From Desulfurococcaceae archaeon (GTDB taxonomy: Archaea > Thermoproteota > Thermoprotei_A > Sulfolobales > Desulfurococcaceae): 64,000 nt of DNA. Each line of letters begins with the position of its first letter. Position 1 is the stretch's first letter. Below the pieces are notes generated by a model. It searched no databases. It was not told where the DNA came from and saw only the letters and a list, made by a program, of their open reading frames with translations. Positions 1-64,000 of the stretch are shown here, piece after piece. The translations under genes were made by a program, and so were the position numbers. The DNA lies in NCBI GenBank assembly GCA_038888155.1, contig JAWAJB010000001.1:384001-448000 (forward strand), given 5' to 3'.

Positions 1-1548
1 TTAAAGCAAAGGGTCAACAGGCTGTTGAGTAAGGCTGAGGAGATCTGCAGGGACCTATCCAAGGATGTTATACCTACATCTCTACTCAGAGATATCGAGT
101 TCACGCTATGCGAGTTAGCGTGGAAAAAGCACTTGAAGCTAGATCCGCTAAAATACGCCAAGAGGCTTAGCGCGCTACTTAGAGAGGCTCCAAGCAAAAA
201 GGCCCTTAGGGAGCAGCACGCTGGGTTAGTTGAAGTTGCAAACGAGGTAGAAGAAATTAAGAAGGTACTGCGTGAATACAGGGACTTCCTCAGCGCAGAA
301 AGGGCGCTCTCTACACATTACCCTGATCTCTACAATGCGCTTAGATCAGCAGTTACTGACTATAGGAAAGTAGAAGAGGATATAAGGAAGATTATGCTCA
401 GTGCCGAAAGAGGCGAACCAGAAACAATTGCTGTGTTTAGGAGGGTTGCCGAGAGCGTTATAGAGGGGTTTAAGCAAACGCTCAGCGATCTAGGCATAGA
501 GTTCAACGGCTTTGACTTTGAGTCAAGTAGGGAAATTCTCGGAACTACATACGAGGTTGTCAGCGCCCTAGCTAAGACTAAGTACGCGAGAACTGTTGAA
601 GGGGGAGCACTCGAGGTAGACCTTAACGGTGCTGCGCAGGAGAACGAGTACATTAAGGGCTTATTCTACCCAGATCAGGCTGGGAGGTTTATAATTCAGA
701 GAAGCGACGGAACTACGCTGTATGTAACTAGGGATATTGCCTACACGCTGTACAAGTTCAAGAAGCTAGGTGTGCAGAGAGTCTACAACGTTATTGCAGT
801 TGAGCAAACGCGCGAGCAAAAGCAGCTGAAGGCAGTTTTATACCTCCTAGGTTTTACTGAGGAGGCGCGGAACCTGAACCACTTTTCCTATGAGATGGTC
901 CACCTCAAAGGGATGAGAATGAGCGGTAGGCGCGGCAGATACTACTCGCTTGACGAAATGCTCCTTGACTCCGAGGTAAAGAACCTCCAGAAGCTGTCTG
1001 AAAGAGAGGGGAACAAGGGCATTGAACAACTGAGGTATATCGCTAGGAGCATCGCAGTGTCTAACGTGAGGGCTCTCTTGCTGTCCGTTGACCCCAATAA
1101 AGTATTAGTATTTGATCCAAAGAAAATAGAGGAGTCAGAGTACGGCGCCATGATTGAGTACGCGTTTGTTAGAGCGCAGGGGGTTCTCAGGAATCTCTGG
1201 AGAGTTGAGTTCCTAGAAAGCCCAGAACAAGTGTTTAGCAAGCTAGGCGAGCTAGCTAAGTCAGGCACAAAGCTGAATCTCAGCCCCGAGGAGAAGAGGA
1301 TTGTCGAGCTCTTACTGAAATTTGAGAACACGCTATTAGAGGCATACAGAGAGATGAAGCCCAATAGGGTCTTAGAGTACGCCGTTGAGCTCTCAACGGA
1401 GTTTAATAGGTTCTACGAGAAGTACCCCATTATTAGTGAAAGCGACACAAGCGCGAAGAGCGCAAGAATATTGATTACTACATTAGCGCTGATAATTCTC
1501 TCCGAGCTAATGGACATTATCGGCCTGCCCAAGCTAAAGAGAATGTAG
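1..1548 (+). CDS. argS: Arginine--tRNA ligase (5' part outside the window)
   Basis: Frame is open from base 1; RSDGTTLYVTRDIAY, KMSKS-like MSGRRG, and C-terminal DALR-type anticodon domain ending PKLKRM. Confidence 0.95.
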   Translation, partial: LKQRVNRLLSKAEEICRDLSKDVIPTSLLRDIEFTLCELAWKKHLKLDPLKYAKRLSALLREAPSKKALREQHAGLVEVANEVEEIKKVLREYRDFLSAERALSTHYPDLYNALRSAVTDYRKVEEDIRKIMLSAERGEPETIAVFRRVAESVIEGFKQTLSDLGIEFNGFDFESSREILGTTYEVVSALAKTKYARTVEGGALEVDLNGAAQENEYIKGLFYPDQAGRFIIQRSDGTTLYVTRDIAYTLYKFKKLGVQRVYNVIAVEQTREQKQLKAVLYLLGFTEEARNLNHFSYEMVHLKGMRMSGRRGRYYSLDEMLLDSEVKNLQKLSEREGNKGIEQLRYIARSIAVSNVRALLLSVDPNKVLVFDPKKIEESEYGAMIEYAFVRAQGVLRNLWRVEFLESPEQVFSKLGELAKSGTKLNLSPEEKRIVELLLKFENTLLEAYREMKPNRVLEYAVELSTEFNRFYEKYPIISESDTSAKSARILITTLALIILSELMDIIGLPKLKRM

Positions 1549-1556
1549 CTCGGTGC

Positions 1557-2435
1557 GTGATGGGCAGCAGATTAATTCGCTTGTTAAAGCTATTAGCGAT
1601 TTCGTCTATAATTTGGGCCTCAATAAGCTCGGCCAGTATATTAGTGCTCCTCTCCGGCGCCCCAGCAGAGGTTTGCGCCTTCTGGCGGCTCGCGCTCTCA
1701 ATCCCCCTAATTTACATCTTGGGCGTTTTTAGGGGAGAGTCTGTCCTCCGTAGAGCTAAGCGCCACCACTTAGTGTCTGGCGTAGCTCTAGGATTGCACT
1801 TTATCATGTGGATGAGTAGCCTGTTTCTACTACCTGTCTACTTTAGTACTCTCCTCGTAACTATATACCCGCTTTACTCGCTGATATTAGACGTCATTGT
1901 ATTTCGCAGGAGGCTCTCGATAAGTCAGGCACTAGGATTAGTCATTTGCGCGTGCTTACTTGTGATTTACTTAGAGAAGTATGAGATGATCTTTTGTGAG
2001 GGGACGCTGCTCGCCGCTGCCGCTGGACTGGCGGCAGCTGTGTACTTCGAAGTGGGGAGCTACGCTAGGTTTAAGCTAGGGGAACCTACAACTAGCTACG
2101 CGTTTAATACCTACCTCGTAGCATCGCTGTCCGTAATGCTGTACGCGCTAATTAGAGGAGTGAATCCCGTGGGCTACGCGCCCATATCATACTTCTACTT
2201 TGTGCTAATGGCAGCCGTACCTATGGTACTTGGGCACACGCTAATGAACTACTTATTGGGGTATCTACCTGCGCCCCTAGTTACTGCTATTAGCTACGGC
2301 GAGCCATTTGGAGCGGGCTTACTCGCGCACTTCATTCTTGGACAAGACCTAGGGGCTATCAAAGTGCTCTTAGGGCTAACAATTATAGCTACTGCTTTTA
2401 TCACAATTACAGGGTTCGGGAAAGGGGATAGCTAA
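1557..2435 (+). CDS. DMT/EamA family transporter
   Basis: About 10 hydrophobic segments; AFWRL, GHTLMNY and GEPFGA motifs typical of EamA repeats. Confidence 0.85.
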   Translation: MMGSRLIRLLKLLAISSIIWASISSASILVLLSGAPAEVCAFWRLALSIPLIYILGVFRGESVLRRAKRHHLVSGVALGLHFIMWMSSLFLLPVYFSTLLVTIYPLYSLILDVIVFRRRLSISQALGLVICACLLVIYLEKYEMIFCEGTLLAAAAGLAAAVYFEVGSYARFKLGEPTTSYAFNTYLVASLSVMLYALIRGVNPVGYAPISYFYFVLMAAVPMVLGHTLMNYLLGYLPAPLVTAISYGEPFGAGLLAHFILGQDLGAIKVLLGLTIIATAFITITGFGKGDS

Positions 2436-3686
2436 GTGAGAGAGCGCGATTTTTTCAAGGGCTTTATAAGTGTAGATGAAGCTGTCAGGCTTATTGCTGA
2501 GCAACTCTCCTCAACAGTCGTCAACCTAGATGTAGAGAAAGTAGACATACTCAACGCTGTTAATAGAGTACTTGCCGAGGATATTTACGCTGCGAACGAC
2601 AGGCCGAGGGAAAACATCAGCGCAGTTGACGGCTACGCAGTTAGATCTGTAGACACTACAGGCGCTTCGCACTACAGTCCTGTAGAGCTAATCTCAAGGA
2701 GCTCCTCAAAGGCCAGCGGGAATTTAGGGCTGTGCCTCGAGCCCGGAGAAGCTGCTCGAGTGCGCACGGGGGCACCAGTGCCGTGCGGAGCAGATGCTGT
2801 CTTAATGGACGAGGATGTCCAAGTGGATGGGGATAGAGTCTTAGCCCATAAAGTTGCAGCCCCGGGCATGAACATCATATTGAAGTCAGAGGACTTTAAG
2901 AGAGGAGATCGCATCGCTCAAAAGGGAGCGCTGATCGGCCCAGCACTCGTGGCATCTATAGCTGCAAACGGCGTTAAATACGTCAAGGTTTTCAGGAAGA
3001 TCAAGGTAAACGTCCTAGCTGTAGGGGATGAGCTAGTAGAGCCCGGCGATGAGCTCGCCGAAGGCAGGGAGTACAACTCATCGGCCTACATCATTCAATC
3101 TGCCTTAGTAAAGGACAGCATATTTGAGCCAATGTATTCAGGCATTGTAGCAGATGATGTCCTAGAAATTGAAGAGGCCTTGCTGAAGGGGTTTTCGAGA
3201 GGAGCTGATCTAGCCATAACAGTGGGCGGGACAGGCGTTGGGGAGTCCGATGTTACAATTAAATTGATGGAGGGCAGGGGTAAGCTTGTTTTTAGGGGCG
3301 TAAAAATGCGCCCAGGCAGGCGAACCGGCCTATCCCTCCTTGGTAGCCGAGTTGTTCTAAGCTGTTCTGGCTTTCCCGTAGCGGCGTGGGCTGGATACGA
3401 GTTGCTCCTTAGACCGGCCATTTCAAGGTGGTTAGGTGTGAGAGGGCTCGAGAGAGCTTATATCTACGCCGTCCTCACTAGGAGGGTACCAAATGTAGTA
3501 GGCTATAAATCCATTGTGAGAGCTACCGTGAAGGATACAGGGGGAGATCTCTACGTGGAGCCATATATGCTTAGGGGGAGCGGCTCGCTCTCGAGCCTCC
3601 TATATTCTAACGGCTACATATTAATACCTGAAAACGTAGAGGGTTTTGAGAAAGGCTCAAAAATACCGGTTTACCTTTATGACTAA
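2436..3686 (+). CDS. moeA: Molybdopterin molybdotransferase MoeA
   Basis: RVLAEDI, SAVDGYAV, TGAPVPCGADAV, GDEL, GGTGVG, MRPGR and GFPVAA motifs. Confidence 0.95.
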   Translation: MRERDFFKGFISVDEAVRLIAEQLSSTVVNLDVEKVDILNAVNRVLAEDIYAANDRPRENISAVDGYAVRSVDTTGASHYSPVELISRSSSKASGNLGLCLEPGEAARVRTGAPVPCGADAVLMDEDVQVDGDRVLAHKVAAPGMNIILKSEDFKRGDRIAQKGALIGPALVASIAANGVKYVKVFRKIKVNVLAVGDELVEPGDELAEGREYNSSAYIIQSALVKDSIFEPMYSGIVADDVLEIEEALLKGFSRGADLAITVGGTGVGESDVTIKLMEGRGKLVFRGVKMRPGRRTGLSLLGSRVVLSCSGFPVAAWAGYELLLRPAISRWLGVRGLERAYIYAVLTRRVPNVVGYKSIVRATVKDTGGDLYVEPYMLRGSGSLSSLLYSNGYILIPENVEGFEKGSKIPVYLYD

Positions 3687-3732
3687 TGTACAAGTACGTT
3701 GAGTGAGATAGCATTAGTAGTGGTGAGACTAG

Positions 3733-4722
3733 TTGCACCTCTCCGAGCTCAAGGAAGAAGATGTAGTAACTCTCTTAGCTGATATATTCGTGTCAACTCC
3801 TGGGAGCGGGGAACACTTAAGGCATCCCGATGACGCGCGCGACATATTACCTAAAGCTCCCCGAATACTTTTCTCCCTAGATGCCTATACCGTTAGGTCG
3901 CTTAAGTTGCCCTGGAGAGCGCTCTCCGATGTTGGTTGGGCTGCTGTTACAGGCGCTATTAGCGATGTGGTATCCAAGGGCGGCATACCCTATGCCTGCA
4001 TGATTGGTCTAGGGTTGCCCCCTGCAATGGAGGTAGAAGAGCTAAAGGATTTTGCCAATGGTTTGAAGGAAGCCTCTGAGCACTACGGCGTTAAGATACT
4101 TGGCGGGGACACTAACGAGAGCTTAGAGGCCTGGATCTCTGTCGGCGTAATTGGGTTTACGCCGGCGAAAGTCCCCCCTAGTAGAAAGGGCTTGAAGCCC
4201 GGAGACGCTGTAATAGTCACTGGCTTGTACGGAGCAATGGGGTACGTTGTTAGACACGGCATAGAGCAGTCGAGCTCTATTCCCTGGGTGGTCGAGCACA
4301 CGAAGAGGCCGAGAACAAGAGTTGAAGTAGGCTACGTTATCGGCAACAACTTTAGGTCGATAAGCGCTAGCATGGATGTCAGCGACGGTCTAGGGTTCAC
4401 TCTCGAGACCCTTAGCGGTTTAAGCGGCTTCGGCGTTAAATTAAAAAACGCTCCCTGTGTACCGCAGGAGCTCGCAGAGCTTTGCCGCAGCGATATTAAG
4501 TGCTTGCTCGACTACACGCTCATAGGCGGCGAGGAGTACGGAGTAGTTATGGGGGCGAGCCAGCAGGGGCTTAAAGGAGTTGTTAGAGAGCTAGAGTACT
4601 ACGACGTGCCGTACTCTATAATCGGGGAAGTCGTTGAAGCCCAAAGCGGGATGTACTTCAACAACGAGAGAGTTGTTGCTGGGAGGTACGATCAGTTCAG
4701 CGGGTGGAGGCAGAGCAGCTAA
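3733..4722 (+). CDS. thiL: Thiamine-monophosphate kinase
   Basis: PDDA, SDVVSKGG, GGDTN, MDVSDGL and GGEEY motifs of the ThiL/AIR-synthase fold. Confidence 0.9.
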   Translation: MHLSELKEEDVVTLLADIFVSTPGSGEHLRHPDDARDILPKAPRILFSLDAYTVRSLKLPWRALSDVGWAAVTGAISDVVSKGGIPYACMIGLGLPPAMEVEELKDFANGLKEASEHYGVKILGGDTNESLEAWISVGVIGFTPAKVPPSRKGLKPGDAVIVTGLYGAMGYVVRHGIEQSSSIPWVVEHTKRPRTRVEVGYVIGNNFRSISASMDVSDGLGFTLETLSGLSGFGVKLKNAPCVPQELAELCRSDIKCLLDYTLIGGEEYGVVMGASQQGLKGVVRELEYYDVPYSIIGEVVEAQSGMYFNNERVVAGRYDQFSGWRQSS

Positions 4723-4767
4723 AGGCATGTAGATGTCCTGTTTTTAATATAGGATCTCGCGGACTAA

Positions 4768-5982
4768 TTGGCAGGTGCTGAGGTAGTGTTGGGCTTAATT
4801 ATGTTGTCGATTGCAGTGGCGATCACCAACATATCTGATATTTTGACGGACATTTTAGCAATAGCTGTAGCGAGAATAAGCGCTGTTGAACTTGGGCTGT
4901 TCAACTCGCTAGGCTACCTAGCCTATATTGTCTCCATGTACATTGGGAGCAATTTATCTGATCGAGGCATTATAAAGGTACAACTAATAGCTGTTCTAGC
5001 CTTACTGACTATGTACAACATCTTAATTCACTCCTTTATTAGCACGGCGAGCGTTCTGATCCTAGCCTTGACTTACTTACTATATGGATCCGCTCAAGCC
5101 ACTATAAGGACAGCTACGTATGCATACGTACACGAGTCGTACACAAGTAGCGCATGGAAGAGCGTTCTACTACAGAGGTCGTTGATGACCATTCTCTGCG
5201 AGGCATTTATGCTTATTTCAATATCGGCTATCGGGGTGGAAAGAGTTATAGGCAACATTTTTTACTTCTCGGCAATTTCCCTGCTAGTAGCGGGCTTTAC
5301 GGCGTTGCTCGTAAGGGAGCCAGCAGTCAAGTTCGAGAGAGCGCTCTATAGAATAGACTTAGGAGTTCGCCGCATTGAGGATATTGTGAACAACATATCA
5401 GTCTACACTCTGCTGAGTAGCTCACCAAATGCCCCATCGATTTACAAAGCTAGCTTGAGGTCCAAGCTCGCTCGTAAGGCAACTAGCCTATCGGCAGTTA
5501 TTTTCGCGCTAATTGGCTTTAAAGTAGCTAACTCTATGACCTTAACGCCTGTCCCTATATACTTTAACAATATGCTAGGCCTCTCGCTGAGCGCAGTCCT
5601 CGGAATTTACGGCGTAGCTAGGTTTGTGCCCCTTGTGAGCTTACTCCCGATCAAAGGCTCCTCGAAATTTCTGCCGTTCTTGTTTGTAGCTAGGGCACTT
5701 GTGCCCTTTTTATTGCTCGCGCCTGGCATTAACGGGTTATTCGTAGGAATTCTACTTGGTTTTATGTACTACTTAAATAACGAAATAGACGTATCCCTTT
5801 ACTCCCTTTACATGGAGTGCAGAGGGCGCGCTGAAACTACAGTTTACTTGCTATTTGGAGAAACTGCTGGCCTTTTGGGAACAGCGCTGTCGGGCTCGAT
5901 ATATTACTCTCTGGGGTACAACTCAATTATTGCTATAGCTTTGTTAATGTACATAGTAGGCGCTGTCCTGACAAAGGAGTAG
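4768..5982 (+). CDS. Multi-pass membrane protein, MFS-like
   Basis: About 12 hydrophobic segments in two halves; GSNLSDRG resembles MFS motif A. Confidence 0.6.
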   Translation: MAGAEVVLGLIMLSIAVAITNISDILTDILAIAVARISAVELGLFNSLGYLAYIVSMYIGSNLSDRGIIKVQLIAVLALLTMYNILIHSFISTASVLILALTYLLYGSAQATIRTATYAYVHESYTSSAWKSVLLQRSLMTILCEAFMLISISAIGVERVIGNIFYFSAISLLVAGFTALLVREPAVKFERALYRIDLGVRRIEDIVNNISVYTLLSSSPNAPSIYKASLRSKLARKATSLSAVIFALIGFKVANSMTLTPVPIYFNNMLGLSLSAVLGIYGVARFVPLVSLLPIKGSSKFLPFLFVARALVPFLLLAPGINGLFVGILLGFMYYLNNEIDVSLYSLYMECRGRAETTVYLLFGETAGLLGTALSGSIYYSLGYNSIIAIALLMYIVGAVLTKE

Positions 5983-5986
5983 AGGA

Positions 5987-6052
5987 TCGGTGCCCGCTGT
6001 CTACTCTTTCCATTCATCAAGTAATCTCTATCTCCCGGGTTCCTCCTCATCT
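5987..6052 (-). ncRNA. Candidate C/D box sRNA overlapping the stop codon of the upstream gene
   Basis: Minus strand ATGAGGA (C box, contains the TGA stop), 13-nt guide, TAGA (D'), TTGATGA (C'), guide, TAGA or CCGA (D); first guide is complementary to the tRNA T-arm sequence TCCCGGGTTC. Confidence 0.4.
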
Positions 6053-6739
6053 CCTTAGTAAGTGTTTCTTGAAGAGAGATTTAAATTTAACTAGTGGGTT
6101 AATAACAGCAACTTTGAAACAAAAATCAAGTATGTGTGTTAGCGCTTTTAGTAAGCCTTTTTCTCTGTATATCTTCCCTGCATCATTCCAGTCTATTTTG
6201 TTGAGGAGCCAAGTTATTATCAGGCTTAGCGCTATCATTGAGGGTATGCTCATTATAGGGGGGAGGCCCATGACGCCCTCGAGTATGTAGGCTGCTGCTC
6301 TCCCGTATATGGCTGTAATGGCCGTCACAACTATTTTGCCCAATAGAAGGGCCACGAAGAATAGGGGTATATTGTATTTGGAGATCCCAATAGGTATATA
6401 GAATACATCGTCGGGTATAGGTAGGGCAGCGACTAGGAATACTGTTAAGAAAGTAGCTTTTTTAAACATGTGCGTAAAATTCACTAAGTTATGAATAGAT
6501 CTGCTCACTCTACCTATCTTTGAAATAGATCTCGCAATAACGTACACTATTAACTTGCCGAGGCTTGCGCCCAGCGCTAATACCAGTATTGCGTAGATCT
6601 GCTCCATGCCGTGCTGCTTAGCTAGTATAGGAGCTAGAAAGACCAAGTAAGGGACAGTGGAAAATGGTACAGCGTTGGATACAAACGCTATTAGCAGCAA
6701 CCCAAGGTAGCCAAGTCCTCCAAGTTCTTTAATTAACAT
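6047..6739 (-). CDS. DedA/VTT-domain membrane protein
   Basis: NAVPFSTVPY, GASLGK, ALPIPDD and LLGKIV motifs. Confidence 0.85.
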   Translation of the reverse strand: MLIKELGGLGYLGLLLIAFVSNAVPFSTVPYLVFLAPILAKQHGMEQIYAILVLALGASLGKLIVYVIARSISKIGRVSRSIHNLVNFTHMFKKATFLTVFLVAALPIPDDVFYIPIGISKYNIPLFFVALLLGKIVVTAITAIYGRAAAYILEGVMGLPPIMSIPSMIALSLIITWLLNKIDWNDAGKIYREKGLLKALTHILDFCFKVAVINPLVKFKSLFKKHLLRR

Positions 6740-6826
6740 CGCTGAGCACCGGACCGCAATCGATTATCACGAGCTGAATATTTAACATAAAAATTAACTC
6801 GGCGCTAATTATATAGTTTTAGGAAC

Positions 6827-7846
6827 CTATGTTGACTGCAAAGATTTAGCTATACTGCTATCCACTTTAGCTGCCTCGTACACCTTCTTCTCAAGTTCGG
6901 GCTGAAGGAGGCCTAGTTTCATTTTGAACATGCAGGCTTTACATACAGCGTGAGAAGATGGGTTGCCACAAATAGTGCACTTCAAGTATTCCTTCTCAGG
7001 TAGCTTGCTCCAGCACTGCATTGTAAACAGCTCAAGTAGGTTTTTAAGCAAGCCGTGTTTAGAGCCGGGGTATTTATCCTCGAGTTCATTTATCATCCTC
7101 CTAATTACGAACCTCATGTTGTACTTTACGTATGGGCACTGGGCGAACTCTAGTTGCACAAGGTTGTTCAGGATAGCATAGAGAGCTGTCTCTTTCTCTG
7201 GTAGCTCGTAGAAAGGCTTTATCCTCTTAACTATTAGTTCATCATTCGAGCACCTAACAGGGGTGAGCGCGATTATCCTTTCCCAGCTGTTGTTTACGAG
7301 GTTCATTAAGTACGTTTGCACAACGTCGTCCATGTTGTGCGCAGTAGCTATTACTGTAGCGCTTACTTCTCTCGCGACAGCGTTAAGCACGTGCCTCCTG
7401 AAAACACCGCAGTAGCTACAGGGCATGTAGGGCAATCCCTTCTCAAAGCTTTCCTTTACTATTTCATCGAGTGTTTTACCAATGTAGTTCTTAAAGCTAG
7501 CTATAATGTATCTCACTCCATGCCTGCTGGCATAGCTTATCAAGTTGGGAATGGTTTTCTCTCTATACCCAGCTATGCCTTCATCCACGAGGACTGCTGT
7601 TATTTCGAGCTTAGGCAACTTGCTCTTAAACTTCTGGAAAAAGTGTAGAAGCGCCATTGAGTCCTTACCGCCGCTAACGGCCACAATTATGTGCTCGCTT
7701 TCGCCTATCATTTTATACTTCCTAATGGCCTTGCGCACTTTGCGCTCAAAGTGCTCAATGAAGTGTTGCCTGCAGTAGGCTAGGCCGCTTACCTTATTGA
7801 TGTATATAGCTGGTTTATTGCAGCTACTGCACTTGGCCATAGTCAA
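6827..7846 (-). CDS. tRNA 2-thiolation protein TtuA/Ncs6 (TIGR00269-like)
   Basis: N-terminal CxxC...CxxH Zn finger, PP-loop SGGKDS, CSYCGVFRR, ATAHNMDD, CPY, C-terminal CxxC...CxxC. Confidence 0.9.
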   Translation of the reverse strand: MTMAKCSSCNKPAIYINKVSGLAYCRQHFIEHFERKVRKAIRKYKMIGESEHIIVAVSGGKDSMALLHFFQKFKSKLPKLEITAVLVDEGIAGYREKTIPNLISYASRHGVRYIIASFKNYIGKTLDEIVKESFEKGLPYMPCSYCGVFRRHVLNAVAREVSATVIATAHNMDDVVQTYLMNLVNNSWERIIALTPVRCSNDELIVKRIKPFYELPEKETALYAILNNLVQLEFAQCPYVKYNMRFVIRRMINELEDKYPGSKHGLLKNLLELFTMQCWSKLPEKEYLKCTICGNPSSHAVCKACMFKMKLGLLQPELEKKVYEAAKVDSSIAKSLQST

Positions 7847-7931
7847 AAGCCCTTAGTTTGAAGTGCTCGCATCCCTCAATTAGGTATTTTTTATAGTGGA
7901 AGCTCTTATTATACTGGTCACGGGGGAATAG

Positions 7932-8627
7932 GTGAAATTAGTAGCCATAAGCGACATCCATGGAAGGGCCCTCAACTTAGATAGGTTGAGCCGCAAGCTT
8001 GAAGAAACTGGGTTCAAGCCTGATGTAGTCTTAGTGGCTGGAGATATAACGCACTTCAAGGATTTTCAGGTTGCACGCGGGCTTCTGAGGAAAATAAAGG
8101 AGAGCGTTGGCTGCCGCGTTTTGTTCGTTCCCGGGAATTGCGATTCCCCCGAGCTCTTAGAGGTAGAGGAGCTAGATGAAGGAGTTATCAATATTCACTC
8201 GAGAAGCGCCGTTATTAATGGGTACGTGTTCTACGGGATAGGCGGGGGAGGCATAAGCCCTTTTCACACCCTCATAGAGTTTAGTGAGGAGGCCTTTAGG
8301 GATTTCCTAGAGAGGGCTGAAGCTCTCGTTAAAGGCGGGGAGCTAATATTGGTTACTCATCAGCCTATACGCGGTTTCTTTGATGACGTCGATGGAGGAA
8401 TAGGGTCTAAAGTTTTTGCCGAATACCTCAAGAGGCTGGAGCCCTTAGTGTGGGTAACTGGGCACGTCCACGAGAATAGCGGGTGGGCACGCTTAAACAA
8501 GACAACAGTTGTGCATCCAGGGCCCTTAACGCATGGGCTCTACGCAAGCCTTGAGGTATCTGGCAGCAGCGTTGTGCACGTCAGCGTTAAAAGCATAAGC
8601 GATCAGCCTAGCTGGAGTTCCTCCTAA
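7932..8627 (+). CDS. Calcineurin-like metallophosphoesterase
   Basis: SDIHG, AGDIT, PGNCD, VTHQP and GHVHE motifs. Confidence 0.9.
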   Translation: MKLVAISDIHGRALNLDRLSRKLEETGFKPDVVLVAGDITHFKDFQVARGLLRKIKESVGCRVLFVPGNCDSPELLEVEELDEGVINIHSRSAVINGYVFYGIGGGGISPFHTLIEFSEEAFRDFLERAEALVKGGELILVTHQPIRGFFDDVDGGIGSKVFAEYLKRLEPLVWVTGHVHENSGWARLNKTTVVHPGPLTHGLYASLEVSGSSVVHVSVKSISDQPSWSSS

Positions 8628-9903
8628 TAATTAACGCTATCGTAGTCGCTACTGTTATTGCTAAGAGCAGTATGTTCCTCGTCAATGCCATTAGCTGGGT
8701 AATGGATCCAAACAACCAGGGGCTGCCGCCGCTAATTAGCTCGCGAAAGAACTCAACTATTAGCGCTGCATTGAAAAGATCGGCAGCTCCGTATAGCGCT
8801 AAGAGGGGGTTGTCTAGCCCTATAGCAGCTAGCGGAGTTAATAGCAACATCATCTGGGGCGAGAAGACGTAATTGAGCACTACAGGTATAGATGCATATA
8901 TGTAGAGGTTAAGCGGCTCTAACTTAAATCCCCTCTTGAACGTAATAACTGTGACAAATAGTACGTAAATGCCCGCCGCGAGGAAGTAGAGCACTTTGTG
9001 TAGAGGCGACCATATATCTCTAACTGCAAGAATGTACAGGCAGTTTTCGCAATACCACGAGGCGTGGTGATTGATCATGGCTGTAAAGCCCAGGGGCGAA
9101 GCTATGTATAAAGCCAAGAAGGGAAGCACGCCTGAGAGCAAGAACCCGAGTAGGTAGCTCAACTGAGACTTCGCGCTTTTCCCTACTGTAATTATTTTCA
9201 GCAAGTAGTAGTACGCAACCCCTAAAGTGAGAAGCTTAGTTGAAAAGGATAAACCTAAGAACAGGCCTGCCTTAAAGTATTTTCTATCCCAGAAAGCCAG
9301 TATGCCGAGTAAGCACATTGCAGACGCAACAACATCCCAGTTGTAGACGAGATAGGTTATCGTTGATGGCGCTACGAACACCAGCGCGCACTTGAGGAGA
9401 CTAACCGCCCCTCTCACGTGGAGCTTGTACAGTGTGGCGCCTAGTACTATAGTGAAGCCCAGTATCATCAGGGACTGTAGATAATAGTGAGTGTTTACTG
9501 CTTCGCTGGGGTTTTCACTGTTGCTCAGCGCGATACACGTCGAAGTTGCCCACATTAGCCCAACTACGGGGGGATACTCAAATAGGTAGTCTACGTACGG
9601 CATGGGGCACTTGTTTAAACCCCTAGTGTAATCCCTATAAGATGCCTGGTTAAACCAGTAGCTAGACGCTCTGTCTCCAATGAGACGAGGGTAGAAGACG
9701 CCGTAAACTATATCGCTGTACTTAAAGCCAATGAGGTTGCCGTACGCAGGCGTAGCTGGGCTGTGAAGGTATGCAGAAGTAGCCCAAGATATTATTGATA
9801 CTGCTAAAATTGTTCCCCAAAGTTGATGTTTTTTACTAATGTGAAAAGAGGTCATACGCCTTGCCGCCCTAAGCACTGCCGATTTCGTTTGATACAAGCT
9901 CAT
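8608..9903 (-). CDS. GT-C fold membrane glycosyltransferase (GT87/DUF2029-like)
   Basis: YSDI, PYVDYLFEYPP, NWDV, GLSFSTK and VFSPQ motifs; multi-pass membrane protein. Confidence 0.75.
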   Translation of the reverse strand: MSLYQTKSAVLRAARRMTSFHISKKHQLWGTILAVSIISWATSAYLHSPATPAYGNLIGFKYSDIVYGVFYPRLIGDRASSYWFNQASYRDYTRGLNKCPMPYVDYLFEYPPVVGLMWATSTCIALSNSENPSEAVNTHYYLQSLMILGFTIVLGATLYKLHVRGAVSLLKCALVFVAPSTITYLVYNWDVVASAMCLLGILAFWDRKYFKAGLFLGLSFSTKLLTLGVAYYYLLKIITVGKSAKSQLSYLLGFLLSGVLPFLALYIASPLGFTAMINHHASWYCENCLYILAVRDIWSPLHKVLYFLAAGIYVLFVTVITFKRGFKLEPLNLYIYASIPVVLNYVFSPQMMLLLTPLAAIGLDNPLLALYGAADLFNAALIVEFFRELISGGSPWLFGSITQLMALTRNILLLAITVATTIALIIRRNSS

Positions 9904-10219
9904 GCGCCCACTCGTTATACATTATCGCAGTTAAACATATTTTGGTTCACCGCGCTTGAGTTTAGCTACGCTAAGTTCGCTTCTTCACTTACCGCTGTAT
10001 ATGCTTTGTTGCTACCTGCTAAAGTTGGCTAGAGTAGGAGGCGCAGCGCAGTAGCTAGCATATAAACTGTGGGCAAGCGCTCTATACCCATGATGCAGAA
10101 GCAACTTGGAGGAGTTTTCTCTAAGGCATCAATAGGCTTTCCCGCGATAGCAAGGCTTGATCTACCGAATGTTTGAGGGGCTATCATTAAAATTTAAAAG
10201 CCCTTCAATATATATAGAT

Positions 10220-10267
10220 ATGCCAATAAATTTGATGAGAGGGATTAAGGAGATGTTATTTAACTGA
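10220..10267 (+). other. 15-codon leader ORF MPINLMRGIKEMLFN* overlapping the upstream open frame of the asparagine synthetase-like gene
   Basis: In-frame ATGs at 10220, 10235 and 10253 (the last follows AAGGAG); TTTAAA box at 10193-10198; ends TTT AAC TGA. Confidence 0.45.
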
Positions 10268-10355
10268 GGGCGCCAACTCGACTAAAAACCATTACCTCCC
10301 CATCGACACTGCTATACTGGGGAAACTGAGCGAGAGGGTTGCAATAAGGGGCTGG

Positions 10356-11561
10356 GTGAAACCCCTCGGCGAGGGGGAAGTCCTCCTCTGGGATACTAAC
10401 GGTACATACAAGCTGAGAGTGAACTGCAACGGAGAGAGCCTCTCTAAGTTGCCCTGTGGTACGCTCGTTGAACTAACGGGCTCGATTAGTCCTAAAGGCC
10501 TGTGCGTTGATAACATCGAGGTGCTACACTCTCCTCTAAACGAAGAGGTAGCGTGCATACAGGACTTGCCAGATAACCCAATGGACTACGTCTCTAGGTA
10601 CTACCTATACGTGAGGCACCCCAAGTTAGCGAGGAGCGTTAAGACTTACTTCTACGTAGTGGACTACATGAGAAGGTACCTCGTTAAGCACGGATTTATA
10701 GAGTTACCCAGCGTGATTGTTGGTTACGCGAGCGATCCAGGGCTACGCGGTGCGTCGAAGATATCGGTAGATCTCTACGGCAAGAGGCTTGAGCTCCAGA
10801 GCAGCATGATTATGTACAAACAGCTCTACGCAAGCGTCTTTGATAAAGTATTTTACGCTGCGAGAAACCTCCGGCTGGAGCCCCCTGAAAACGCGCACAC
10901 AGGCAGGCACTTAACGGAGTTCACGCAAATCGATGTAGAGTGCGCAAACGTAAAGAGGGACGACGCGACTAAGCTAGCTGAGAGCATTATATACAGGTCA
11001 GTCAAGTGGATCCTAAGCAACCACATTGAAATTCTCGACGGAAGGGAAGCTGAGAGAGTTGAGAGAGAAATATCCAAGCCGCCGTATCCTAGGCTAACAT
11101 ACGAGGAGGCGCTTCTGAAGGTCAAAGCCCTAGGCTTAGAGGCTAGGTATGGTGAAGAGCTGAGCTTCAGGGCCGAAGTAGCTATTGCGGACAGCTATGG
11201 ATCGCCTGTTTGGATAGAGAGCTTCCCAGTTGAGAGCAGGGGCTTCTACTACCTCGAAGACGCTACTAGACCGGGACACAACATAGACTACAACCTACTG
11301 ATGCCAAGCGGCCATGGAGAAGTGCTAGACGGGGGATGTAGAGAGTACAGGTACGAGTACCTCTACAAGAGAATAGTGGATAGGCACAAGGAAAACCCTA
11401 CAAAATACGAGTGGTTTCTAGAGCTTGCTAAAGCTGGCCTCATTAGACCTACGTGCGGCTGGGGAATAGGAGTAGAGAGGCTTGTTAAGTACCTACAGGG
11501 ATTAAAGCACATCGCTTACGCTACACCGCACCCGAGGATACCTGGCCTTATAGGACCTTAG
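10356..11561 (+). CDS. Archaeal asparagine synthetase (AsnRS-like, class II aaRS fold) with a degenerate N-terminal OB-like domain; true 5' end probably upstream (frame open from 10239)
   Basis: DPGLRGA, RNLRLE, TGRHLTEFTQIDVE, GEVLDGG and GWGIGVERL motifs; upstream in-frame sequence reads ...ERVAIRGWVK, like the first OB strand of Asx-tRNA synthetases. Confidence 0.8.
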   Translation: MKPLGEGEVLLWDTNGTYKLRVNCNGESLSKLPCGTLVELTGSISPKGLCVDNIEVLHSPLNEEVACIQDLPDNPMDYVSRYYLYVRHPKLARSVKTYFYVVDYMRRYLVKHGFIELPSVIVGYASDPGLRGASKISVDLYGKRLELQSSMIMYKQLYASVFDKVFYAARNLRLEPPENAHTGRHLTEFTQIDVECANVKRDDATKLAESIIYRSVKWILSNHIEILDGREAERVEREISKPPYPRLTYEEALLKVKALGLEARYGEELSFRAEVAIADSYGSPVWIESFPVESRGFYYLEDATRPGHNIDYNLLMPSGHGEVLDGGCREYRYEYLYKRIVDRHKENPTKYEWFLELAKAGLIRPTCGWGIGVERLVKYLQGLKHIAYATPHPRIPGLIGP

Positions 11562-11613
11562 TGCAAAGTTAATACCCCCATTGCTTAATTTTTTACAGGC
11601 AACGGTGTCACCT

Positions 11614-12882
11614 TTGCTCGACCCCGAAGAAGTTAGAAAGGACTTCCCAATACTCGATAGAGTTATCAACAAGAAAAAGCTAGTCTACTTTGATAACGCT
11701 GCAACAACACACAAGCCAGTCCAAGTCATCAAAGCTATGGAAGAGTTCTACGGCAAGCACAACGCAAATATTCACCGTGGGCTACATACTTTAAGCCAGG
11801 AAGCCAGCCAAATGTATGAGGATGCACACGAAATTGTAGCTAAGTTCATAAACGCCTACTCCTGGAGGGAAGTGATATTCGTTAACAACACTACAGAGGC
11901 ATTAAATACTGTTGCTTATGGCTGGGCGCTTTGGAAGCTCAAGGAAGGCGATGAAGTGGTTGTAACTATAATGGATCACCACAGTAACATGCTCCCGTGG
12001 AGGATGATTGCCCAGTTGAGAAATGCCAAGGTCAGGTATATAGATATAACCGATGAGGGCTACTTAAGGTATGATCAGCTGGAAGAAGTCTTAAACGAGA
12101 AGACAAGAGTTGTCGCCTTTCCCATTGCAAGCAATGTCCTGGGGACAATCAACGACGCTAAGAGAATAGCCAAGATAGCACACGAGGTAGGTGCTATAGT
12201 TGTAGCCGACGGCGCTCAAAGCGTACCTCACCTGCCAACAAACGTAAGGGAGCTGGGGGTTGATTTCATAGCTTTCAGCGGCCATAAAATGCTTGGTCCC
12301 ACGGGGACGGGCGTGCTCTGGGGGAGAGCCGAGGTACTCGAGGAGATGAAGCCGTTCAAGGTAGGGGGAGATACAATAAAGGACGTAACTGTTGACAGCG
12401 TTGTGTGGCACGATTTGCCGTGGAGATTTGAGGCTGGCACACCTAATATAGCTGGAGGAGTGGGGTTGGCCGAAGCTGTCAAGTACCTTTCAAGGATAGG
12501 CATAGAGCGTGTTAGGGAGCACGAAGTAGAGTTAGTGAGGTACACGCTAAAGAGGTTCGAGGAACTAGCTAGCGAGATAACCTACTACGGTCCTCGAAGC
12601 CCATCTGATAAAACAGGGGTTGTCTCCTTCAACATTAAGTCTATGAACCACCACGTAGCGGGAGCAGCCCTTGACCTATTTGGAATAGCTGTTAGAAGTG
12701 GCATGCACTGTGCACATCCACTACATTACAGGCTTGGACTAAATGGCACAGTTAGGGCAAGCTACTACTTGTACAATACATTCGAGGAAGTGGACTACTT
12801 CATTGATGCGCTTGAAAAAATAGTAATGCTCAAGGACACTTTTACTAAGGAAAAACCGGATAAGCTGTGTACAGGGACATGA
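11614..12882 (+). CDS. sufS: Cysteine desulfurase, SufS type
   Basis: YFDNAATTHKP, NIHRG, FSGHKMLGPTG, EAGTP and RSGMHCA motifs; start placed at the TTG after an SD-like GGTG. Confidence 0.92.
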   Translation: MLDPEEVRKDFPILDRVINKKKLVYFDNAATTHKPVQVIKAMEEFYGKHNANIHRGLHTLSQEASQMYEDAHEIVAKFINAYSWREVIFVNNTTEALNTVAYGWALWKLKEGDEVVVTIMDHHSNMLPWRMIAQLRNAKVRYIDITDEGYLRYDQLEEVLNEKTRVVAFPIASNVLGTINDAKRIAKIAHEVGAIVVADGAQSVPHLPTNVRELGVDFIAFSGHKMLGPTGTGVLWGRAEVLEEMKPFKVGGDTIKDVTVDSVVWHDLPWRFEAGTPNIAGGVGLAEAVKYLSRIGIERVREHEVELVRYTLKRFEELASEITYYGPRSPSDKTGVVSFNIKSMNHHVAGAALDLFGIAVRSGMHCAHPLHYRLGLNGTVRASYYLYNTFEEVDYFIDALEKIVMLKDTFTKEKPDKLCTGT

Positions 12883-12971
12883 AGTTAAGTTGCTATTTTA
12901 AGAGGACAAAAATTGAATTGAAAAATGTATTATACTCTACGGACACGGTGTAAAGCTCCGAGCGTTATTCT

Positions 12972-13139
12972 TTATTTCGCAGGTCCTAGTATTCTTGCAA
13001 ACTTCTTGCCAGTGTATGGGCTCGTTGCAAAGGCGATTTTTATTTTTCCTCTCTTAGTCTCCTTAACTACTACCTCGTATTTATCTGTCTCAAAGTATTG
13101 CTTTGCTTTTAAATCGAAGAACTTTAGTTTCTCAGGCAT
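12972..13139 (-). CDS. cc1: Crenarchaeal chromatin protein CC1 (55 aa, absent from the ORF track)
   Basis: Translates to MPEKLKFFDLKAKQYFETDKYEVVVKETKRGKIKIAFATSPYTGKKFARILGPAK, matching the CC1 pattern LKFxDxKAKQxFETDxYEV...SPYTG; SD-like GAGG upstream and T-tracts downstream. Confidence 0.9.
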   Translation of the reverse strand: MPEKLKFFDLKAKQYFETDKYEVVVKETKRGKIKIAFATSPYTGKKFARILGPAK

Positions 13140-13451
13140 TTTTCCAACCTCTATCGGATATTATTTTTTGCTGTCTACGTTTATAAACTTTATTTTTTGT
13201 TAGCATGTTAACTATGTACACACTTTAATATAAAAAATTATAGAAAAGTAATAACATTTAATATTGGATAAACTCAATCATCATAACTAGATCTCGTACG
13301 TGTAAAAAGATATCTCATATGTGGAAATTTGTTTAATTTCATTTTAATAATAGCTATGATCTGTCATGCTTTTAGCGTGGAGCTGAAATCGCCCCTTAGA
13401 GTTTGTATAATGTACCTAGACGTATTTAGCTTAAAGGGCCAATAGGTTAAC

Positions 13452-14000
13452 TCAACTTAAGTTAGTAAGAGGCTCATAAGCAGCTTTTTTTCGGCCTAAA
13501 ATGCCGCAGGTCCCGAAGTAGTCGTAAATTACTACGGAGTACTTTACCCGTCCGTCCTTGGCCTTCTCCAGTGTAGCCCTTACTTCTTTGCACTTATCTA
13601 GTGGGGCATCTCTCTCGCTGCACAAGTAGTCCAGAGCCTCTATGAAGTCCAGTATGAGCCCTTCTACTGTTGTAATGAACCCCTGCGAGTACGCGCCCGG
13701 CTCAACTGCTAGCCCTAGCTCTGGGATCTCTAGTTTACAAGCGGAGCTCCTAATTAGAATTGCATTTTCATCCCCTGGTTCTTCAACAACGTACGTAATT
13801 TTCCTTGGATCGCCCGTCTGTAAAACCTCTACATCTCTTCTCCTGAACCCGCACTTGCTGCACTCCGCAACAGATATTAGAACTTCCCCGTAGTGAGGAA
13901 TGCTGTGCTTGAACTCTCTTACTAGCATGGCGCTATTGCAGTTTGGACAACTGACTTCGAACTCCCCGATCTTCACGGGCTGTTTGCTCTCTGCATTCAT
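13452..14000 (-). CDS. ZPR1 zinc-finger domain protein
   Basis: CPNC...IPHYGEV...CSKCGFR, IPELG and GFITTVEG motifs. Confidence 0.92.
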   Translation of the reverse strand: MNAESKQPVKIGEFEVSCPNCNSAMLVREFKHSIPHYGEVLISVAECSKCGFRRRDVEVLQTGDPRKITYVVEEPGDENAILIRSSACKLEIPELGLAVEPGAYSQGFITTVEGLILDFIEALDYLCSERDAPLDKCKEVRATLEKAKDGRVKYSVVIYDYFGTCGILGRKKAAYEPLTNLS

Positions 14001-14030
14001 ACTACATGCCCCTGCGTACTCACTATTTTC

Positions 14031-14927
14031 TCAGCTCGCTATATTACTTCTCAGTAGCGTAAGGTGAGATCCGTCGCAGCTTGGTGCCTGAGGGAAATTT
14101 GTCCTGAGCCCCTCTCTGCAGGTAGCAATCGTCAGGTTGTACTTCAATGCGTAGTCAATAACTGGCTGCAGCAACTTGCGCCTAAGCCTTACCGGTAAGT
14201 AAAAATATCCGTGAAAGACCTTGCCTTTCTCAACGTAAAGCTTCTCTAATTTCCTATAGACGTCTGGGAGCGCGACGCTGAGTCTCTTTAAGCTGTCGGG
14301 TTTAGCCTTATAAGTTGAAGTCACTACGTGAAGGGCTCCAGCCTCTTTTGCCCTGCCAATGAGGTCTTCTAAGCAGTAGCTATCTTCATTTACGAGCGGT
14401 ATAATAGGATCTATTCTTAAGCCAACGGGTACACCTATGCGGCTTAACTTGCGCAGGGCATCTAGCCTCTCAGCGGGCGATGGAGCGTTGGGTTCTATTG
14501 CTCTAGCCAGCCCCTCGTCAAGAGTAGTAATAGTGAGCATGACTGCAGACTTAGTTTTTGCCAGTATGTCAGCATCCCTCGTTAAGCTACTGGACTTAGT
14601 CGTAATCAGTATTTTTAGATTTCGCCTCGAGATTAGCTGGAGGGCCTCTCTAGTTAAGCCGAGCTTTTCTTCAATAGGCGGGTAGGGATCGCTGCTTGTG
14701 CTGAGCTCTACGATGCTGTTTTCCTCGAGCTTTCCTAGATCTCTAGCCAATTTTTGGAGGAACATTTCTTTGGGCTTGCTATCCCTTGCCCGTATGTAAG
14801 ATGTCGCGTAACAGTACAAGCAGGAGTGACTGCACCCAGTGTATGGATGTAAGCTGTACTTCCTAGGACACGTACACAGAGGAGACTTCCACGGATCAAA
14901 CTCCCGTATAACCCCCAGTGCCCCCAA
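14031..14927 (-). CDS. Radical SAM protein (spore photoproduct lyase/COG1533-like)
   Basis: HPYTGCSHSCLYCYA (CxxxCxxC), SSDPYPP, ITTKS, IEPNAP; start moved to TTG 14927 (SD GGGAG) because the ORF-track extension runs through an H/ACA RNA. Confidence 0.85.
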   Translation of the reverse strand: MGALGVIREFDPWKSPLCTCPRKYSLHPYTGCSHSCLYCYATSYIRARDSKPKEMFLQKLARDLGKLEENSIVELSTSSDPYPPIEEKLGLTREALQLISRRNLKILITTKSSSLTRDADILAKTKSAVMLTITTLDEGLARAIEPNAPSPAERLDALRKLSRIGVPVGLRIDPIIPLVNEDSYCLEDLIGRAKEAGALHVVTSTYKAKPDSLKRLSVALPDVYRKLEKLYVEKGKVFHGYFYLPVRLRRKLLQPVIDYALKYNLTIATCREGLRTNFPQAPSCDGSHLTLLRSNIAS

Positions 14928-14949
14928 GTTAAGTCTCCCTACAATAAAG

Positions 14950-15028
14950 TGCTGTACCCCGCCCGACCGACCTCTCTCATCTTCATCTCCCAGTAAGGGA
15001 TTTCGAAGAGGTGTGAGGGAGCGGGGCT
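14950..15028 (-). ncRNA. Box H/ACA pseudouridylation guide RNA
   Basis: Lower stem GCCCCGCTC/GGGCGGGGT, pocket CCTCAC/CGGTC, upper stem ACCTCT/AGAGGT, K-turn-like TCGA...GATGA, apical TCCC/GGGA hairpin, ACA box 14 nt after the upper stem. Confidence 0.85.
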
Positions 15029-15100
15029 GTGAATATGTCACTGTACACGCCTAATAAAGCTTTAAAGCTAATTTGGGGATATTTGGTGCGCGGGAGGTTT

Positions 15101-15706
15101 TTGGTTTCAGGCTTAACTAAAGACGCTATGGTCCAAATAGTTGACTACGTTTACAAAGCCATAGAGCTAATTAGCGAGGCTGAAAAAGAGGAGATGCTCA
15201 GCTCGCTACTTGAAGCACAAAGCGAGAGGAAGAGAATTTTTGTTGTGGGAGCCGGTAGAAGCGGGCTCGTAGTAAAGGCTTTTGCAATGAGGTTAATGCA
15301 CATGGGCTTCGATGTATACGTAATAGGTGAAACAATAATGCCCCCTATGAAGCCAGGGGATATTTTGATAGCAGTCTCCGGCTCGGGCAGAACGAGAACT
15401 GTTATAACTGTTGCCGAAGTCGCTAAGTCAATTAACGCGAAGGTCATAGCTATTACAAGCTACGCGGACAGCCCCTTAGCTAAACTAGCAGATGTCATCC
15501 TGAGAATTCCAGGCAGGACTAAGCTAGCCGTAGAAGAGGACTACATAGTTAGGCAGGTTAGAGGGGTTCACGAGCCATTAGCGCCGCTTGGAACGCTCTT
15601 TGAGATCACAACAATGATATTCCTAGACGGCATAGTAGCAGAGCTAATGCACAAGTTAAATATAACAGAGGAAGATCTTAGGGAGAGGCACAGCAACATA
15701 GAGTAG
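15101..15706 (+). CDS. hxlB: 6-phospho-3-hexuloisomerase (SIS domain)
   Basis: VVGAGRSG, FAMRLMHMG, GETI, SGSGRT, PLGTLFE and RHSNIE motifs; start at the TTG after GGAGG. Confidence 0.9.
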   Translation: MVSGLTKDAMVQIVDYVYKAIELISEAEKEEMLSSLLEAQSERKRIFVVGAGRSGLVVKAFAMRLMHMGFDVYVIGETIMPPMKPGDILIAVSGSGRTRTVITVAEVAKSINAKVIAITSYADSPLAKLADVILRIPGRTKLAVEEDYIVRQVRGVHEPLAPLGTLFEITTMIFLDGIVAELMHKLNITEEDLRERHSNIE

Positions 15707-15765
15707 GGGTTGGATTGCAAATAAGCAACGAGAGTTCGCTCTCTACTGCTAGCTAGGGCCAATAC

Positions 15766-16752
15766 TTGAGGACGTGTGCGTTGTGGAGTGATCAAAGGGG
15801 CGCTAAGCTCTTCCGATCTCTCGCAGAGTTGTTGTCCCTTGCGCTTATCCTTGAGGCATCAGGATACCCAAAGCCAGGGAACGTGCATAGGATCTCAGAT
15901 GGAGCAGGTCTCAGGTACGAAGCTTTTCTAGCAACAGGAGTTTTCGCTCTTAAATACTTTGAGCTGGGCATTAAGCGGGGTTATAGGGGGGTTGGCAAAT
16001 TAACAGTAGGCGACTTGATATACGGTCTAGTCAGCGAGGTAATTAGCAGGACAAAGTCCAGTAACACCTGTTTAGGCTCCTCGTTGCTTCTCTCCCTCAT
16101 GAGCGTTTCTCTGGGCAAGTGCATTAAATGCAGGCCTAGAGGATTGGAGGACTTAGTTGCTGCGTCAAGGGAAATAGTTGAACTGACTACAGAGTGGGAT
16201 GCTGTGTACTACTACAGAGCGATTAGGAGAGCTAGCCCAAGCTATATCAAGCCAGAGGACAATACAGCTGAGTACGTCAATGTGTGGGACCGCGCTTACA
16301 GAAAGCACTTAGTTGAGAAGAGGCAACGCCTCGTAGATGTGTTGAGGTACAGCTCGAAATTTGATGTCGTCGCTAGGGAAGCAGTAAGCGGGTTCGCTCA
16401 GGGGTTAACTTACGAGGAATTCCTCCGCCAAAGGTTGCTTTCCCACGGGGATATCAACAGAGCTATCGTAGAAACATACCTCTACATTTTATCTTTGAAT
16501 ATAGACACAGTAGTTCTACTCAAGCACGGGGAGCGAGTGGCTACAGAGATCTCGAGAAAGGCCAAACAAGTGCTCGACAATCTCGTTAAAGCCAGCGAGA
16601 ACTGGATGCCCCCAGTGTTAGAGCTCGACGTAGAGCTACGGAGTAGAGGCGTAAATCCAGGGGCAGTAGCCGACATCGTTGCTGAAACAATTGCGCTACA
16701 TTTAATAAGGAATGTACTTGAGGGAAGAGAGCCGCTAGAGCTATCTCACTAG
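15766..16752 (+). CDS. CitG family (triphosphoribosyl-dephospho-CoA synthase-like) protein
   Basis: LEASGYPKPGNVHR, NTCLG, DTVVLLKHG and NPGAVAD motifs. Confidence 0.85.
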   Translation: MRTCALWSDQRGAKLFRSLAELLSLALILEASGYPKPGNVHRISDGAGLRYEAFLATGVFALKYFELGIKRGYRGVGKLTVGDLIYGLVSEVISRTKSSNTCLGSSLLLSLMSVSLGKCIKCRPRGLEDLVAASREIVELTTEWDAVYYYRAIRRASPSYIKPEDNTAEYVNVWDRAYRKHLVEKRQRLVDVLRYSSKFDVVAREAVSGFAQGLTYEEFLRQRLLSHGDINRAIVETYLYILSLNIDTVVLLKHGERVATEISRKAKQVLDNLVKASENWMPPVLELDVELRSRGVNPGAVADIVAETIALHLIRNVLEGREPLELSH

Positions 16753-16753
16753 A

Positions 16754-17116
16754 TTAATCAACGTACTCCTTGATGTCTACCTCTTTTCCGCGCTTAACGA
16801 ACTTAAGTTTTATCTCTGGCCTTATATCTAGCCCTAGCGTATTAATAATATTGTAGACTAGGATCCCGTCTATAGAGCTAATAGCGTTGCTCTTGATGGC
16901 CTTATAGAGCTCTAGCAGTAGTGCTCTATATACATCTGGGTACTTGAGCTTGAGCTTCTCCATTAGCTCTACAGCTCTACTATCAGCTAGCCTAGAGAGG
17001 ACTGTCTTCTCTGCGTCCTCCTGGCTACTCCCTGTTTCTCGCGCTTTACTCGAAGTTCTTTCGAGGAGCTTCTTGTAGACCTTTAATTTAAGCGAGTTAG
17101 GTAGCTCGTCGCTCAC
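16754..17116 (-). CDS. PDCD5/TFAR19-like putative DNA-binding protein
   Basis: Small basic helical protein; RAVELMEK...YPDVY...IDG...LGLDIR pattern seen in crenarchaeal members. Confidence 0.55.
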   Translation of the reverse strand: MSDELPNSLKLKVYKKLLERTSSKARETGSSQEDAEKTVLSRLADSRAVELMEKLKLKYPDVYRALLLELYKAIKSNAISSIDGILVYNIINTLGLDIRPEIKLKFVKRGKEVDIKEYVD

Positions 17117-17311
17117 TTTCCACGAACCTCTTACCTTAAGTTTATAATCTAGCTATAGCGTTATAAACGCTATCTATTTAGCGCATCAACTAACGCGTAG
17201 CGCGCCTTTAGCGAAACAAAAAGCCGCCCCTTAGCTGAGCGGTTAAGGGCAAAGTATATAATAGCTAATAGCAATTGCAATAACTTCTAGGAGTATGCTT
17301 ATTTAGGGTGT

Positions 17312-18313
17312 ATAAATACGTTTGCTGTAGAGGCAAAGGACATAGCCAAGATCTATTCTGGGGGAATTAAAGCGCTCAATGGGGTTGACCTTAGGATCGA
17401 AGAGGGGGCGTCTCACGCAATACTAGGTCCAAACGGTGCAGGTAAAACTACTCTCATAAGGATCTTAACTACCCAGATTAAGCCTACGAGAGGCGAGGCG
17501 CGCGTATTTGGGTATAGCGTCGTGGATCAAGGGAATAGGGTAAGGGAGCTGATAGGCTATATCCCCCAGGAGATGAGCTTGTGGGCCGACTTAACGGGCT
17601 ACGAGAACATGGTTATTTACTCGAAGATATACGGCATTGAGCCGAGCAATAGAAGAGGCGTAATTGAAGAGCTCCTAGAGTTCATGGGCATACGCGAGGC
17701 CTCTAATAGGTTAGTCAGGACGTACTCTGGGGGCATGATTAGAAGGCTTGAGATAGCAATAGCCTTAATGCCCAAGCCCCGATTGCTGATACTCGACGAG
17801 CCTACAATAGGGTTGGACCCTTCTGCGAGGATGCTTGTGTGGGATAAGCTTCAGCTATATAAAAGGGACTACGGTGCTACAATTTTCTTCGCGACGCACT
17901 ACATGGACGAAGCAGATAGGTACGCAGATCGCGTCTCCCTAATAGATAGAGGTAAAATAGTTGAGGAGGGCACTCCCGCAGAGCTTAAGAGGCTTATTGA
18001 AGGCGATAGAATTAAGCTTAAAATAAGCGGTAGCGTTGAGAGGGCCAAGATGGTGCTACTTGAAATTACTAACGAGATCTCTGTAAGCGAGAACGGGGAA
18101 ATACAAATAGCCGTTAAAGACGCAGCTACAGCCTTTCCCGCTGTCATTGAGAGGCTACACAGTTGTGGGATCAACGTTTTAGAGGCTAGGGTTTTAGAGG
18201 CTACGCTTGATGACGTGTTCATAAGGCTTACGGGCAAGCGCATTGTTGAGGATGAGCGCGGAAAACTACGCGAGGTTTTATCTACCAGGAGAGCTATTAA
18301 GAGGGGCGGTTAA
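17312..18313 (+). CDS. ABC-2 (DrrA-like) exporter ATP-binding subunit; apparent non-canonical start
   Basis: Walker A GPNGAGKTT lies in frame upstream of the ORF-track start at 17522; YSGGM signature, LILDEPT, ATHYMDEA, C-terminal TLDDVFIRLTG. Confidence 0.85.
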   Translation: MNTFAVEAKDIAKIYSGGIKALNGVDLRIEEGASHAILGPNGAGKTTLIRILTTQIKPTRGEARVFGYSVVDQGNRVRELIGYIPQEMSLWADLTGYENMVIYSKIYGIEPSNRRGVIEELLEFMGIREASNRLVRTYSGGMIRRLEIAIALMPKPRLLILDEPTIGLDPSARMLVWDKLQLYKRDYGATIFFATHYMDEADRYADRVSLIDRGKIVEEGTPAELKRLIEGDRIKLKISGSVERAKMVLLEITNEISVSENGEIQIAVKDAATAFPAVIERLHSCGINVLEARVLEATLDDVFIRLTGKRIVEDERGKLREVLSTRRAIKRGG

Positions 18314-18314
18314 G

Positions 18315-19076
18315 ATAGCGTTCAGCCAACTCATTGGAACTATACTTACTATGGCTGAAATGGAGCTTCGCAGGCTTAGACACGATCCGCTGGAAATTGT
18401 TACTAGAGCGATACAGCCGGTTCTTTGGGTTACAGTTTTCGGCGTCGTAATGGCTCGCAGAGTCTCTATTGACGTAGATAACTACATCTCGTTTATAGCG
18501 CCAGGAGTCGTGCTGCAGTCTGCTACATTCATAGCTCTTGCATACGGCATTATGCTCGTCTTTGAGAGAGAATCGGGTATACTTAAAAAGCTCCTTTCGT
18601 CTCCAATACCGCGCGCCTCAGTTGTTCTAGGGAGGGCTCTTGCAGGAGGCATTAGAGCTTCTACTCAATACATTATTGTACTTATAGCGGCTTCGCTAGC
18701 TGGCGCCAGCCTCACTAGTAATATATTGTTTCTACTTCTCGGCTACTTAGTTGTCATCTACGTTTGTATGGGGTTTACAGCGGTATCTATTCTCCTAGTC
18801 TCGGTAATGAAGACTAGAGAGAGGTTTATGGGCATCATAGGGGCTGTCTCTATGCCCCTGTTCTTCGCTAGCAATGCCCTATACCCGATCGACATAATGC
18901 CGACTGCTATTAGGATGTTCGCCCTTGTAAACCCTATAACGTACACTGTCAATATGCTGAGGAAAATACTGCTCTACTGTAGCCTAGATATCTCAGGCGA
19001 GCTAGTGGCAGTTACGCTATTCTTTGTTGCGGCAACAATTGCCGCTATTAGAGTACTTGATAAAATTGTAGAGTAA
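18315..19076 (+). CDS. ABC-2 exporter permease (start uncertain: ATA 18315 or ATG 18351)
   Basis: FIAPG, FERESG, FFASNALYP and NPITY motifs; about six TM segments. Confidence 0.85.
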   Translation: MAFSQLIGTILTMAEMELRRLRHDPLEIVTRAIQPVLWVTVFGVVMARRVSIDVDNYISFIAPGVVLQSATFIALAYGIMLVFERESGILKKLLSSPIPRASVVLGRALAGGIRASTQYIIVLIAASLAGASLTSNILFLLLGYLVVIYVCMGFTAVSILLVSVMKTRERFMGIIGAVSMPLFFASNALYPIDIMPTAIRMFALVNPITYTVNMLRKILLYCSLDISGELVAVTLFFVAATIAAIRVLDKIVE

Positions 19077-19141
19077 GGTAAAAGCATGAATAAACAGTAT
19101 AAAGTGAATTAAGGAGCTGTGAGCGAAACAACACTGAGGGG

Positions 19142-19864
19142 GTGCCTACGAAAGACGTCATTAAAGTTGTTGATGTATGGAAGGTTTACAAGCTAGGTAG
19201 TGTAGAGTTTCCAGCTCTTCGCGGCGTGAACCTATCCATAGAGAGGGGAGAAATACTCTCAATAATGGGCCCAAGCGGATCTGGAAAGACCACGCTGCTT
19301 AACATTATTGGCTTGCTCGACAAGCCAACGCGTGGAAAGGTGCACATAGATGGCATTGATGTCTCCACGCTCCCTGAACACAAAGTCGCGGATTTAAGAA
19401 ACAAGAAAATAGGGTTCGTTTTTCAGCAGTTCAACTTAATTAACAGGCTAACAGTCTACGAGAACATAGAGCTCCCCCTCATTCCCCGCGGACTGCCCCT
19501 CAGCCAAAGGAGGGAGCTAATCACTAAAGCGCTTCTAATGGTCGGAGGGGAGCAGGTGTGGTTGAGCAAGAAGCCAAATCAACTCAGCGGCGGACAACAG
19601 CAGAGAGTTGCTATTGCTAGAGCAATTGTGGGCAACCCCGAGATAATAGTGGCCGATGAACCGACTGGAAACCTCGATAGAGCATCTGCACGAGTAGTGG
19701 TAGATACATTCATGAGGCTGAATAAGTACGGCCTAACGGTAATAATAGTTTCTCACGACCCTGAGATAGCTAACTGCACTAATAAAATATATACCCTAAG
19801 AGATGGTAATATAGCAGGTGTAAAGGAGCCTGTAGCTGAGGAGTGCATACTGTTCAAGGAATAG
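19142..19864 (+). CDS. LolD/MacB-type ABC ATP-binding protein
   Basis: GPSGSGKTT, IGFVFQQFNL, LSGGQQQRVAIARA and ADEPTGNLD motifs. Confidence 0.93.
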   Translation: MPTKDVIKVVDVWKVYKLGSVEFPALRGVNLSIERGEILSIMGPSGSGKTTLLNIIGLLDKPTRGKVHIDGIDVSTLPEHKVADLRNKKIGFVFQQFNLINRLTVYENIELPLIPRGLPLSQRRELITKALLMVGGEQVWLSKKPNQLSGGQQQRVAIARAIVGNPEIIVADEPTGNLDRASARVVVDTFMRLNKYGLTVIIVSHDPEIANCTNKIYTLRDGNIAGVKEPVAEECILFKE

Positions 19865-19875
19865 GGTGCATTGCA

Positions 19876-22800
19876 GTGAACGCAAGAAAGTACACAACTT
19901 TGTTGCTCGTCGCGTGTCTGATATTTACGCTTGCGGGGACATTTGCCTCTTTTGCAACTGTTGCCCAATCTAGCGGCTGGGTGCTCGAGAGCAGCTCCTT
20001 CAGATCAACTAACGGGGGCGATGTCTACCCTGGGAGCCGCAACGCTAGGTTAACGGTTATTACTAGGTACATAGGTAGCGAGGAGGCTGTAAGCCCCGTT
20101 GGGTGCCTAGTGGGGCTTCCGCAGGGCTTCCAGCCACTTGGGCCAGCCTGCGTAGCAGGAAGGGACGCCAACAACACTGTCGTCTCGGCGGTTAAGGAGG
20201 GGGCTGTTATCTTCTTCTCATTTAACATCAATGTAGACAGGCGAATTGCTGTTGGTAATTACAGTTCATACTTAAACATCTCCTATTACGTTGCAGGTGA
20301 AGTGCTCTCAGAAGTTATCGAGGTCGGCTTGACCTTATCGGATTACCCACCGATGCTCATCTCCGTAGAAGATGCCTATCTTGCTCCATATAGCTATCCA
20401 GGTGCATGCCCAGTGAACACTTTGTTGAGAATTAAGAACAGCGGCACAACGAGTATAACGAACATGAGAGCTACATTAAACCTCCCCCAAGAGCTGGTTG
20501 AGCCAAGCGAAGTAAACTACACTTACGCGGGCACGCTAAACCCCGGGGAATCAGTATACTTGAACCTCGGAGGAATATGCGTATCCCCATCGGCTTATTG
20601 GGGCTTTAGCGGCCTTCTCTCCATTAAAGCTCAGCTAGTCACTAGCGATGGGGTCGTATACGATGATGAGTCCGAAGCGGAAGTCTGGTTTAACATAGGA
20701 GAGGAGCCGACTATGAAGCTATACGTTCTAGACTACGGGCTGACTAGCGGGTCTACTCTACCTGGCTTCAAGAATACTGGGATTAAATTATTGGTGAGAT
20801 CGGAAGAACCGAGCGTTCTCAGAATATCTCACTCGGTGGTTGAGCTCGAAAAGGCATACTTTACAAACGGCTCGAGCTCAGCTACATTTACAAACAACGT
20901 AGTGCTTAATTACTTGGATTCAGCGCTACTAACCTACAATGGAGTGAACATCGAAGAGGGGGCGAGATTTATTAGCGCATATATCACATTGTACGGCTCA
21001 GCAAACCGGGGGGGAACGGAATACCCCGTTGCGCTCAGCTTATATATTGTGATCTCCCTTGAAAGTAGAGATCTCTCTATACACGTTGCCAAAGTGAGTT
21101 GGGGGCGTAGCTACGCTTATCCTGGTTCTAGCGGTAACACGCTTATAATAGCAATACGCAATAGTGAGGCAGCCCTGAGCTTGAGCGATGCAATTGTAGA
21201 GGTGGCTTTAAGCCCCGAGAGCGCTATTTATCCAGATCGATTGATAGCGTCCAATGTTGCATTGAATCCAGGCTCTCTTGTAGAGGTTTACTTCCAGGGA
21301 ATCTCTATACCTAATACAACGGCGCCCGGCGCTTATGATGCGCTAATACGCATCACGGGAGTTCTAAGAGGGCCTGATGGCTCATTTAGGTACACCTCCC
21401 TGCACCGAGATGCCCTAGTCGTCGTAGAGGATGCATCAAAGTTAACCCCAGTACTGCCTGTTTTCAACTTAGTCGATGTCTTCTGGGGCGAGATTTCACC
21501 TCAGCACGTCTACCCAGGCAACTCGAGGGCCCCTCTCACTATCACTGTGCAAAACAACGGCACTTTCACGGCATTAAATACCCTGTTATTGCTTGAATCC
21601 GCTTCAAGCGATGTGAAGCTGCTTAGTAGAGGAGCTCAGTGCGCTGTTCGACTATCTCCAGGTGATCAATGCTCTGGCGTATTCTACTTAGACCTATCCA
21701 ATGCCTCTAGCGGCTTAATGAGCTTTAACCTCACAGTTAAGTACGTTCTCCAGGAGCTGGGAGTAGAGACTCTGTTCACCCAGGAAATGGCTATCTCGCT
21801 GTATTTGCCTGCGTACCCTGCGGGAACAGGCTTAGTTGTCTCTAGCTCCGGGTGGCTGAACAACAACCCCGCTTTTCCCAACAGCAAGGGAGCTATTCTC
21901 TCTATTACACTTGCTAACCTAGAGCCCTACCCAGTCTACTCTACTTGGGCTAGATTAGAGGCGCCTACCTGCATGGCAATTCATAATGGCACTCAAAACA
22001 CTGCGTATATAGCTGGGCCTGTGGCATCCCTGCAAACTGCTACGATCTCCTTTGCTCTTGACTTGAATAACTGCAACAGCGGAGTACAGGTCGCCGAGCT
22101 AGAGCTAGACTACTACGTCCAGACAACTGGCGGCGGCGTGAGGAGGAAGCTCAACCACACTCTACCCCTGTTTGTTGATGCCGACGAGGGGGGCCTAGAT
22201 TACGTGCTGTCTGGCTGGGTCAATACACCGCTGGTTCCACCAGTGTATGGAGCTTACTACTACGTTGTACTCCGCAATAATTTGTTCCCCCAAGTAAACA
22301 ACCCCGTCCTACGGCTGTACCTTCCTGAGGGCGTAGTTGAGTCTAAGAGCAATAGTAGGGAGCCAGTAATAATGCCTGCGTCTAGGCTAACAGCTCAACA
22401 GGCATTTGTGCTCCAGAGTTTTCCAGGTGGCATAGCCTCACTAATTGAGCAGCTATTACCTCAATTATCGCAACCACAGGTCACCTCAACTGGCAAGGGC
22501 GAGTTTGTAGTGTACATGTTCCAGCTTAACGTAGAGCGGGCGGACATAGAGGAATTCAGCGTGCCGTTTGTTATTTCATTTATAGATCACTGGGGACATG
22601 AGTACAAATTTTCCTCCTCGTTTACTGTTAAAGTGCTCAAAGCGCCGCCCCTCTTAGAGGTCCGCCCAGCATCTCACCTAATAGTATTCAACAATGGGAC
22701 AGCAATTCTAGACGTACACGTTGTTAATAACTACAGCGCTTCTGTGTACAACTTGTACGTTGCACTGGTGCCGGTATCGGGTAACGCTATACCCCAGAAC

Positions 22801-23451
22801 GCAATAAAGTACATTGAAAAGCTGGAGGGTAGGAGCAATACTACATTGAGGTATACGCTTATCTATAATCCCGTTCAGATAACAATAGGTTCTGTACCCG
22901 TTGCTATGACCTCTGCGGTATTCACTGTAACGCTAATATACGTGGATACCGCCGGCGGATATCACAGCATGAACACTACGTTGGCCGCTATGGTATCTCC
23001 GTTTATCGAGCTAGCAATAATGCCCGGCATAGCTGCAAGGCATACTGGCAGTACTCTAATCGTAAACGGAGTTCTCGCTAACACCGGTTTGACGTCGGCG
23101 AAGAGCGTTGTAATTTACTTAAAGTATGCTGGGCGCGAGACGCTGAGCATTATCGGCGACATCGACCCCGCGTCTCAGACGCCTTTCAGAGTTGAGATGG
23201 CAACCCCATATGTGAACAAGACCTGCACAGTCGTAGTGAGGTATAGAGATGAGTACGGCTCAGAGTACGCATTTGAGAGAGAACTGGAGATCACAGTTCA
23301 ACCAGAGGCGCCTAAAACTACCCCTCCGCCCGCAGAAATGGATAGCTTCCTAAGGCTCACTATAATAGTCATAGTCTGCCTGTTTCTAGTAGGGGTGTTC
23401 CTAGTAATTTACAGATATGTTAGAAAATACGTAGGGGAAGGTAGGGCTTAG
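19876..23451 (+). CDS. Large secreted multi-beta-sandwich (COG1361/S-layer-like) protein with C-terminal membrane anchor
   Basis: Signal peptide, recurring (W)G..xYPGxx..LxIxxxN modules, many N-x-S/T sequons, Pro/Thr linker followed by a TM helix. Confidence 0.7.
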   Translation: MNARKYTTLLLVACLIFTLAGTFASFATVAQSSGWVLESSSFRSTNGGDVYPGSRNARLTVITRYIGSEEAVSPVGCLVGLPQGFQPLGPACVAGRDANNTVVSAVKEGAVIFFSFNINVDRRIAVGNYSSYLNISYYVAGEVLSEVIEVGLTLSDYPPMLISVEDAYLAPYSYPGACPVNTLLRIKNSGTTSITNMRATLNLPQELVEPSEVNYTYAGTLNPGESVYLNLGGICVSPSAYWGFSGLLSIKAQLVTSDGVVYDDESEAEVWFNIGEEPTMKLYVLDYGLTSGSTLPGFKNTGIKLLVRSEEPSVLRISHSVVELEKAYFTNGSSSATFTNNVVLNYLDSALLTYNGVNIEEGARFISAYITLYGSANRGGTEYPVALSLYIVISLESRDLSIHVAKVSWGRSYAYPGSSGNTLIIAIRNSEAALSLSDAIVEVALSPESAIYPDRLIASNVALNPGSLVEVYFQGISIPNTTAPGAYDALIRITGVLRGPDGSFRYTSLHRDALVVVEDASKLTPVLPVFNLVDVFWGEISPQHVYPGNSRAPLTITVQNNGTFTALNTLLLLESASSDVKLLSRGAQCAVRLSPGDQCSGVFYLDLSNASSGLMSFNLTVKYVLQELGVETLFTQEMAISLYLPAYPAGTGLVVSSSGWLNNNPAFPNSKGAILSITLANLEPYPVYSTWARLEAPTCMAIHNGTQNTAYIAGPVASLQTATISFALDLNNCNSGVQVAELELDYYVQTTGGGVRRKLNHTLPLFVDADEGGLDYVLSGWVNTPLVPPVYGAYYYVVLRNNLFPQVNNPVLRLYLPEGVVESKSNSREPVIMPASRLTAQQAFVLQSFPGGIASLIEQLLPQLSQPQVTSTGKGEFVVYMFQLNVERADIEEFSVPFVISFIDHWGHEYKFSSSFTVKVLKAPPLLEVRPASHLIVFNNGTAILDVHVVNNYSASVYNLYVALVPVSGNAIPQNAIKYIEKLEGRSNTTLRYTLIYNPVQITIGSVPVAMTSAVFTVTLIYVDTAGGYHSMNTTLAAMVSPFIELAIMPGIAARHTGSTLIVNGVLANTGLTSAKSVVIYLKYAGRETLSIIGDIDPASQTPFRVEMATPYVNKTCTVVVRYRDEYGSEYAFERELEITVQPEAPKTTPPPAEMDSFLRLTIIVIVCLFLVGVFLVIYRYVRKYVGEGRA

Positions 23452-24653
23452 TGAAACTAAGGGACATATTAAGGCTAAGCTTAAGGGCCCTCACAGAGAG
23501 AAAGCTAAGGGCAGTGTTGACAATTATTGGGATAGCAATAGGTCCAATGGCTCTAGTAATGATTGGTAGCATTGTAGGCGGCTACGGAAAATACATAGTA
23601 TCCTCTATCACGGGGCTTGGGCAGAACTTAATAGTTGTTTCACCTGCGCGCGGCTATCAGCTAACTGCAGATGATTTAGAGTACATTAAGCAAATACCGG
23701 GCGTTGTTGACGTAACGCCATTTTATACGACTCAGGGCGAAATACTAGTTAGAGGCGAGCGCAAAACGGTTTACATTTACGGCGTTGAGCCGATGTTTAT
23801 AACGAAAGCTATTTCAAGCCTTACTGTGCTCGAGGGGTACATCCCCTCATCTAGTGAGTGGAGCAAAGCTCTTGTGGGGTATGACGTAGTCTTCAATAAT
23901 GGAGAGAGGTTTTTTGACTTGAACGACGTGTTATCCATTACTATATATAAAGTAGGGACGAGGGGGAGGGTCGAGATAAGGCGATTGAACATAATAGTTG
24001 CAGGCGTGCTCAACAAATTCGGCGGAGCTGTTTTCCTAAATCCTGATGCAGGTATATTTGTGCCTGTAACAACGCTGGAGAGGGCTATTGGCGTAAAAGA
24101 GTGGAGCGGAGTGCTCGTGTTGACTGAAGCTCCAGATCAAGTGGACTCTGCTAGCAGGGCAATCAGAGGCGCATTTTCAAACAACGTTGAAGTTATATCT
24201 TTTCTAGCTATTGCCAGGACAGTGTCAAGCGTTGTCTCAGCAGTTGACTTCATAACCTTTGCTGCATCTACTTCGGCGTTCGCTGTAGCAGTAGCAGGTG
24301 TCGCTGCATCCATGATCACCAGTATAATGGAGAGGACAAAGGAAATTGGCGTCATGAAGGCTATAGGATTTAGAGACAACCAAGTACTGGTCCTTGTACT
24401 AGCCGAGGGCATTATAATGAGCATTATTGGCTACGCGATTGGACTCTCGATGGGTATGCTGGGCGCTAGATTCCTATCGACTCGCGGGCTTGAGATAGGC
24501 AGTTTCTGGAGAATAGAGGCTGAGCCCGAGTTTTCACTGGATCTCGTGTCGAGGAGCCTCGGCATGACTATTAGCGTGGGGGTATTGGGGGCGTTATTCC
24601 CTGCTTACAGAGCCATGAAGATCCCGCCAGCAACTGCACTACGATACGAGTAA
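23451..24653 (+). CDS. MacB/FtsX-family ABC permease
   Basis: RKLRAVLTIIGIAIG, ERTKEIGVMKAIG and PAYRAMKIPPATALRYE motifs. Confidence 0.93.
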   Translation: MKLRDILRLSLRALTERKLRAVLTIIGIAIGPMALVMIGSIVGGYGKYIVSSITGLGQNLIVVSPARGYQLTADDLEYIKQIPGVVDVTPFYTTQGEILVRGERKTVYIYGVEPMFITKAISSLTVLEGYIPSSSEWSKALVGYDVVFNNGERFFDLNDVLSITIYKVGTRGRVEIRRLNIIVAGVLNKFGGAVFLNPDAGIFVPVTTLERAIGVKEWSGVLVLTEAPDQVDSASRAIRGAFSNNVEVISFLAIARTVSSVVSAVDFITFAASTSAFAVAVAGVAASMITSIMERTKEIGVMKAIGFRDNQVLVLVLAEGIIMSIIGYAIGLSMGMLGARFLSTRGLEIGSFWRIEAEPEFSLDLVSRSLGMTISVGVLGALFPAYRAMKIPPATALRYE

Positions 24654-24727
24654 CTCTCGGCCGTTGAGGCTAAAGCATAAAATAAGGTAAACGCGATGTA
24701 GATAAAGTAACTAAATTTAGGAGTGGT

Positions 24728-25252
24728 GTGCGCGTTTCTATGTTGTTGAGAGACATTATTACGAAGTGGCTTTTAGAGGAGGCGTATATAGTTTCTCGAC
24801 TAGAGGCTCCTCCTGAGGCTAGAGTCTCCTGGAGCCTAAACGTGGCTACGCCCGGGGCTCTTGGAGTAAGGTTCTCAGTTATCTCGCCTATGGATAGGCC
24901 CGATAAAGTTGTACTCGTAATGGGTATCGCTATTTCCCACGAACACAGGGACCTCCTCGAAAAGCTTAAGCTCACAGAGCGGATAAAGGTCCTTCACTCA
25001 ATACTGTCTAAGGCCCTGCCCGTGTGCATTGACTGCAAAATAGCAGTTCAGCCCAACATCACAAACCCCCAAACAATAACAATAAACATGGAGCTCTTTG
25101 AAGAGGAAATAGAAAAGTACGGAAAACCTTACTTTATTAGAGTAGTTGCAAGGCTTCTCAACACTTACCTAGCAGTAGTTTCTGGCTTCAATGAGTGGTT
25201 CCCAGTAGTCCCCCCAATTGATAAGGGAAAGGAGCCCCAGACCTTTATGTAG
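24728..25252 (+). CDS. DUF2299-like conserved archaeal protein
   Basis: I.KWLLEE.Y and ISHEHR pattern. Confidence 0.55.
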   Translation: MRVSMLLRDIITKWLLEEAYIVSRLEAPPEARVSWSLNVATPGALGVRFSVISPMDRPDKVVLVMGIAISHEHRDLLEKLKLTERIKVLHSILSKALPVCIDCKIAVQPNITNPQTITINMELFEEEIEKYGKPYFIRVVARLLNTYLAVVSGFNEWFPVVPPIDKGKEPQTFM

Positions 25253-25279
25253 GTAGAGCTCCAATACAGGAAATTAGGT

Positions 25280-25717
25280 TTGAGTATGGGCTGGAAACAA
25301 TACGGCTTCCTAACAGAGAGACAGTATGCTGTGCTAAGCTATAGAGTAAAGGGCTACACGCAGAGCGAGGTAGCGGAGAGGCTGGGGATCTCGCGCAGTG
25401 CTGTTGCCTCAATTGAGAAATCAGCTAAAAGAAAGATAGAACTCGCGCAGAAAACAATTAGTCTATACAGGCAAATGCTTTCAGTGGCAATACTTAAAAT
25501 AAAGGCTGGAACGAAGCTTATTGATATACCCAGCATTGTGATCAGAAGGGCAGACGAGCTTGGGATAAAGCTCAAGGGGGATTTCTCGTATATATACTCG
25601 CAACTTCGTTACGGAGTCGGCGTTAGAAAGCCCGTACTAGATAGAGAGGTTTTAGTGCTATTTTTTAAGGATGGAAGCTTCGAGATAACATCAGAGGATT
25701 TAAGCAAGAGGGCTTGA
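25280..25717 (+). CDS. tfx: Tfx family DNA-binding protein
   Basis: GFLTERQ...GYTQSEVA..LGISRSAVASIEKSA HTH followed by the Tfx C-terminal GTKLIDIP...ADELGIKL. Confidence 0.85.
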   Translation: MSMGWKQYGFLTERQYAVLSYRVKGYTQSEVAERLGISRSAVASIEKSAKRKIELAQKTISLYRQMLSVAILKIKAGTKLIDIPSIVIRRADELGIKLKGDFSYIYSQLRYGVGVRKPVLDREVLVLFFKDGSFEITSEDLSKRA

Positions 25718-25859
25718 GTTCTTCAGCTCTTAATGCAACCAACGCCTAAAGGCTAAAGCCTGCGCGCTCAAACGCAACGGGTTAAGGGCTAATTGTTTTA
25801 GGATCGCGAAGTATTTTTATTCCCAGTAGCCCCTTATACATCTGCAGGTGAACTTCTTA

Positions 25860-26426
25860 ATGAATTACTCAGAGCCCTTTATGCTGTACGTGAGCAAGAG
25901 GTTCTTGGATAAAGCTTCTAAGGCATTTGGCCTAGGCTTGGTTGTTAGAAAACCCCTCCTTGATATCTTTAAGAAAATGCGCGTTGAAATCAAAGAGCTT
26001 GAAAGAGATGAGGCGGAGAGTGCCCTCAGGAGGATCTCTGAGTCAAAGGGCCTAAATATCTCCACTGCCCAACTGATTAAGGGACTAGCGCTGGCTTTCC
26101 TTCTACCTACAGGCTTGTTTGTAGCTACGTTAAAGAAAGTTTTTTACAGGGCTGGAATTGAAGCAGAGAAGTACATTATCATAGAGTTTTTAGCTGAAAT
26201 TCCGAGGGCATTTAGGCCGACTCTCTACTACGATATATGGCTTGTTATTCCTAAAGAGGAGGGCGGGGGCAAGGAAGCTGCGAGTACACTTAAAGAAATA
26301 GTCAACAAGGTTGGCGTTCCCCCCTTAACAGAAGAGGAATGGAGGGATGCCGAGCCCATAAGGGAAAAGCTTGCTGGAAAAGTCGAGGTCAGAGGGCTGA
26401 CAGAGAACCTCTGGGCAGTAATTTAA
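25860..26426 (+). CDS. Conserved hypothetical protein
   Basis: Clean ORF of about 190 aa with a TATA-like element upstream; no motif recognised. Confidence 0.75.
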   Translation: MNYSEPFMLYVSKRFLDKASKAFGLGLVVRKPLLDIFKKMRVEIKELERDEAESALRRISESKGLNISTAQLIKGLALAFLLPTGLFVATLKKVFYRAGIEAEKYIIIEFLAEIPRAFRPTLYYDIWLVIPKEEGGGKEAASTLKEIVNKVGVPPLTEEEWRDAEPIREKLAGKVEVRGLTENLWAVI

Positions 26427-26517
26427 AACTAGTTTACACCCAGCATTGAGCTAGATTCAATTAGAGTTTTTAATATCGCTAGTAAGCCCCATAAACTAGT
26501 TTTGTATAAACAGATAG

Positions 26518-26591
26518 TGGACCGGCCGGGAATTGAACCCGGGACCTCCGCCGTGCGAGGGCGGCGCTCTTCCAGGCTGAGCTACCGGCCC
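26518..26591 (-). tRNA. tRNA-Ala(CGC)
   Basis: GGGCCGG...CCGGTCC-A acceptor with G3:U70; anticodon arm CCGCC-CTCGCAC-GGCGG; T loop TTCAATT; CCA not encoded. Confidence 0.97.
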
Positions 26592-26655
26592 ACCCAGCAG
26601 TGTTTTATTTTTGAGTAAATGGTATTAAAAGCGTTGCAGAGGAAGTAAATAAAAA

Positions 26656-27192
26656 CTAAATATTGAAGCCGGCCTCTAGGGCCTTTATGTTGACTTCAAG
26701 CCACTCAGGCTGTATGAGCTCCTTAAGTGCCATTTTGACGTGCTCTAAGCTCATTATCTTAGTTTCCTTTATCAGCTTGCCCAAGATAGCCATGTTTGCT
26801 GCGCGGCGAGTCCCAGACTCTTTCTCGGCTACTTCAGTGAACCTTGCCGAGATTACTTTATAGTCCTTGAAGAGCTCAGGGTTGACGAACTCTTCGTCTA
26901 TTAAAATAACTGTCGATGGCCTAAACGTTGATTTATAGCTCTCAACGCTGAACGGGTACATGAATATAGCTACGTCGGGGCTTTGAACCTTTATGTACTC
27001 GGCTTCAGCCATGGACGATGCTATTATTACGTCTGATCTGCTCTGGCCCCCCCGCGTTTCTGCCTCGTACGTCTCCGTCACAACTGAGTAGAGATTGGCC
27101 AGGCTTGCAGCTAGGCCGAGAACTCTTCCAAGGATTAATACTCCCTGTCCGCCTCTACCGATTACTAGGATTTCCCACTTCAAGTTAGACAC
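26656..27192 (-). CDS. 2-oxoacid:ferredoxin oxidoreductase gamma subunit (Kor type)
   Basis: GRGGQG, ETRGGQSRSDV and ANMAILG motifs. Confidence 0.9.
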   Translation of the reverse strand: MSNLKWEILVIGRGGQGVLILGRVLGLAASLANLYSVVTETYEAETRGGQSRSDVIIASSMAEAEYIKVQSPDVAIFMYPFSVESYKSTFRPSTVILIDEEFVNPELFKDYKVISARFTEVAEKESGTRRAANMAILGKLIKETKIMSLEHVKMALKELIQPEWLEVNIKALEAGFNI

Positions 27193-28042
27193 CCACTACT
27201 TTTTGTTTTCCGTAACCTCCGTAAAATAGTTCAAGGTAGGAGGGGTTGTTTCTCTCCACGAATTCTCCTATAATTATTTCTTTGTTCCAATCAATATCCG
27301 ACTCCTCGATGGCAGGCCTCGGCTTGTACTTAACGCGGTTTTTAAGTTCGCGGAACATTTTAACGGGATCCCTTGCGCCAATAGTTCTTCCAAATCTCTC
27401 TGGGCATGTTGAGAGCACCTCTATAAGCCTGAACCCCTTCATGCCCAACGCTTTGTAGGCAAACTGCTCTATGTAATGCGGCGTAGTAACGCTTGCCCTT
27501 GCTACGTAGTTTACGTTTAAGGATGCGAGAAGTTTAATGACGCTTAGCGCTGGCTCTGGGCTTCCCTGCGGCGTAGTTGTTGTCCTCAATCCCTGTGGCG
27601 TTGTTGGGGCAACTTGCCCTCCAGTCATTGCATAGGTGAAGTTCGTGAACATCAGTACCAGTATGTCAGCGTTTCGCCGAGCTGCGTGTATTAGGTGGTT
27701 TCCGCCAATAGCTGCTATATCGCCATCTCCTCCCACTGCTATCACTTTTAGCTCTGGGTTTGCAATTACAGCGCCTAGAGCGTTAGCTACTGCGCGACCG
27801 TGTAGGCACCGCCCTACGTCGTAGTTTACGTAAGGCACAGCTCTTGCAGTGCACCCAATTCCGGCCATCCACACTACTTTTTCGGGGTTTATAGAGCCCT
27901 CGTTTATTCTTCTATCTAGCGCTCTAAGTACAGCTCCCATGCCTATTCCTATTCCGCATCCAGGGCAGTGTATTGTAGGCAACCTTTCAACTCTCAGGTG
28001 CCTATCGAGGGGATGAATGTGTTGAGCGGGTGCTACAGCCAC
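27185..28042 (-). CDS. 2-oxoacid:ferredoxin oxidoreductase beta (TPP-binding) subunit
   Basis: HCPGCG, GIGC, LHGRA, GGDGD and YAMTGGQVAPTTP motifs. Confidence 0.93.
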   Translation of the reverse strand: MAVAPAQHIHPLDRHLRVERLPTIHCPGCGIGIGMGAVLRALDRRINEGSINPEKVVWMAGIGCTARAVPYVNYDVGRCLHGRAVANALGAVIANPELKVIAVGGDGDIAAIGGNHLIHAARRNADILVLMFTNFTYAMTGGQVAPTTPQGLRTTTTPQGSPEPALSVIKLLASLNVNYVARASVTTPHYIEQFAYKALGMKGFRLIEVLSTCPERFGRTIGARDPVKMFRELKNRVKYKPRPAIEESDIDWNKEIIIGEFVERNNPSYLELFYGGYGKQKVVGV

Positions 28043-29163
28043 TGCTCTACCACCTCTAAAACCTCCTTTGGCGTGGACAAATCTATGTTTATAATAGGCG
28101 CTGAGTATACGTCTTTGTCCTTAAGTATTCGCTCAAAGTCCATGTAAAGTTTGCCCATGTTGTTCTCGACAACTATTACCTTCTTGGCTCGCCTACAGCT
28201 ACTCTTGATCTTCTCTTCGTGTAGCGGCCAGAGGGTTTTCAGCCTAAGGAACCCCGCCTTTACGTTCTTTCTCCTAATGTTGTGCACTACAACATTCACT
28301 GTCCTTGCCACTGACCCAAAAGACGCTAGAACTACGTCAGCGTCCTCGCAAAACGTTGTTTCCTGCTCGTATATGTAGTCAATTCTTCTCAGCACCTTGT
28401 TGACGAGCCTCTTCGTTAGTTCTCTCTGCGCTGAATTAGTTGGCGTGTAGAAACCGTGCTCATCGTGTGTAGCCGATTCGAATATTGTCTTGAAGCCTTG
28501 CCCGAACACTGGCATAGGGGGCACTAGATCTGGATCAGGCTTGTAAGGTAGTACCTTGGAGCCCTTCGCTGGAGTCTTCCTATTAATTATCTCTACCTCC
28601 CCCTGTTCGTAAAGAGTTAGCGGTTCCCACAGGTGGGCGAGAACAGCGTCGCTCAACAACATCACTGGGTTTCTCAGCAGCTCTGCCGTATTAAATGCCT
28701 TTATCGTGAGGTCGTACGCCTCTTGAACGTTCCAAGGAGCATAGCTGGGAACTATGTAGTCTCCGTGAGCCATCCACCTAGCCTGCAGGATGTCTGACTG
28801 AGAGCTCTTTGTTGGTATACCTGTAGACGGCCCCGTTCTCATGACGTTAACTATAATTATAGGGGTCTCCGTGATCACAGCTAGTCCAATCCCCTCAGCC
28901 ATCAGCGAGAACCCAGGCCCTGAAGTAGCTGTCATAGCCTTTACCCCTGCCCATGAAGCCCCAATAATAGAGTTTATTGCCCCTAGCTCATCTTCCATTT
29001 GCAACACGGCTCCCCCTAGCGCGGGCAACTTCTCAGCTAGGTACTCGAAGATCTCTGTGCTGGGCGTAATTGGATATCCAGCGTACAGCTTTACGCCCGC
29101 TGTTATAGCCCCCTCAGCTACAGCTACGTTACCTGAAACAAATGTTTTCCTCAAGCCAATCAC
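28033..29163 (-). CDS. 2-oxoacid:ferredoxin oxidoreductase alpha subunit
   Basis: AGYPITPSTE, QMEDE, TATSGPGFSLM and RTGPSTGIPT motifs. Confidence 0.93.
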   Translation of the reverse strand: MIGLRKTFVSGNVAVAEGAITAGVKLYAGYPITPSTEIFEYLAEKLPALGGAVLQMEDELGAINSIIGASWAGVKAMTATSGPGFSLMAEGIGLAVITETPIIIVNVMRTGPSTGIPTKSSQSDILQARWMAHGDYIVPSYAPWNVQEAYDLTIKAFNTAELLRNPVMLLSDAVLAHLWEPLTLYEQGEVEIINRKTPAKGSKVLPYKPDPDLVPPMPVFGQGFKTIFESATHDEHGFYTPTNSAQRELTKRLVNKVLRRIDYIYEQETTFCEDADVVLASFGSVARTVNVVVHNIRRKNVKAGFLRLKTLWPLHEEKIKSSCRRAKKVIVVENNMGKLYMDFERILKDKDVYSAPIINIDLSTPKEVLEVVEQWL

Positions 29164-29417
29164 CTCTTCAGCTCCTCTACGAATATAACGAAGTCAGGGC
29201 AGTGGTATTCGCAGAGCCTGCACCCAATGCACTTGTCAATATTCGCTGGCTCTGGCGGGTGGAAACCGTACTTATTTAAGGCGTTGGACGCTACAAGGAC
29301 TTTTGTAGGGCAGACCTCTATACATATGCCGCACCCTTTACACCTATCGAATATCACGTTTACTTTAAACTTACCGCTTGATCTTTGAACTATCGTTCCA
29401 GACAACGGCTTGACCAC
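29160..29417 (-). CDS. 2x[4Fe-4S] ferredoxin-like delta subunit
   Basis: CKGCGICIEVCP and CIGCRLCEYHCP. Confidence 0.93.
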   Translation of the reverse strand: MVKPLSGTIVQRSSGKFKVNVIFDRCKGCGICIEVCPTKVLVASNALNKYGFHPPEPANIDKCIGCRLCEYHCPDFVIFVEELKR

Positions 29418-29557
29418 CTTGCGTGTTTACTCACGGTAGTATTTATGAGAAGGGGGATATTTTAGGCTAACCCGAGATGTAAGCGCTACTACAAGAAGCA
29501 GACAACTACTCTGTATATAAACCTATGAGATGGTCATTTTTCGTGGGGGTAGGCTTG

Positions 29558-30109
29558 TTGATTGAGATCAGATGGCATAGTAGGGGAGGACAAGGCGGGT
29601 GGACTGCTAGCAACCTCACCTCTATGGCTGCCTCGTACGAGGGTAAGTACGTGCAGAGCTTCCCAGCCTTTGGGCCCGAGAGATCAGGGGCGCCAATACT
29701 CTCCTTTACTAGAATAAGCGACGAACCAATAGATATCCACAGCATGATTTACGAGCCCGACATAGTAGTTGTGTTGGATTACACTCTCCTCTCTCCCAAC
29801 ATCATAAGCGGGCTTAAACCGGGAGGAGCTATTATAACCAACTACACCGGAGATGTTAAACTAGCAGTGGAGAGACTAGGCGTTAAGCCTGGTGAATACA
29901 GGTTAATACTAGTTCCCGCATCTAAATTGGCAATGGAGATATTGAAGGCCAAAATAACGAACACTGCTATGTTGGCTGGCTTAGTGAAGCAGGGCGTTGT
30001 AGGGATAAACAGCGTTGAGAGGGCTATTAGGGATAGGTTCAGCGGGCAATTAGCTGAGAGGAATATAAGCTTAGTTAAGCGCTCACTAGATGAATCTGTA
30101 GAGGTGTAG
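29558..30109 (+). CDS. porG: Pyruvate/ketoisovalerate:ferredoxin oxidoreductase gamma subunit
   Basis: IEIRWHSRGGQG, FGPERSGAP and NTAML motifs; start placed at TTG. Confidence 0.88.
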   Translation: MIEIRWHSRGGQGGWTASNLTSMAASYEGKYVQSFPAFGPERSGAPILSFTRISDEPIDIHSMIYEPDIVVVLDYTLLSPNIISGLKPGGAIITNYTGDVKLAVERLGVKPGEYRLILVPASKLAMEILKAKITNTAMLAGLVKQGVVGINSVERAIRDRFSGQLAERNISLVKRSLDESVEV

Positions 30110-30112
30110 CTC

Positions 30113-30391
30113 ATGAGTTCGCTTAGAACGTGGAAGGAGATACCGATAGGCGGAGTCGCCTACAGGCTATCTACTGATGTTAAGACCGGCGAGTGGAGAG
30201 CTCTTAGGCCAGTAATTGATTACGCTAAGTGCGTTAAGTGCATGACGTGTTGGCTTTTCTGCCCAGATATGGCTATAGTGTGGAACGGCGAGAAGATCTA
30301 CATAAACTACGACTATTGCAAGGGGTGCGGCATATGCGCGCACGAGTGCCCAGCTAAAGCTATATCGATGGCTCCCGAGTGGGGTGATTGA
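30113..30391 (+). CDS. porD: Pyruvate/ketoisovalerate:ferredoxin oxidoreductase delta subunit
   Basis: KTGEWR..RPV, CVKCMTCWLFCP and YDYCKGCGICAHECP. Confidence 0.92.
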   Translation: MSSLRTWKEIPIGGVAYRLSTDVKTGEWRALRPVIDYAKCVKCMTCWLFCPDMAIVWNGEKIYINYDYCKGCGICAHECPAKAISMAPEWGD

Positions 30392-31659
30392 GAGTGAGCG
30401 CGCTCGAACTTGTACCTAAGTACCCGCGCGAGAAGCAAATGCTAATGAACTTGAACGGAGACGAGGCAGTAGCCTATGCTGTCAAGCAGAGTAATGTAGA
30501 CGTAGTTGCAGCTTACCCAATAACTCCCCAAACAATAATTGTCGAGAGATTTTCTGAGTTCGTGGCTAACGGCGAGACACACACAGAGTTCGTGGCCGTA
30601 GAGTCCGAGCACTCGGCTATGAGCGCGTGTATAGGCGCGGCGGCAACTGGAGCTAGGGCGTTTACAGCTACCTCTTCTCAGGGACTAGCGCTAATGGCTG
30701 AAATGCTCTACATAGCGTCTGGCCTAAGGCTACCAGTTGTTCTGGCCGTAGTTAATAGGGCTCTATCCGCTCCTATAAACATCCACAACGACCACAGCGA
30801 TGCTTACTTAATGAGAGACTCGGGCTTCATAATGCTGTTTGCCGAAAACGTGCAGGAGACTTACGACACAACAGTGCAGGCGTTTAAAATAGCTGAGCAC
30901 CCAGATGTACAGCTACCTGTCTCTGTACACCTAGATGGGTTCTTCCTTAGCCATACAATGGAGAATATACTAGTATTGCCGAGCGAGGCAGTACACGAGT
31001 TCCTCGGCGGGCCTAGGAAGACAGTTAAGATTGAAGTAGACTACTACAGCGAAAAAGTGAACTACGCACTAGACCCATCCAATCCTCTTTCCATTGGGAA
31101 CTTAGCCCTGTATGACTACTACTTTGAAATAAAAGTCCCACAGCTAGTAGCCATGGAGAAGGCTAGGGAGGTTATACGAGAGGTAAACAATGAGTGGTTT
31201 AAGCTAACTGGTAGGCAGTACGGCAACGGACTAGTAGAGCTCTACGGAGTCGATGGAGCAGACATAGTTTTAGTTGCCATGGGCAGTAGCGTTGGAACTA
31301 CGAGGAGCGTAATAAAGAAGTACCGCGAGAGAGGCATCAAGGTAGGGTTGCTGAAGATAAAGTCCTACAGGCCATTTCCACACAGAGATGTACAAGAGGC
31401 TCTAAGCGATGCTAAAATAGTAGCAGTAATGGATAAGGCTATAGGTCCAGGCAATTACGGAGCGCTTTACTTGGACGTAGCAACATCGCTGTACAACAGC
31501 AGCGTAAGACCAATGCTTGTGAACTACATTTACGGATTAGGCGGGAGGGATTTAGCCCCCGGTATGGTGTCTCAGATGATAGAGCAACTGCTGAACGACT
31601 TAAAGAGAGGATACGTTCCGAGCGAGGAGAGGTTAAGGCTCTTGGGGGTGAGGGGCTAA
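30388..31659 (+). CDS. porA: Pyruvate/ketoisovalerate:ferredoxin oxidoreductase alpha subunit
   Basis: AAYPITPQT, VESEHSAMS, TATSSQGL, NRALSAPINIHNDH and GLGGRD motifs. Confidence 0.92.
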   Translation: MRVSALELVPKYPREKQMLMNLNGDEAVAYAVKQSNVDVVAAYPITPQTIIVERFSEFVANGETHTEFVAVESEHSAMSACIGAAATGARAFTATSSQGLALMAEMLYIASGLRLPVVLAVVNRALSAPINIHNDHSDAYLMRDSGFIMLFAENVQETYDTTVQAFKIAEHPDVQLPVSVHLDGFFLSHTMENILVLPSEAVHEFLGGPRKTVKIEVDYYSEKVNYALDPSNPLSIGNLALYDYYFEIKVPQLVAMEKAREVIREVNNEWFKLTGRQYGNGLVELYGVDGADIVLVAMGSSVGTTRSVIKKYRERGIKVGLLKIKSYRPFPHRDVQEALSDAKIVAVMDKAIGPGNYGALYLDVATSLYNSSVRPMLVNYIYGLGGRDLAPGMVSQMIEQLLNDLKRGYVPSEERLRLLGVRG

Positions 31660-32717
31660 TGGGAGGCAAGGCTGCCTCAGAAATTCCAGCCAGGAAACCA
31701 GACACTCCATATAAGATCTGGGTATTTGAGCCAGGTAAAGTGGGGGATTTACCGCTTATACTTAACCCGAGGCAACTAGCAGAGGAGAGGAGTCCTGCGC
31801 TTTTGCCAGGCCACAGGATGTGTGCCGGTTGTACAGCGCCAATAGTTGTCAAGCTCGCTAGCTTCGCGTTCAGAGGCCCTACAATAGTGGTATCTGCAAC
31901 TGGCTGCCTCGAGGTTTCAACAACTATATACCCATATACTAGCTGGGCAGTTCCGTGGTTGCACAGCGCTTTCGAAAACTCAGCTGCTACAGCAAGCGGG
32001 GTAGAAGCAGCTATCAAGGCTCTCAAGAAAACTGGGAGGCTAATGCACGACCGCATCGATGTAGTTGTCTTCGCGGGCGATGGAGGGACATACGATATAG
32101 GGCTCCAGTCCTTGAGCGGAATGGCTGAAAGGGGACACGACGTGCTGTATATACTCTACGACAATGAAGCCTACATGAATACGGGTATCCAGAGATCTGG
32201 AGGAACGCCTAAGTTCGCGTGGACAACAACGTCCCCCGTTGGCAGCGCCTTGCCGGGTAAGGCTGAGAACAAGAAGCCAATAGCTGAAATAATGGTTGCT
32301 CATAAGATACCTTACGTTGCTACAGGTACGCCAGCGCACTGGGTTGATTTAGTTAAAAAGGTCAGGAGAGGCATTGAAGTCAATGGGCCGGGATTTCTCC
32401 ACGTTATAAGCAGCTGTAACCGCGGGTGGAGACACGAAGAAGGGGCCTCCGTTGAAGTAATTCGAAGAGCTGTAGACACGTGTTACTTCCCGCTCTGGGA
32501 GTGGAGCCCTGAAACCGGCTACATGCTGACAGATAGGAGCCTAGCAATAGCCAGAAACCCATCTATTAAACAACCAATTGAAAAATTCCTCGAGCTGCAG
32601 GGCAGATACAGGCATCTGCTGAGGCCCGAGAACAGAGGCCTCCTTAAGGAGATACAAGAATACGTTGACTTAATGTGGCAGGACCTATTGAAGAGGGCCG
32701 GCAATGTCCCCAAGTGA
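31659..32717 (+). CDS. porB: Pyruvate/ketoisovalerate:ferredoxin oxidoreductase beta subunit
   Basis: GHRMCAGC, ATGCLEV, AGDGGTYDIG and DNEAYMNTGIQRS motifs. Confidence 0.92.
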   Translation: MGGKAASEIPARKPDTPYKIWVFEPGKVGDLPLILNPRQLAEERSPALLPGHRMCAGCTAPIVVKLASFAFRGPTIVVSATGCLEVSTTIYPYTSWAVPWLHSAFENSAATASGVEAAIKALKKTGRLMHDRIDVVVFAGDGGTYDIGLQSLSGMAERGHDVLYILYDNEAYMNTGIQRSGGTPKFAWTTTSPVGSALPGKAENKKPIAEIMVAHKIPYVATGTPAHWVDLVKKVRRGIEVNGPGFLHVISSCNRGWRHEEGASVEVIRRAVDTCYFPLWEWSPETGYMLTDRSLAIARNPSIKQPIEKFLELQGRYRHLLRPENRGLLKEIQEYVDLMWQDLLKRAGNVPK

Positions 32718-33195
32718 AGCACAAATAGATAAACTCTGCGGCATTTTCAAAGAGAGTTTTTTAATAGTTGGCCTAGGCTCCCCCCTCAGGGGGGATGATC
32801 AAGCCGGTCTCCTCGTTTGCGAGGAGCTTCAAAGCCGAGGTGTTGAGTGCGTAAAATGCGAGTACGGCCTAGAGAACTGCACAGACTACGTAATGGCTAA
32901 AAAGCCACGAGCGCTTATCATGCTGGACGCTGCACTATTCGAGAATGGTTGCCCAGGGGATATCGTTGTAGCAGACGAAGGCGCTATCGCTGAAGGCAAT
33001 ATAACAATATCTACTCACAGCATCCCGCTTAGGGTAGTACTCAGTGCACTGAAATCCGAGAGAGCCTTTGAAAAAGCGTTCTTGATAGGGATATATCCTG
33101 ATCGCCTTGATCTAAGCTTAGACGTATCTAGCGCGGTGCTAACAAGCGTTAATAAATTAGCTGATTACATAAGCGCCTGCGTTAAGGGGCCCTAA
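32704..33195 (+). CDS. Hydrogenase maturation protease (HycI-like)
   Basis: GLGSPLRGDDQAG, LDAA and STHSIPL motifs. Confidence 0.85.
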   Translation: MSPSEAQIDKLCGIFKESFLIVGLGSPLRGDDQAGLLVCEELQSRGVECVKCEYGLENCTDYVMAKKPRALIMLDAALFENGCPGDIVVADEGAIAEGNITISTHSIPLRVVLSALKSERAFEKAFLIGIYPDRLDLSLDVSSAVLTSVNKLADYISACVKGP

Positions 33196-33303
33196 ATGCA
33201 TTGACTGCTTTAACTGTTAGCGCTCGCGCAACTATATTTATCGTGTAGGCGCATAGCCAGACACGCCTTAAATTTCAGTTCGCCTGCAGTTGCCGATTAA
33301 ATG

Positions 33304-34398
33304 TTAGGGGGCTCTACTAGCTCCCCAGAGAAGCGGCATTAGTAACAAAGTGGCCAGTGACTTTACTGCGAGCTTGTGGTGATCATCAAAGTCGCGCGGG
33401 GCAAGTGCATTCAGCCTCGAGAGAGCCTGTATAAAGGGAAGCGGCAGGTAATATTGCGTTCTCCTTAGGATGTCTACAATGCGTTGCTCTACAACTGTCT
33501 TGGCGTAGAATTCATGGGAGTAGTAGGAGGTATATTCTCTTAAAGAGCCCTCCTCGATGCACCTAGCAAGCGCTGGAGTTAACTTGAAAATGTAGTAGAG
33601 CCCCCCACCGGTATAGGGCTTAGTTAGCGGGACAGCGTCGCCGTGAAACACAATTCTGTTGTGTAGCACGGGGTCCCTGAGCGGTTTGTCTATAGGTATT
33701 AACCCTCCCAACTTCTCAACGATGTTAGTTACTTTGAGACCAGCTTTTCTCTCTAATATGTAGAGAAGGTAATCCACGCTGGGATTCCCTGACGCGTAGC
33801 CTACTTTTGCTAGGCTATTATCTAGCGGTATAATCCACGTGAAAAACGAGGGCAAACTTTCGCTGTACAGAATGAAAAGGGTATCAACTGGTATGCTCTG
33901 GAGCCGCGTAACTAGCTGTAAGCCGTACAAGTACTTGGATTGAGTGCCATAAAGCACTTTCTTGAAGTTGCTACTGGCGCCGTCTGATGCAACCATGATA
34001 TCGTACTCGTAAATATTACCTCCTGCTTTAACCCTGCCTAAAGACCTTGGAACGGCTTTCGCTCTGAGTAGTATTCGGTGGCCAATTGACTCTACTTTTG
34101 AAGCTATTCTCTCCTCGAGAAGAGGTCTGTTGACGTGGTATGCTATAGGCTCAGAGTGCTCTACTTTATATGTTCCAATAGGCGACCAGAACACTATTTT
34201 CCTGAAGAACCCATCTACGAGCTTAGGAGTAACTTTGCTTAGCTCCTGTGCTACGAATTTCCCCACTACTCCTGCACAGTGCCCAGGGAGACCTATTTCT
34301 CTATGTTCTTCCAGGACCAGCACGCTTTTATTGCGTATATTGAGGGCAGTGTAGAGCCCTGCAGGTCCTCCCCCAGCAATTAAAACATCGCACTTCAT
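33304..34398 (-). CDS. Geranylgeranyl reductase-like FAD oxidoreductase
   Basis: GGGPAG, EEH..IGLP.HCAG, FTWIIP and GDA...KPYTGGG motifs. Confidence 0.85.
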   Translation of the reverse strand: MKCDVLIAGGGPAGLYTALNIRNKSVLVLEEHREIGLPGHCAGVVGKFVAQELSKVTPKLVDGFFRKIVFWSPIGTYKVEHSEPIAYHVNRPLLEERIASKVESIGHRILLRAKAVPRSLGRVKAGGNIYEYDIMVASDGASSNFKKVLYGTQSKYLYGLQLVTRLQSIPVDTLFILYSESLPSFFTWIIPLDNSLAKVGYASGNPSVDYLLYILERKAGLKVTNIVEKLGGLIPIDKPLRDPVLHNRIVFHGDAVPLTKPYTGGGLYYIFKLTPALARCIEEGSLREYTSYYSHEFYAKTVVEQRIVDILRRTQYYLPLPFIQALSRLNALAPRDFDDHHKLAVKSLATLLLMPLLWGASRAP

Positions 34399-34784
34399 TA
34401 GCTTTCCTCGTAATCTCTACTAGCGTAATTTACATTGTAAGTGTTGGCTTTAAGCGCCTTAACTATGTGCTCAAATGCCTTAAAAGGATCTCCCTTTAGG
34501 CCGCAGGTGTATACATCAACGGACGCGAAGCTGTACTCAGGCCACGTGTGTATACTTACGTGGCTCTCTAGAATTACTGCTATTACGCTAACGCCCGGGT
34601 ATATTCTCCACGATTTAACATCTAGTAGGGTAAACCCACCTATGCTAACAGCTTCCTTGACAGCATTAACTAAGTATTCCTCGCTCATTAAGAGCTCTGG
34701 ATCGCAACCGTATAGCTCTCCATAGACGTGTCTCCCAATTACCTTTTTTCCGTGCTGGGAAAGCACCTGCATTTTACTCACCAT
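34398..34784 (-). CDS. speH: Pyruvoyl S-adenosylmethionine decarboxylase proenzyme
   Basis: LESH cleavage site and IHTWPEY...DVYTCG; the short SWRIYPGVS loop resembles the crenarchaeal AdoMetDC rather than the ArgDC paralogue. Confidence 0.82.
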   Translation of the reverse strand: MVSKMQVLSQHGKKVIGRHVYGELYGCDPELLMSEEYLVNAVKEAVSIGGFTLLDVKSWRIYPGVSVIAVILESHVSIHTWPEYSFASVDVYTCGLKGDPFKAFEHIVKALKANTYNVNYASRDYEES

Positions 34785-34970
34785 GAAAAAATCCCCCTAG
34801 GAAACTTATAAATTTTCCCCCCTACCCCAATACAATGAATTCTTAAGCTTGGTTTTCTCTGTTAATTGGGGGTTATTAGATAAGCTATGTTAATCGATCA
34901 TAAAACAATCGTTCTCCAGGATTATATAAAGTATTGAAGAATAGGGGGGCTAAAAAATCGAATGGGGTAT

Positions 34971-35681
34971 CTACTCCTCTGGCTCTATCTCTGGTAGCTT
35001 CTCGATGGGCTTAGCTGACACCTTTTCTCTAATGCTGTTTATTATCTTGTATACCTCGTCATACGTAACGTGCCTAGCGACTTGCATTACTCTACCTAGC
35101 TGCTCTGCGAGCACTTCTTCGGCGCTTCTGCCAGCCAGATCTAGTTTTAGCTTATCGAAGACTGCTGGAGTGGGTTCAACGACTGCTGCCTTTTTAAGCA
35201 CTAACGTATTTTCATCCACTTGAAGGATAGATGCGGCGCCTACTTCTTTCTCGTCAATCTTTATGGCGTAGACTAAATCTTCATCGAAAGTCTCACCTAG
35301 CTTAGTTACACTATACTTTACGGTCCCCACAGACAGCTCAGGCGCCTTTACTATGAACTTTTTTAGCGCCTCTTCGTATGTTTCCGGCGGCACTCTCCTA
35401 TATACCTCGATTTTTAAGGTATCCCACTTCCATGTAATAGATTTACTCGCCTCATCTAAATCGTAGTCAACAGATATCCTAACAACATCTAGCTTATCAA
35501 TTTTAAGCTCCTCAACGAGCAAGGTGAAGAGCGCTCTATTTAGCGTAGCTGCGTAGTACGCCACCTTACTTGAAAACTCCTTGTCCTTTTTTACGTGGTC
35601 CCTTAGTTGCGCGAAAATAGCCCTCCTTAGCTTGACAGCGTACACTGCGGCTGGGACGAGCCCAGAGCGAAGAGTGGGCAT
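34971..35681 (-). CDS. ThermoDBP-related (DUF2258) nucleic-acid-binding protein
   Basis: LRSGLV...YAVKLRRAIFAQ...LNRALF...KLDVVRI..DY...W.W.TLKIEVY pattern. Confidence 0.85.
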   Translation of the reverse strand: MPTLRSGLVPAAVYAVKLRRAIFAQLRDHVKKDKEFSSKVAYYAATLNRALFTLLVEELKIDKLDVVRISVDYDLDEASKSITWKWDTLKIEVYRRVPPETYEEALKKFIVKAPELSVGTVKYSVTKLGETFDEDLVYAIKIDEKEVGAASILQVDENTLVLKKAAVVEPTPAVFDKLKLDLAGRSAEEVLAEQLGRVMQVARHVTYDEVYKIINSIREKVSAKPIEKLPEIEPEE

Positions 35682-35869
35682 TGTATCCTCCTCTTTTATA
35701 ATAAAAAGTAATATTTTATATATCTAGCAGTATTTAGAGGGGGACAGCAAAAGGCCTCAGCGTGCAACATGCTTAGGCCAGTAAGCGTAGGAGACAGATC
35801 AATTGAGATGCGTCTATTAATTTAAGGCGTAGCGAACGCCTAAAAGTATGCGCATGTATTTCCTAGCGA

Positions 35870-37063
35870 TTACGCTTTGTGGGGCGTATTCAGTGTGGGC
35901 GCTCCATCGAGGACAACCTTGTTGCGGCCAGATAAGAGCATGTACGTAGAGAAGAACAAGAGAACCAGCGAGCCAGTAGTTGGGAACACTAGCGTTGCCT
36001 TTAAGGCCCCCATGTAAGATGCTCCCAGCGACATCACTAAAGGTGGCCCGACAATATTCCCGGCATCAAACATCGCTGTGTAGAACCCCGATGCAAGTCC
36101 CCTGCTCTTGTCTTTCACTCCCAAAACTGCCATGATCTGCAGCGAAGGTATAATGACTCCCGCGCCCAATCCAAATACTACCATCCACAGGACTAAGTAC
36201 CCAGAGGCAGGGTTAGCGACTATGCTCACTGCGCTTAGAGTTACTAGGACAAATCCGAGCAGCGCTGTAATCCTAAAGGGCACTTTCTTGCATATGATTG
36301 GAAAAATAAGCCTAGACGCTAGGTTTGCTACAGAGGATGCTGTAAAGGCAGTAGCTGTAATTCCCACAGCTATTCCGAGCTCTTCGTGTAGAGCGGGGAG
36401 GTAGAGTGTTATGCTGTTGTATATTGCACTGTAGCAGAGTATACTCAGCGATGCCGCTATAAAGCTCGCCTCTACTAGGTCTCTCACAGTGCCCTTTCCG
36501 CCCTCTGCGCCCCCCTTAATCTTCCCGAGAACGAGTTGGTGGAACGTTAGCGAAGCTAAAAGCATAGCACAAGACGCGTAGAATAACCACTGATAGCCAA
36601 GCGAGCTCGTAATAAAGCCCCCTATTGCTGGGCCTAGAACCATGGCTATGCCGATCATAGTTGATCTCCACGCAAGAGCGCTAGTTGACCCCTTACCTGC
36701 TAGCGCAGCTGTGTATATTGAGGCAGGTATGAAGAACGCGCTTCCTACTCCGTGAAGTATTCTCCCTAAGTACAGTATTGCAACATTTGGGGAAATCGAG
36801 TATATAATTTGCGCAGTTGTTGAACACAGAAGTCCAGCCACAATTAGCTTCTTGAGATACCCCCTATCCAGTAGAAACCCTGAGAGGGGCCTGAGCCCAA
36901 TAGCTGCAATTGAAAGGGCAGGGCCGAGTAGGGAGACCTCCTCGGGGGTGGCGCCTAAGGATACAGCGTAGCGAGATAGGAAAGGGAGTATAGTGTATAT
37001 GCCAAGGAAGAACAAGAGCGCTCCAACATTTAATATAAGCTCTAGTCTAATCGAGTTAGCCAA
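35870..37063 (-). CDS. MFS transporter
   Basis: RPLSGFLLDRG, GRILHGVG, GPAIGG and RGLASGFY motifs; about 12 TM segments. Confidence 0.92.
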   Translation of the reverse strand: MANSIRLELILNVGALLFFLGIYTILPFLSRYAVSLGATPEEVSLLGPALSIAAIGLRPLSGFLLDRGYLKKLIVAGLLCSTTAQIIYSISPNVAILYLGRILHGVGSAFFIPASIYTAALAGKGSTSALAWRSTMIGIAMVLGPAIGGFITSSLGYQWLFYASCAMLLASLTFHQLVLGKIKGGAEGGKGTVRDLVEASFIAASLSILCYSAIYNSITLYLPALHEELGIAVGITATAFTASSVANLASRLIFPIICKKVPFRITALLGFVLVTLSAVSIVANPASGYLVLWMVVFGLGAGVIIPSLQIMAVLGVKDKSRGLASGFYTAMFDAGNIVGPPLVMSLGASYMGALKATLVFPTTGSLVLLFFSTYMLLSGRNKVVLDGAPTLNTPHKA

Positions 37064-37278
37064 ATAAATTCACCTTCTTCACGAACCCCTAAAACAGCAA
37101 CTATATTATAAATTTTACCAAATAACCCTGAATAAAGGCAGTACGCCAAAGATGCGAAGAAGTGTTATCGAGGGAGTTAGCCAAGCCTACCATAGAGGGG
37201 GGCCTCAATATGAGAAACATAGTTGATTCACGCATAGGCAAGCTTATAAGGGGCGCCCGCGCCTAAAACAAAATAGAC

Positions 37279-37353
37279 GCCGCCGTAGTATAGCCCGGTC
37301 AAGTATGCGGGCCTTTCGAGCCCGTGACCCGGGTTCAAATCCCGGCGGCGGCA
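37279..37353 (+). tRNA. tRNA-Glu(TTC)
   Basis: GCCGCCG/CGGCGGC acceptor; anticodon arm CGGGC-CTTTCGA-GCCCG; TTCAAAT T loop; TTATAA box upstream. Confidence 0.97.
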
Positions 37354-37726
37354 CTTAATGTTTATCTAGCCCTCTTAACCCTTCATTTACGGAAAGTCCT
37401 GAGAACTCAAAGTGAGGTTACGGTACAGTTCTCAGGGGGGTTCAGCTCTTAGCGCAGTGAAATTATTGAGTTCTAGTATAAGAATTGAAGGATAATGAAC
37501 TCTGGCAGCATTCACTTAGGCAGAAAAAGGGAATTTTGAATAAAGCTATAGGGCGGTTGAAGCAATAGGCTCCCTGATGTGGTTAGTAAGAAGTGCGATA
37601 ACAAAAGTGAAATGATTGTATATAGAGAAATATATAGTCAACATGTAAATTAAATGGGTTTGTCTTAATTTTTACCCAGCATTAAGGTATAGAGAAAATA
37701 TTTAAGTACATAAAGTTAATCTACAT

Positions 37727-37996
37727 TTGGGGGGTAAAGTGGACGCCAAGAAGGCTATTGGCATCCTGTGTACCCTCGCCGGATCACTACTCATGGCCTA
37801 CGAGTTCGCCTACGTACGGCTAATGCAAGGCGCTATAGGCAGAGCAGGGACAGTGTCTATAGATACAATCCTAGTCGTAGTGGGATTTCACTTAATCCTA
37901 ATCGGCCCTGCCCTGTGGCTAGGAGAAACTCCGCTAGCTATAAGGAAAATGGTAGAGGTAAGAACGGGTTATAGACCTGGGGAACCTAAAGGGTGA
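37727..37996 (+). CDS. Small two-TM membrane protein, first gene of the cstA operon
   Basis: Two hydrophobic helices; TATTTAAG about 25 nt upstream; 13 bp before cstA. Confidence 0.7.
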   Translation: MGGKVDAKKAIGILCTLAGSLLMAYEFAYVRLMQGAIGRAGTVSIDTILVVVGFHLILIGPALWLGETPLAIRKMVEVRTGYRPGEPKG

Positions 37997-38009
37997 GAGG
38001 TGAAGAGCT

Positions 38010-39836
38010 GTGTACCCGTGGTTAATAGCCATTATTGTCCTCTTAGTCTACTTGCTAGCGTACACCTTCTATGGCAAGAAGTTACTTGCGCAGAGAATAG
38101 TAAAAGTTGATCCCAACAGGCCTACTCCTGCTGTAACTAAGTTTGACGGGGTAGACTACGTACCGGCCAACAAGTACGTCCTTTATGGACACCACTTCGC
38201 AACGATCGCTGCAGCCGGCCCAATAGTTGGCCCCGCTACCGCGCTCGTTTGGGGCTGGCTAATACCAATTGTTTGGATAATTGTGGGGAACGTTTTCCTT
38301 GGGTCAGTGCACGACTACCTCAGCCTCATGTCCTCTGTGAGGCACGGAGGGATAACAATAATGTCTTTAGCTGAGAACATCATGGGAAAGAAAGCCAGAT
38401 ACGCCTTCCTCATTTACGTATTCTTCACCGGGATTCTATTAGCAGCGTCGTTCTTCAGCATTGTAGCTAGCGTTTTCGAGTCCGTACCTACAGCAGCTAC
38501 TATAAACATTATGTACATGCCCCTTGCCCTACTATTTGGCTTAATGGTTTACAGGTACGGCATGAGCGTAAAGAAGGCTACAGTTATCGCACTTATTCTT
38601 CTGGGTATTATTTTTGCGTACTCGTACTATTCGCCAATATATGCAACTTATGAGGCGTGGATTTTTGTTGCAACTATATATTGCATCGTAGCTGGATCGC
38701 TACCTGTGTGGTATCTACTCCAACCGAGGGACTACCTTAACTCTTACTTCTTGTGGACTACTGTAGCATTAGCAGTTATAGCTCCTTTCTTCTTGCCCTA
38801 CAGACTCACTGGACCAGCGATATCAACTCTGGTAGCTAAGGGTAGCGTAATAGGGGGCGTTGCTGGAACGCCTGCTGCTACTTTTGATATTGCGTGGATT
38901 TGGCCGTCAATAGTGCTGGTTGTAGCCTGTGGGGCCCTGTCTGGAGCGCACGCCGTAAGTGCCTCTGGATTGACTTCAAAGCAGCTGGCCAACGAGCTGG
39001 ACGGGCTGTTCGTGGGATATGGGGGAATGCTAACCGAGGGAGCCCTTTCAGCGCTCGCAGTTATTACGCCCGCAGCACTGGCCTGGAACTTCGTTGAGGC
39101 GGCTGCGCAGGCTGGTATATCAGCTGAGCTCGTCTTAGCAGCTGGGATCAACGTAACTAGAACCCCCACAATACTGCAGTTCCCAGCCGTTAATAGATAC
39201 TACGTTGGGTATGGGTTTGCGCAGGCGTTAGCGTGGTCGAGGTTCCTCGGACCTGCGAGCTTCCCAGATCTATACAAGTTCTTCAGCTCGTGGGCAGCGT
39301 GGTCTCTCACAGCATTTATAATGACTTCCATAGATTCTGGCACAAGAGTGCGCAGGTTTATGCTGGCTGAGCTGCTAGAGCCCATTAAACCAAAGGCACC
39401 AAGCGTGTACAAGTTCTTAACAAATAGGTGGATAGCCTCTACGCTTGTTACAATCTTGGTGGTTGTAATGGCTATTCCGAAGATACCGGATCCCGCTAAT
39501 CCAGCAGTCACCATATACGCGTATACCGTTACGTGGCCAGCTTCATCGGGGAACAATCAACTGCAAGCATCGCTAGCCCTTATGATAGCATCAATGTGGG
39601 TTTTGGTTATACAAAAAATAAGGGGACCGCCTCTAGCTCTCATCCTAGTGCCAGCTCTGTTCCTCTGGGTCACGGTGACATCAGCGTTCTTCCTGTGGTA
39701 CATCTACATTATGCCCTACTTGCCGCTACTTTACCTCGTTACAACTGCACCTATAATGTTGTGCGCAGGGGGTATAAACTTCTACCTCTTGTTCTCCTTT
39801 ATAAGCCAGTGGAGGAGAGCTAGGCAGGAGCAATAG
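38010..39836 (+). CDS. cstA: Carbon starvation protein A family transporter
   Basis: TPA...DGVDYVP, GHHFATIAAAGPIVGP, LPVWYLLQPRDYL, ACGALSGAH and GYGGMLTEG motifs. Confidence 0.93.
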   Translation: MYPWLIAIIVLLVYLLAYTFYGKKLLAQRIVKVDPNRPTPAVTKFDGVDYVPANKYVLYGHHFATIAAAGPIVGPATALVWGWLIPIVWIIVGNVFLGSVHDYLSLMSSVRHGGITIMSLAENIMGKKARYAFLIYVFFTGILLAASFFSIVASVFESVPTAATINIMYMPLALLFGLMVYRYGMSVKKATVIALILLGIIFAYSYYSPIYATYEAWIFVATIYCIVAGSLPVWYLLQPRDYLNSYFLWTTVALAVIAPFFLPYRLTGPAISTLVAKGSVIGGVAGTPAATFDIAWIWPSIVLVVACGALSGAHAVSASGLTSKQLANELDGLFVGYGGMLTEGALSALAVITPAALAWNFVEAAAQAGISAELVLAAGINVTRTPTILQFPAVNRYYVGYGFAQALAWSRFLGPASFPDLYKFFSSWAAWSLTAFIMTSIDSGTRVRRFMLAELLEPIKPKAPSVYKFLTNRWIASTLVTILVVVMAIPKIPDPANPAVTIYAYTVTWPASSGNNQLQASLALMIASMWVLVIQKIRGPPLALILVPALFLWVTVTSAFFLWYIYIMPYLPLLYLVTTAPIMLCAGGINFYLLFSFISQWRRARQEQ

Positions 39837-39889
39837 AGTTGTTACTATCTTATAGTTTTTTTAAAATCCTCTTGGCTCAGCATTTCTAG

Positions 39890-40201
39890 GTGATTGATCT
39901 GAATAGCGCGCTGAAAAAAATAAGAAAGCTGCTCAGAGAGCTTCTAATGTTAACTAAGGGGATGCAGAAGTCCCTTGTTGAGAGAAGCGTAAGCGTTCTC
40001 CAAGAGGAATTTCTCGAGCTTGAAACCGCCTTTCTCCTCATGGTTATGGGACCTCTAGCGGGGTTGAAAACCACTACGCTTTTATTCAGCCTAGAGCTAA
40101 TGGATGCGCTCTCAGAGGAAATAAAGGTACTGGAGACGAGGGCAGTTAGAGGCAAAGACGTGATGAGCGACTTAATAGATGTCCTAATGGCTGAGCGCTA
40201 G
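39890..40201 (+). CDS. Small helical protein of the cstA-arsA operon
   Basis: E..ELE.AFLLMV.G...G motif like the small proteins found between cstA and arsA-like genes. Confidence 0.65.
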   Translation: MIDLNSALKKIRKLLRELLMLTKGMQKSLVERSVSVLQEEFLELETAFLLMVMGPLAGLKTTTLLFSLELMDALSEEIKVLETRAVRGKDVMSDLIDVLMAER

Positions 40202-41158
40202 GTGGAATCTGTGGAAATCTTTGATGCCATTGGTAGCCCAGGAACGCGCCCCCACTTAGTCATTGTTATTGGAAAGGGGGGCGTAGGCAAGACAACAGTC
40301 TCTCTCCTAGCTGCAGTAGAGCTGAGCCGCCAAGGTCCAACGCTACTGCTTAGCCTCGACCCAGCTAGACACGCGTCTAAGTACCTCGGCATAGGCGACA
40401 AAGACTTCGCGGAGATAGGGGATTCCCTGCACGTAAGGCAGATCTCAATTGATAAAGAAGTAGGCAAAATTACCTCAGAGCACGCAGAGACCCTACGCGA
40501 AGTTATGCCCTACTTAGCTGTATTGAACTTGGAGAGCATTATAGACGTCGTCAAGTACTTCCCCGGCGTTGAAGAGGAGATCTTCTTGAGGAAAATGCTG
40601 GAGGCGTTGCAGGAGAGGTACGACTTCGTAGTAATTGATACTCCTCCAACGGGTATTACGCTGAGAACGCTTGTTCTGCCGAGGCTATACTTGCTGTGGA
40701 TAGATAAGTTAATAGAGGTTAGGGAGAGAATAGTGTCCTTAAGGTACGTTATATCGAGGACTCTGGGAAAAGACGCTACAGCGCACGACAGAGTGCTAAC
40801 AAAGTTGGCAAGGATGAGAGAGGATTACAGCGCCTTAAATAGGGCTCTCTCGTCGAGCGATAATGCCTCGTACATTATAGTGAGCACCCCCGAGCCCCTT
40901 CCAATGCATGAGCTACGAGAATCCCTGAAGTTCCTCGCAGAGAGGTTAGGTGTCAAGCCGAGGCTACTTGTCTTGAATAAGATTCTACCGCAAGACATTG
41001 CATCTAGGCTGAATGTCGAGGATGCGCAGAACCAGTATATATCTGAGATCAGCAAATTAAGTACTAGCTATATGCTCATAGAGTATCTAGGCAGTTCCCC
41101 AGAGACGCTACAGGACGTGCTTAAGATGAGAGAAAAATCGAGGTTGTACAAGAAATGA
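40202..41158 (+). CDS. ArsA/Get3 family ATPase
   Basis: GKGGVGKTT, SLDPA, PGVEE, DTPPTG, PEPLP and VLNK motifs. Confidence 0.9.
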   Translation: MESVEIFDAIGSPGTRPHLVIVIGKGGVGKTTVSLLAAVELSRQGPTLLLSLDPARHASKYLGIGDKDFAEIGDSLHVRQISIDKEVGKITSEHAETLREVMPYLAVLNLESIIDVVKYFPGVEEEIFLRKMLEALQERYDFVVIDTPPTGITLRTLVLPRLYLLWIDKLIEVRERIVSLRYVISRTLGKDATAHDRVLTKLARMREDYSALNRALSSSDNASYIIVSTPEPLPMHELRESLKFLAERLGVKPRLLVLNKILPQDIASRLNVEDAQNQYISEISKLSTSYMLIEYLGSSPETLQDVLKMREKSRLYKK

Positions 41159-41814
41159 ACGGAGATTACTTACTAGATTACATAATTATGATATCTATAA
41201 GCCTGCTGAGCGGCACTATTGTGACTTGGTACTTCATTCAGAGGAGGAGGTTGGCAAAGTTCATAAAGGAAGTTACGCTGGACTTAGAGAGCTCTTTCAA
41301 GCCAGTGGACAAGACTTATACTCTTTTAGGGTACCTTGTGGGCTATCACGCCAAGTATGTGCTAAAGTCCGGCGATAAGGTGTACATACTTTTAACTACT
41401 ACGCCTAAGATCTCGTTCATATACAGCTTTGTTGCAAAGTGGCTAGGCCGATCAGATCGACTTGAGATCGCAATTGAGGGCGCGGAGCGGCGAGTTCTGC
41501 GCGATCTGCACATTGTCCTAGAGCTAGATAGAATAGCTCAGAGGACGTTGCAGCGGGATCTTAAGGGCTCGGCAAACACCCTTTTGAGCACAAGCGTGGA
41601 GATTTCTGGGAGAAACTACATAGCATACTACGTTGATGCTGGAGATCTCAGGCGCGCCGTAAGGCTTTTACAATCCAGCGGAGTGCAAGTACGCAGGCTG
41701 TCTGCGTTTAAATCTCAAAACCTCACAGAGATAGTTGTGGATATAAAGCCAGGGAACACGCTCGAGGTCGTCAAGTTGCTCAGAGAGTTCAGCAAAGTAG
41801 TTTCTAGGGACTAG
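41155..41814 (+). CDS. N-terminally anchored hypothetical protein
   Basis: One N-terminal TM helix; PVDKTYTLLGYLVGYHA segment; ATGA overlap with the ATPase gene. Confidence 0.75.
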   Translation: MNGDYLLDYIIMISISLLSGTIVTWYFIQRRRLAKFIKEVTLDLESSFKPVDKTYTLLGYLVGYHAKYVLKSGDKVYILLTTTPKISFIYSFVAKWLGRSDRLEIAIEGAERRVLRDLHIVLELDRIAQRTLQRDLKGSANTLLSTSVEISGRNYIAYYVDAGDLRRAVRLLQSSGVQVRRLSAFKSQNLTEIVVDIKPGNTLEVVKLLREFSKVVSRD

Positions 41815-41860
41815 TAACTAGGAGTTGTGCAATTAAAGGTTTATTCCACTAATAACTCAG

Positions 41861-42967
41861 TTAAGCTTCTCCTATTAGCTTAGCTAAGTTTTCACTGTAG
41901 GGAGGATATGCTATGCCCCTCTCTGTTATTATAGCTGTAACTAAGTCCGGATCCGTAACGTCAAAGGCGTAGTTAATTGCATCCACATTTTCTAGCGTGA
42001 TTAATTTGCCGTTTATATACCTAACTTCGTCGGGGTTTCTCCTCTCGATAACTATGCTGTCTATTTTTTTCTCGGGATCTATTGTTCTAGTTGATGCCGC
42101 TACATAGAATGGAATGTTGTTCCTCTTCGCAGCTAAGGATATCATGTACGTTCCGACCTTATTCACTACGTAGCCATCGAGCGTTATCCTGTCGGCGCCA
42201 ACTACTACCAAGTCAACTTCTCCCCTTTTCATTAAGAGGCCAGCTGCGTTGTCTGTTATAAGCGATACGGGTATTCCCTCTTTCACGAGCTCGTACACTG
42301 TTAATCTAGCTCCTTGGAGCATAGGTCTAGTCTCAGTCGCTACAACTCTTATCTTCTTGCCTTTATACCAAGCTATCCTTATGATGCCTAGAGCCGATCC
42401 ATAGCCGCAGCTCGCGAGCGCCCCAGTATTGCAGTGAGTCAATATAGTTGCGTTATCCGGCACTAGCTCGGATCCAAGCTCTCCCATCTTGATAGTGGCC
42501 TCAAGGTGCTCTTGATACATTCTAAGGGCCTCCTCTACAAGGGCTTTCGCTATTTTCAGTGCATCGCTCGTCTCAATTAGCTTAGCCTTGACGAGATCTT
42601 TTAGCCTGCTCAGCGCGTAGAATAGCCAATACGCAGTGGGCCTCGTACGAGCTAGGATCTCGATTGATTTATTCACCTCGCCGAGGAATTCGTCCAGAGG
42701 CTTGCTAGCTACTTTAAGCGCATAAGCTCCAACAGCAAGCGCTGCTGCTACCCCTATTGCAGGGGCTCCCCTAATCTCCATGTCCACTATTGCTCTCGCT
42801 ACCCTAGAGGGGTCGTTAGAGCAAAGCACCTCCTCTTGGTGTGGAAGCTTTAAGGTGTTTAGCCAACACAGCTTGCCCTCTGCGTCGTTATACCATATAG
42901 CTCTTACAGCTAGTGGGTAGCGGAGGTTCATACAATCTACCGCTAGAGGTCTTAACTCTACTCGCAT
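41861..42967 (-). CDS. mtnA: S-methyl-5-thioribose-1-phosphate isomerase
   Basis: IRGAPAIG, TRPTA, LTHCNTGALA, ETRPMLQGARLT, VGADRI and NKVGTY motifs. Confidence 0.92.
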   Translation of the reverse strand: MRVELRPLAVDCMNLRYPLAVRAIWYNDAEGKLCWLNTLKLPHQEEVLCSNDPSRVARAIVDMEIRGAPAIGVAAALAVGAYALKVASKPLDEFLGEVNKSIEILARTRPTAYWLFYALSRLKDLVKAKLIETSDALKIAKALVEEALRMYQEHLEATIKMGELGSELVPDNATILTHCNTGALASCGYGSALGIIRIAWYKGKKIRVVATETRPMLQGARLTVYELVKEGIPVSLITDNAAGLLMKRGEVDLVVVGADRITLDGYVVNKVGTYMISLAAKRNNIPFYVAASTRTIDPEKKIDSIVIERRNPDEVRYINGKLITLENVDAINYAFDVTDPDLVTAIITERGIAYPPYSENLAKLIGEA

Positions 42968-43209
42968 TTAATTAAATTTAAGGCTGGGCTTTTATTAAGC
43001 GCCAATAAGGGCATTTCAGCAACAGCTATTACCTAGCTAGATTGTAGGGCACAGAGTCTTTGAGATAATGTTGGTAAATAGTTTTATTTTATGATTAATT
43101 TTGCTTATAAAGGGATTATGTATATGAATACTTAAGTTAAACTTATAAAGGTTTTGTAATTTTGAATTAAATGGGGGAAATAGCTTGAAGTCTAAACCCG
43201 CTAGGCCTC

Positions 43210-43509
43210 TTGGCACAACCAACTTTGAGGAGGATTTTGTTGATCAAGCACAACGCTAAGACTATATTGTCTGTAATTTCGCTTACAGTTATTCTCTTAT
43301 CCCTGTGGATCAGTTGGGAGGCAGTTGTCAAACCTCTCAAGAGCATGGTTCCCGCCTCTTGGAATAAGGATTTCCCGTCTCCATTCTACTTGTGGGATGC
43401 CCCTATATGGTGGTGGCACGACCTGTACATAACATTAATTGTTGTTTTCTCAGTAGTACTGTGTGTTCTCTCGCTAATTGGCAGAGAAGAGGTTAGAAAA
43501 GCCGGTTAA
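43210..43509 (+). CDS. Small two-TM, Trp-rich membrane protein
   Basis: Two hydrophobic segments flanking SPFYLWDAPIWWWHD. Confidence 0.6.
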   Translation: MAQPTLRRILLIKHNAKTILSVISLTVILLSLWISWEAVVKPLKSMVPASWNKDFPSPFYLWDAPIWWWHDLYITLIVVFSVVLCVLSLIGREEVRKAG

Positions 43510-43545
43510 CTCTGTAATCTATCCCATTTTCACGGGTAGTAATGG

Positions 43546-44514
43546 CTAGAGAGCGCTATTTAGCTCATCTAAGAATATGTAGAAAATTCCTACGGGCACC
43601 CTTGCCCCAGCCGCTTGAGGGTGCCCACCTCCGCTAATGCCTAGCTTTTTACCGAGCTTCCTCAATATTTGGTTTAGATCCAAGCCAGCTTCTCCGCGCA
43701 AGCTCATTACGTACACATCTTTTCTCTCCTCGATAGCTATTCCCACTTTGGCGCCGCTGTATATTCTCGCGTAGTTAGCCGCCTTACCCAAGCTCCCGGG
43801 GGGATTTATCACGTACCCTATTTTGCCCTTTAAAGTAGCGTTGCCCTTAACCCAGACCCGCAGGCTCTCGTCTTCAGCGGCCTGCTTTAAGCTCCTCTCA
43901 ACGAGCTCTTTCATTGCGCTTGGAAGCTTGTTATCAGATAGGTGCGCTACAACTCTCCTCTTGAAGTCGTGATCTCTCCTAGAGCCCTCTAGCCCCTGTA
44001 TTAGTATACCGGCCTCGAGGTATATAGATCTCTTATCCCACCGTCCCATTTCGTCTTTAACCCACGCAGTTTCATCTAAGTAGTTCCCTATTGCACCGTA
44101 GAGCGCGACCCTAGAGTACTCCGGTTCAAGCCCCCTCTCGCGCAGGAGCTTATACGTGAGCTCTGAGGTAGAGCAATGCGTGTCGTAAACTAGCTCAACT
44201 CCTTTAGGTACGCTAGGGCCCTCAATTAGCGGGTGATGATCTACATATATAACTTCGCCCCGACTGGACATGTCTGCGAGAACTTTGAATATCTCCTCGC
44301 TGTGCAATTCGCTTACAGCGATATCAACTATAAAGGCGCAACCTTCACCTCTGTAGAACTCCCTTAAGTCTCCCAGTAAACCAACGGGGTGTGTAAACAC
44401 CACGCTCACCTCATACCCGCTCTTCTCGAGGAATGCCTTAGCTAAAGCTGCTGAGGAAACTCCATCGCTGTCGCCGTGGGCAAAAATAAAGCACTGATGC
44501 ACCAAACCACCCAA
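43546..44514 (-). CDS. DHH/DHHA1 family phosphoesterase
   Basis: HGDSDG, IVDIA, VDHH and GGGHPQAAGA motifs. Confidence 0.9.
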   Translation of the reverse strand: MGGLVHQCFIFAHGDSDGVSSAALAKAFLEKSGYEVSVVFTHPVGLLGDLREFYRGEGCAFIVDIAVSELHSEEIFKVLADMSSRGEVIYVDHHPLIEGPSVPKGVELVYDTHCSTSELTYKLLRERGLEPEYSRVALYGAIGNYLDETAWVKDEMGRWDKRSIYLEAGILIQGLEGSRRDHDFKRRVVAHLSDNKLPSAMKELVERSLKQAAEDESLRVWVKGNATLKGKIGYVINPPGSLGKAANYARIYSGAKVGIAIEERKDVYVMSLRGEAGLDLNQILRKLGKKLGISGGGHPQAAGARVPVGIFYIFLDELNSAL

Positions 44515-44604
44515 TCAACTTCTAAATTAAAGGGCAAGAGCTACACTAACACGTTAGGTGCATAAGGTAAATTAAGTTTACCTACCAGCTATGAATAAAA
44601 CCTT

Positions 44605-45867
44605 TTAAGCTAGAGAGTAGATTAGCTCGAGAAATCTCCTAGCATTGTCCCTAGGGTTCACTCTCTCTAGGCTCTTAGATACTACCTCTTCCCTCTTCGG
44701 CTTGCGTTTCAATGAATCCCTTATACCCTCAGCTAAGTTCTCCGCGACGGGCTTAGATATGTATCCTGTAACGCTCTCAGCAACAACTTCTGGCAACCCC
44801 CCTCTATTTGTTACAACTGCAGGGGTTCCAAGCCTGTTAGCCTCGACCGGAACCCGGCCGAATGGCTCGGGCCATAAGCTGGGCACAATAACTACATCTG
44901 CATACTGCATTGCGCTGTAGAGCTCCGCGAAAGACGCCTTTCCCCTGAACTCGACGCTCCTAGAAATTCCTATTCTCCTAGCGTACCTCTCAACCCACGT
45001 ATCCTTACACCCAAACATTTTCATTTTCACGCTTAACCCGCTTTCAGCGAGAGCCTTTAACGAGTCAAGGGCTAGGTGGGGCCCTTTAAAGGGGTCTGGC
45101 CCCGCAGCGTAAATTACATCTACAACGTCGGCCCTAGTTTTCTCGCAATTTCTGCTCTCCGCGTATTTCATCGGGTACGTGACTAGGTTGTGAACTACGC
45201 TTATGGGTTTATCGCCAACTTCCAAGAGCTTCGTGTGAGCGAGCTTGACAAAGCTAGAGACTGCAATAAAGCCGTCAATGCAACTAACAGCTTCTCTGAG
45301 CGCCTGTTTGTGCCTGAAAAGATCCAAGCTACTTGGTTTTTTCAGCAAGCTTGATATGTGCGGATAAATTCCCCTCCACGAGGAGGTTGCACCAAGTTTA
45401 GCAAGCTCAATGCCTAACTCCCCTGCGCACCTAATAGCCCTGCCTGCGGTACACTTCTCGAGGCATATAGCCTTCATGCCGCGGTATAGCGTCCACGTGG
45501 GGCAAATTAGAGAGTAGCTGTGGAGGTGGGCTAATACAGGTACATTCTTAACTGCCTTAACTCGAGGCGCTACTAGGTATTCAACGTCTGTGATCCACAC
45601 AGCATCAGCCCACTTCACGAGGGAGTCCTGCTGGCTAACAAGCATGTCCGGGAAGTGCAGTTTTTCCTCACAGGGAACAGCCCTGTAGTCGACTCCCATT
45701 AGCTTTAGGGGCTTTGTAAATAAAGTGCTGGAGCTACTGCACAGCATTACCTTTAGGTTGAGCACGTCTTTAAAGAACTCAAAGAACTCAAGAGTGGCGA
45801 TCCAAGCTCCTCCGAACCACAGGCCGTGAGCTATTGCCAGCAAGTTTAAGCTGCCTTCTTTACGCAC
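44605..45867 (-). CDS. Glycosyltransferase family 4
   Basis: GGA, HLHSY..ICP, FKGPH and PSLWPEPFGRVPVEA...GGLPE motifs. Confidence 0.92.
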   Translation of the reverse strand: MRKEGSLNLLAIAHGLWFGGAWIATLEFFEFFKDVLNLKVMLCSSSSTLFTKPLKLMGVDYRAVPCEEKLHFPDMLVSQQDSLVKWADAVWITDVEYLVAPRVKAVKNVPVLAHLHSYSLICPTWTLYRGMKAICLEKCTAGRAIRCAGELGIELAKLGATSSWRGIYPHISSLLKKPSSLDLFRHKQALREAVSCIDGFIAVSSFVKLAHTKLLEVGDKPISVVHNLVTYPMKYAESRNCEKTRADVVDVIYAAGPDPFKGPHLALDSLKALAESGLSVKMKMFGCKDTWVERYARRIGISRSVEFRGKASFAELYSAMQYADVVIVPSLWPEPFGRVPVEANRLGTPAVVTNRGGLPEVVAESVTGYISKPVAENLAEGIRDSLKRKPKREEVVSKSLERVNPRDNARRFLELIYSLA

Positions 45868-45961
45868 GCTGAGCGCCCCTTTAGCCCCTTTAACTACCTA
45901 CTTCGATCCAGCGCTAAGGGACTAAAATACCTCTGAAGAGAGCGAAAACGCAGAGAGCTGC

Positions 45962-47551
45962 CTACCTCAATAACGCTAATATCTTCTCCTCGTAGCTTAC
46001 CATTACTGCTACTACCGGCCTAATTAGCGCGATCTTCGTGAATATTGAAGCCAAGATCTGCACATCCTCGCTGTTTATTGCCTTGAGGAGGGGCAGCAGC
46101 GTCAAGTAGGCGAACAGGTACATCAAGCTCCCCGCAAATAGCCTAATGAGGCTAGGCGCGTGGACATAGAGCGTTAGGAGTATAACTGGTATTGCAGACA
46201 GCGTTGACGCTAAGTATATGCTACCTGTAGATTTTAAGTCCAGCCTCGCGCTGTATCTCTTCCCAACAACTCTCAGACTGTATATCGTTGAGGCGCCCGT
46301 TGCTACAAGCATTGATGCTATCAAGCCCTCGACGCCTAGTAACCTAGTTAAAACTAGAGAGAGCGGAGCGAAAACTGCAGCTTGGATTACTGTAGCCTTA
46401 AAGTTAACCCCGGGTAGCCCGACGCCGCTGAACAGGCTTCCGAGGATCGTGTAGCCCAATCCAATGTATAAGTAGTTTGTTGCTAAGAGGGATAAATAGC
46501 GCGATGCGAGCATGTACTCTGGTCCCAAGAGCACGGATACTATATCTTGCGACATCGACGATACAAGCACTGAAGTTGGGATCACAAGCAGGGATGAGTA
46601 CTTAGTTGAATAGCGGAGCATGCTCTTCAGCTCGCCTGGGTTGTCCCCGAGCTTCGAGAAAGCTGGAAATAGGACACTTGTAATCGGCCCTAGTATCAGA
46701 GTTATGAGGGATGTAAATCGCAGCGCAACGTTGAAGTTCCCTATAACGTAGTCGGAGACAGTGTAAGCGAGAATAACTCCTCGGAGAGTATCTAGCGAGG
46801 CAGTTATAACAGATGCAACGTAGAGAGCTAGCCCGTAGCTCAGCATCAGCGAGATTGTACTCATATGAGTGTATTTATTGGAAGATCGACTGACCCCAAC
46901 ATTCGGTTGCTTGTTGTGCACAAGGAGAAGACTCGTTGCGACTCCAACAGCGTATGCTATTACATTACCTGCGAGCGCGCCAGCTACGCTAAGCCCTAGG
47001 ACTACGAGCACGGGGGCCATTATTAGCCTAAAGGATTGAAGCACAACGCTCGTTAGTGCGCAGCCCTTGGTGTCACCAAAGCCCAGGAGGATGCTGTTAG
47101 CTACGTTGAACAGCGACTGAAGGACAACTATGGGGAGAGCTATTTTCACCAAGTCGATAAGCCCTGAGCGGTTTATGAACATAACTGTTAAATTCTCAAC
47201 GAGGAGTAGCGACAACATATAAACAATTATTGACTCTAGCGTTGCGAACAGTAGCCCTGTCCTCACAAGTGAGGCGACCCGCTGGCGATCACCTCTCTCA
47301 TTATAGTAAGCAATGTACCTAGTTAAAGCGTAGTTTACGCCTAGACCTGTAAACAGTGTTAGGAAAGATTGCGGAACAAAGGCCAGGGAGTATGCACCGT
47401 ATAAGTCTGGACCCAGCAACCTTGCAATTAATATCCCGCAGAGAGCAGAGAGAAATGTGGCGAGCGTGTTACCACTAAATAAGAATAGCGCCCCAGTCGC
47501 TGCCTCCTCAAAGAGGCGGGACAAGCTGCTATCAAAGGCATTGCTCAACAA
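45962..47551 (-). CDS. Oligosaccharide flippase (Wzx/MOP family)
   Basis: ARLLGPDLYGAY, ALTRYIA and VLFPAFS motifs; about 14 TM segments. Confidence 0.88.
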   Translation of the reverse strand: MLSNAFDSSLSRLFEEAATGALFLFSGNTLATFLSALCGILIARLLGPDLYGAYSLAFVPQSFLTLFTGLGVNYALTRYIAYYNERGDRQRVASLVRTGLLFATLESIIVYMLSLLLVENLTVMFINRSGLIDLVKIALPIVVLQSLFNVANSILLGFGDTKGCALTSVVLQSFRLIMAPVLVVLGLSVAGALAGNVIAYAVGVATSLLLVHNKQPNVGVSRSSNKYTHMSTISLMLSYGLALYVASVITASLDTLRGVILAYTVSDYVIGNFNVALRFTSLITLILGPITSVLFPAFSKLGDNPGELKSMLRYSTKYSSLLVIPTSVLVSSMSQDIVSVLLGPEYMLASRYLSLLATNYLYIGLGYTILGSLFSGVGLPGVNFKATVIQAAVFAPLSLVLTRLLGVEGLIASMLVATGASTIYSLRVVGKRYSARLDLKSTGSIYLASTLSAIPVILLTLYVHAPSLIRLFAGSLMYLFAYLTLLPLLKAINSEDVQILASIFTKIALIRPVVAVMVSYEEKILALLR

Positions 47552-47795
47552 TTAAGCACCTAGCTTAGTGGTGTATGCGTGGAGTGGCCCTAAACTTATA
47601 CTTCTATCTACAAAATAAGCATCAATTGTTTAATAACGGGTTACAGTACCGTTAGAGAATACAAACTATATAAGCGCGGATGGGGGTTTACTGCTCTGAT
47701 CAACACGTGGACGCAGGCGGGATCCAGACTACGGGCTATTAAAAACTACCTCCACGATCCAACAACATTAGCGCGGCGTCTTTAAAGCGAGCAAA

Positions 47796-48218
47796 TTACT
47801 GTTTTAGCTGGGAGAAGTACTCTCTGGCTCTGTTGATCGCCTCTGCAAGAGCTGGAGTGGGCTGAGCTATTGGAGGTATGAACACGCAGAATAACTCTAA
47901 GTGTGTAGATCCTGTGTTTTTAACCATGTGAATCGTGCCGCTCTTAGCTACCATTAAGTACCCCGGCCTAATTTCACTAACTAATTCTTTCTCGTTAATT
48001 ACTTCAATGAATTCGCCTTCACCGCTCGAAACGTAAATTATTTCATCAGAGCCTTCGTGTTTGTGGAGACCGGTATTCCCCTCAGGGGGGAGCTGAACAA
48101 CAGCAACGGTAGCTTTGTCGTAGTTCCCTATCTCGGGGGCCAGAACTACGCCTATCTCTCTTTCACTCGGCCTGGGTGCCTTATAGCGAGGAATTTTCCT
48201 AGGGTTAATTACAGGCAT
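47796..48218 (-). CDS. Cupin domain protein
   Basis: HKH..SDEIIYV..GEG and GTIH.VKN metal-binding motifs. Confidence 0.88.
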   Translation of the reverse strand: MPVINPRKIPRYKAPRPSEREIGVVLAPEIGNYDKATVAVVQLPPEGNTGLHKHEGSDEIIYVSSGEGEFIEVINEKELVSEIRPGYLMVAKSGTIHMVKNTGSTHLELFCVFIPPIAQPTPALAEAINRAREYFSQLKQ

Positions 48219-48357
48219 CGAGACTCCCAGCCCAGATAATGTACCTGCATGCTATTATATCTGTTTGTAGTGGGCTACCTAGTAACGAAGGCGCTTTATC
48301 GTAACTATAGGTATTTTAAGTACGCGCGTGCCCAGCAGTACAGGCAGGGTTCATAGT

Positions 48358-49614
48358 TTAGAAAACCCAAAGGAAACCGTTGGACAGGAAATACAGGGAT
48401 ACAGCTACTACTAGGGTTGCTGTAACCCCTATTAGCATTTCGCGATAAGTGCTCGTAAGGGGTTGTTCGAAGTACTGCGCTGAGTAAACATAGCACAGGT
48501 GGGCAGGCGATGCAAGGTACCCTAGCATGTTAGAGGTATATATTAAGGACGCCTCCCCTGGCCCTACGCTTAGAATTGGCTTAAATATAGATATAGCTAC
48601 TACGCTTCCAGTTAGAGGAGAACCAGTGGCGAGGGAGAGCACAAATGGAGTTAAGGATAGCAGTACTAGCTCTGTAGCTTTATCCCCCTGCGGCATGAGG
48701 CCGGAGATAATGTCGGGGCCACCTAGAGCTAGAAATGCATCCCTGAGAAGAATAGCAGAAAAGGCAGCTGTAACAAGCTCGAAAGTAGTCCTCGAGATAA
48801 TAGCTTCAACAATATCCCTCAAGCTCTTGCCCGCTAGCTTAACTAGTAGCGCTATTGCTAGCCCCAATCCCAGCACCATAGAGTAGCGAGTTAGGGGAAC
48901 AAAGGGAATTAGTTGCCTATCGAGTAAAGGGCTTACTGCAACTGCGAGAAATATAGCCACCAGCATGGGCGAAAATACGTACATTAGTAAGCTCGCGTTG
49001 GGGTCCCCTGTGTTGTGATTGTATTGCTTGTGCGAGTTGCGGAAGCTCACGGCGTAGCCTATTGCTACCATTGAAACTACTATGGGAGTCTGTCTCAGTA
49101 CAAGCTCCCACATGCTAACTCCGGCTAGACTAGCCGTTGTAATCAGCGTAGTGCTTAAAGGGTACACTAGGAAGATCACGTGGCGGAACCAGACATTAAT
49201 GAAGAGCTTTAGCTTTTTGCTAAGCCCCAGGTGGTTGCCCACCCCATCAACTACAGGCGCTGACATTAAAGCGCCACCAGCAACGGGGAGCAACCCCATT
49301 ATTGCGGGCACAAGAGTTGCAATGGCTTTGGGCTTCTTCAAAGCCTTAACGAGCTCTTCGCCGAGCTTTGCCAGGAATCCAGAAGCGCGATAGAGGTTAA
49401 CGAATACAGCTATTAGGAACGTGACCACAACGAGGTCGATAGCCGTAGAGCTCATTGTAGTAGAGTATAGAATGCTCGACAGCCCTGGAAGACCCCCGCC
49501 GATTAGGCCCATAGACAACGAGGCAACTAGGAGAGCAAACCACACGGGCTTCCCTAGACCCAAGGATGCCGCGAGAACAAAAAACCCAACTAAGATGCCT
49601 ACTTCGCTCTGCAT
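48358..49614 (-). CDS. DUF401 family membrane protein (ion transporter superfamily)
   Basis: PAIMGLLPVAGGALMSAP, NVWFRH and SPAHLC motifs. Confidence 0.88.
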   Translation of the reverse strand: MQSEVGILVGFFVLAASLGLGKPVWFALLVASLSMGLIGGGLPGLSSILYSTTMSSTAIDLVVVTFLIAVFVNLYRASGFLAKLGEELVKALKKPKAIATLVPAIMGLLPVAGGALMSAPVVDGVGNHLGLSKKLKLFINVWFRHVIFLVYPLSTTLITTASLAGVSMWELVLRQTPIVVSMVAIGYAVSFRNSHKQYNHNTGDPNASLLMYVFSPMLVAIFLAVAVSPLLDRQLIPFVPLTRYSMVLGLGLAIALLVKLAGKSLRDIVEAIISRTTFELVTAAFSAILLRDAFLALGGPDIISGLMPQGDKATELVLLSLTPFVLSLATGSPLTGSVVAISIFKPILSVGPGEASLIYTSNMLGYLASPAHLCYVYSAQYFEQPLTSTYREMLIGVTATLVVAVSLYFLSNGFLWVF

Positions 49615-49818
49615 TTTTGTACTACCCCATCAGTGCTATGCATTCTAGAATATACAATGAGATAATAAAGGTAACTAAAGCTGCGAGGTCGTATTTGAAT
49701 TTAATTTGTAGGGCGAAAGCTCACGGAGCGCCCTAAAGTTTAATAAAAAGATGTGCTTTTTCACGAGGCTCAACAAAAAGGGTAGATCTTTAGTTAGTGC
49801 CTTACTTGTGCTCGAGCG

Positions 49819-50976
49819 CTATCTTTTCTTAACTGGCGGTACTTCAAACTTGTGCCTTATCAAGTACTTCTCAATTAAGTCTACTGCCTTTATTCTCCTG
49901 GCCTGGTGCTCCTTGAGGAAGTTTGAAACTCTTTCGGCTAGTTCTCTCTTGCACTCGCCGCATATCACAGCTCCAGATCTACAGGCGCTGTATCTCCCAG
50001 CTAGTTTTCCTTCATCCTCTTCGAACATCATTTCGTACATCTTGTAGACTGGGCACATGTCTGGGTTTCCGCCAAGCTTCTTCTGTAGCTCAACGGTAGG
50101 CTGTCCGCCTGTGTAAGCCCTCAGTACCTTCTTGTAAGCTACTTCTAAGTCGTCTGTAGTGTACACTGCTGACTCCGGCTTAGATGACGACATTTTACCG
50201 CCTATGTCCAAGCCAGGTAGAAGCTTGCAGTGTATCTGCGTTGGTTTAGGGTAGCCAAGCGACTGAGCTATATCCCTTGCCAGTCTCCAATATGGGTCCT
50301 GATCTATAGCTGCTGGTATTAATATCTCTGTAGGCTCTCCAAAGAGCTCAGTTGGTAGGAACGACACAGCAATTTGGAGCGTGGGGAAGAATATCATGCC
50401 CACGTTTGTTGAGTCGTTGAACCCAAATGTTGCCTTTTGGGTGGAGAAAGTTATTTTCTTGGCAACGTTAACAGCTATTGGGTACAGATATCTTATGTCC
50501 TCTGTATCAATAATAATGTGCGTCTTGCTTGGATCCAGCCCAAGCGCAGCTAGGTCAAGGGTATTTTCATATGCATACCTATTGTACTCCTCGAGGTTTT
50601 TGCCCTCGCTGTGAAGGAACTTCTCGTCGTCAGTCATTTCAAAGAATAAGTGAAAGCCGAACTTATCTTGTAGCCACTTTGTGAAGATCCACGGGAGCAA
50701 ATGGCCAATGTGAGTGAAGCCAGAAGGCCCCCGACCAGTGTAGAGCGCGCACCTATGTCCTTCGCCGTACTTCTCTAAGAATACATCGAGGTCCCTGTGA
50801 GCGTAGAACACCCTTCTACGTAGCATTACGTGGTCTTCTCGGGTGTGGCTCTTTATCAAGTCGATTTCCTTGTTTGTTAGGGGTTTAACGCCGAACAGCT
50901 TTATTAGCTTCTCGTAATCTACAAACGCTGGTGCCTCCCAAGGCGTAACACTTACATCGCTCGCCACAAAGGTCAA
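49819..50976 (-). CDS. trpS: Tryptophan--tRNA ligase
   Basis: VTPW, YTGRGPS, HIGH, AIDQDPY and KMSSS motifs. Confidence 0.96.
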   Translation of the reverse strand: MTFVASDVSVTPWEAPAFVDYEKLIKLFGVKPLTNKEIDLIKSHTREDHVMLRRRVFYAHRDLDVFLEKYGEGHRCALYTGRGPSGFTHIGHLLPWIFTKWLQDKFGFHLFFEMTDDEKFLHSEGKNLEEYNRYAYENTLDLAALGLDPSKTHIIIDTEDIRYLYPIAVNVAKKITFSTQKATFGFNDSTNVGMIFFPTLQIAVSFLPTELFGEPTEILIPAAIDQDPYWRLARDIAQSLGYPKPTQIHCKLLPGLDIGGKMSSSKPESAVYTTDDLEVAYKKVLRAYTGGQPTVELQKKLGGNPDMCPVYKMYEMMFEEDEGKLAGRYSACRSGAVICGECKRELAERVSNFLKEHQARRIKAVDLIEKYLIRHKFEVPPVKKR

Positions 50977-51384
50977 CCACCAATCACTCTACATATTTGC
51001 TAGAGGGGTTAAAAGTGTTAGTTTATCCCGCTGTGAAGGCGGCGCGAAGTTTCGCTCTCACATTAGCGCTTGTTTTCACTTGTAATCCTGCTCTGTCAAT
51101 CCAAGTAACTAATCACATAAAAACAGGTTCATGTTAATTGCTCCTCGCAACAGCTTTAACGCTACATCTTGGAGGGCTAGAGCGAGCTTACGCCCTGTAG
51201 TAGCCTCGAAGGTTGTAGAAATGGGGACCTATGGGCTTATTGCCATAGCTATATAGTAGCGTCAGCGCGCCCGACAAGTAGAAGCTAATCGCGTGTAGCG
51301 TAATGAGGAGGCTACCTAAAAAAAGAGCCAAATGGTTTAAGCGATGGGTTAATGTAAGAGCCTCTAGGTGTGGAGAAGGGGCAG

Positions 51385-52587
51385 TCATCCAGTGGAGTGT
51401 TTAGCTACTATATCTAGTATTCTATCAACTTCTCGCTTCACTACCTGCGGTATTGGCGCGTCAATGTTCATGAATCCCCTTATTAGCACGGCTTTAGCCT
51501 CCTCTTCGGTGAAGCCCCTGCTCATAAGGTAGTCTATTTCTCTCTGGGCTATTAGCCCTATAGCTGCCTCGTGGCTCAGCACAGCTCCCTCTTTTCTGGA
51601 CGTTATAATGGGTACTGAGGAGATCATCGCTTTAGGCGAGAGGAGCAGCCCGAGGCACTCAATGTGGCCCCTAGTGTTCGAATCAACGGCTTCTATTTCA
51701 GCTCTTGCGTAAATGCTAGACTCGTCTTTAGCTACGACCCTTGATATGCTCTCTGCCGTGGAGCCTTGCTCTGCGAGCACGCTCAGCGAGCCGATATCGT
51801 AAACTCCCCTCCCGCTTGAAGCTACTATGGAGGCTAGGTATGCGTGTGCGCCTCTCTTGAGGTACACGGCTGGGTAAGTCTGCAGAGAGGCCACAGGGCT
51901 GTAAGTTAAATAGTAGTTTGCGTATACGCCTCCATCCTCTACGCTAACAGCTGTCCTGGGCCGAACGTGCAACCCCTCGGCCCAAGCGTGTATCATTGTG
52001 AAGGTTAACTTGGCGTTCTTGGCGACGTAAAACTCTGACACCCCTATGTGCGCGCCGTCTCTAACTCCGTGCGGTATTGTGCAGCCTGTTATTAGGTCTA
52101 CCTCCGAGCCCTCATCAACGTAGACGACGTTGTGGGCAAACTGTATAGTGTTATTAGTCACAATGGCTAAGCACGTATATATGGGCACGGGCACCTTGGT
52201 GTTCGGCGGGACGTATATAAAGTAGCCTACCTCGCCGCCGTATAGATACGCCGAGGCAGTGTACTTGTCGCTGGCTGGGTTCACGAGGCGCCAAGAGAGC
52301 TCGCGTGCCCTCGAGGTCTTTCTAATTGCATCTGCAGTTGGCATAACCGTAACTCCGTACTTGGAGAGCGCGCTAGTCATAGCTGTGTACAAAGCCCTTT
52401 CGTTAGCTTGAGCGTATGCTACCCTATCTGGGCTAACTCCTACCCTCGGGGCAGCAGAAGTTATCTGGGGGCTTAATTGCGCGGTTTCATCAACTACTGC
52501 CTCTTCAACACGGTACTTGGAGAGATCTATATCTGGGCCGAAGCGCGCGGGTTTTTCAAGCGCTCTCTTGATATCCTCTAAGCTCAC
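51385..52587 (-). CDS. sufB: SufB/SufD family Fe-S scaffold protein
   Basis: ITGCT, GVSEFYV, IHAW, QTYP, GHIECLGL and LSHEAAIG...YLMSRG motifs. Confidence 0.88.
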   Translation of the reverse strand: MSLEDIKRALEKPARFGPDIDLSKYRVEEAVVDETAQLSPQITSAAPRVGVSPDRVAYAQANERALYTAMTSALSKYGVTVMPTADAIRKTSRARELSWRLVNPASDKYTASAYLYGGEVGYFIYVPPNTKVPVPIYTCLAIVTNNTIQFAHNVVYVDEGSEVDLITGCTIPHGVRDGAHIGVSEFYVAKNAKLTFTMIHAWAEGLHVRPRTAVSVEDGGVYANYYLTYSPVASLQTYPAVYLKRGAHAYLASIVASSGRGVYDIGSLSVLAEQGSTAESISRVVAKDESSIYARAEIEAVDSNTRGHIECLGLLLSPKAMISSVPIITSRKEGAVLSHEAAIGLIAQREIDYLMSRGFTEEEAKAVLIRGFMNIDAPIPQVVKREVDRILDIVAKHSTG

Positions 52588-52589
52588 AG

Positions 52590-53318
52590 CTAGGTCCCCC
52601 TCTCCCTGAGCACCTCCAGCCCTCTCCTGTATCCGAACTTCACTATTACTGGTAACACCTCGTCGGGCGAACCCGAGTAAATTAACTTGCCCTGCATAAG
52701 TATGTGCACTTTATCTATTCTGCTGAGCTTCTCTGCTATTGCCCCAAGGTGAGTTACCAGTACTACCCCCGTTCCGCGCGATCTAAGCCTCTCAATAGAC
52801 CTCGCTATTAATTGAATGCTCTCTATATCTACGCCGCTATCCGGTTCATCCAGCATGGCGAGCTTAGGGTTCTGCAACATAACCAAGAAGAGCTCTGTTC
52901 TCTTCTTCTCGCCGCCGCTGTAGTTAACGAACAGGTCTCTACTCATGAAGTCCTCAAGCAGTAGTGACTTAGCTAAGAGCGTGCAGTCCGAGCAACCGTA
53001 TTTCTTGGCCAGGGCAGATGAGATGTCTCTCAGCTTTACTCCTTTAATTTCTGGTGAGTACTGGTGCGCTAGTGCAATACCGAGCTTAGCCCTCTCGTAG
53101 CTAGGCGATTTAGTTATGTCAACGCCCTCGAGGAGCAGCTTGCCTCCACATATGTTGACGTGCCTTAATCCCATAATAGCGGATAGTAACGTAGACTTGC
53201 CGCTACCGTTAGGCCCCATAACTACGTGCACTTCAGCGCGATTAACGCTCATTGATACGCTGTCTAGGATTCTCCTGTTATCAGCGCAAACGCTGAGCTC
53301 TTTTACCTCGAGTAGCAT
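52590..53318 (-). CDS. sufC: SufC-like ABC ATPase
   Basis: GPNGSGKST, YSGGEKKRTE and LDEPDSGVD motifs; start moved to ATG 53318. Confidence 0.9.
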   Translation of the reverse strand: MLLEVKELSVCADNRRILDSVSMSVNRAEVHVVMGPNGSGKSTLLSAIMGLRHVNICGGKLLLEGVDITKSPSYERAKLGIALAHQYSPEIKGVKLRDISSALAKKYGCSDCTLLAKSLLLEDFMSRDLFVNYSGGEKKRTELFLVMLQNPKLAMLDEPDSGVDIESIQLIARSIERLRSRGTGVVLVTHLGAIAEKLSRIDKVHILMQGKLIYSGSPDEVLPVIVKFGYRRGLEVLRERGT

Positions 53319-53602
53319 TAGTGAAGCACCTATAACATAGTTATAATACCATCTACAGTTGCTTATAAACCTAAGCGCGGGCCAGCGTAAAGTTAAAGAC
53401 ATCAGCTCTAAAAGCTTTTTCCCAAGTTATCGCAAATAACTTAGCTAGCATAACTGGGGATTCTCCTCCGCCCTAGCGCTCATTTATAATACACTGCCTA
53501 AGTGCGGCGTTTGCAGGCGCGCTAAAGTTGCCCTTCAAGCAGATTAACTCTCAGCAGTAGATAGTATTTTTAAGGAGGAACCGCGCTATACATTTACAGG
53601 AA

Positions 53603-53709
53603 GCCGCCGTAGCTCAGCCCGGCAGAGCGCCGGACTCATACGGGCTCAGTGAAATCGGAGTTGGCTCTGGGTGATCCGGTCGTCCCGGGTTCAAATCCCG
53701 GCGGCGGCA
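53603..53709 (+). tRNA. tRNA-Met(CAT), elongator type, with a 33-nt intron (53641-53673) at position 37/38
   Basis: GCCGCCG acceptor; CCGGA-CTCATA/intron/A-TCCGG; BHB with CTCA:TGGG helix, TA^C and TG^A bulges, GGGC:GCTC intron stem. Confidence 0.93.
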
Positions 53710-53743
53710 ATTTCCCCATTTGATCACTCGTTTGCTAACAGGC

Positions 53744-54334
53744 CTATTGTTTTTGGGGCTCGAACTCTACTAGCACAATGCCTCTAGTGGATTCAACGCC
53801 CAATATTGAGCAGTTTAGCCCCTCCAGCACCCCTTTCACGAACTCTAGGATGCTCTGCGTCTCGCCCTCGGTTAGCGATGCAGAAACCAAGCGTAACTTG
53901 TACCTTTTCCCAGTGCTTTCTATAACTACTTCTCCTAGCTCCCACCTCGAGGTCTCTAGTAGCGCCGTAAGAGTTTTTATAGGATCGCTGGACTTCTCCC
54001 TTAAGTAAATGCCGTAAGCTCTACCTGAGCTGCGCCACACGGTTAAGATTTCTTCAGGGGTCCTGCAGGTATTAGCCTCAAGGCACTCAAGTATAGGCTT
54101 TGGGGCGAAAACCCCCCCGAGAACTTTTAATAACCTAAAAGCCCTGAGGACTTCAACTGCTTTCTCTAGGCTGTAATCCATTTCCATAACTTGAAGCGCA
54201 GACCTAATTGAGTCCTCAACTAGCTTGCTTATAGAAGAGCCCTGCCTCCTCGCCTCTTCGAGGAGTCTGTCGACAAGGCTCTTAGAGACGTAGACTAGTC
54301 TTTTCTCCTCTTTTCCAGAGCTCGTTTTCAACAC
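53744..54334 (-). CDS. Ribbon-helix-helix-like N-terminal domain protein
   Basis: RLVYVSKSLVDRLLEEARRQGSSISKLVED fits an RHH pattern; paralogue of the upstream gene. Confidence 0.65.
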   Translation of the reverse strand: MLKTSSGKEEKRLVYVSKSLVDRLLEEARRQGSSISKLVEDSIRSALQVMEMDYSLEKAVEVLRAFRLLKVLGGVFAPKPILECLEANTCRTPEEILTVWRSSGRAYGIYLREKSSDPIKTLTALLETSRWELGEVVIESTGKRYKLRLVSASLTEGETQSILEFVKGVLEGLNCSILGVESTRGIVLVEFEPQKQ

Positions 54335-54912
54335 CTCTTCTCGAACGCGGCTTTAAGCACTCCACTTACCTCTGTTCTCTGGACCATCCGGTACTTAAAC
54401 TCGCTCAGTGCCCCTTCGAGCAGCGCCAGGAGTATTTTCGCTACGCTGTGCTCTACCGTCTCTGGCGTTGCGATAACGGCCTCTACTTTGTTGTCAAATA
54501 GCCTTATTGTAAGATCGCCAATCCAAGCGAAGGCCTTCTCCAAGTCCTTTAAAAGGGAGGGGAGGGGATCCGGCGTATTGAGGCTTATGTAGTACCTCGC
54601 GAGCCAGGAGCCTGCCTGGGCGCCTAACCTTAAGGCCTCCTCAGGTTTCAATGCGTAGTACTCCCTTAGCGCGCTAAGGACAAGCGCTCTAGGAGTAAGT
54701 ATAAAGCCTGCGCTACTAGCTCTCCTTTGGAATGAGGTCTCTTCACGTAGCCTTTCAAACCCCGCATCTGTTCCGACAATCTTGATGTACGATTCAAAAA
54801 CGTCGTTGACCAGGTTGTAAAGGCTCATGCCCTTCTTATTGGCTATATCTATCAGTTGATCAACGAGATCTCTCCTCGCGAAGAGGGCTTTTCGCTCGGC
54901 GACAACGGGCAA
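54328..54912 (-). CDS. Ribbon-helix-helix-like N-terminal domain protein
   Basis: KALFARRDLVDQLIDIANKKGMSLYNLVND fits an RHH pattern. Confidence 0.65.
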   Translation of the reverse strand: MPVVAERKALFARRDLVDQLIDIANKKGMSLYNLVNDVFESYIKIVGTDAGFERLREETSFQRRASSAGFILTPRALVLSALREYYALKPEEALRLGAQAGSWLARYYISLNTPDPLPSLLKDLEKAFAWIGDLTIRLFDNKVEAVIATPETVEHSVAKILLALLEGALSEFKYRMVQRTEVSGVLKAAFEKRC

Positions 54913-55014
54913 GCACTACACCTGCTACAATAAGGGATATTTAAATAGGTATTTAATTGCAGTCACGCTTAAGGCACGTATAATGAAGGATTGAGATGAA
55001 GAATAATTGAGTTG

Positions 55015-55028
55015 AAAAAATAAAAAAA
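55015..55028 (-). terminator. Oligo-T terminator of the S-layer-type gene
   Basis: TTTTTTTATTTTTT on the minus strand, 8 nt after the stop codon. Confidence 0.65.
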
Positions 55029-55036
55029 GTTTACCT

Positions 55037-57478
55037 TTAACCAGCTATTTTTCTGCGCACAGAGATAACTGCGAAAGCTGCCAACAGCGCTGAGATCAAT
55101 GAGAATATCACAGCCATCCAGATGGCGGTAGATAGACCTGGTACAGCGCCAGCGGACTCCTTAATGCTCGATACGTCTGCCTTTATTACGCCTACATCTG
55201 TCTTAATAGTTGCAACGTTGCCCTCTATAGTTGTAATCTTGCCCTTGAGTTCGCCTAGAGTCGTGCTAACCGTTGCCACGTCGTTCTTTATATCTGTTAC
55301 AACTGGCTTGAGCGCTGATACGTCTGCCTTTATTACGCCTACATCTGTCTTAATAGTTGCAACATCTCCCTGTATGCTGGATATTACGGGCTTTAGAGTC
55401 GATAGATCTGCCTTTATCGTGCCCACAGTGGTGCTTATAGTTGCTATGCTGTCGCTCACAGAAACTAAAGTGGCGTTAAACGAGTCGAGCTTGCTGCAAA
55501 CTGGGTCGTTCTCGCAAGTCACTGCAAAGGCCTTGAAGTACTCTGGGGCGACAGTGCCGGTGCGAGATTCTAAGTCAAACTTGTATAGCGCGACGACGTG
55601 TAGCCCTGGCCTGAAGCCTGCAGCTACTAGGGTTAAGTTGAGGTATCCGCAGTCATCGCAGGCTGCGTGGATTGAGAGCTGGTTGTCGACGAGCACTGAG
55701 TAGAACACATCTGGGGTGAGCCCTGTCAACACTACGTACACCTTATTGCCATCGTTGGCGAACGTATCGAGGCCTGTCACAGCGTGAACTATATCCATCT
55801 TTGGCAGTATCTTGAAGAAAGCTCGGTCCGTGGAGAATAAGGCCGGTTCGAACGTTGAAGTGTCAACTACTGCATCCTCGCAGTCCCAAGGCGAGCAGGC
55901 TCTAACTTCGTGGAGCCCTCCGTCTGCGGGGACAGTAAAAGTAGTTAACGCCTTGCCGTCTAGCCCTACTGTTACATTCTTTAAGTTAGTCCACTCATCA
56001 TCTAGTACTATGTATTTCTCCTCGTCAAGCAGCTTTGAGCAGGTGGTGTTCCACCAAAGCCCCGCGCTCTTGTTGGCTGGGAACTCGGTGAGCGTTACCT
56101 TAACGCTGGAGCCAACGTATCCCTCAGTTGGATCTAGCTTAATGCCCGGCCTGACTACTGTTAAGTTAAACCAGTACACTAGCTCTTCGTCATCAACTGT
56201 TTCGATAATCTTGACTAAGTACGTATTGGTTGCACTTAACCCATAAGGATAGTCTTCGGTGGGGAGGCTTATTTCAACGTTGAAGAACCCCCTCTCGTCG
56301 AGCGATATTTCTAGGTACTCCTCGTAATCGAAGCCCTCTACGTCAACTTCGATGGTAGCGCTGGGGTTCCACCACCCGCCGGCGAGAATGATGTTGTCAT
56401 ACGTGTGGTTGCCGTATGCTTTAACTACGAGCGTGTTGTTGCCTGCGCCAGTGTAGTCATCTGTGTACTTTAAGGCAATATCGTTCCTTAGCTCTGACCT
56501 CAGCTCTACAATAGACCTAGCGTACTCTCTGTAGGTAACATAGTCTACGAGAGTTCCCTCTCCAGGATCCGCGTCTGTCATATCCCATATGTATATGTTG
56601 ATGTCCTTGTAGGGTATAGCCCCCTTGCCTGTCCACGCCAACTTTAAGTCTTTAATATAGAAGTCTTCGTAAAGCAAGCCCCACTCATCTGCACAAGAGT
56701 AGTAATCATCGAAAAGCGGCTCATCTGTGTCGTTAGCGCTTCCGTAAGTAAGGCTGAAGCATGTAGACGGCTCTATTGCGGCGCCCAACAATTCAACATA
56801 CCCACCGCCCGGCCCCTCGCTGGGGTAGATAGCGAATCCCGGTAGGAACTCTACTTCCTGTGGCGCAACAGCAACTTCGGACCAGTAACCATCATAGATC
56901 TTTATGTACTTGTAATTAGCTAATTCTGCTACGTAGAAGGGCACAGGACCTATTAAGAGCTTGTAGGACGTGCCCTTAATTGTTGCCTTGCCAATGTAGA
57001 AGGTTGCTTCATTTCCACTCTTGAAGCCGTAACCTCCAAGCGGGCTCTCAATTGTTATTTTCTTTAGACCAGCTGTGTAAAGCGGGGCAACGCTTATCTC
57101 GCTAGTATACTCTATTTCGTCGCCTAATAATTGAGAGAGAGGGTCGCTGTCTAGATATAGCTTGAACTTCGCTCCGCTGAACACTACGTTGTCTAGTACG
57201 ATCGCGAAGTACCATCCTTTATACGCGCTGTCTCCATCAACTGCTTCAACTTTCATTTCTCCTGCCTTAATTGATATGTTTTCCTCTGAAATCTTGATGT
57301 CCGTGCACACTAGGGTGTCGCCGCTAGGGCTACACTTCACTGCTGCTAGCAGGGAGTTGCCAGTTGCGGCCTGCACTACTGGTGCCTGTAACAAAGGCAA
57401 CACAATGCCTAACAGGCTGAACGCTATAATGGCTAATAGCGGGAGTGTGTATATTTTTCTAGCTGTTTCTCTACTCAT
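55037..57478 (-). CDS. S-layer/cell-surface glycoprotein with coiled-coil stalk and C-terminal membrane anchor
   Basis: Signal peptide, acidic beta-rich domains, N-glycosylation sequons, repeated ATIKTDVG..K.D stalk units, C-terminal TM followed by RRK. Confidence 0.75.
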   Translation of the reverse strand: MSRETARKIYTLPLLAIIAFSLLGIVLPLLQAPVVQAATGNSLLAAVKCSPSGDTLVCTDIKISEENISIKAGEMKVEAVDGDSAYKGWYFAIVLDNVVFSGAKFKLYLDSDPLSQLLGDEIEYTSEISVAPLYTAGLKKITIESPLGGYGFKSGNEATFYIGKATIKGTSYKLLIGPVPFYVAELANYKYIKIYDGYWSEVAVAPQEVEFLPGFAIYPSEGPGGGYVELLGAAIEPSTCFSLTYGSANDTDEPLFDDYYSCADEWGLLYEDFYIKDLKLAWTGKGAIPYKDINIYIWDMTDADPGEGTLVDYVTYREYARSIVELRSELRNDIALKYTDDYTGAGNNTLVVKAYGNHTYDNIILAGGWWNPSATIEVDVEGFDYEEYLEISLDERGFFNVEISLPTEDYPYGLSATNTYLVKIIETVDDEELVYWFNLTVVRPGIKLDPTEGYVGSSVKVTLTEFPANKSAGLWWNTTCSKLLDEEKYIVLDDEWTNLKNVTVGLDGKALTTFTVPADGGLHEVRACSPWDCEDAVVDTSTFEPALFSTDRAFFKILPKMDIVHAVTGLDTFANDGNKVYVVLTGLTPDVFYSVLVDNQLSIHAACDDCGYLNLTLVAAGFRPGLHVVALYKFDLESRTGTVAPEYFKAFAVTCENDPVCSKLDSFNATLVSVSDSIATISTTVGTIKADLSTLKPVISSIQGDVATIKTDVGVIKADVSALKPVVTDIKNDVATVSTTLGELKGKITTIEGNVATIKTDVGVIKADVSSIKESAGAVPGLSTAIWMAVIFSLISALLAAFAVISVRRKIAG
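55170..55363. repeat. Exact 47-bp intragenic direct repeat (55170-55216 and 55317-55363)
   Basis: gatacgtctgcctttattacgcctacatctgtcttaatagttgcaac occurs twice, 147 bp apart; encodes VATIKTDVGVIKADVS. Confidence 0.9.
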
Positions 57479-57830
57479 ATAGACACCTTCACTGATACTA
57501 TCTGTATCTTTAGTACGGTATTTAAACCGGGTGACTACAGCACCATTTAATGTATTACATGATCTGTATACAATGATCGATCTATCGTTGTGGCGTTGCC
57601 CTATTGAACTTGCGTATAGAAACTCTTAAACTGCCTAGCTGAAGGTATACTTGGCGTTGAGAGAGGTTTAAGCTTGCTCGTGAACTCCAAAGACTAACAA
57701 TTAGAGAAAGCACGAGCTATTCCCTACGCGGGTATCGCGCCTCGGCGGCTTAATAGCGCCTGGTGATCTTACTATAGGGAACTCTTGTCTTTAAGTAGGC
57801 CTAGTGTCCTTTAGGCTACCAACATTTAAC

Positions 57831-58946
57831 CTACTCGTACTCTATTGTTGCTGGCGGCTTCGGAGTTACATCGAACGCTACAGTTCTAATCTCTGCGCTC
57901 TCTGCGACTTTGCGCGCCGCTAGCTCAAGCTCATTAAAGCTGATCTTCGGGACCTCCGCTTCAATGAAGTTCTCCGTCTTCACGACTCTCAGGGCGACCA
58001 CATAAGAGCCGCTGCTTTTCTCTGTAAGTTTTACCAAGATGTGGGGGTACTTAGTAGCTTCGAAGTGCTTGTAGAGCTCGTACGCGTCTAAATTTTCGGG
58101 CCACTCCCTAACTACTACGGGGTGCCCATAGCTACGCCTGCCACCTACAACGCCTGTGGCCTTAGCGCTGAACACATCGTACGCTACGCCGTTGTTGGTT
58201 GAGGACTTTGCGACGTCGTGCTCCCACACAGCCGGAAAGTACTGGCTGAAGCCTCTGCCTGCAAACAAGCTCTCCACGACGTCTGTTAATCTCCTAACAA
58301 GTTCGAGCTTCTCCCTGTAGAGTCTCCCCACTGCCCTAACTAGGAGGCCTGGGCCGGGGAAGGGCTGCCTATCGACAATAGAGCTCGGCAGGCCGAGGTG
58401 TCTTGCGACGGCTCTGACCTCGTGTTTGTAGAGGTTTATCAGCGGTTCAATGACAGCTAGCTTGTACTTCCTCAGGAGCTCTTGGTTTAAGACGTTGTGT
58501 TGCGTCTTCACGCCTCCCACTGTTTCTACTACGTCAGCCCTTATTGTCCCCTGAACCACGGAGCTACACCCCTTCTCTTCGGCGATCTCCTTAACTGCAG
58601 CGTAAAAGCAGTCCCTAAAGGCAACTCGCTTTTCTTCAGCGTCTGAGCGCCCCTCGATCTTAGAGATGAAGCTCTCTGAGTAATCGCGCACTTCAACGTC
58701 GATCAACCCCTTGAGAGCTTCCCGGACGCGCTTAGCTTCATTGGCCCTCATAAAGCCAGTGTCTATGAAGATGGGGTGAACAGCTTTGCCGAGAGCTCTC
58801 TTAGCGAGCACCGCTGCCGTGGTGCTGTCAACCCCCCCGCTTATGCACGCAATAGCGCAATCAACTCTACTTGAAAGAGCCTTTAGGCTTTCGACGATTT
58901 CTGCTATAGTACGCTCAATGATAGAAGAATGCACCCCCTTCACCAA
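57831..58946 (-). CDS. GMP synthase ATP-pyrophosphatase subunit (GuaA-B-like)
   Basis: SGGVDS, FIDTGFMR, EEKR, QGTI..DVVE, KTQHNV, YKHEVR, RQPFPGPGL and KPPATIEYE motifs. Confidence 0.88.
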   Translation of the reverse strand: MVKGVHSSIIERTIAEIVESLKALSSRVDCAIACISGGVDSTTAAVLAKRALGKAVHPIFIDTGFMRANEAKRVREALKGLIDVEVRDYSESFISKIEGRSDAEEKRVAFRDCFYAAVKEIAEEKGCSSVVQGTIRADVVETVGGVKTQHNVLNQELLRKYKLAVIEPLINLYKHEVRAVARHLGLPSSIVDRQPFPGPGLLVRAVGRLYREKLELVRRLTDVVESLFAGRGFSQYFPAVWEHDVAKSSTNNGVAYDVFSAKATGVVGGRRSYGHPVVVREWPENLDAYELYKHFEATKYPHILVKLTEKSSGSYVVALRVVKTENFIEAEVPKISFNELELAARKVAESAEIRTVAFDVTPKPPATIEYE

Positions 58947-59021
58947 GTTGAAGTTAGTGTAGTTTGATTCTATTAAACTCGCTTCCTGCCTTAATAAACA
59001 CTAAAGGTTTCCCCAAGTTAG

Positions 59022-59140
59022 ATGTCCTTGAGCAGTTATTTGGAGTTCCCTACGCCTGCGGGAGGAACTAACCCCGCTCTCACTGTGCATTATTGCCATC
59101 AACGGCAGATGCACGGATCTTAAGGGGACAGGCTCAAGTC
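59022..59140 (+). ncRNA. Unassigned structured RNA candidate (three-way junction)
   Basis: Closing stem CTTGAGC/GCTCAAG encloses AGTTCC/GGAACT and CCCC-CTGTGCAT-TGCC/GGCA-ATGCACGG-GGGG hairpins; TATA-like TTAATAAA at 58991. Confidence 0.4.
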
Positions 59141-59261
59141 AATTTTATCTCAGCGAGGTAGAGTTCAGGAGCTCGCAGCTGTTTAGGCGCGGTAATAAAA
59201 ATATCTCTGCTAGGTAGAGCCCTAACGCAATATAATAGGCAGTTTAGTACAACATTATTCT

Positions 59262-59318
59262 GCAGATGATGTCTGGTGACGGCACAGATAGGTGAAGAAA
59301 ACATCTCTTCTGAAAGTT
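59262..59318 (+). ncRNA. C/D box methylation guide sRNA
   Basis: ATGATGT (C), 12-nt guide, CAGA (D'), GTGAAGA (C'), 11-nt guide, CTGA (D); TATA-like AATATAAT about 25 nt upstream. Confidence 0.8.
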
Positions 59319-59336
59319 GCGCAGGCGCTTTAGCCG

Positions 59337-59615
59337 CTACTCTTCAGATTCCTCTGACTCCCGCTCAAACTCCTCGAGGAAGATCTCGTAGTACTCGCTC
59401 AGCATTTCGCGCTCCTCGGGGGTAAGCTTAGTCTCCTTAGCCTCGCTTGCTACAGCTGTTGCAACCCTCTTAGCTGATTCTACTTGGTACTTAACAGTGT
59501 ACTTTTCGCTTTTCTTCTTTGTCTCAAAGCCGCACTTGTTGCACTTCAAGTACACTTCGCTGTCTTTCTTCGTTGGAACCATTATTGACCCACACCTTGG
59601 ACAAAACTTGACCAT
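59337..59615 (-). CDS. TFS/RpoM paralogue lacking the C-terminal zinc ribbon (TFS2-like)
   Basis: KFCPRCGSIMVP...CNKCG N-terminal Zn ribbon; acidic tail and no QxRSADE motif. Confidence 0.8.
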   Translation of the reverse strand: MVKFCPRCGSIMVPTKKDSEVYLKCNKCGFETKKKSEKYTVKYQVESAKRVATAVASEAKETKLTPEEREMLSEYYEIFLEEFERESEESEE

Positions 59616-59714
59616 AAGCTCACCAGCGACTTCTTATACAGGTTTCTCCAAATAATATAGTTACACTTACTAAAGTGGCTTTTATTGGTTTCTCCTAAGA
59701 GAAGTTAAGAGAAA

Positions 59715-59843
59715 GCGCCCGATCCCAGCTCAGGGCGGCTGCAAGGCCTCGCGGACCTCACGGCCACCCTGACGTGGTTGGCTTAACTTCCGGGTTCGAA
59801 ATGAGACCGGGTGTTGCCCAACCACTGTGGCCGGGTCGGGCGC
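59715..59843 (-). rRNA. rrf: 5S ribosomal RNA (unlinked)
   Basis: CCCGGCCACAG...CACCCGGTCTCATTTCGAACCCGGAAGTTAAGCC...CCGCGAGG...AGCTGGGA core with terminal stem GCGCCCGA/TCGGGCGC. Confidence 0.95.
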
Positions 59844-59869
59844 CAGTGTCTCTTTACCTACACTGGCTT

Positions 59870-60145
59870 TTAAATTTTACTCCTCTCGATGGAGTATATT
59901 CCCCTGAGCTTTAAATCCCCGCCGCAAGAGGGGCACTTTCCCTTTATCAAGCCAATGAAGTCTCCGGGCTCAAAGTCCCTTTCAACTCTATAGTTGCACG
60001 ACATACAAACCAGTAGCTCCCTTACAACGTACGCTGTTTTTCGAGGCCTCTTCCTGTACGACTCGTAGATGAAGTACGCAGCTATGATCACAAAAACTAC
60101 GAGAAACAGCAAGCTTGAGTAGTCCATCGTGTTCAACACGTTCAC
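59870..60145 (-). CDS. Membrane-anchored zinc-ribbon protein
   Basis: N-terminal TM helix; CMSC...F.PGDFI...CPSCG. Confidence 0.8.
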   Translation of the reverse strand: MNVLNTMDYSSLLFLVVFVIIAAYFIYESYRKRPRKTAYVVRELLVCMSCNYRVERDFEPGDFIGLIKGKCPSCGGDLKLRGIYSIERSKI

Positions 60146-61233
60146 CCCGGGATACCCATAGTGTTGCCTATTCCAGCAATTACTAGGGTCGCGTTAGGCG
60201 CTGTGCTCTCCTCTATAATTTTCTCTAGATAGAGGAGGGCCTTTTCGCAGGCCTCAAAAATTTCTTTTCTCATAGATGTAATAGCCTCCTTCAACTCCAT
60301 TTTAATTACAAGCGCTCTTAAAGGTATGCTGTACTTTGACGTAGCTCTCTCTATAGCTATCTTTTCAGGGCCAGGGTCCCCTATAGCAGCTCCGGCGCCC
60401 TCAGCAATAAACCCAGACTCCTCTCCCTCTAGCTTTAACGCAGCGTCTATGGTGATTACTAAGTCTACGCCGGTCTTCAGCTCCTCTATAATCTGATTTA
60501 TTACGGCCCCGGGATGGCCTACGTTGCTACCCGGCCCCTCGGCTTTAATAATTAATAAGCGTCGACCCCTGTATGTAGCCTCGATAATGCTAGTGTCGTC
60601 TAAGACTCTCCTGGACTTCACGTTGCTTTTCTCTACTAGGTTGTAGACTACAAGGGGGCCAGCTCCATCGCCTATTGGCCTCCCCTGCATGAACGACTCC
60701 AACGCGTCGTGGTACGTCTGAACTATTCTCATTACCTGCGGCATTAAGTACTGCAACTGCATTATTATAAGGAAGTTGTTTTCTTTCTCTCCCTGCAAGA
60801 GGTAGTGGCGAATTACCTTGTACAAGACGTTTAAAGCCGCTACTACAGATATAGAAGACTCCACGAGGCTTCTCTCGTGCTTACCAAGCTTGGGGACAGC
60901 GTCGCCTATTATCTTCCTAACAGCGCTCTCGGATGTCCTTAATACGTGGTCCATCCTCTTAATTATATCTGTTGGCTCAACGCTGACTGGCTCAATAGTG
61001 AAGAACTCTAGAACCCTCCCAACGAGGGCCTCTGGCACCTCTACGCCGATGTTTTTAAGCATGTTGCGTATTTTGGCTTTATCCTCCTCTAAAACAGCGC
61101 GTATGAAGTTGAGCTTTGTTTTAATCTCCATTATCCACAGCTTGAGCTGTATTCGCTGATTGAGGCCTGTAATCATGAGTATAAACAAAATAATCCAAAC
61201 AATCTGCACTACTAGGGAGAAATCTCCATCCAC
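60142..61233 (-). CDS. DUF1512 family protein
   Basis: IEPVSVEPTDII, PIGDGAGPLV, IDAALKLEGE, GDPGPEK and GIGNTMG motifs. Confidence 0.88.
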   Translation of the reverse strand: MDGDFSLVVQIVWIILFILMITGLNQRIQLKLWIMEIKTKLNFIRAVLEEDKAKIRNMLKNIGVEVPEALVGRVLEFFTIEPVSVEPTDIIKRMDHVLRTSESAVRKIIGDAVPKLGKHERSLVESSISVVAALNVLYKVIRHYLLQGEKENNFLIIMQLQYLMPQVMRIVQTYHDALESFMQGRPIGDGAGPLVVYNLVEKSNVKSRRVLDDTSIIEATYRGRRLLIIKAEGPGSNVGHPGAVINQIIEELKTGVDLVITIDAALKLEGEESGFIAEGAGAAIGDPGPEKIAIERATSKYSIPLRALVIKMELKEAITSMRKEIFEACEKALLYLEKIIEESTAPNATLVIAGIGNTMGIPG

Positions 61234-61290
61234 AGCAACGTCACACCAAGCCCATTTACAAAGATAAGGATTTAAAAACGTAAAGGGGAG

Positions 61291-61394
61291 TGGACCGGCC
61301 GGGATTTGAACCCGGGTCCTCCGCCTCTCCTCGACTCCGGTCTCGCCCTAGAACCATGCAAGGGCGGCGCTCTTCCAGGCTGAGCTACCGGCCC
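61291..61394 (-). tRNA. tRNA-Ala(TGC) with a 30-nt intron (61327-61356)
   Basis: Exons nearly identical to the tRNA-Ala(CGC) at 26518; CCGCC-CTTGCA/intron/A-GGCGG. Confidence 0.93.
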
Positions 61395-61441
61395 ATCCTT
61401 AAATCTACTAGTCTTATAAAAGGGGTTTAAAACTCCTTCCC

Positions 61442-62539
61442 CTACCTTGTGACTTTGGCTTTGGATAGCTCTTCAAGCAAGCTAACAGCTTCACTTGAGG
61501 AGAACAGCCTCTTCTGCACCTCGCCTAGAAACTTAACGAGGGACTCAGCCGTTGCGTTTTTTAAGTCTAGGGGGTGTATTTTCCCTTGAGCGTACAGCTC
61601 CTCAAGCTCGCGTGCGCTAGAAATGTCTATGGGCCCGCCGTGAGCGCTGGGCCTCTCTACGTGCAGCTTAAACCCCGGTTGCTGAAAGAGAATGTGCCTG
61701 TTTATCTCTATTATTGGATTGAACTCAACTATCCGTGGGGGGCAGTAGGCTTCAAGTACCTTGGACTTTATTTCACTGGGTTGATCGTGTATAAAAATAG
61801 CTGTCTCTGGCTTGCTCTTGCTCATCTTAGCTTCAGCGACAAGCTCGTCGACTTCTACGTCCTGGCCTGCGGGGGGCTTCTTTTTAGCCGGCCCGTGGAG
61901 GCTCGATATGATTGGTGTATGTATAGCTACAGGCTTAGCGAAACCAAGCCTTTCGGCCAGGTCCCTCGCCAACATATGGGCCTTCCTTTGATCCAACCCT
62001 CCTAGGGCTATGTCCAGCTTTAAGTAGAATATATCTGTTACCTGCATTAGCGGGTATACCAACTTGGAGAAGTCTGTCTCAGCTTCATCGCTCGTCCTGC
62101 CCATAATTGTGAGGGCCCTTCTAACTCGTGCTAGGCTAGTCTTTTTAGCTATTTTAACTAGGGTTCCCCAGTAGTCCTTATCGCTCACTAGCTCTTCGGC
62201 ATCAACGAAGTGCACTCTGCTGGGCTCTACGCCTATGGCCTGGAGCACTTCCCTCGTGTACCTAGCAGCTTTCCTTATTAAATCGATGTCCCCGCCTAGC
62301 TTGTCGTTTATAAGCGCGTGCCACGTGGCCTCTAGTATGTAGAAATCCACTCCTATGTCGACTAGGTCCCTTACTTTAAACATCCACACAAGCCACCCAA
62401 GGTGAACAAGCCCGCTGGGCTCGAAGCCTATGTACCCCCTTGGGCGCTCGACCTCTGAAATGATCTTTGCGAGGTCCTCTCGCGTAATTACTTCTGCTGC
62501 GTTCCTAATAGCTATATTTAATTTAGTTTCAACGTCCAT
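61442..62539 (-). CDS. tyrS: Tyrosine--tRNA ligase
   Basis: YIGFEPSG, HLGW, YPLMQVTD, GGLDQRKAHMLAR and KMSKS motifs. Confidence 0.96.
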   Translation of the reverse strand: MDVETKLNIAIRNAAEVITREDLAKIISEVERPRGYIGFEPSGLVHLGWLVWMFKVRDLVDIGVDFYILEATWHALINDKLGGDIDLIRKAARYTREVLQAIGVEPSRVHFVDAEELVSDKDYWGTLVKIAKKTSLARVRRALTIMGRTSDEAETDFSKLVYPLMQVTDIFYLKLDIALGGLDQRKAHMLARDLAERLGFAKPVAIHTPIISSLHGPAKKKPPAGQDVEVDELVAEAKMSKSKPETAIFIHDQPSEIKSKVLEAYCPPRIVEFNPIIEINRHILFQQPGFKLHVERPSAHGGPIDISSARELEELYAQGKIHPLDLKNATAESLVKFLGEVQKRLFSSSEAVSLLEELSKAKVTR

Positions 62540-62590
62540 ACAACTTTAGACCTCAAGGCATTTAACTTTAATAATCTCTATATTATTTTC

Positions 62591-63277
62591 TTAGGGATAC
62601 TTAAATTCTTCTCCCGGCTTGAGCAAAACGACGTTTGCGCTAGTCTCCCTCTCTACGAGCTGTTTGAACTTATTTGGATCTGTTTGAATGATTGGAAACG
62701 TGTTGTAGTGCATGGGTATTACAACCTTTGGCTTAACTAGCTTGACGGCTTTAACTGCCTCTTTAATCCCCATTGTGTAGTGGCCGCCGATCGGCAGAAG
62801 CGCGAGGTCTGGCTCGTATAGCTCGTGTATGAGCGCCATCTCTGAGAACAGCCCTGTATCCCCGGCGTGGTAAACCCTCAAATCGGCGCCGCTTATTACT
62901 ACTCCAACTGGGGAGCCTCGCGTTGAGCTGTGAGTTGCTGGCGTCAAAACTATTTCTAGGTCTGGGATTTTGAGCGGCCCCCCAATGTTGCCTCCAACGC
63001 TCTTAACGCCCTGTCCCTCAAGAAAGGCAGCCAGCTCGTACACTCCAATTACGGGCGCTCCAGTCAGCTTGGCCAAATCCGCTGCGTTGCCCAAGTGATC
63101 TCTATGATCATGAGTTACAACTATATAATCTATTTTTCTGCCCTCAAAGTCCTTTACCCTCAGCGGGCTTAGGGGGCTCTCAGCCCAGGGATCCACGAGA
63201 ACGGTCTTCTGTGATTTATCGGCTCCAACTAGGGAAATCTCGAAGAAGCTATGCCCGTAGTACTTCACAACGCCCAC
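62591..63277 (-). CDS. Metal-dependent hydrolase (UPF0173, MBL fold)
   Basis: GHS, VDPW, THDHRDHLG, YHAGDTG, LPIGGHYTM and PMHYNTF motifs. Confidence 0.9.
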   Translation of the reverse strand: MGVVKYYGHSFFEISLVGADKSQKTVLVDPWAESPLSPLRVKDFEGRKIDYIVVTHDHRDHLGNAADLAKLTGAPVIGVYELAAFLEGQGVKSVGGNIGGPLKIPDLEIVLTPATHSSTRGSPVGVVISGADLRVYHAGDTGLFSEMALIHELYEPDLALLPIGGHYTMGIKEAVKAVKLVKPKVVIPMHYNTFPIIQTDPNKFKQLVERETSANVVLLKPGEEFKYP

Positions 63278-63355
63278 GATCTCACCCCAAAGTCACTATT
63301 AAATAAGCCCCAACGTTGATTTAAATATTAAATCTGGGGAAGCCGAGGTTTGGCT

Positions 63356-64000
63356 ATGTTAGACGAGGCCTCGCTTAAGAGCCTAATTACCGCCGGGAAG
63401 ATAGCTAGAGAGGCTCGCGAATACTCCCAGAGGCTGGTTAAGCCCGGGGTGAAGTTGCTTGATCTAGCTGTTAACATTGAGAACTACATTAAAGAGCGGG
63501 GAGGGGGGCTCGCATTCCCGGTGAACATCGGAGTTAATAGCGTAGCAGCTCACTACACGCCGGTGTTCAACGATGATCTAACGATACCCGACGGCTCCGT
63601 TGTTAAAATAGATATTGGGGTTCACGTAGATGGGTACATCGCAGATACCGCAATTACGGTATCCCTCAGCCCGGCTCACAACAGGCTGGTAGAGGCGACC
63701 AGTTCCGCGCTAGAGCGGGCCCTTAGGGCAATATCCCCAGGCATAAGGGCACTTGAAATTGGTCGAGTAATAGAGGAATCGATAAAATTGGCGGGGTTTA
63801 AGCCAATACAAAACCTCGGGGGCCACGGCATTGAGAGGTACAGCATTCACAGTGGGGTTGTAATCCCGAACTACCGCGACTTTTTGTGTAGACATCGATT
63901 GGTGCCTGGAGTCTACGCTATAGAGCCGTTTGCCACCAATGGAGTTGGCTTGGTTAAAGAGGCGGGGGCTGTGACCATATACGCCCTCAAATCGCTCGAC
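63356..64000 (+). CDS. map: Type II methionine aminopeptidase (3' part outside the window; absent from the ORF track)
   Basis: Frame from ATG 63356 reads AGKIA...AFPVNIGVNSVAAHYTP...VKIDIGVHVDGYIADTA...NLGGHGI...YAIEPFAT. Confidence 0.95.
   Translation, partial: MLDEASLKSLITAGKIAREAREYSQRLVKPGVKLLDLAVNIENYIKERGGGLAFPVNIGVNSVAAHYTPVFNDDLTIPDGSVVKIDIGVHVDGYIADTAITVSLSPAHNRLVEATSSALERALRAISPGIRALEIGRVIEESIKLAGFKPIQNLGGHGIERYSIHSGVVIPNYRDFLCRHRLVPGVYAIEPFATNGVGLVKEAGAVTIYALKSLD

What the first reader, a model, noticed from the sequence alone, without database searches (positions are those of the whole stretch)
10193..10400. Asparagine synthetase-like gene split at UUU-AAC-UGA: candidate Asn-sensing +1 frameshift
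Seen: the synthetase frame is open from 10239 and encodes TEGANSTKNHYLPIDTAILGKLSERVAIRGWVK, but has no ATG/GTG/TTG until the GTG at 10356, which falls inside the RGWV motif. The nearby ATGs (10220, about 22 nt after TTTAAA and so suited to a leaderless mRNA; 10235; 10253 after AAGGAG) share another frame that ends TTT(10259) AAC(10262, Asn) TGA(10265). A +1 shift from UUU to UUA gives MPINLMRGIKEMLF-TEGANS... Known: hungry A-site codons promote +1 slippage, and product-sensing frameshifts regulate prfB and antizyme. Inference: scarce Asn-tRNA stalls the ribosome at AAC and allows synthetase synthesis, while ample Asn ends translation at UGA. I know of no such control described in archaea. Caveats: one extra T (assembly error or recent mutation) or a CTG/ATA-type start explains the sequence equally well; tRNA-Phe pairs weakly on UUA; two more AAC codons follow soon after the shift.
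Basis: partly seen in the sequence, partly recalled or inferred. Interest (0 to 1): 0.8.

Follow-up and report, generated by a model that had tools for sequence, protein, structure and literature searches.

The report
Conserved +1 frameshift in asparagine-synthetase gene
An archaeal gene for an asparagine-making enzyme can only be read if the ribosome skips one base just before an asparagine codon three codons after the start, and because this break is kept in almost a whole family of hot-spring archaea it looks like a built-in switch that may turn the enzyme on when asparagine runs short.

Summary
The synthetase frame opens at 10239. Its first ATG/GTG/TTG is the GTG at 10356, which lies inside the first strand of the predicted N-terminal OB fold. 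A second frame reads ATG(10253) TTA TTT AAC TGA.

Contigs from three other DNA runs, from two studies, are identical across the site. One of them is a variant strain.

The arrangement is conserved. In 48 of 50 genomes of the same family that carry the orthologue, plus 2 genomes filed in other families, the gene begins [A/G/T]TG-NNN-TTT-AAC. A 0-frame stop follows 0-7 codons later, and the enzyme is in the +1 frame. Two nested lineages and the sister clade have ordinary continuous genes. The flanking linker varies in sequence and length, so selection acts on the nucleotides TTTAAC rather than on the protein.

The family has AsnRS, but neither GatA/GatB nor AsnB reached their family cut-offs.

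Best reading: a programmed +1 ribosomal frameshift with UUU in the P site and the Asn codon AAC in the A site. I put this at about 0.85. I put tuning by Asn-tRNA supply at about 0.5; it is inferred and not tested.

I found no published description. It would be a new variant of prfB/antizyme-type autoregulation, and the first cellular +1 case in Archaea.

The parts
10209..10216 (+). TATA-like box (TATATATA). It sits at -44/-42 from ATG 10253, the position where about half of the orthologues have a TATA-like hexamer. It is the probable promoter element, which would give a 5' leader of roughly 15-20 nt.
   Evidence: The position match is observed. Promoter function is inferred.
10193..10198 (+). 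It lies further upstream than the box position seen in relatives.
10239..10252 (+). Purine-rich Shine-Dalgarno-like stretch (GAGGG at 10239-10243, AAGGAG at 10247-10252). It is complementary to the 16S 3' end ...GGATCACCTCCT. In relatives the equivalents are a GGTG box at about -12..-9 and (G/A)(A/G)GG(G/T) directly before the ATG.
   Evidence: G at -3 in 47 of 47 and at -2 in 43 of 47; 16S 3' end.
10253..10255 (+). ATG, the start codon of the 0 frame. A start codon stands exactly two codons before TTT in all 50 loci that carry the site.
10256..10258 (+). Second codon (TTA). It would occupy the E site at the moment of the shift. It varies among relatives, and its first base is T in 42 of 47.
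10259..10261 (+). TTT (Phe), the proposed P-site shift codon. It is invariant and never TTC.
10262..10264 (+). AAC (Asn), the 0-frame A-site codon and proposed 'hungry' sensor codon. It is invariant and never AAT. Its first base is the one skipped.
10265..10267 (+). TGA, the 0-frame stop, which ends the 4-residue peptide MLFN. In relatives the stop lies 0-7 codons after AAC.
10263..11561 (+). The +1 frame coding for the enzyme: 432 codons from ACT (Thr) to TAA. The product is an AsnA-like paralogue with full AsnRS architecture.
10263..10331 (+). N-terminal linker (residues 1-23). Residues 1-17 are predicted disordered. Its sequence is not conserved and its length varies from about 5 to 35 residues among orthologues, yet it is free of stops in every assessable locus.
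10332..10529 (+). Predicted five-stranded OB-fold domain (residues 24-89 of the +1 product).
   Evidence: the AspRS profile aligns from residue 31 of P0001.
10356..10358 (+). GTG, the first canonical start codon in the enzyme frame. It is residue 32, inside strand 1 of the OB fold. No start is conserved at this place in relatives.
10596..11537 (+). Class II aaRS catalytic core (Pfam tRNA-synt_2, residues 120-433 of P0001).

Best explanation
The gene for an AsnA-like enzyme is expressed through a programmed +1 ribosomal frameshift three codons after initiation. The enzyme belongs to the archaeal asparagine synthetase A family and has a full AsnRS-like fold.

Proposed steps in this window:
1. 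Ribosomes start at AUG 10253, guided by Shine-Dalgarno-like boxes, and read UUA then UUU.
2. With peptidyl-tRNA(Phe) on UUU in the P site and the Asn codon AAC in the A site, ribosomes that receive Asn-tRNA(Asn) promptly go on and terminate. Here termination is at the next codon; in relatives it is 0-7 codons later.
3. Ribosomes that wait shift one base forward (UUU to UUA), read ACU (Thr), and make the 432-residue enzyme (M-L-F-T-E-G-A-N...).

The family has AsnRS, and neither the tRNA-dependent route (GatA/GatB) nor AsnB reached their family cut-offs. Low asparagine should therefore lower Asn-tRNA charging, lengthen the pause and raise synthesis of the enzyme. That would be a feedback loop of the prfB/antizyme type, but with a sense codon as the sensor.

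Shown: the frame break, its conservation, the anatomy of the site and the metabolic context.
Inferred: that ribosomes shift there, the tRNA-slippage mechanism, and the dependence on Asn-tRNA.
For: 1. Frame break. No canonical start lies in the enzyme frame before residue 32, which is inside strand 1 of a confidently predicted OB fold (pLDDT 90.3). The site is identical in contigs of three further DNA runs from two studies.

2. Conservation. The orthologue (E<=1e-60) was found in 68 of 301 genomes of the class. Adding three genomes gives 50 genomes of family f1. Of these, 48 carry [A/G/T]TG-NNN-TTT-AAC with the enzyme in the +1 frame, as do G035 (f12) and G152 (f3). In one of the 48 (G008) a run of N prevents checking frame continuity.

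3. Shift window. In L014 the enzyme frame is closed by a TGA that overlaps the ATG. In 12 of 50 loci the 0 frame stops right after AAC. The shift must therefore fall within NNN-TTT-AAC.

4. Start codons. A 0-frame start lies exactly two codons before TTT in 50 of 50. In the enzyme frame, 26 of 50 have no ATG/GTG/TTG upstream of the site and only 6 have an ATG. The next downstream start lies anywhere from 2 to 126 codons away.

5. Nucleotide-level selection. TTTAAC is invariant, although the residues around it and the following linker vary in sequence and length. The third position of the preceding +1-frame codon is invariant while its first and second positions vary. Leu is always TTA.

6. Early 0-frame stop. 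All 50 stop within 7 codons (mean 1.9). In the same frame inside the gene bodies the mean is 12.3 and P(<=7) is 0.52.

7. Conserved G-rich, anti-SD-complementary boxes stand before the ATG.

8. Tree (quick method). All 49 frameshifted genes placed on the tree fall in one clade of 51 rows (SH-aLRT 99) with large internal divergence. The two continuous genes of G090 and G206 are nested in it, which implies losses. The sister clade of 17 f3 genes has normal starts.

9. Asn logic.
- The sensor codon codes for the enzyme's product.
- UUU-A re-pairs worse than UUU-U or UUU-C would, so the A appears to be kept for AAC.
- In f1, asnS is over its cut-off in 56 of 61 genomes, gatB in 0 of 61, gatA is matched in 0 of 18, and asnB is over its cut-off in 0 of 5 plus 0 in G000.
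- A single tRNA-Asn(GUU) gene was found.
Against: - No protein, ribosome-profiling or reporter data exist here. The only RNA contig (X7) starts at 10317 and does not cover the site.
- AAC is a common codon (19.4 per 1000). In-frame TTT-AAC pairs are not avoided in long ORFs of the genome (155 observed, 95.6 expected). The hexamer alone is therefore not strongly shift-prone.
- After the shift, tRNA-Phe(GAA) has a G-A mismatch at the wobble position of UUA.
- The SD-like box lies 6-7 nt from UUU, not about 3 nt as I recall for prfB.
- No conserved RNA structure was found.
- Twenty-four of 50 loci do have some GTG/TTG/ATG upstream in the enzyme frame, mostly the GTG inside the GGTG box. Ordinary initiation cannot be excluded there.
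- Further AAC codons in the enzyme frame would also be hungry under Asn shortage.
- Sister-clade genomes that depend on the same enzyme manage without the frameshift.
- The enzyme's activity is inferred from family resemblance alone. Its NCBIfam scores are below the curated cut-offs.
Confidence: 0.55

Rival explanations
1. A programmed +1 frameshift occurs but is constitutive. It sets a fixed low translation yield, or is a frozen 'corrected' indel. The Asn identity of the A-site codon is then a coincidence or serves only the mechanics of the site.
For: The evidence for a required frameshift is the same as above. AAC is not rare, and TTT-AAC is not avoided genome-wide. No stimulatory structure was found. 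Sister-clade genomes and two nested lineages (G090, G206) live with a continuous gene.
Against: By chance, the invariant A-site codon would match the enzyme's own product about 1 time in 20. A site built only for slippage would be expected to use UUU-U or UUU-C, on which tRNA-Phe re-pairs fully. Yet A is invariant in 50 of 50 across deep divergence. A frozen indel would be expected to be repaired often, and only two losses are seen.
Confidence: 0.28
2. There is no frameshift. The enzyme is initiated in its own frame at a non-canonical or weak start codon. This could be the GTG inside the GGTG box, or an ATA/CTG-type codon in the linker. The conserved ATG-NNN-TTT-AAC-stop is then a tiny upstream ORF that regulates this initiation, for example by stalling at AAC.
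For: Twenty-four of 50 loci have an ATG/GTG/TTG upstream of the site in the enzyme frame. Public annotations use such starts, with N-termini such as MDEGCYLT, MAEECHLT and MRQGFEGCYLT. ATA and CTG codons exist in the window's linker.
Against: No start, canonical or not, is conserved in position or frame in the enzyme frame. Twenty-six of 50 have none upstream. L014 has a TGA one codon before TTA, and L008 has 3 open codons. The GTG of the GGTG box falls in the enzyme frame in some loci and in the 0 frame in others. The linker stays free of stops from the site to the OB fold in every assessable locus although its sequence is not conserved. That is unexpected if translation began further downstream.
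Confidence: 0.08
3. The frame is restored at the RNA level by transcriptional slippage, editing, or excision of a 3n+1 bulge-helix-bulge intron, so that ribosomes read a continuous message.
For: The RNA contig available (X7, 10317-10959) does not cover the site, so the mRNA sequence at 10253-10267 is unseen.
Against: The site has only T3 and A2 runs. These are far shorter than the homopolymers known to give polymerase slippage (recalled). No conserved secondary structure lies around the site (alifold energy 0, mean z -0.4, 1 of 47 below -2). There is no Rfam match.
Confidence: 0.04
4. Assembly or sequencing error, or a decaying pseudogene.
For: Nothing specific: a single extra base would give the same picture in a single genome.
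Against: The sequence is identical in contigs of three other runs, including a variant strain. The same break occurs in 50 genomes. The 430-codon frame is intact in all of them, with 69 invariant columns among the 29 orthologues aligned.
Confidence: 0.01

Closest known systems
Bacterial prfB (release factor 2) autoregulatory +1 frameshift
   Same: A short 0-frame ORF near the 5' end of the gene, a +1 shift needed for the full product, an upstream Shine-Dalgarno-like element, and wide phylogenetic conservation with occasional loss. The logic is also the same: the gene's product speeds decoding of the A-site codon and so lowers its own synthesis. For conservation across bacteria see PMC12421855 (search listing and start of abstract only). 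The site details CUU-UGA-C and the 3-nt SD spacing are recalled.
   Different: Here the A-site codon is a sense codon (AAC), not a stop. The sensed quantity would be an aminoacyl-tRNA, not a protein factor. The P-site codon is UUU, with imperfect +1 re-pairing. The SD-like box is 6-7 nt away. The site is 3 codons from the start rather than about 25. The organisms are archaea.
Antizyme (OAZ) +1 frameshift sensing polyamines
   Same: A +1 shift that acts as both sensor and effector of a metabolic feedback loop (described in the review PMC8211752, passages read).
   Different: Antizyme uses a stop codon and polyamines with RNA stimulators, and is eukaryotic. Its feedback sign is opposite: the metabolite promotes the shift.
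Influenza A PA-X +1 frameshift at UCC_UUU_CGU, and yeast Ty1/Ty3 'hungry sense codon' sites
   Same: A +1 shift with a slowly decoded sense codon in the A site. In PA-X the P-site codon is also UUU (title and start of abstract in the search listing). The Ty1 site CUU-AGG-C and the Ty3 site GCG-AGU-U are recalled.
   Different: Those sites rely on constitutively rare codons or tRNAs and give fixed ratios of two products. Here the codon is common, the 0-frame product is a 4-12 residue peptide, and the codon matches the enzyme's own amino acid.
Saccharolobus solfataricus fucA1 -1 frameshift
   Same: A cellular archaeal gene split into two frames and expressed by recoding. The 2021 review states that it is the only case of -1 PRF reported in Archaea, and its account of archaeal recoding mentions no cellular +1 case (PMC8211752, passages read).
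   Different: It shifts in the -1 direction at an A-AAA-AAT heptamer in a 40-base overlap in mid-gene. It has no known regulatory logic, and other archaea named in the review carry full-length homologues. Here the shift is +1, at the start of the gene, and family-wide.
Leader-peptide attenuation (trpL, pheL, hisL type) and T-box control of amino-acid and aaRS genes
   Same: They sense the charging of a specific tRNA through a cognate codon (leader peptides) or the tRNA itself (T-box) to switch on genes that restore supply of that amino acid. pheL paper PMC3082878: search listing only.
   Different: Those systems act through alternative RNA hairpins on transcription or initiation. Here no conserved structure was found, there is no Rfam match, and the readout would be the reading frame itself.
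Archaeal asparagine synthetase A (AS-AR; PDB 1nnh, 3p8t) and AsnRS (PDB 1x54, 9sh8)
   Same: The catalytic core is most similar in sequence to AS-AR and AsnRS (4e-39 each). The C-terminal PRIPG motif is shared with 1nnh. The full-length fold matches AsnRS at TM 0.82.
   Different: The solved AS-AR proteins are 294 residues and lack the N-terminal OB domain, which this protein keeps. Scores against the AsnRS and AsnA NCBIfam models are below their cut-offs. The true AsnRS of the genome is another gene.

Membership tests
Programmed +1 ribosomal frameshift (recoding site) | The full-length product needs a change from a short 0-frame ORF that has its own start to a long +1 ORF that has none. | tested here: met
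   The 0-frame start is in place in 50 of 50. In 26 of 50 the enzyme frame has no canonical start upstream. L014 has a TGA one codon before the site.
Programmed +1 ribosomal frameshift (recoding site) | The shift site is conserved at nucleotide level among orthologues, beyond what the protein needs. | tested here: met
   TTTAAC is invariant in 50 genomes while the flanking residues and the linker vary.
Programmed +1 ribosomal frameshift (recoding site) | A slow-to-decode A-site codon (a stop codon, or a rare or starved sense codon). | tested here: inconclusive
   AAC is not rare (19.4 per 1000). It could be slow only when Asn-tRNA is short, which cannot be tested here.
Programmed +1 ribosomal frameshift (recoding site) | The P-site tRNA is able to re-pair in the +1 frame. 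| tested here: inconclusive
   For UUU to UUA with anticodon GAA, two of three positions pair and the wobble is G-A. TTT is never TTC (50 of 50), which argues that re-pairing matters.
Programmed +1 ribosomal frameshift (recoding site) | A trans-frame protein is actually made. | not testable with these tools
   No proteomic or ribosome-profiling data are available. The RNA contig does not reach the site.
prfB-type autoregulation | The gene product accelerates decoding of the A-site codon at its own shift site. | not testable with these tools
   This is inferred from the Asn codon and the Asn-related enzyme, and from AsnRS being present while GatA/GatB and AsnB stay below cut-off.
prfB-type autoregulation | An SD-like stimulator about 3 nt upstream of the P-site codon (recalled). 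| tested here: not met
   The SD-like (G/A)(A/G)GG(G/T) box is conserved, but it lies 6-7 nt from UUU.
Archaeal asparagine synthetase A (NCBIfam PRK06462 models) | Score over the curated cut-off of an equivalog model. | tested here: not met
   NF005052 scores 286 bits against a cut-off of 368. NF005054 scores 236 against 309. These are the best-scoring families, and sources name the orthologues 'asparagine synthetase A'.
Asparaginyl-tRNA synthetase | Score over the curated cut-off of asnS models. | tested here: not met
   TIGR00457 scores 134.9 against 342.6. NF003037 scores 150 against 414. The genome's real AsnRS scores 513. The fold is nevertheless AsnRS-like over its full length.
Class II aaRS core (Pfam tRNA-synt_2) | Pfam gathering score. 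| tested here: met
   150.6 bits against a cut-off of 25.
Leader-peptide transcription attenuation | Alternative terminator/antiterminator hairpins downstream of a leader ORF that carries cognate codons. | tested here: not met
   No conserved structure was found (alifold 0, mean z -0.4). The leader has a single Asn codon.
T-box or other known RNA regulator | A match to an Rfam family. | tested here: not met
   There were 0 matches at E<=1 in 9900-10500.

The most novel reading that the evidence does not exclude
A family-wide frameshift switch in hyperthermophilic archaea that senses an aminoacyl-tRNA. The ribosome itself measures Asn-tRNA(Asn) supply at a single AAC codon three codons after the start. 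It converts a shortage into a +1 shift that produces the enzyme making asparagine. This would be the first cellular +1 programmed frameshift in Archaea. It would also be the first natural case in which a starved sense codon serves as the sensor of an autoregulatory frameshift for the cognate amino acid.
Probability: 0.5. Interest if true: 0.9.

Novelty: new variant of a known kind. Interest (0 to 1): 0.85.

Why it matters
Recoding in Archaea is almost unexplored. [quoted passage not shown]

This is a deeply conserved site, found in 50 genomes of many genera. It has a very small, well-bracketed shift window and natural 'revertants'. It therefore offers a clean system for studying how archaeal ribosomes keep or lose frame.

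If the Asn dependence holds, amino-acid supply can be regulated with no RNA structure and no protein factor, only a codon placed behind a slippery Phe codon. That principle has been studied in the laboratory as 'hungry codon' frameshifting, but I know of no case where a cell uses it for feedback.

There is also a practical consequence. Gene callers currently give these enzymes arbitrary N-termini of 405-478 residues, some cutting into the OB fold. The annotation of 'asparagine synthetase A' in this family needs a recoding flag.

Tried and rejected
- Assembly error: rejected.
- Pseudogene: rejected.
- Start at GTG 10356: rejected. It is residue 32, inside strand 1 of the predicted OB fold, and relatives have no start there.
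- Leaderless start at ATG 10220: neither needed nor supported by relatives. It is in the same frame as ATG 10253, so it would not change the reading.
- Downstream stimulatory RNA structure or BHB intron: none found. RNAalifold on 47 anchored sequences gave energy 0. Single-sequence z-scores averaged -0.4, and 1 of 47 was below -2.
- Known RNA family: none.
- Analogous 'start-NNN-TTT-codon' designs before other genes of the own genome: none. Only this locus passed, out of 82 pattern hits.
- Avoidance of in-frame TTT-AAC in long ORFs, as a sign of an intrinsically slippery hexamer: not seen (ratio 1.62).
- Quadruplet-reading tRNA: none of the 69 ARAGORN calls has a four-base anticodon. This is a weak test.
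- A conserved frameshift in gatA elsewhere in the order. This was prompted by a remark on Hyperthermus butylicus gatA in PMC2678158 (passage read). The main gatA matches in the 151 genomes searched have no internal stops.
- The search for related loci on genome contigs returned mostly distant bacterial aaRS loci (L076-L155). These were not used.
- RNA evidence at the site: the one RNA run (X7) covers only 10317-10959 and 11328-11600. It shows neither the mRNA sequence at the site nor a 5' end.
- The careful maximum-likelihood search did not finish within the time limit. The quick IQ-TREE tree was used, with SH-aLRT support only. G008 was left out of the tree because its locus is broken by runs of N.

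Literature searches found no description of this site:
- Searches returned 10 and 2 papers, none relevant; one search returned 0.
- Searches also listed nothing on it.
- 'asparagin' occurs 0 times in PMC8211752 and 0 times in PMC3711429.
- 'asparagine synth', 'asparaginyl' and 'UUU AAC' occur 0 times in the first 300,000 characters of PMC5009743.
- Supplementary tables were not consulted. Those of PMC3711429, which list frameshift gene clusters, may bear on this.

Full report
THE OBSERVATION. The frame that encodes the synthetase-like protein is open from 10239, just after a TGA at 10236-10238. Its first ATG/GTG/TTG is the GTG at 10356. Another frame holds ATG 10220, ATG 10235 and ATG 10253 and ends TTT(10259) AAC(10262) TGA(10265). 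A move of one base forward after TTT joins M-L-F to T-E-G-A-N-S...

Contigs assembled from three other DNA runs of two studies (X2, X3, X4) show no difference at 10253-10267. X4 is a variant strain with eight substitutions and a one-base deletion at 10168. A sequencing or assembly error is therefore excluded.

WHAT THE GENE IS.
- The +1 frame encodes a class II aaRS-type protein. Pfam tRNA-synt_2 matches at 6.8e-44.
- Its best NCBIfam matches are the 'asparagine synthetase A' models (4e-85). They are followed by AsnRS and archaeal AspRS models. All are below the curated cut-offs.
- The closest solved proteins by sequence are the Pyrococcus AsnRS-related protein / archaeal asparagine synthetase A (1nnh, 3p8t) and Pyrococcus AsnRS (1x54).
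- An AlphaFold2 model built on 29 orthologues is confident (pLDDT 90.3, pTM 0.89). It superposes over its full length on AsnRS structures (9sh8, TM 0.82).
- The model has a disordered tail (residues 1-17) and a five-stranded OB barrel (strands 24-36, 39-43, 48-55, 67-76, 79-89), followed by the catalytic core.
- The GTG at 10356 is residue 32, in the middle of the first strand. It is not a credible start.
- The genome's real AsnRS and AspRS are other genes on the same contig. They score 513 and 528 bits, over their cut-offs.
- Public sources call the orthologues 'asparagine synthetase A' or 'aspartate--ammonia ligase' of Desulfurococcaceae. They give them N-termini that differ from record to record, with lengths of 405 to 478 residues in the eight I read.

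THE KEY RESULT: THE BREAK IS CONSERVED.
A search of 301 genomes of the class found the orthologue (E<=1e-60) in 68: f1 46 of 54, f3 18 of 46, f12 1 of 2, f8 1 of 5 and f9 1 of 52. With three more f1 genomes from the relatives search and the own genome, 50 genomes of family f1 carry it. I fetched the 5' region of all of these and of the hits in other families.

In 48 of the 50 f1 genomes, and in G035 (f12) and G152 (f3), the gene begins with a start codon, any codon, TTT and AAC, and the enzyme lies in the +1 frame. Among the 47 distinct sequences, the start codon is ATG in 43, GTG in 3 and TTG in 1. In G008 a run of 32 N lies between the site and the OB domain, so frame continuity cannot be checked there.

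The two f1 exceptions, G090 and G206, have a continuous frame with an ATG. The other 17 f3 genes, and those of f8 and f9, also have ordinary starts close to the first OB strand.

On a quick maximum-likelihood tree of 71 rows, all 49 frameshifted genes placed on it fall in one clade of 51 rows (SH-aLRT 99). G090 and G206 are nested beside frameshifted sisters, and the f3 genes with normal starts form the sister clade. The simplest history is one gain, long retention, and two losses. Tip-to-tip distances in the clade exceed one change per site, and protein identity to the window's copy falls to 38-44%.

WHY THIS IS A RECODING SIGNAL AND NOT A PROTEIN MOTIF OR AN ORDINARY START.
1. The shift window is tightly bracketed. 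In L014 a TGA overlapping the ATG closes the enzyme frame one codon before TTA. In many other loci the enzyme frame opens only 3-6 codons upstream. In 12 of 50 the 0 frame stops directly after AAC.
2. A 0-frame start stands exactly two codons before TTT in 50 of 50. In the enzyme frame, 26 of 50 have no ATG/GTG/TTG upstream and only 6 have an ATG. Most of the rest is the GTG inside a GGTG box, which falls in different frames in different genomes. The next start downstream lies anywhere from 2 to 126 codons away.
3. The conservation has the wrong pattern for a protein constraint. TTTAAC is invariant. The codon before TTA in the enzyme frame varies at positions 1 and 2 but never at position 3. 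Leu is always TTA. The 5-35 residues that follow are not conserved in sequence or length and are predicted disordered.
4. That unconserved linker is nevertheless free of stops from the site to the OB fold in every assessable locus.
5. The 0 frame ends within 7 codons of AAC in all 50 (mean 1.9). In the same frame inside the gene bodies the mean distance to a stop is 12.3 codons, and only 52% of positions have one within 7.

OTHER ANATOMY.
- Upstream of the ATG, G is invariant at -3 (47 of 47) and nearly so at -2 (43 of 47). G or T stands at -1, and a GGTG box lies near -12 to -9.
- Both boxes are complementary to the 3' end of the complete 16S rRNA gene found on contig C31 of this assembly (...GGATCACCTCCT).
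- The distal box is at normal distance for initiation at the ATG. The proximal box is too close for that, and lies 6-7 nt from UUU.
- The base after AAC is A, T or G and never C (0 of 47). The +1 codon is therefore always Thr and never the rarest Thr codon, ACC.
- TATA-like hexamers lie 40-45 nt upstream of the ATG in about half of the sequences examined. In the window the matching element is TATATA at 10209-10216.
- No conserved RNA structure and no Rfam family was found.

MECHANISM.
Shown: the frame change is needed and must happen at NNN-TTT-AAC.
Inferred: with tRNA-Phe on UUU in the P site and AAC in an empty A site, the peptidyl-tRNA slips to UUA and Thr-tRNA reads ACN.

TTT is never TTC. 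TTC could not re-pair at all, so this argues for slippage rather than mere occlusion of the first A. The invariant A gives a G-A wobble mismatch, where U or C would give perfect re-pairing. This suggests that the A is kept because the A-site codon has to be AAC.

The role of the proximal SD-like box, and of the U-initial second codon that sits in the E site, is conjecture. They might hold or stress the ribosome at this position.

THE CASE FOR ASN SENSING. The invariant A-site codon specifies the amino acid that the enzyme family makes. In family f1:
- AsnRS is over its cut-off in 56 of 61 genomes.
- GatB is over its cut-off in 0 of 61.
- GatA is matched in 0 of 18, while most other families of the order have it.
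- AsnB is over its cut-off in none of five near-complete genomes, nor in the own genome.

Asn-tRNA must therefore be charged with free asparagine, and this enzyme is the only recognisable way to make it. One tRNA-Asn(GUU) gene was found. A pause at AAC when charging is low, with a shift as its outcome, would close a feedback loop.

THE CASE AGAINST ASN SENSING.
- AAC is common, and in-frame TTT-AAC is not avoided.
- Later AAC codons in the enzyme frame would also stall.
- Sister-clade genomes without GatA use the same enzyme without the device.
- Nothing here measures shifting.

I put the required +1 frameshift at about 0.85 and its control by Asn-tRNA at about 0.5.

COMPARISON WITH WHAT IS KNOWN. 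The logic is that of prfB and antizyme. The site type, a P-site UUU with a slowly decoded sense codon in the A site, resembles influenza PA-X (UCC_UUU_CGU; search listing) and, as I recall them, the yeast Ty elements. The physiological idea resembles leader-peptide attenuation and T-box control.

It differs from each of these. It uses a sense-codon sensor matched to the product and has no RNA structure. It lies three codons from the start and occurs in Archaea.

[quoted passage not shown] It notes a probable +1 event in one virus and a suggested case in Mg chelatase, and does not mention asparagine (passages). The 2016 survey by Atkins and colleagues (first 300,000 characters) and the GeneTack survey of 1106 genomes do not mention asparagine in the text I could search either. 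Their supplements were not available. Seven full-text searches found no description.

VERDICT. This is a real, deeply conserved recoding site. It is very probably a programmed +1 frameshift and plausibly an Asn-tRNA sensor. It is a new variant of a known kind, of high interest, and directly testable in cultivable relatives.

Noticed in passing
whole assembly G000 (contigs C1-C134): The assembly looks composite. It has 2.42 Mb against 1.2-1.5 Mb in the 16 congeners, 6.4% contamination, three tRNA-Phe genes, and one complete (C31) plus one partial (C4) 16S rRNA gene. The GC content of the large contigs ranges from 0.41 to 0.51. The 16S 3' end used for the anti-SD comes from C31 and may not belong to the window's organism, although this motif is widely conserved.
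   Followed up: partly
G000:C4:110629-110715: With introns allowed, ARAGORN calls a tRNA with anticodon TTA ('tRNA-Stop') that has a 12-base intron. It may be a misplaced intron call in an ordinary tRNA.
   Followed up: no
window 10036-10177, 10168: Run X4 holds a variant strain. In the intergenic region upstream of the site it has four substitutions (10036, 10042, 10102, 10177) and a one-base deletion at 10168. It has four further substitutions in the gene (10376, 11183, 11184, 11330). The recoding site itself is untouched.
   Followed up: partly
window 10259-10264 and all 50 orthologous sites: TTTAAC also contains TAA in the -1 frame. A backward slip of tRNA-Phe is possible where the base before TTT is T (22 of 47). 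It would meet a stop at once.
   Followed up: no
proteins P0006, P0010, P0024, P0028, P0037, P0040, P0046, P0053: Public gene calls for the orthologues start at arbitrary in-frame codons. Some lie upstream of the site (N-termini such as MDEGCYLT and MAEECHLT). Others lie inside or just before the OB fold (MLAWIAAK, MLEKIRIRAWIK). Lengths range from 405 to 478 residues, and none is flagged as recoded in the names shown.
   Followed up: partly
order-level distribution: The AsnA-like gene and GatA are largely complementary among families of the order. Family f1 has the AsnA-like gene in 46 of 54 genomes and GatA in 0 of 18. Families f13, f5 and f7 have no AsnA-like orthologue at E<=1e-60 but have GatA in all genomes searched. 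Family f3 is mixed.
   Followed up: partly
literature, PMC2678158 (passage read): The Staphylothermus marinus genome paper remarks that Hyperthermus butylicus lacks AsnRS. It adds that its apparently essential amidotransferase A subunit (Hbut_0594) carries a frameshift 'but may still be functional'. No internal stops were seen in the main gatA matches of the 151 genomes searched. That genome was not examined by name.
   Followed up: partly
window 11581-12882 (+) and 8608-9903 (-): The neighbours are a 433-aa ORF 20 nt downstream on the same strand and a 431-aa hydrophobic ORF on the opposite strand upstream. Neither was searched against families. Whether the downstream ORF is co-transcribed with the frameshifted gene is unknown.
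   Followed up: no
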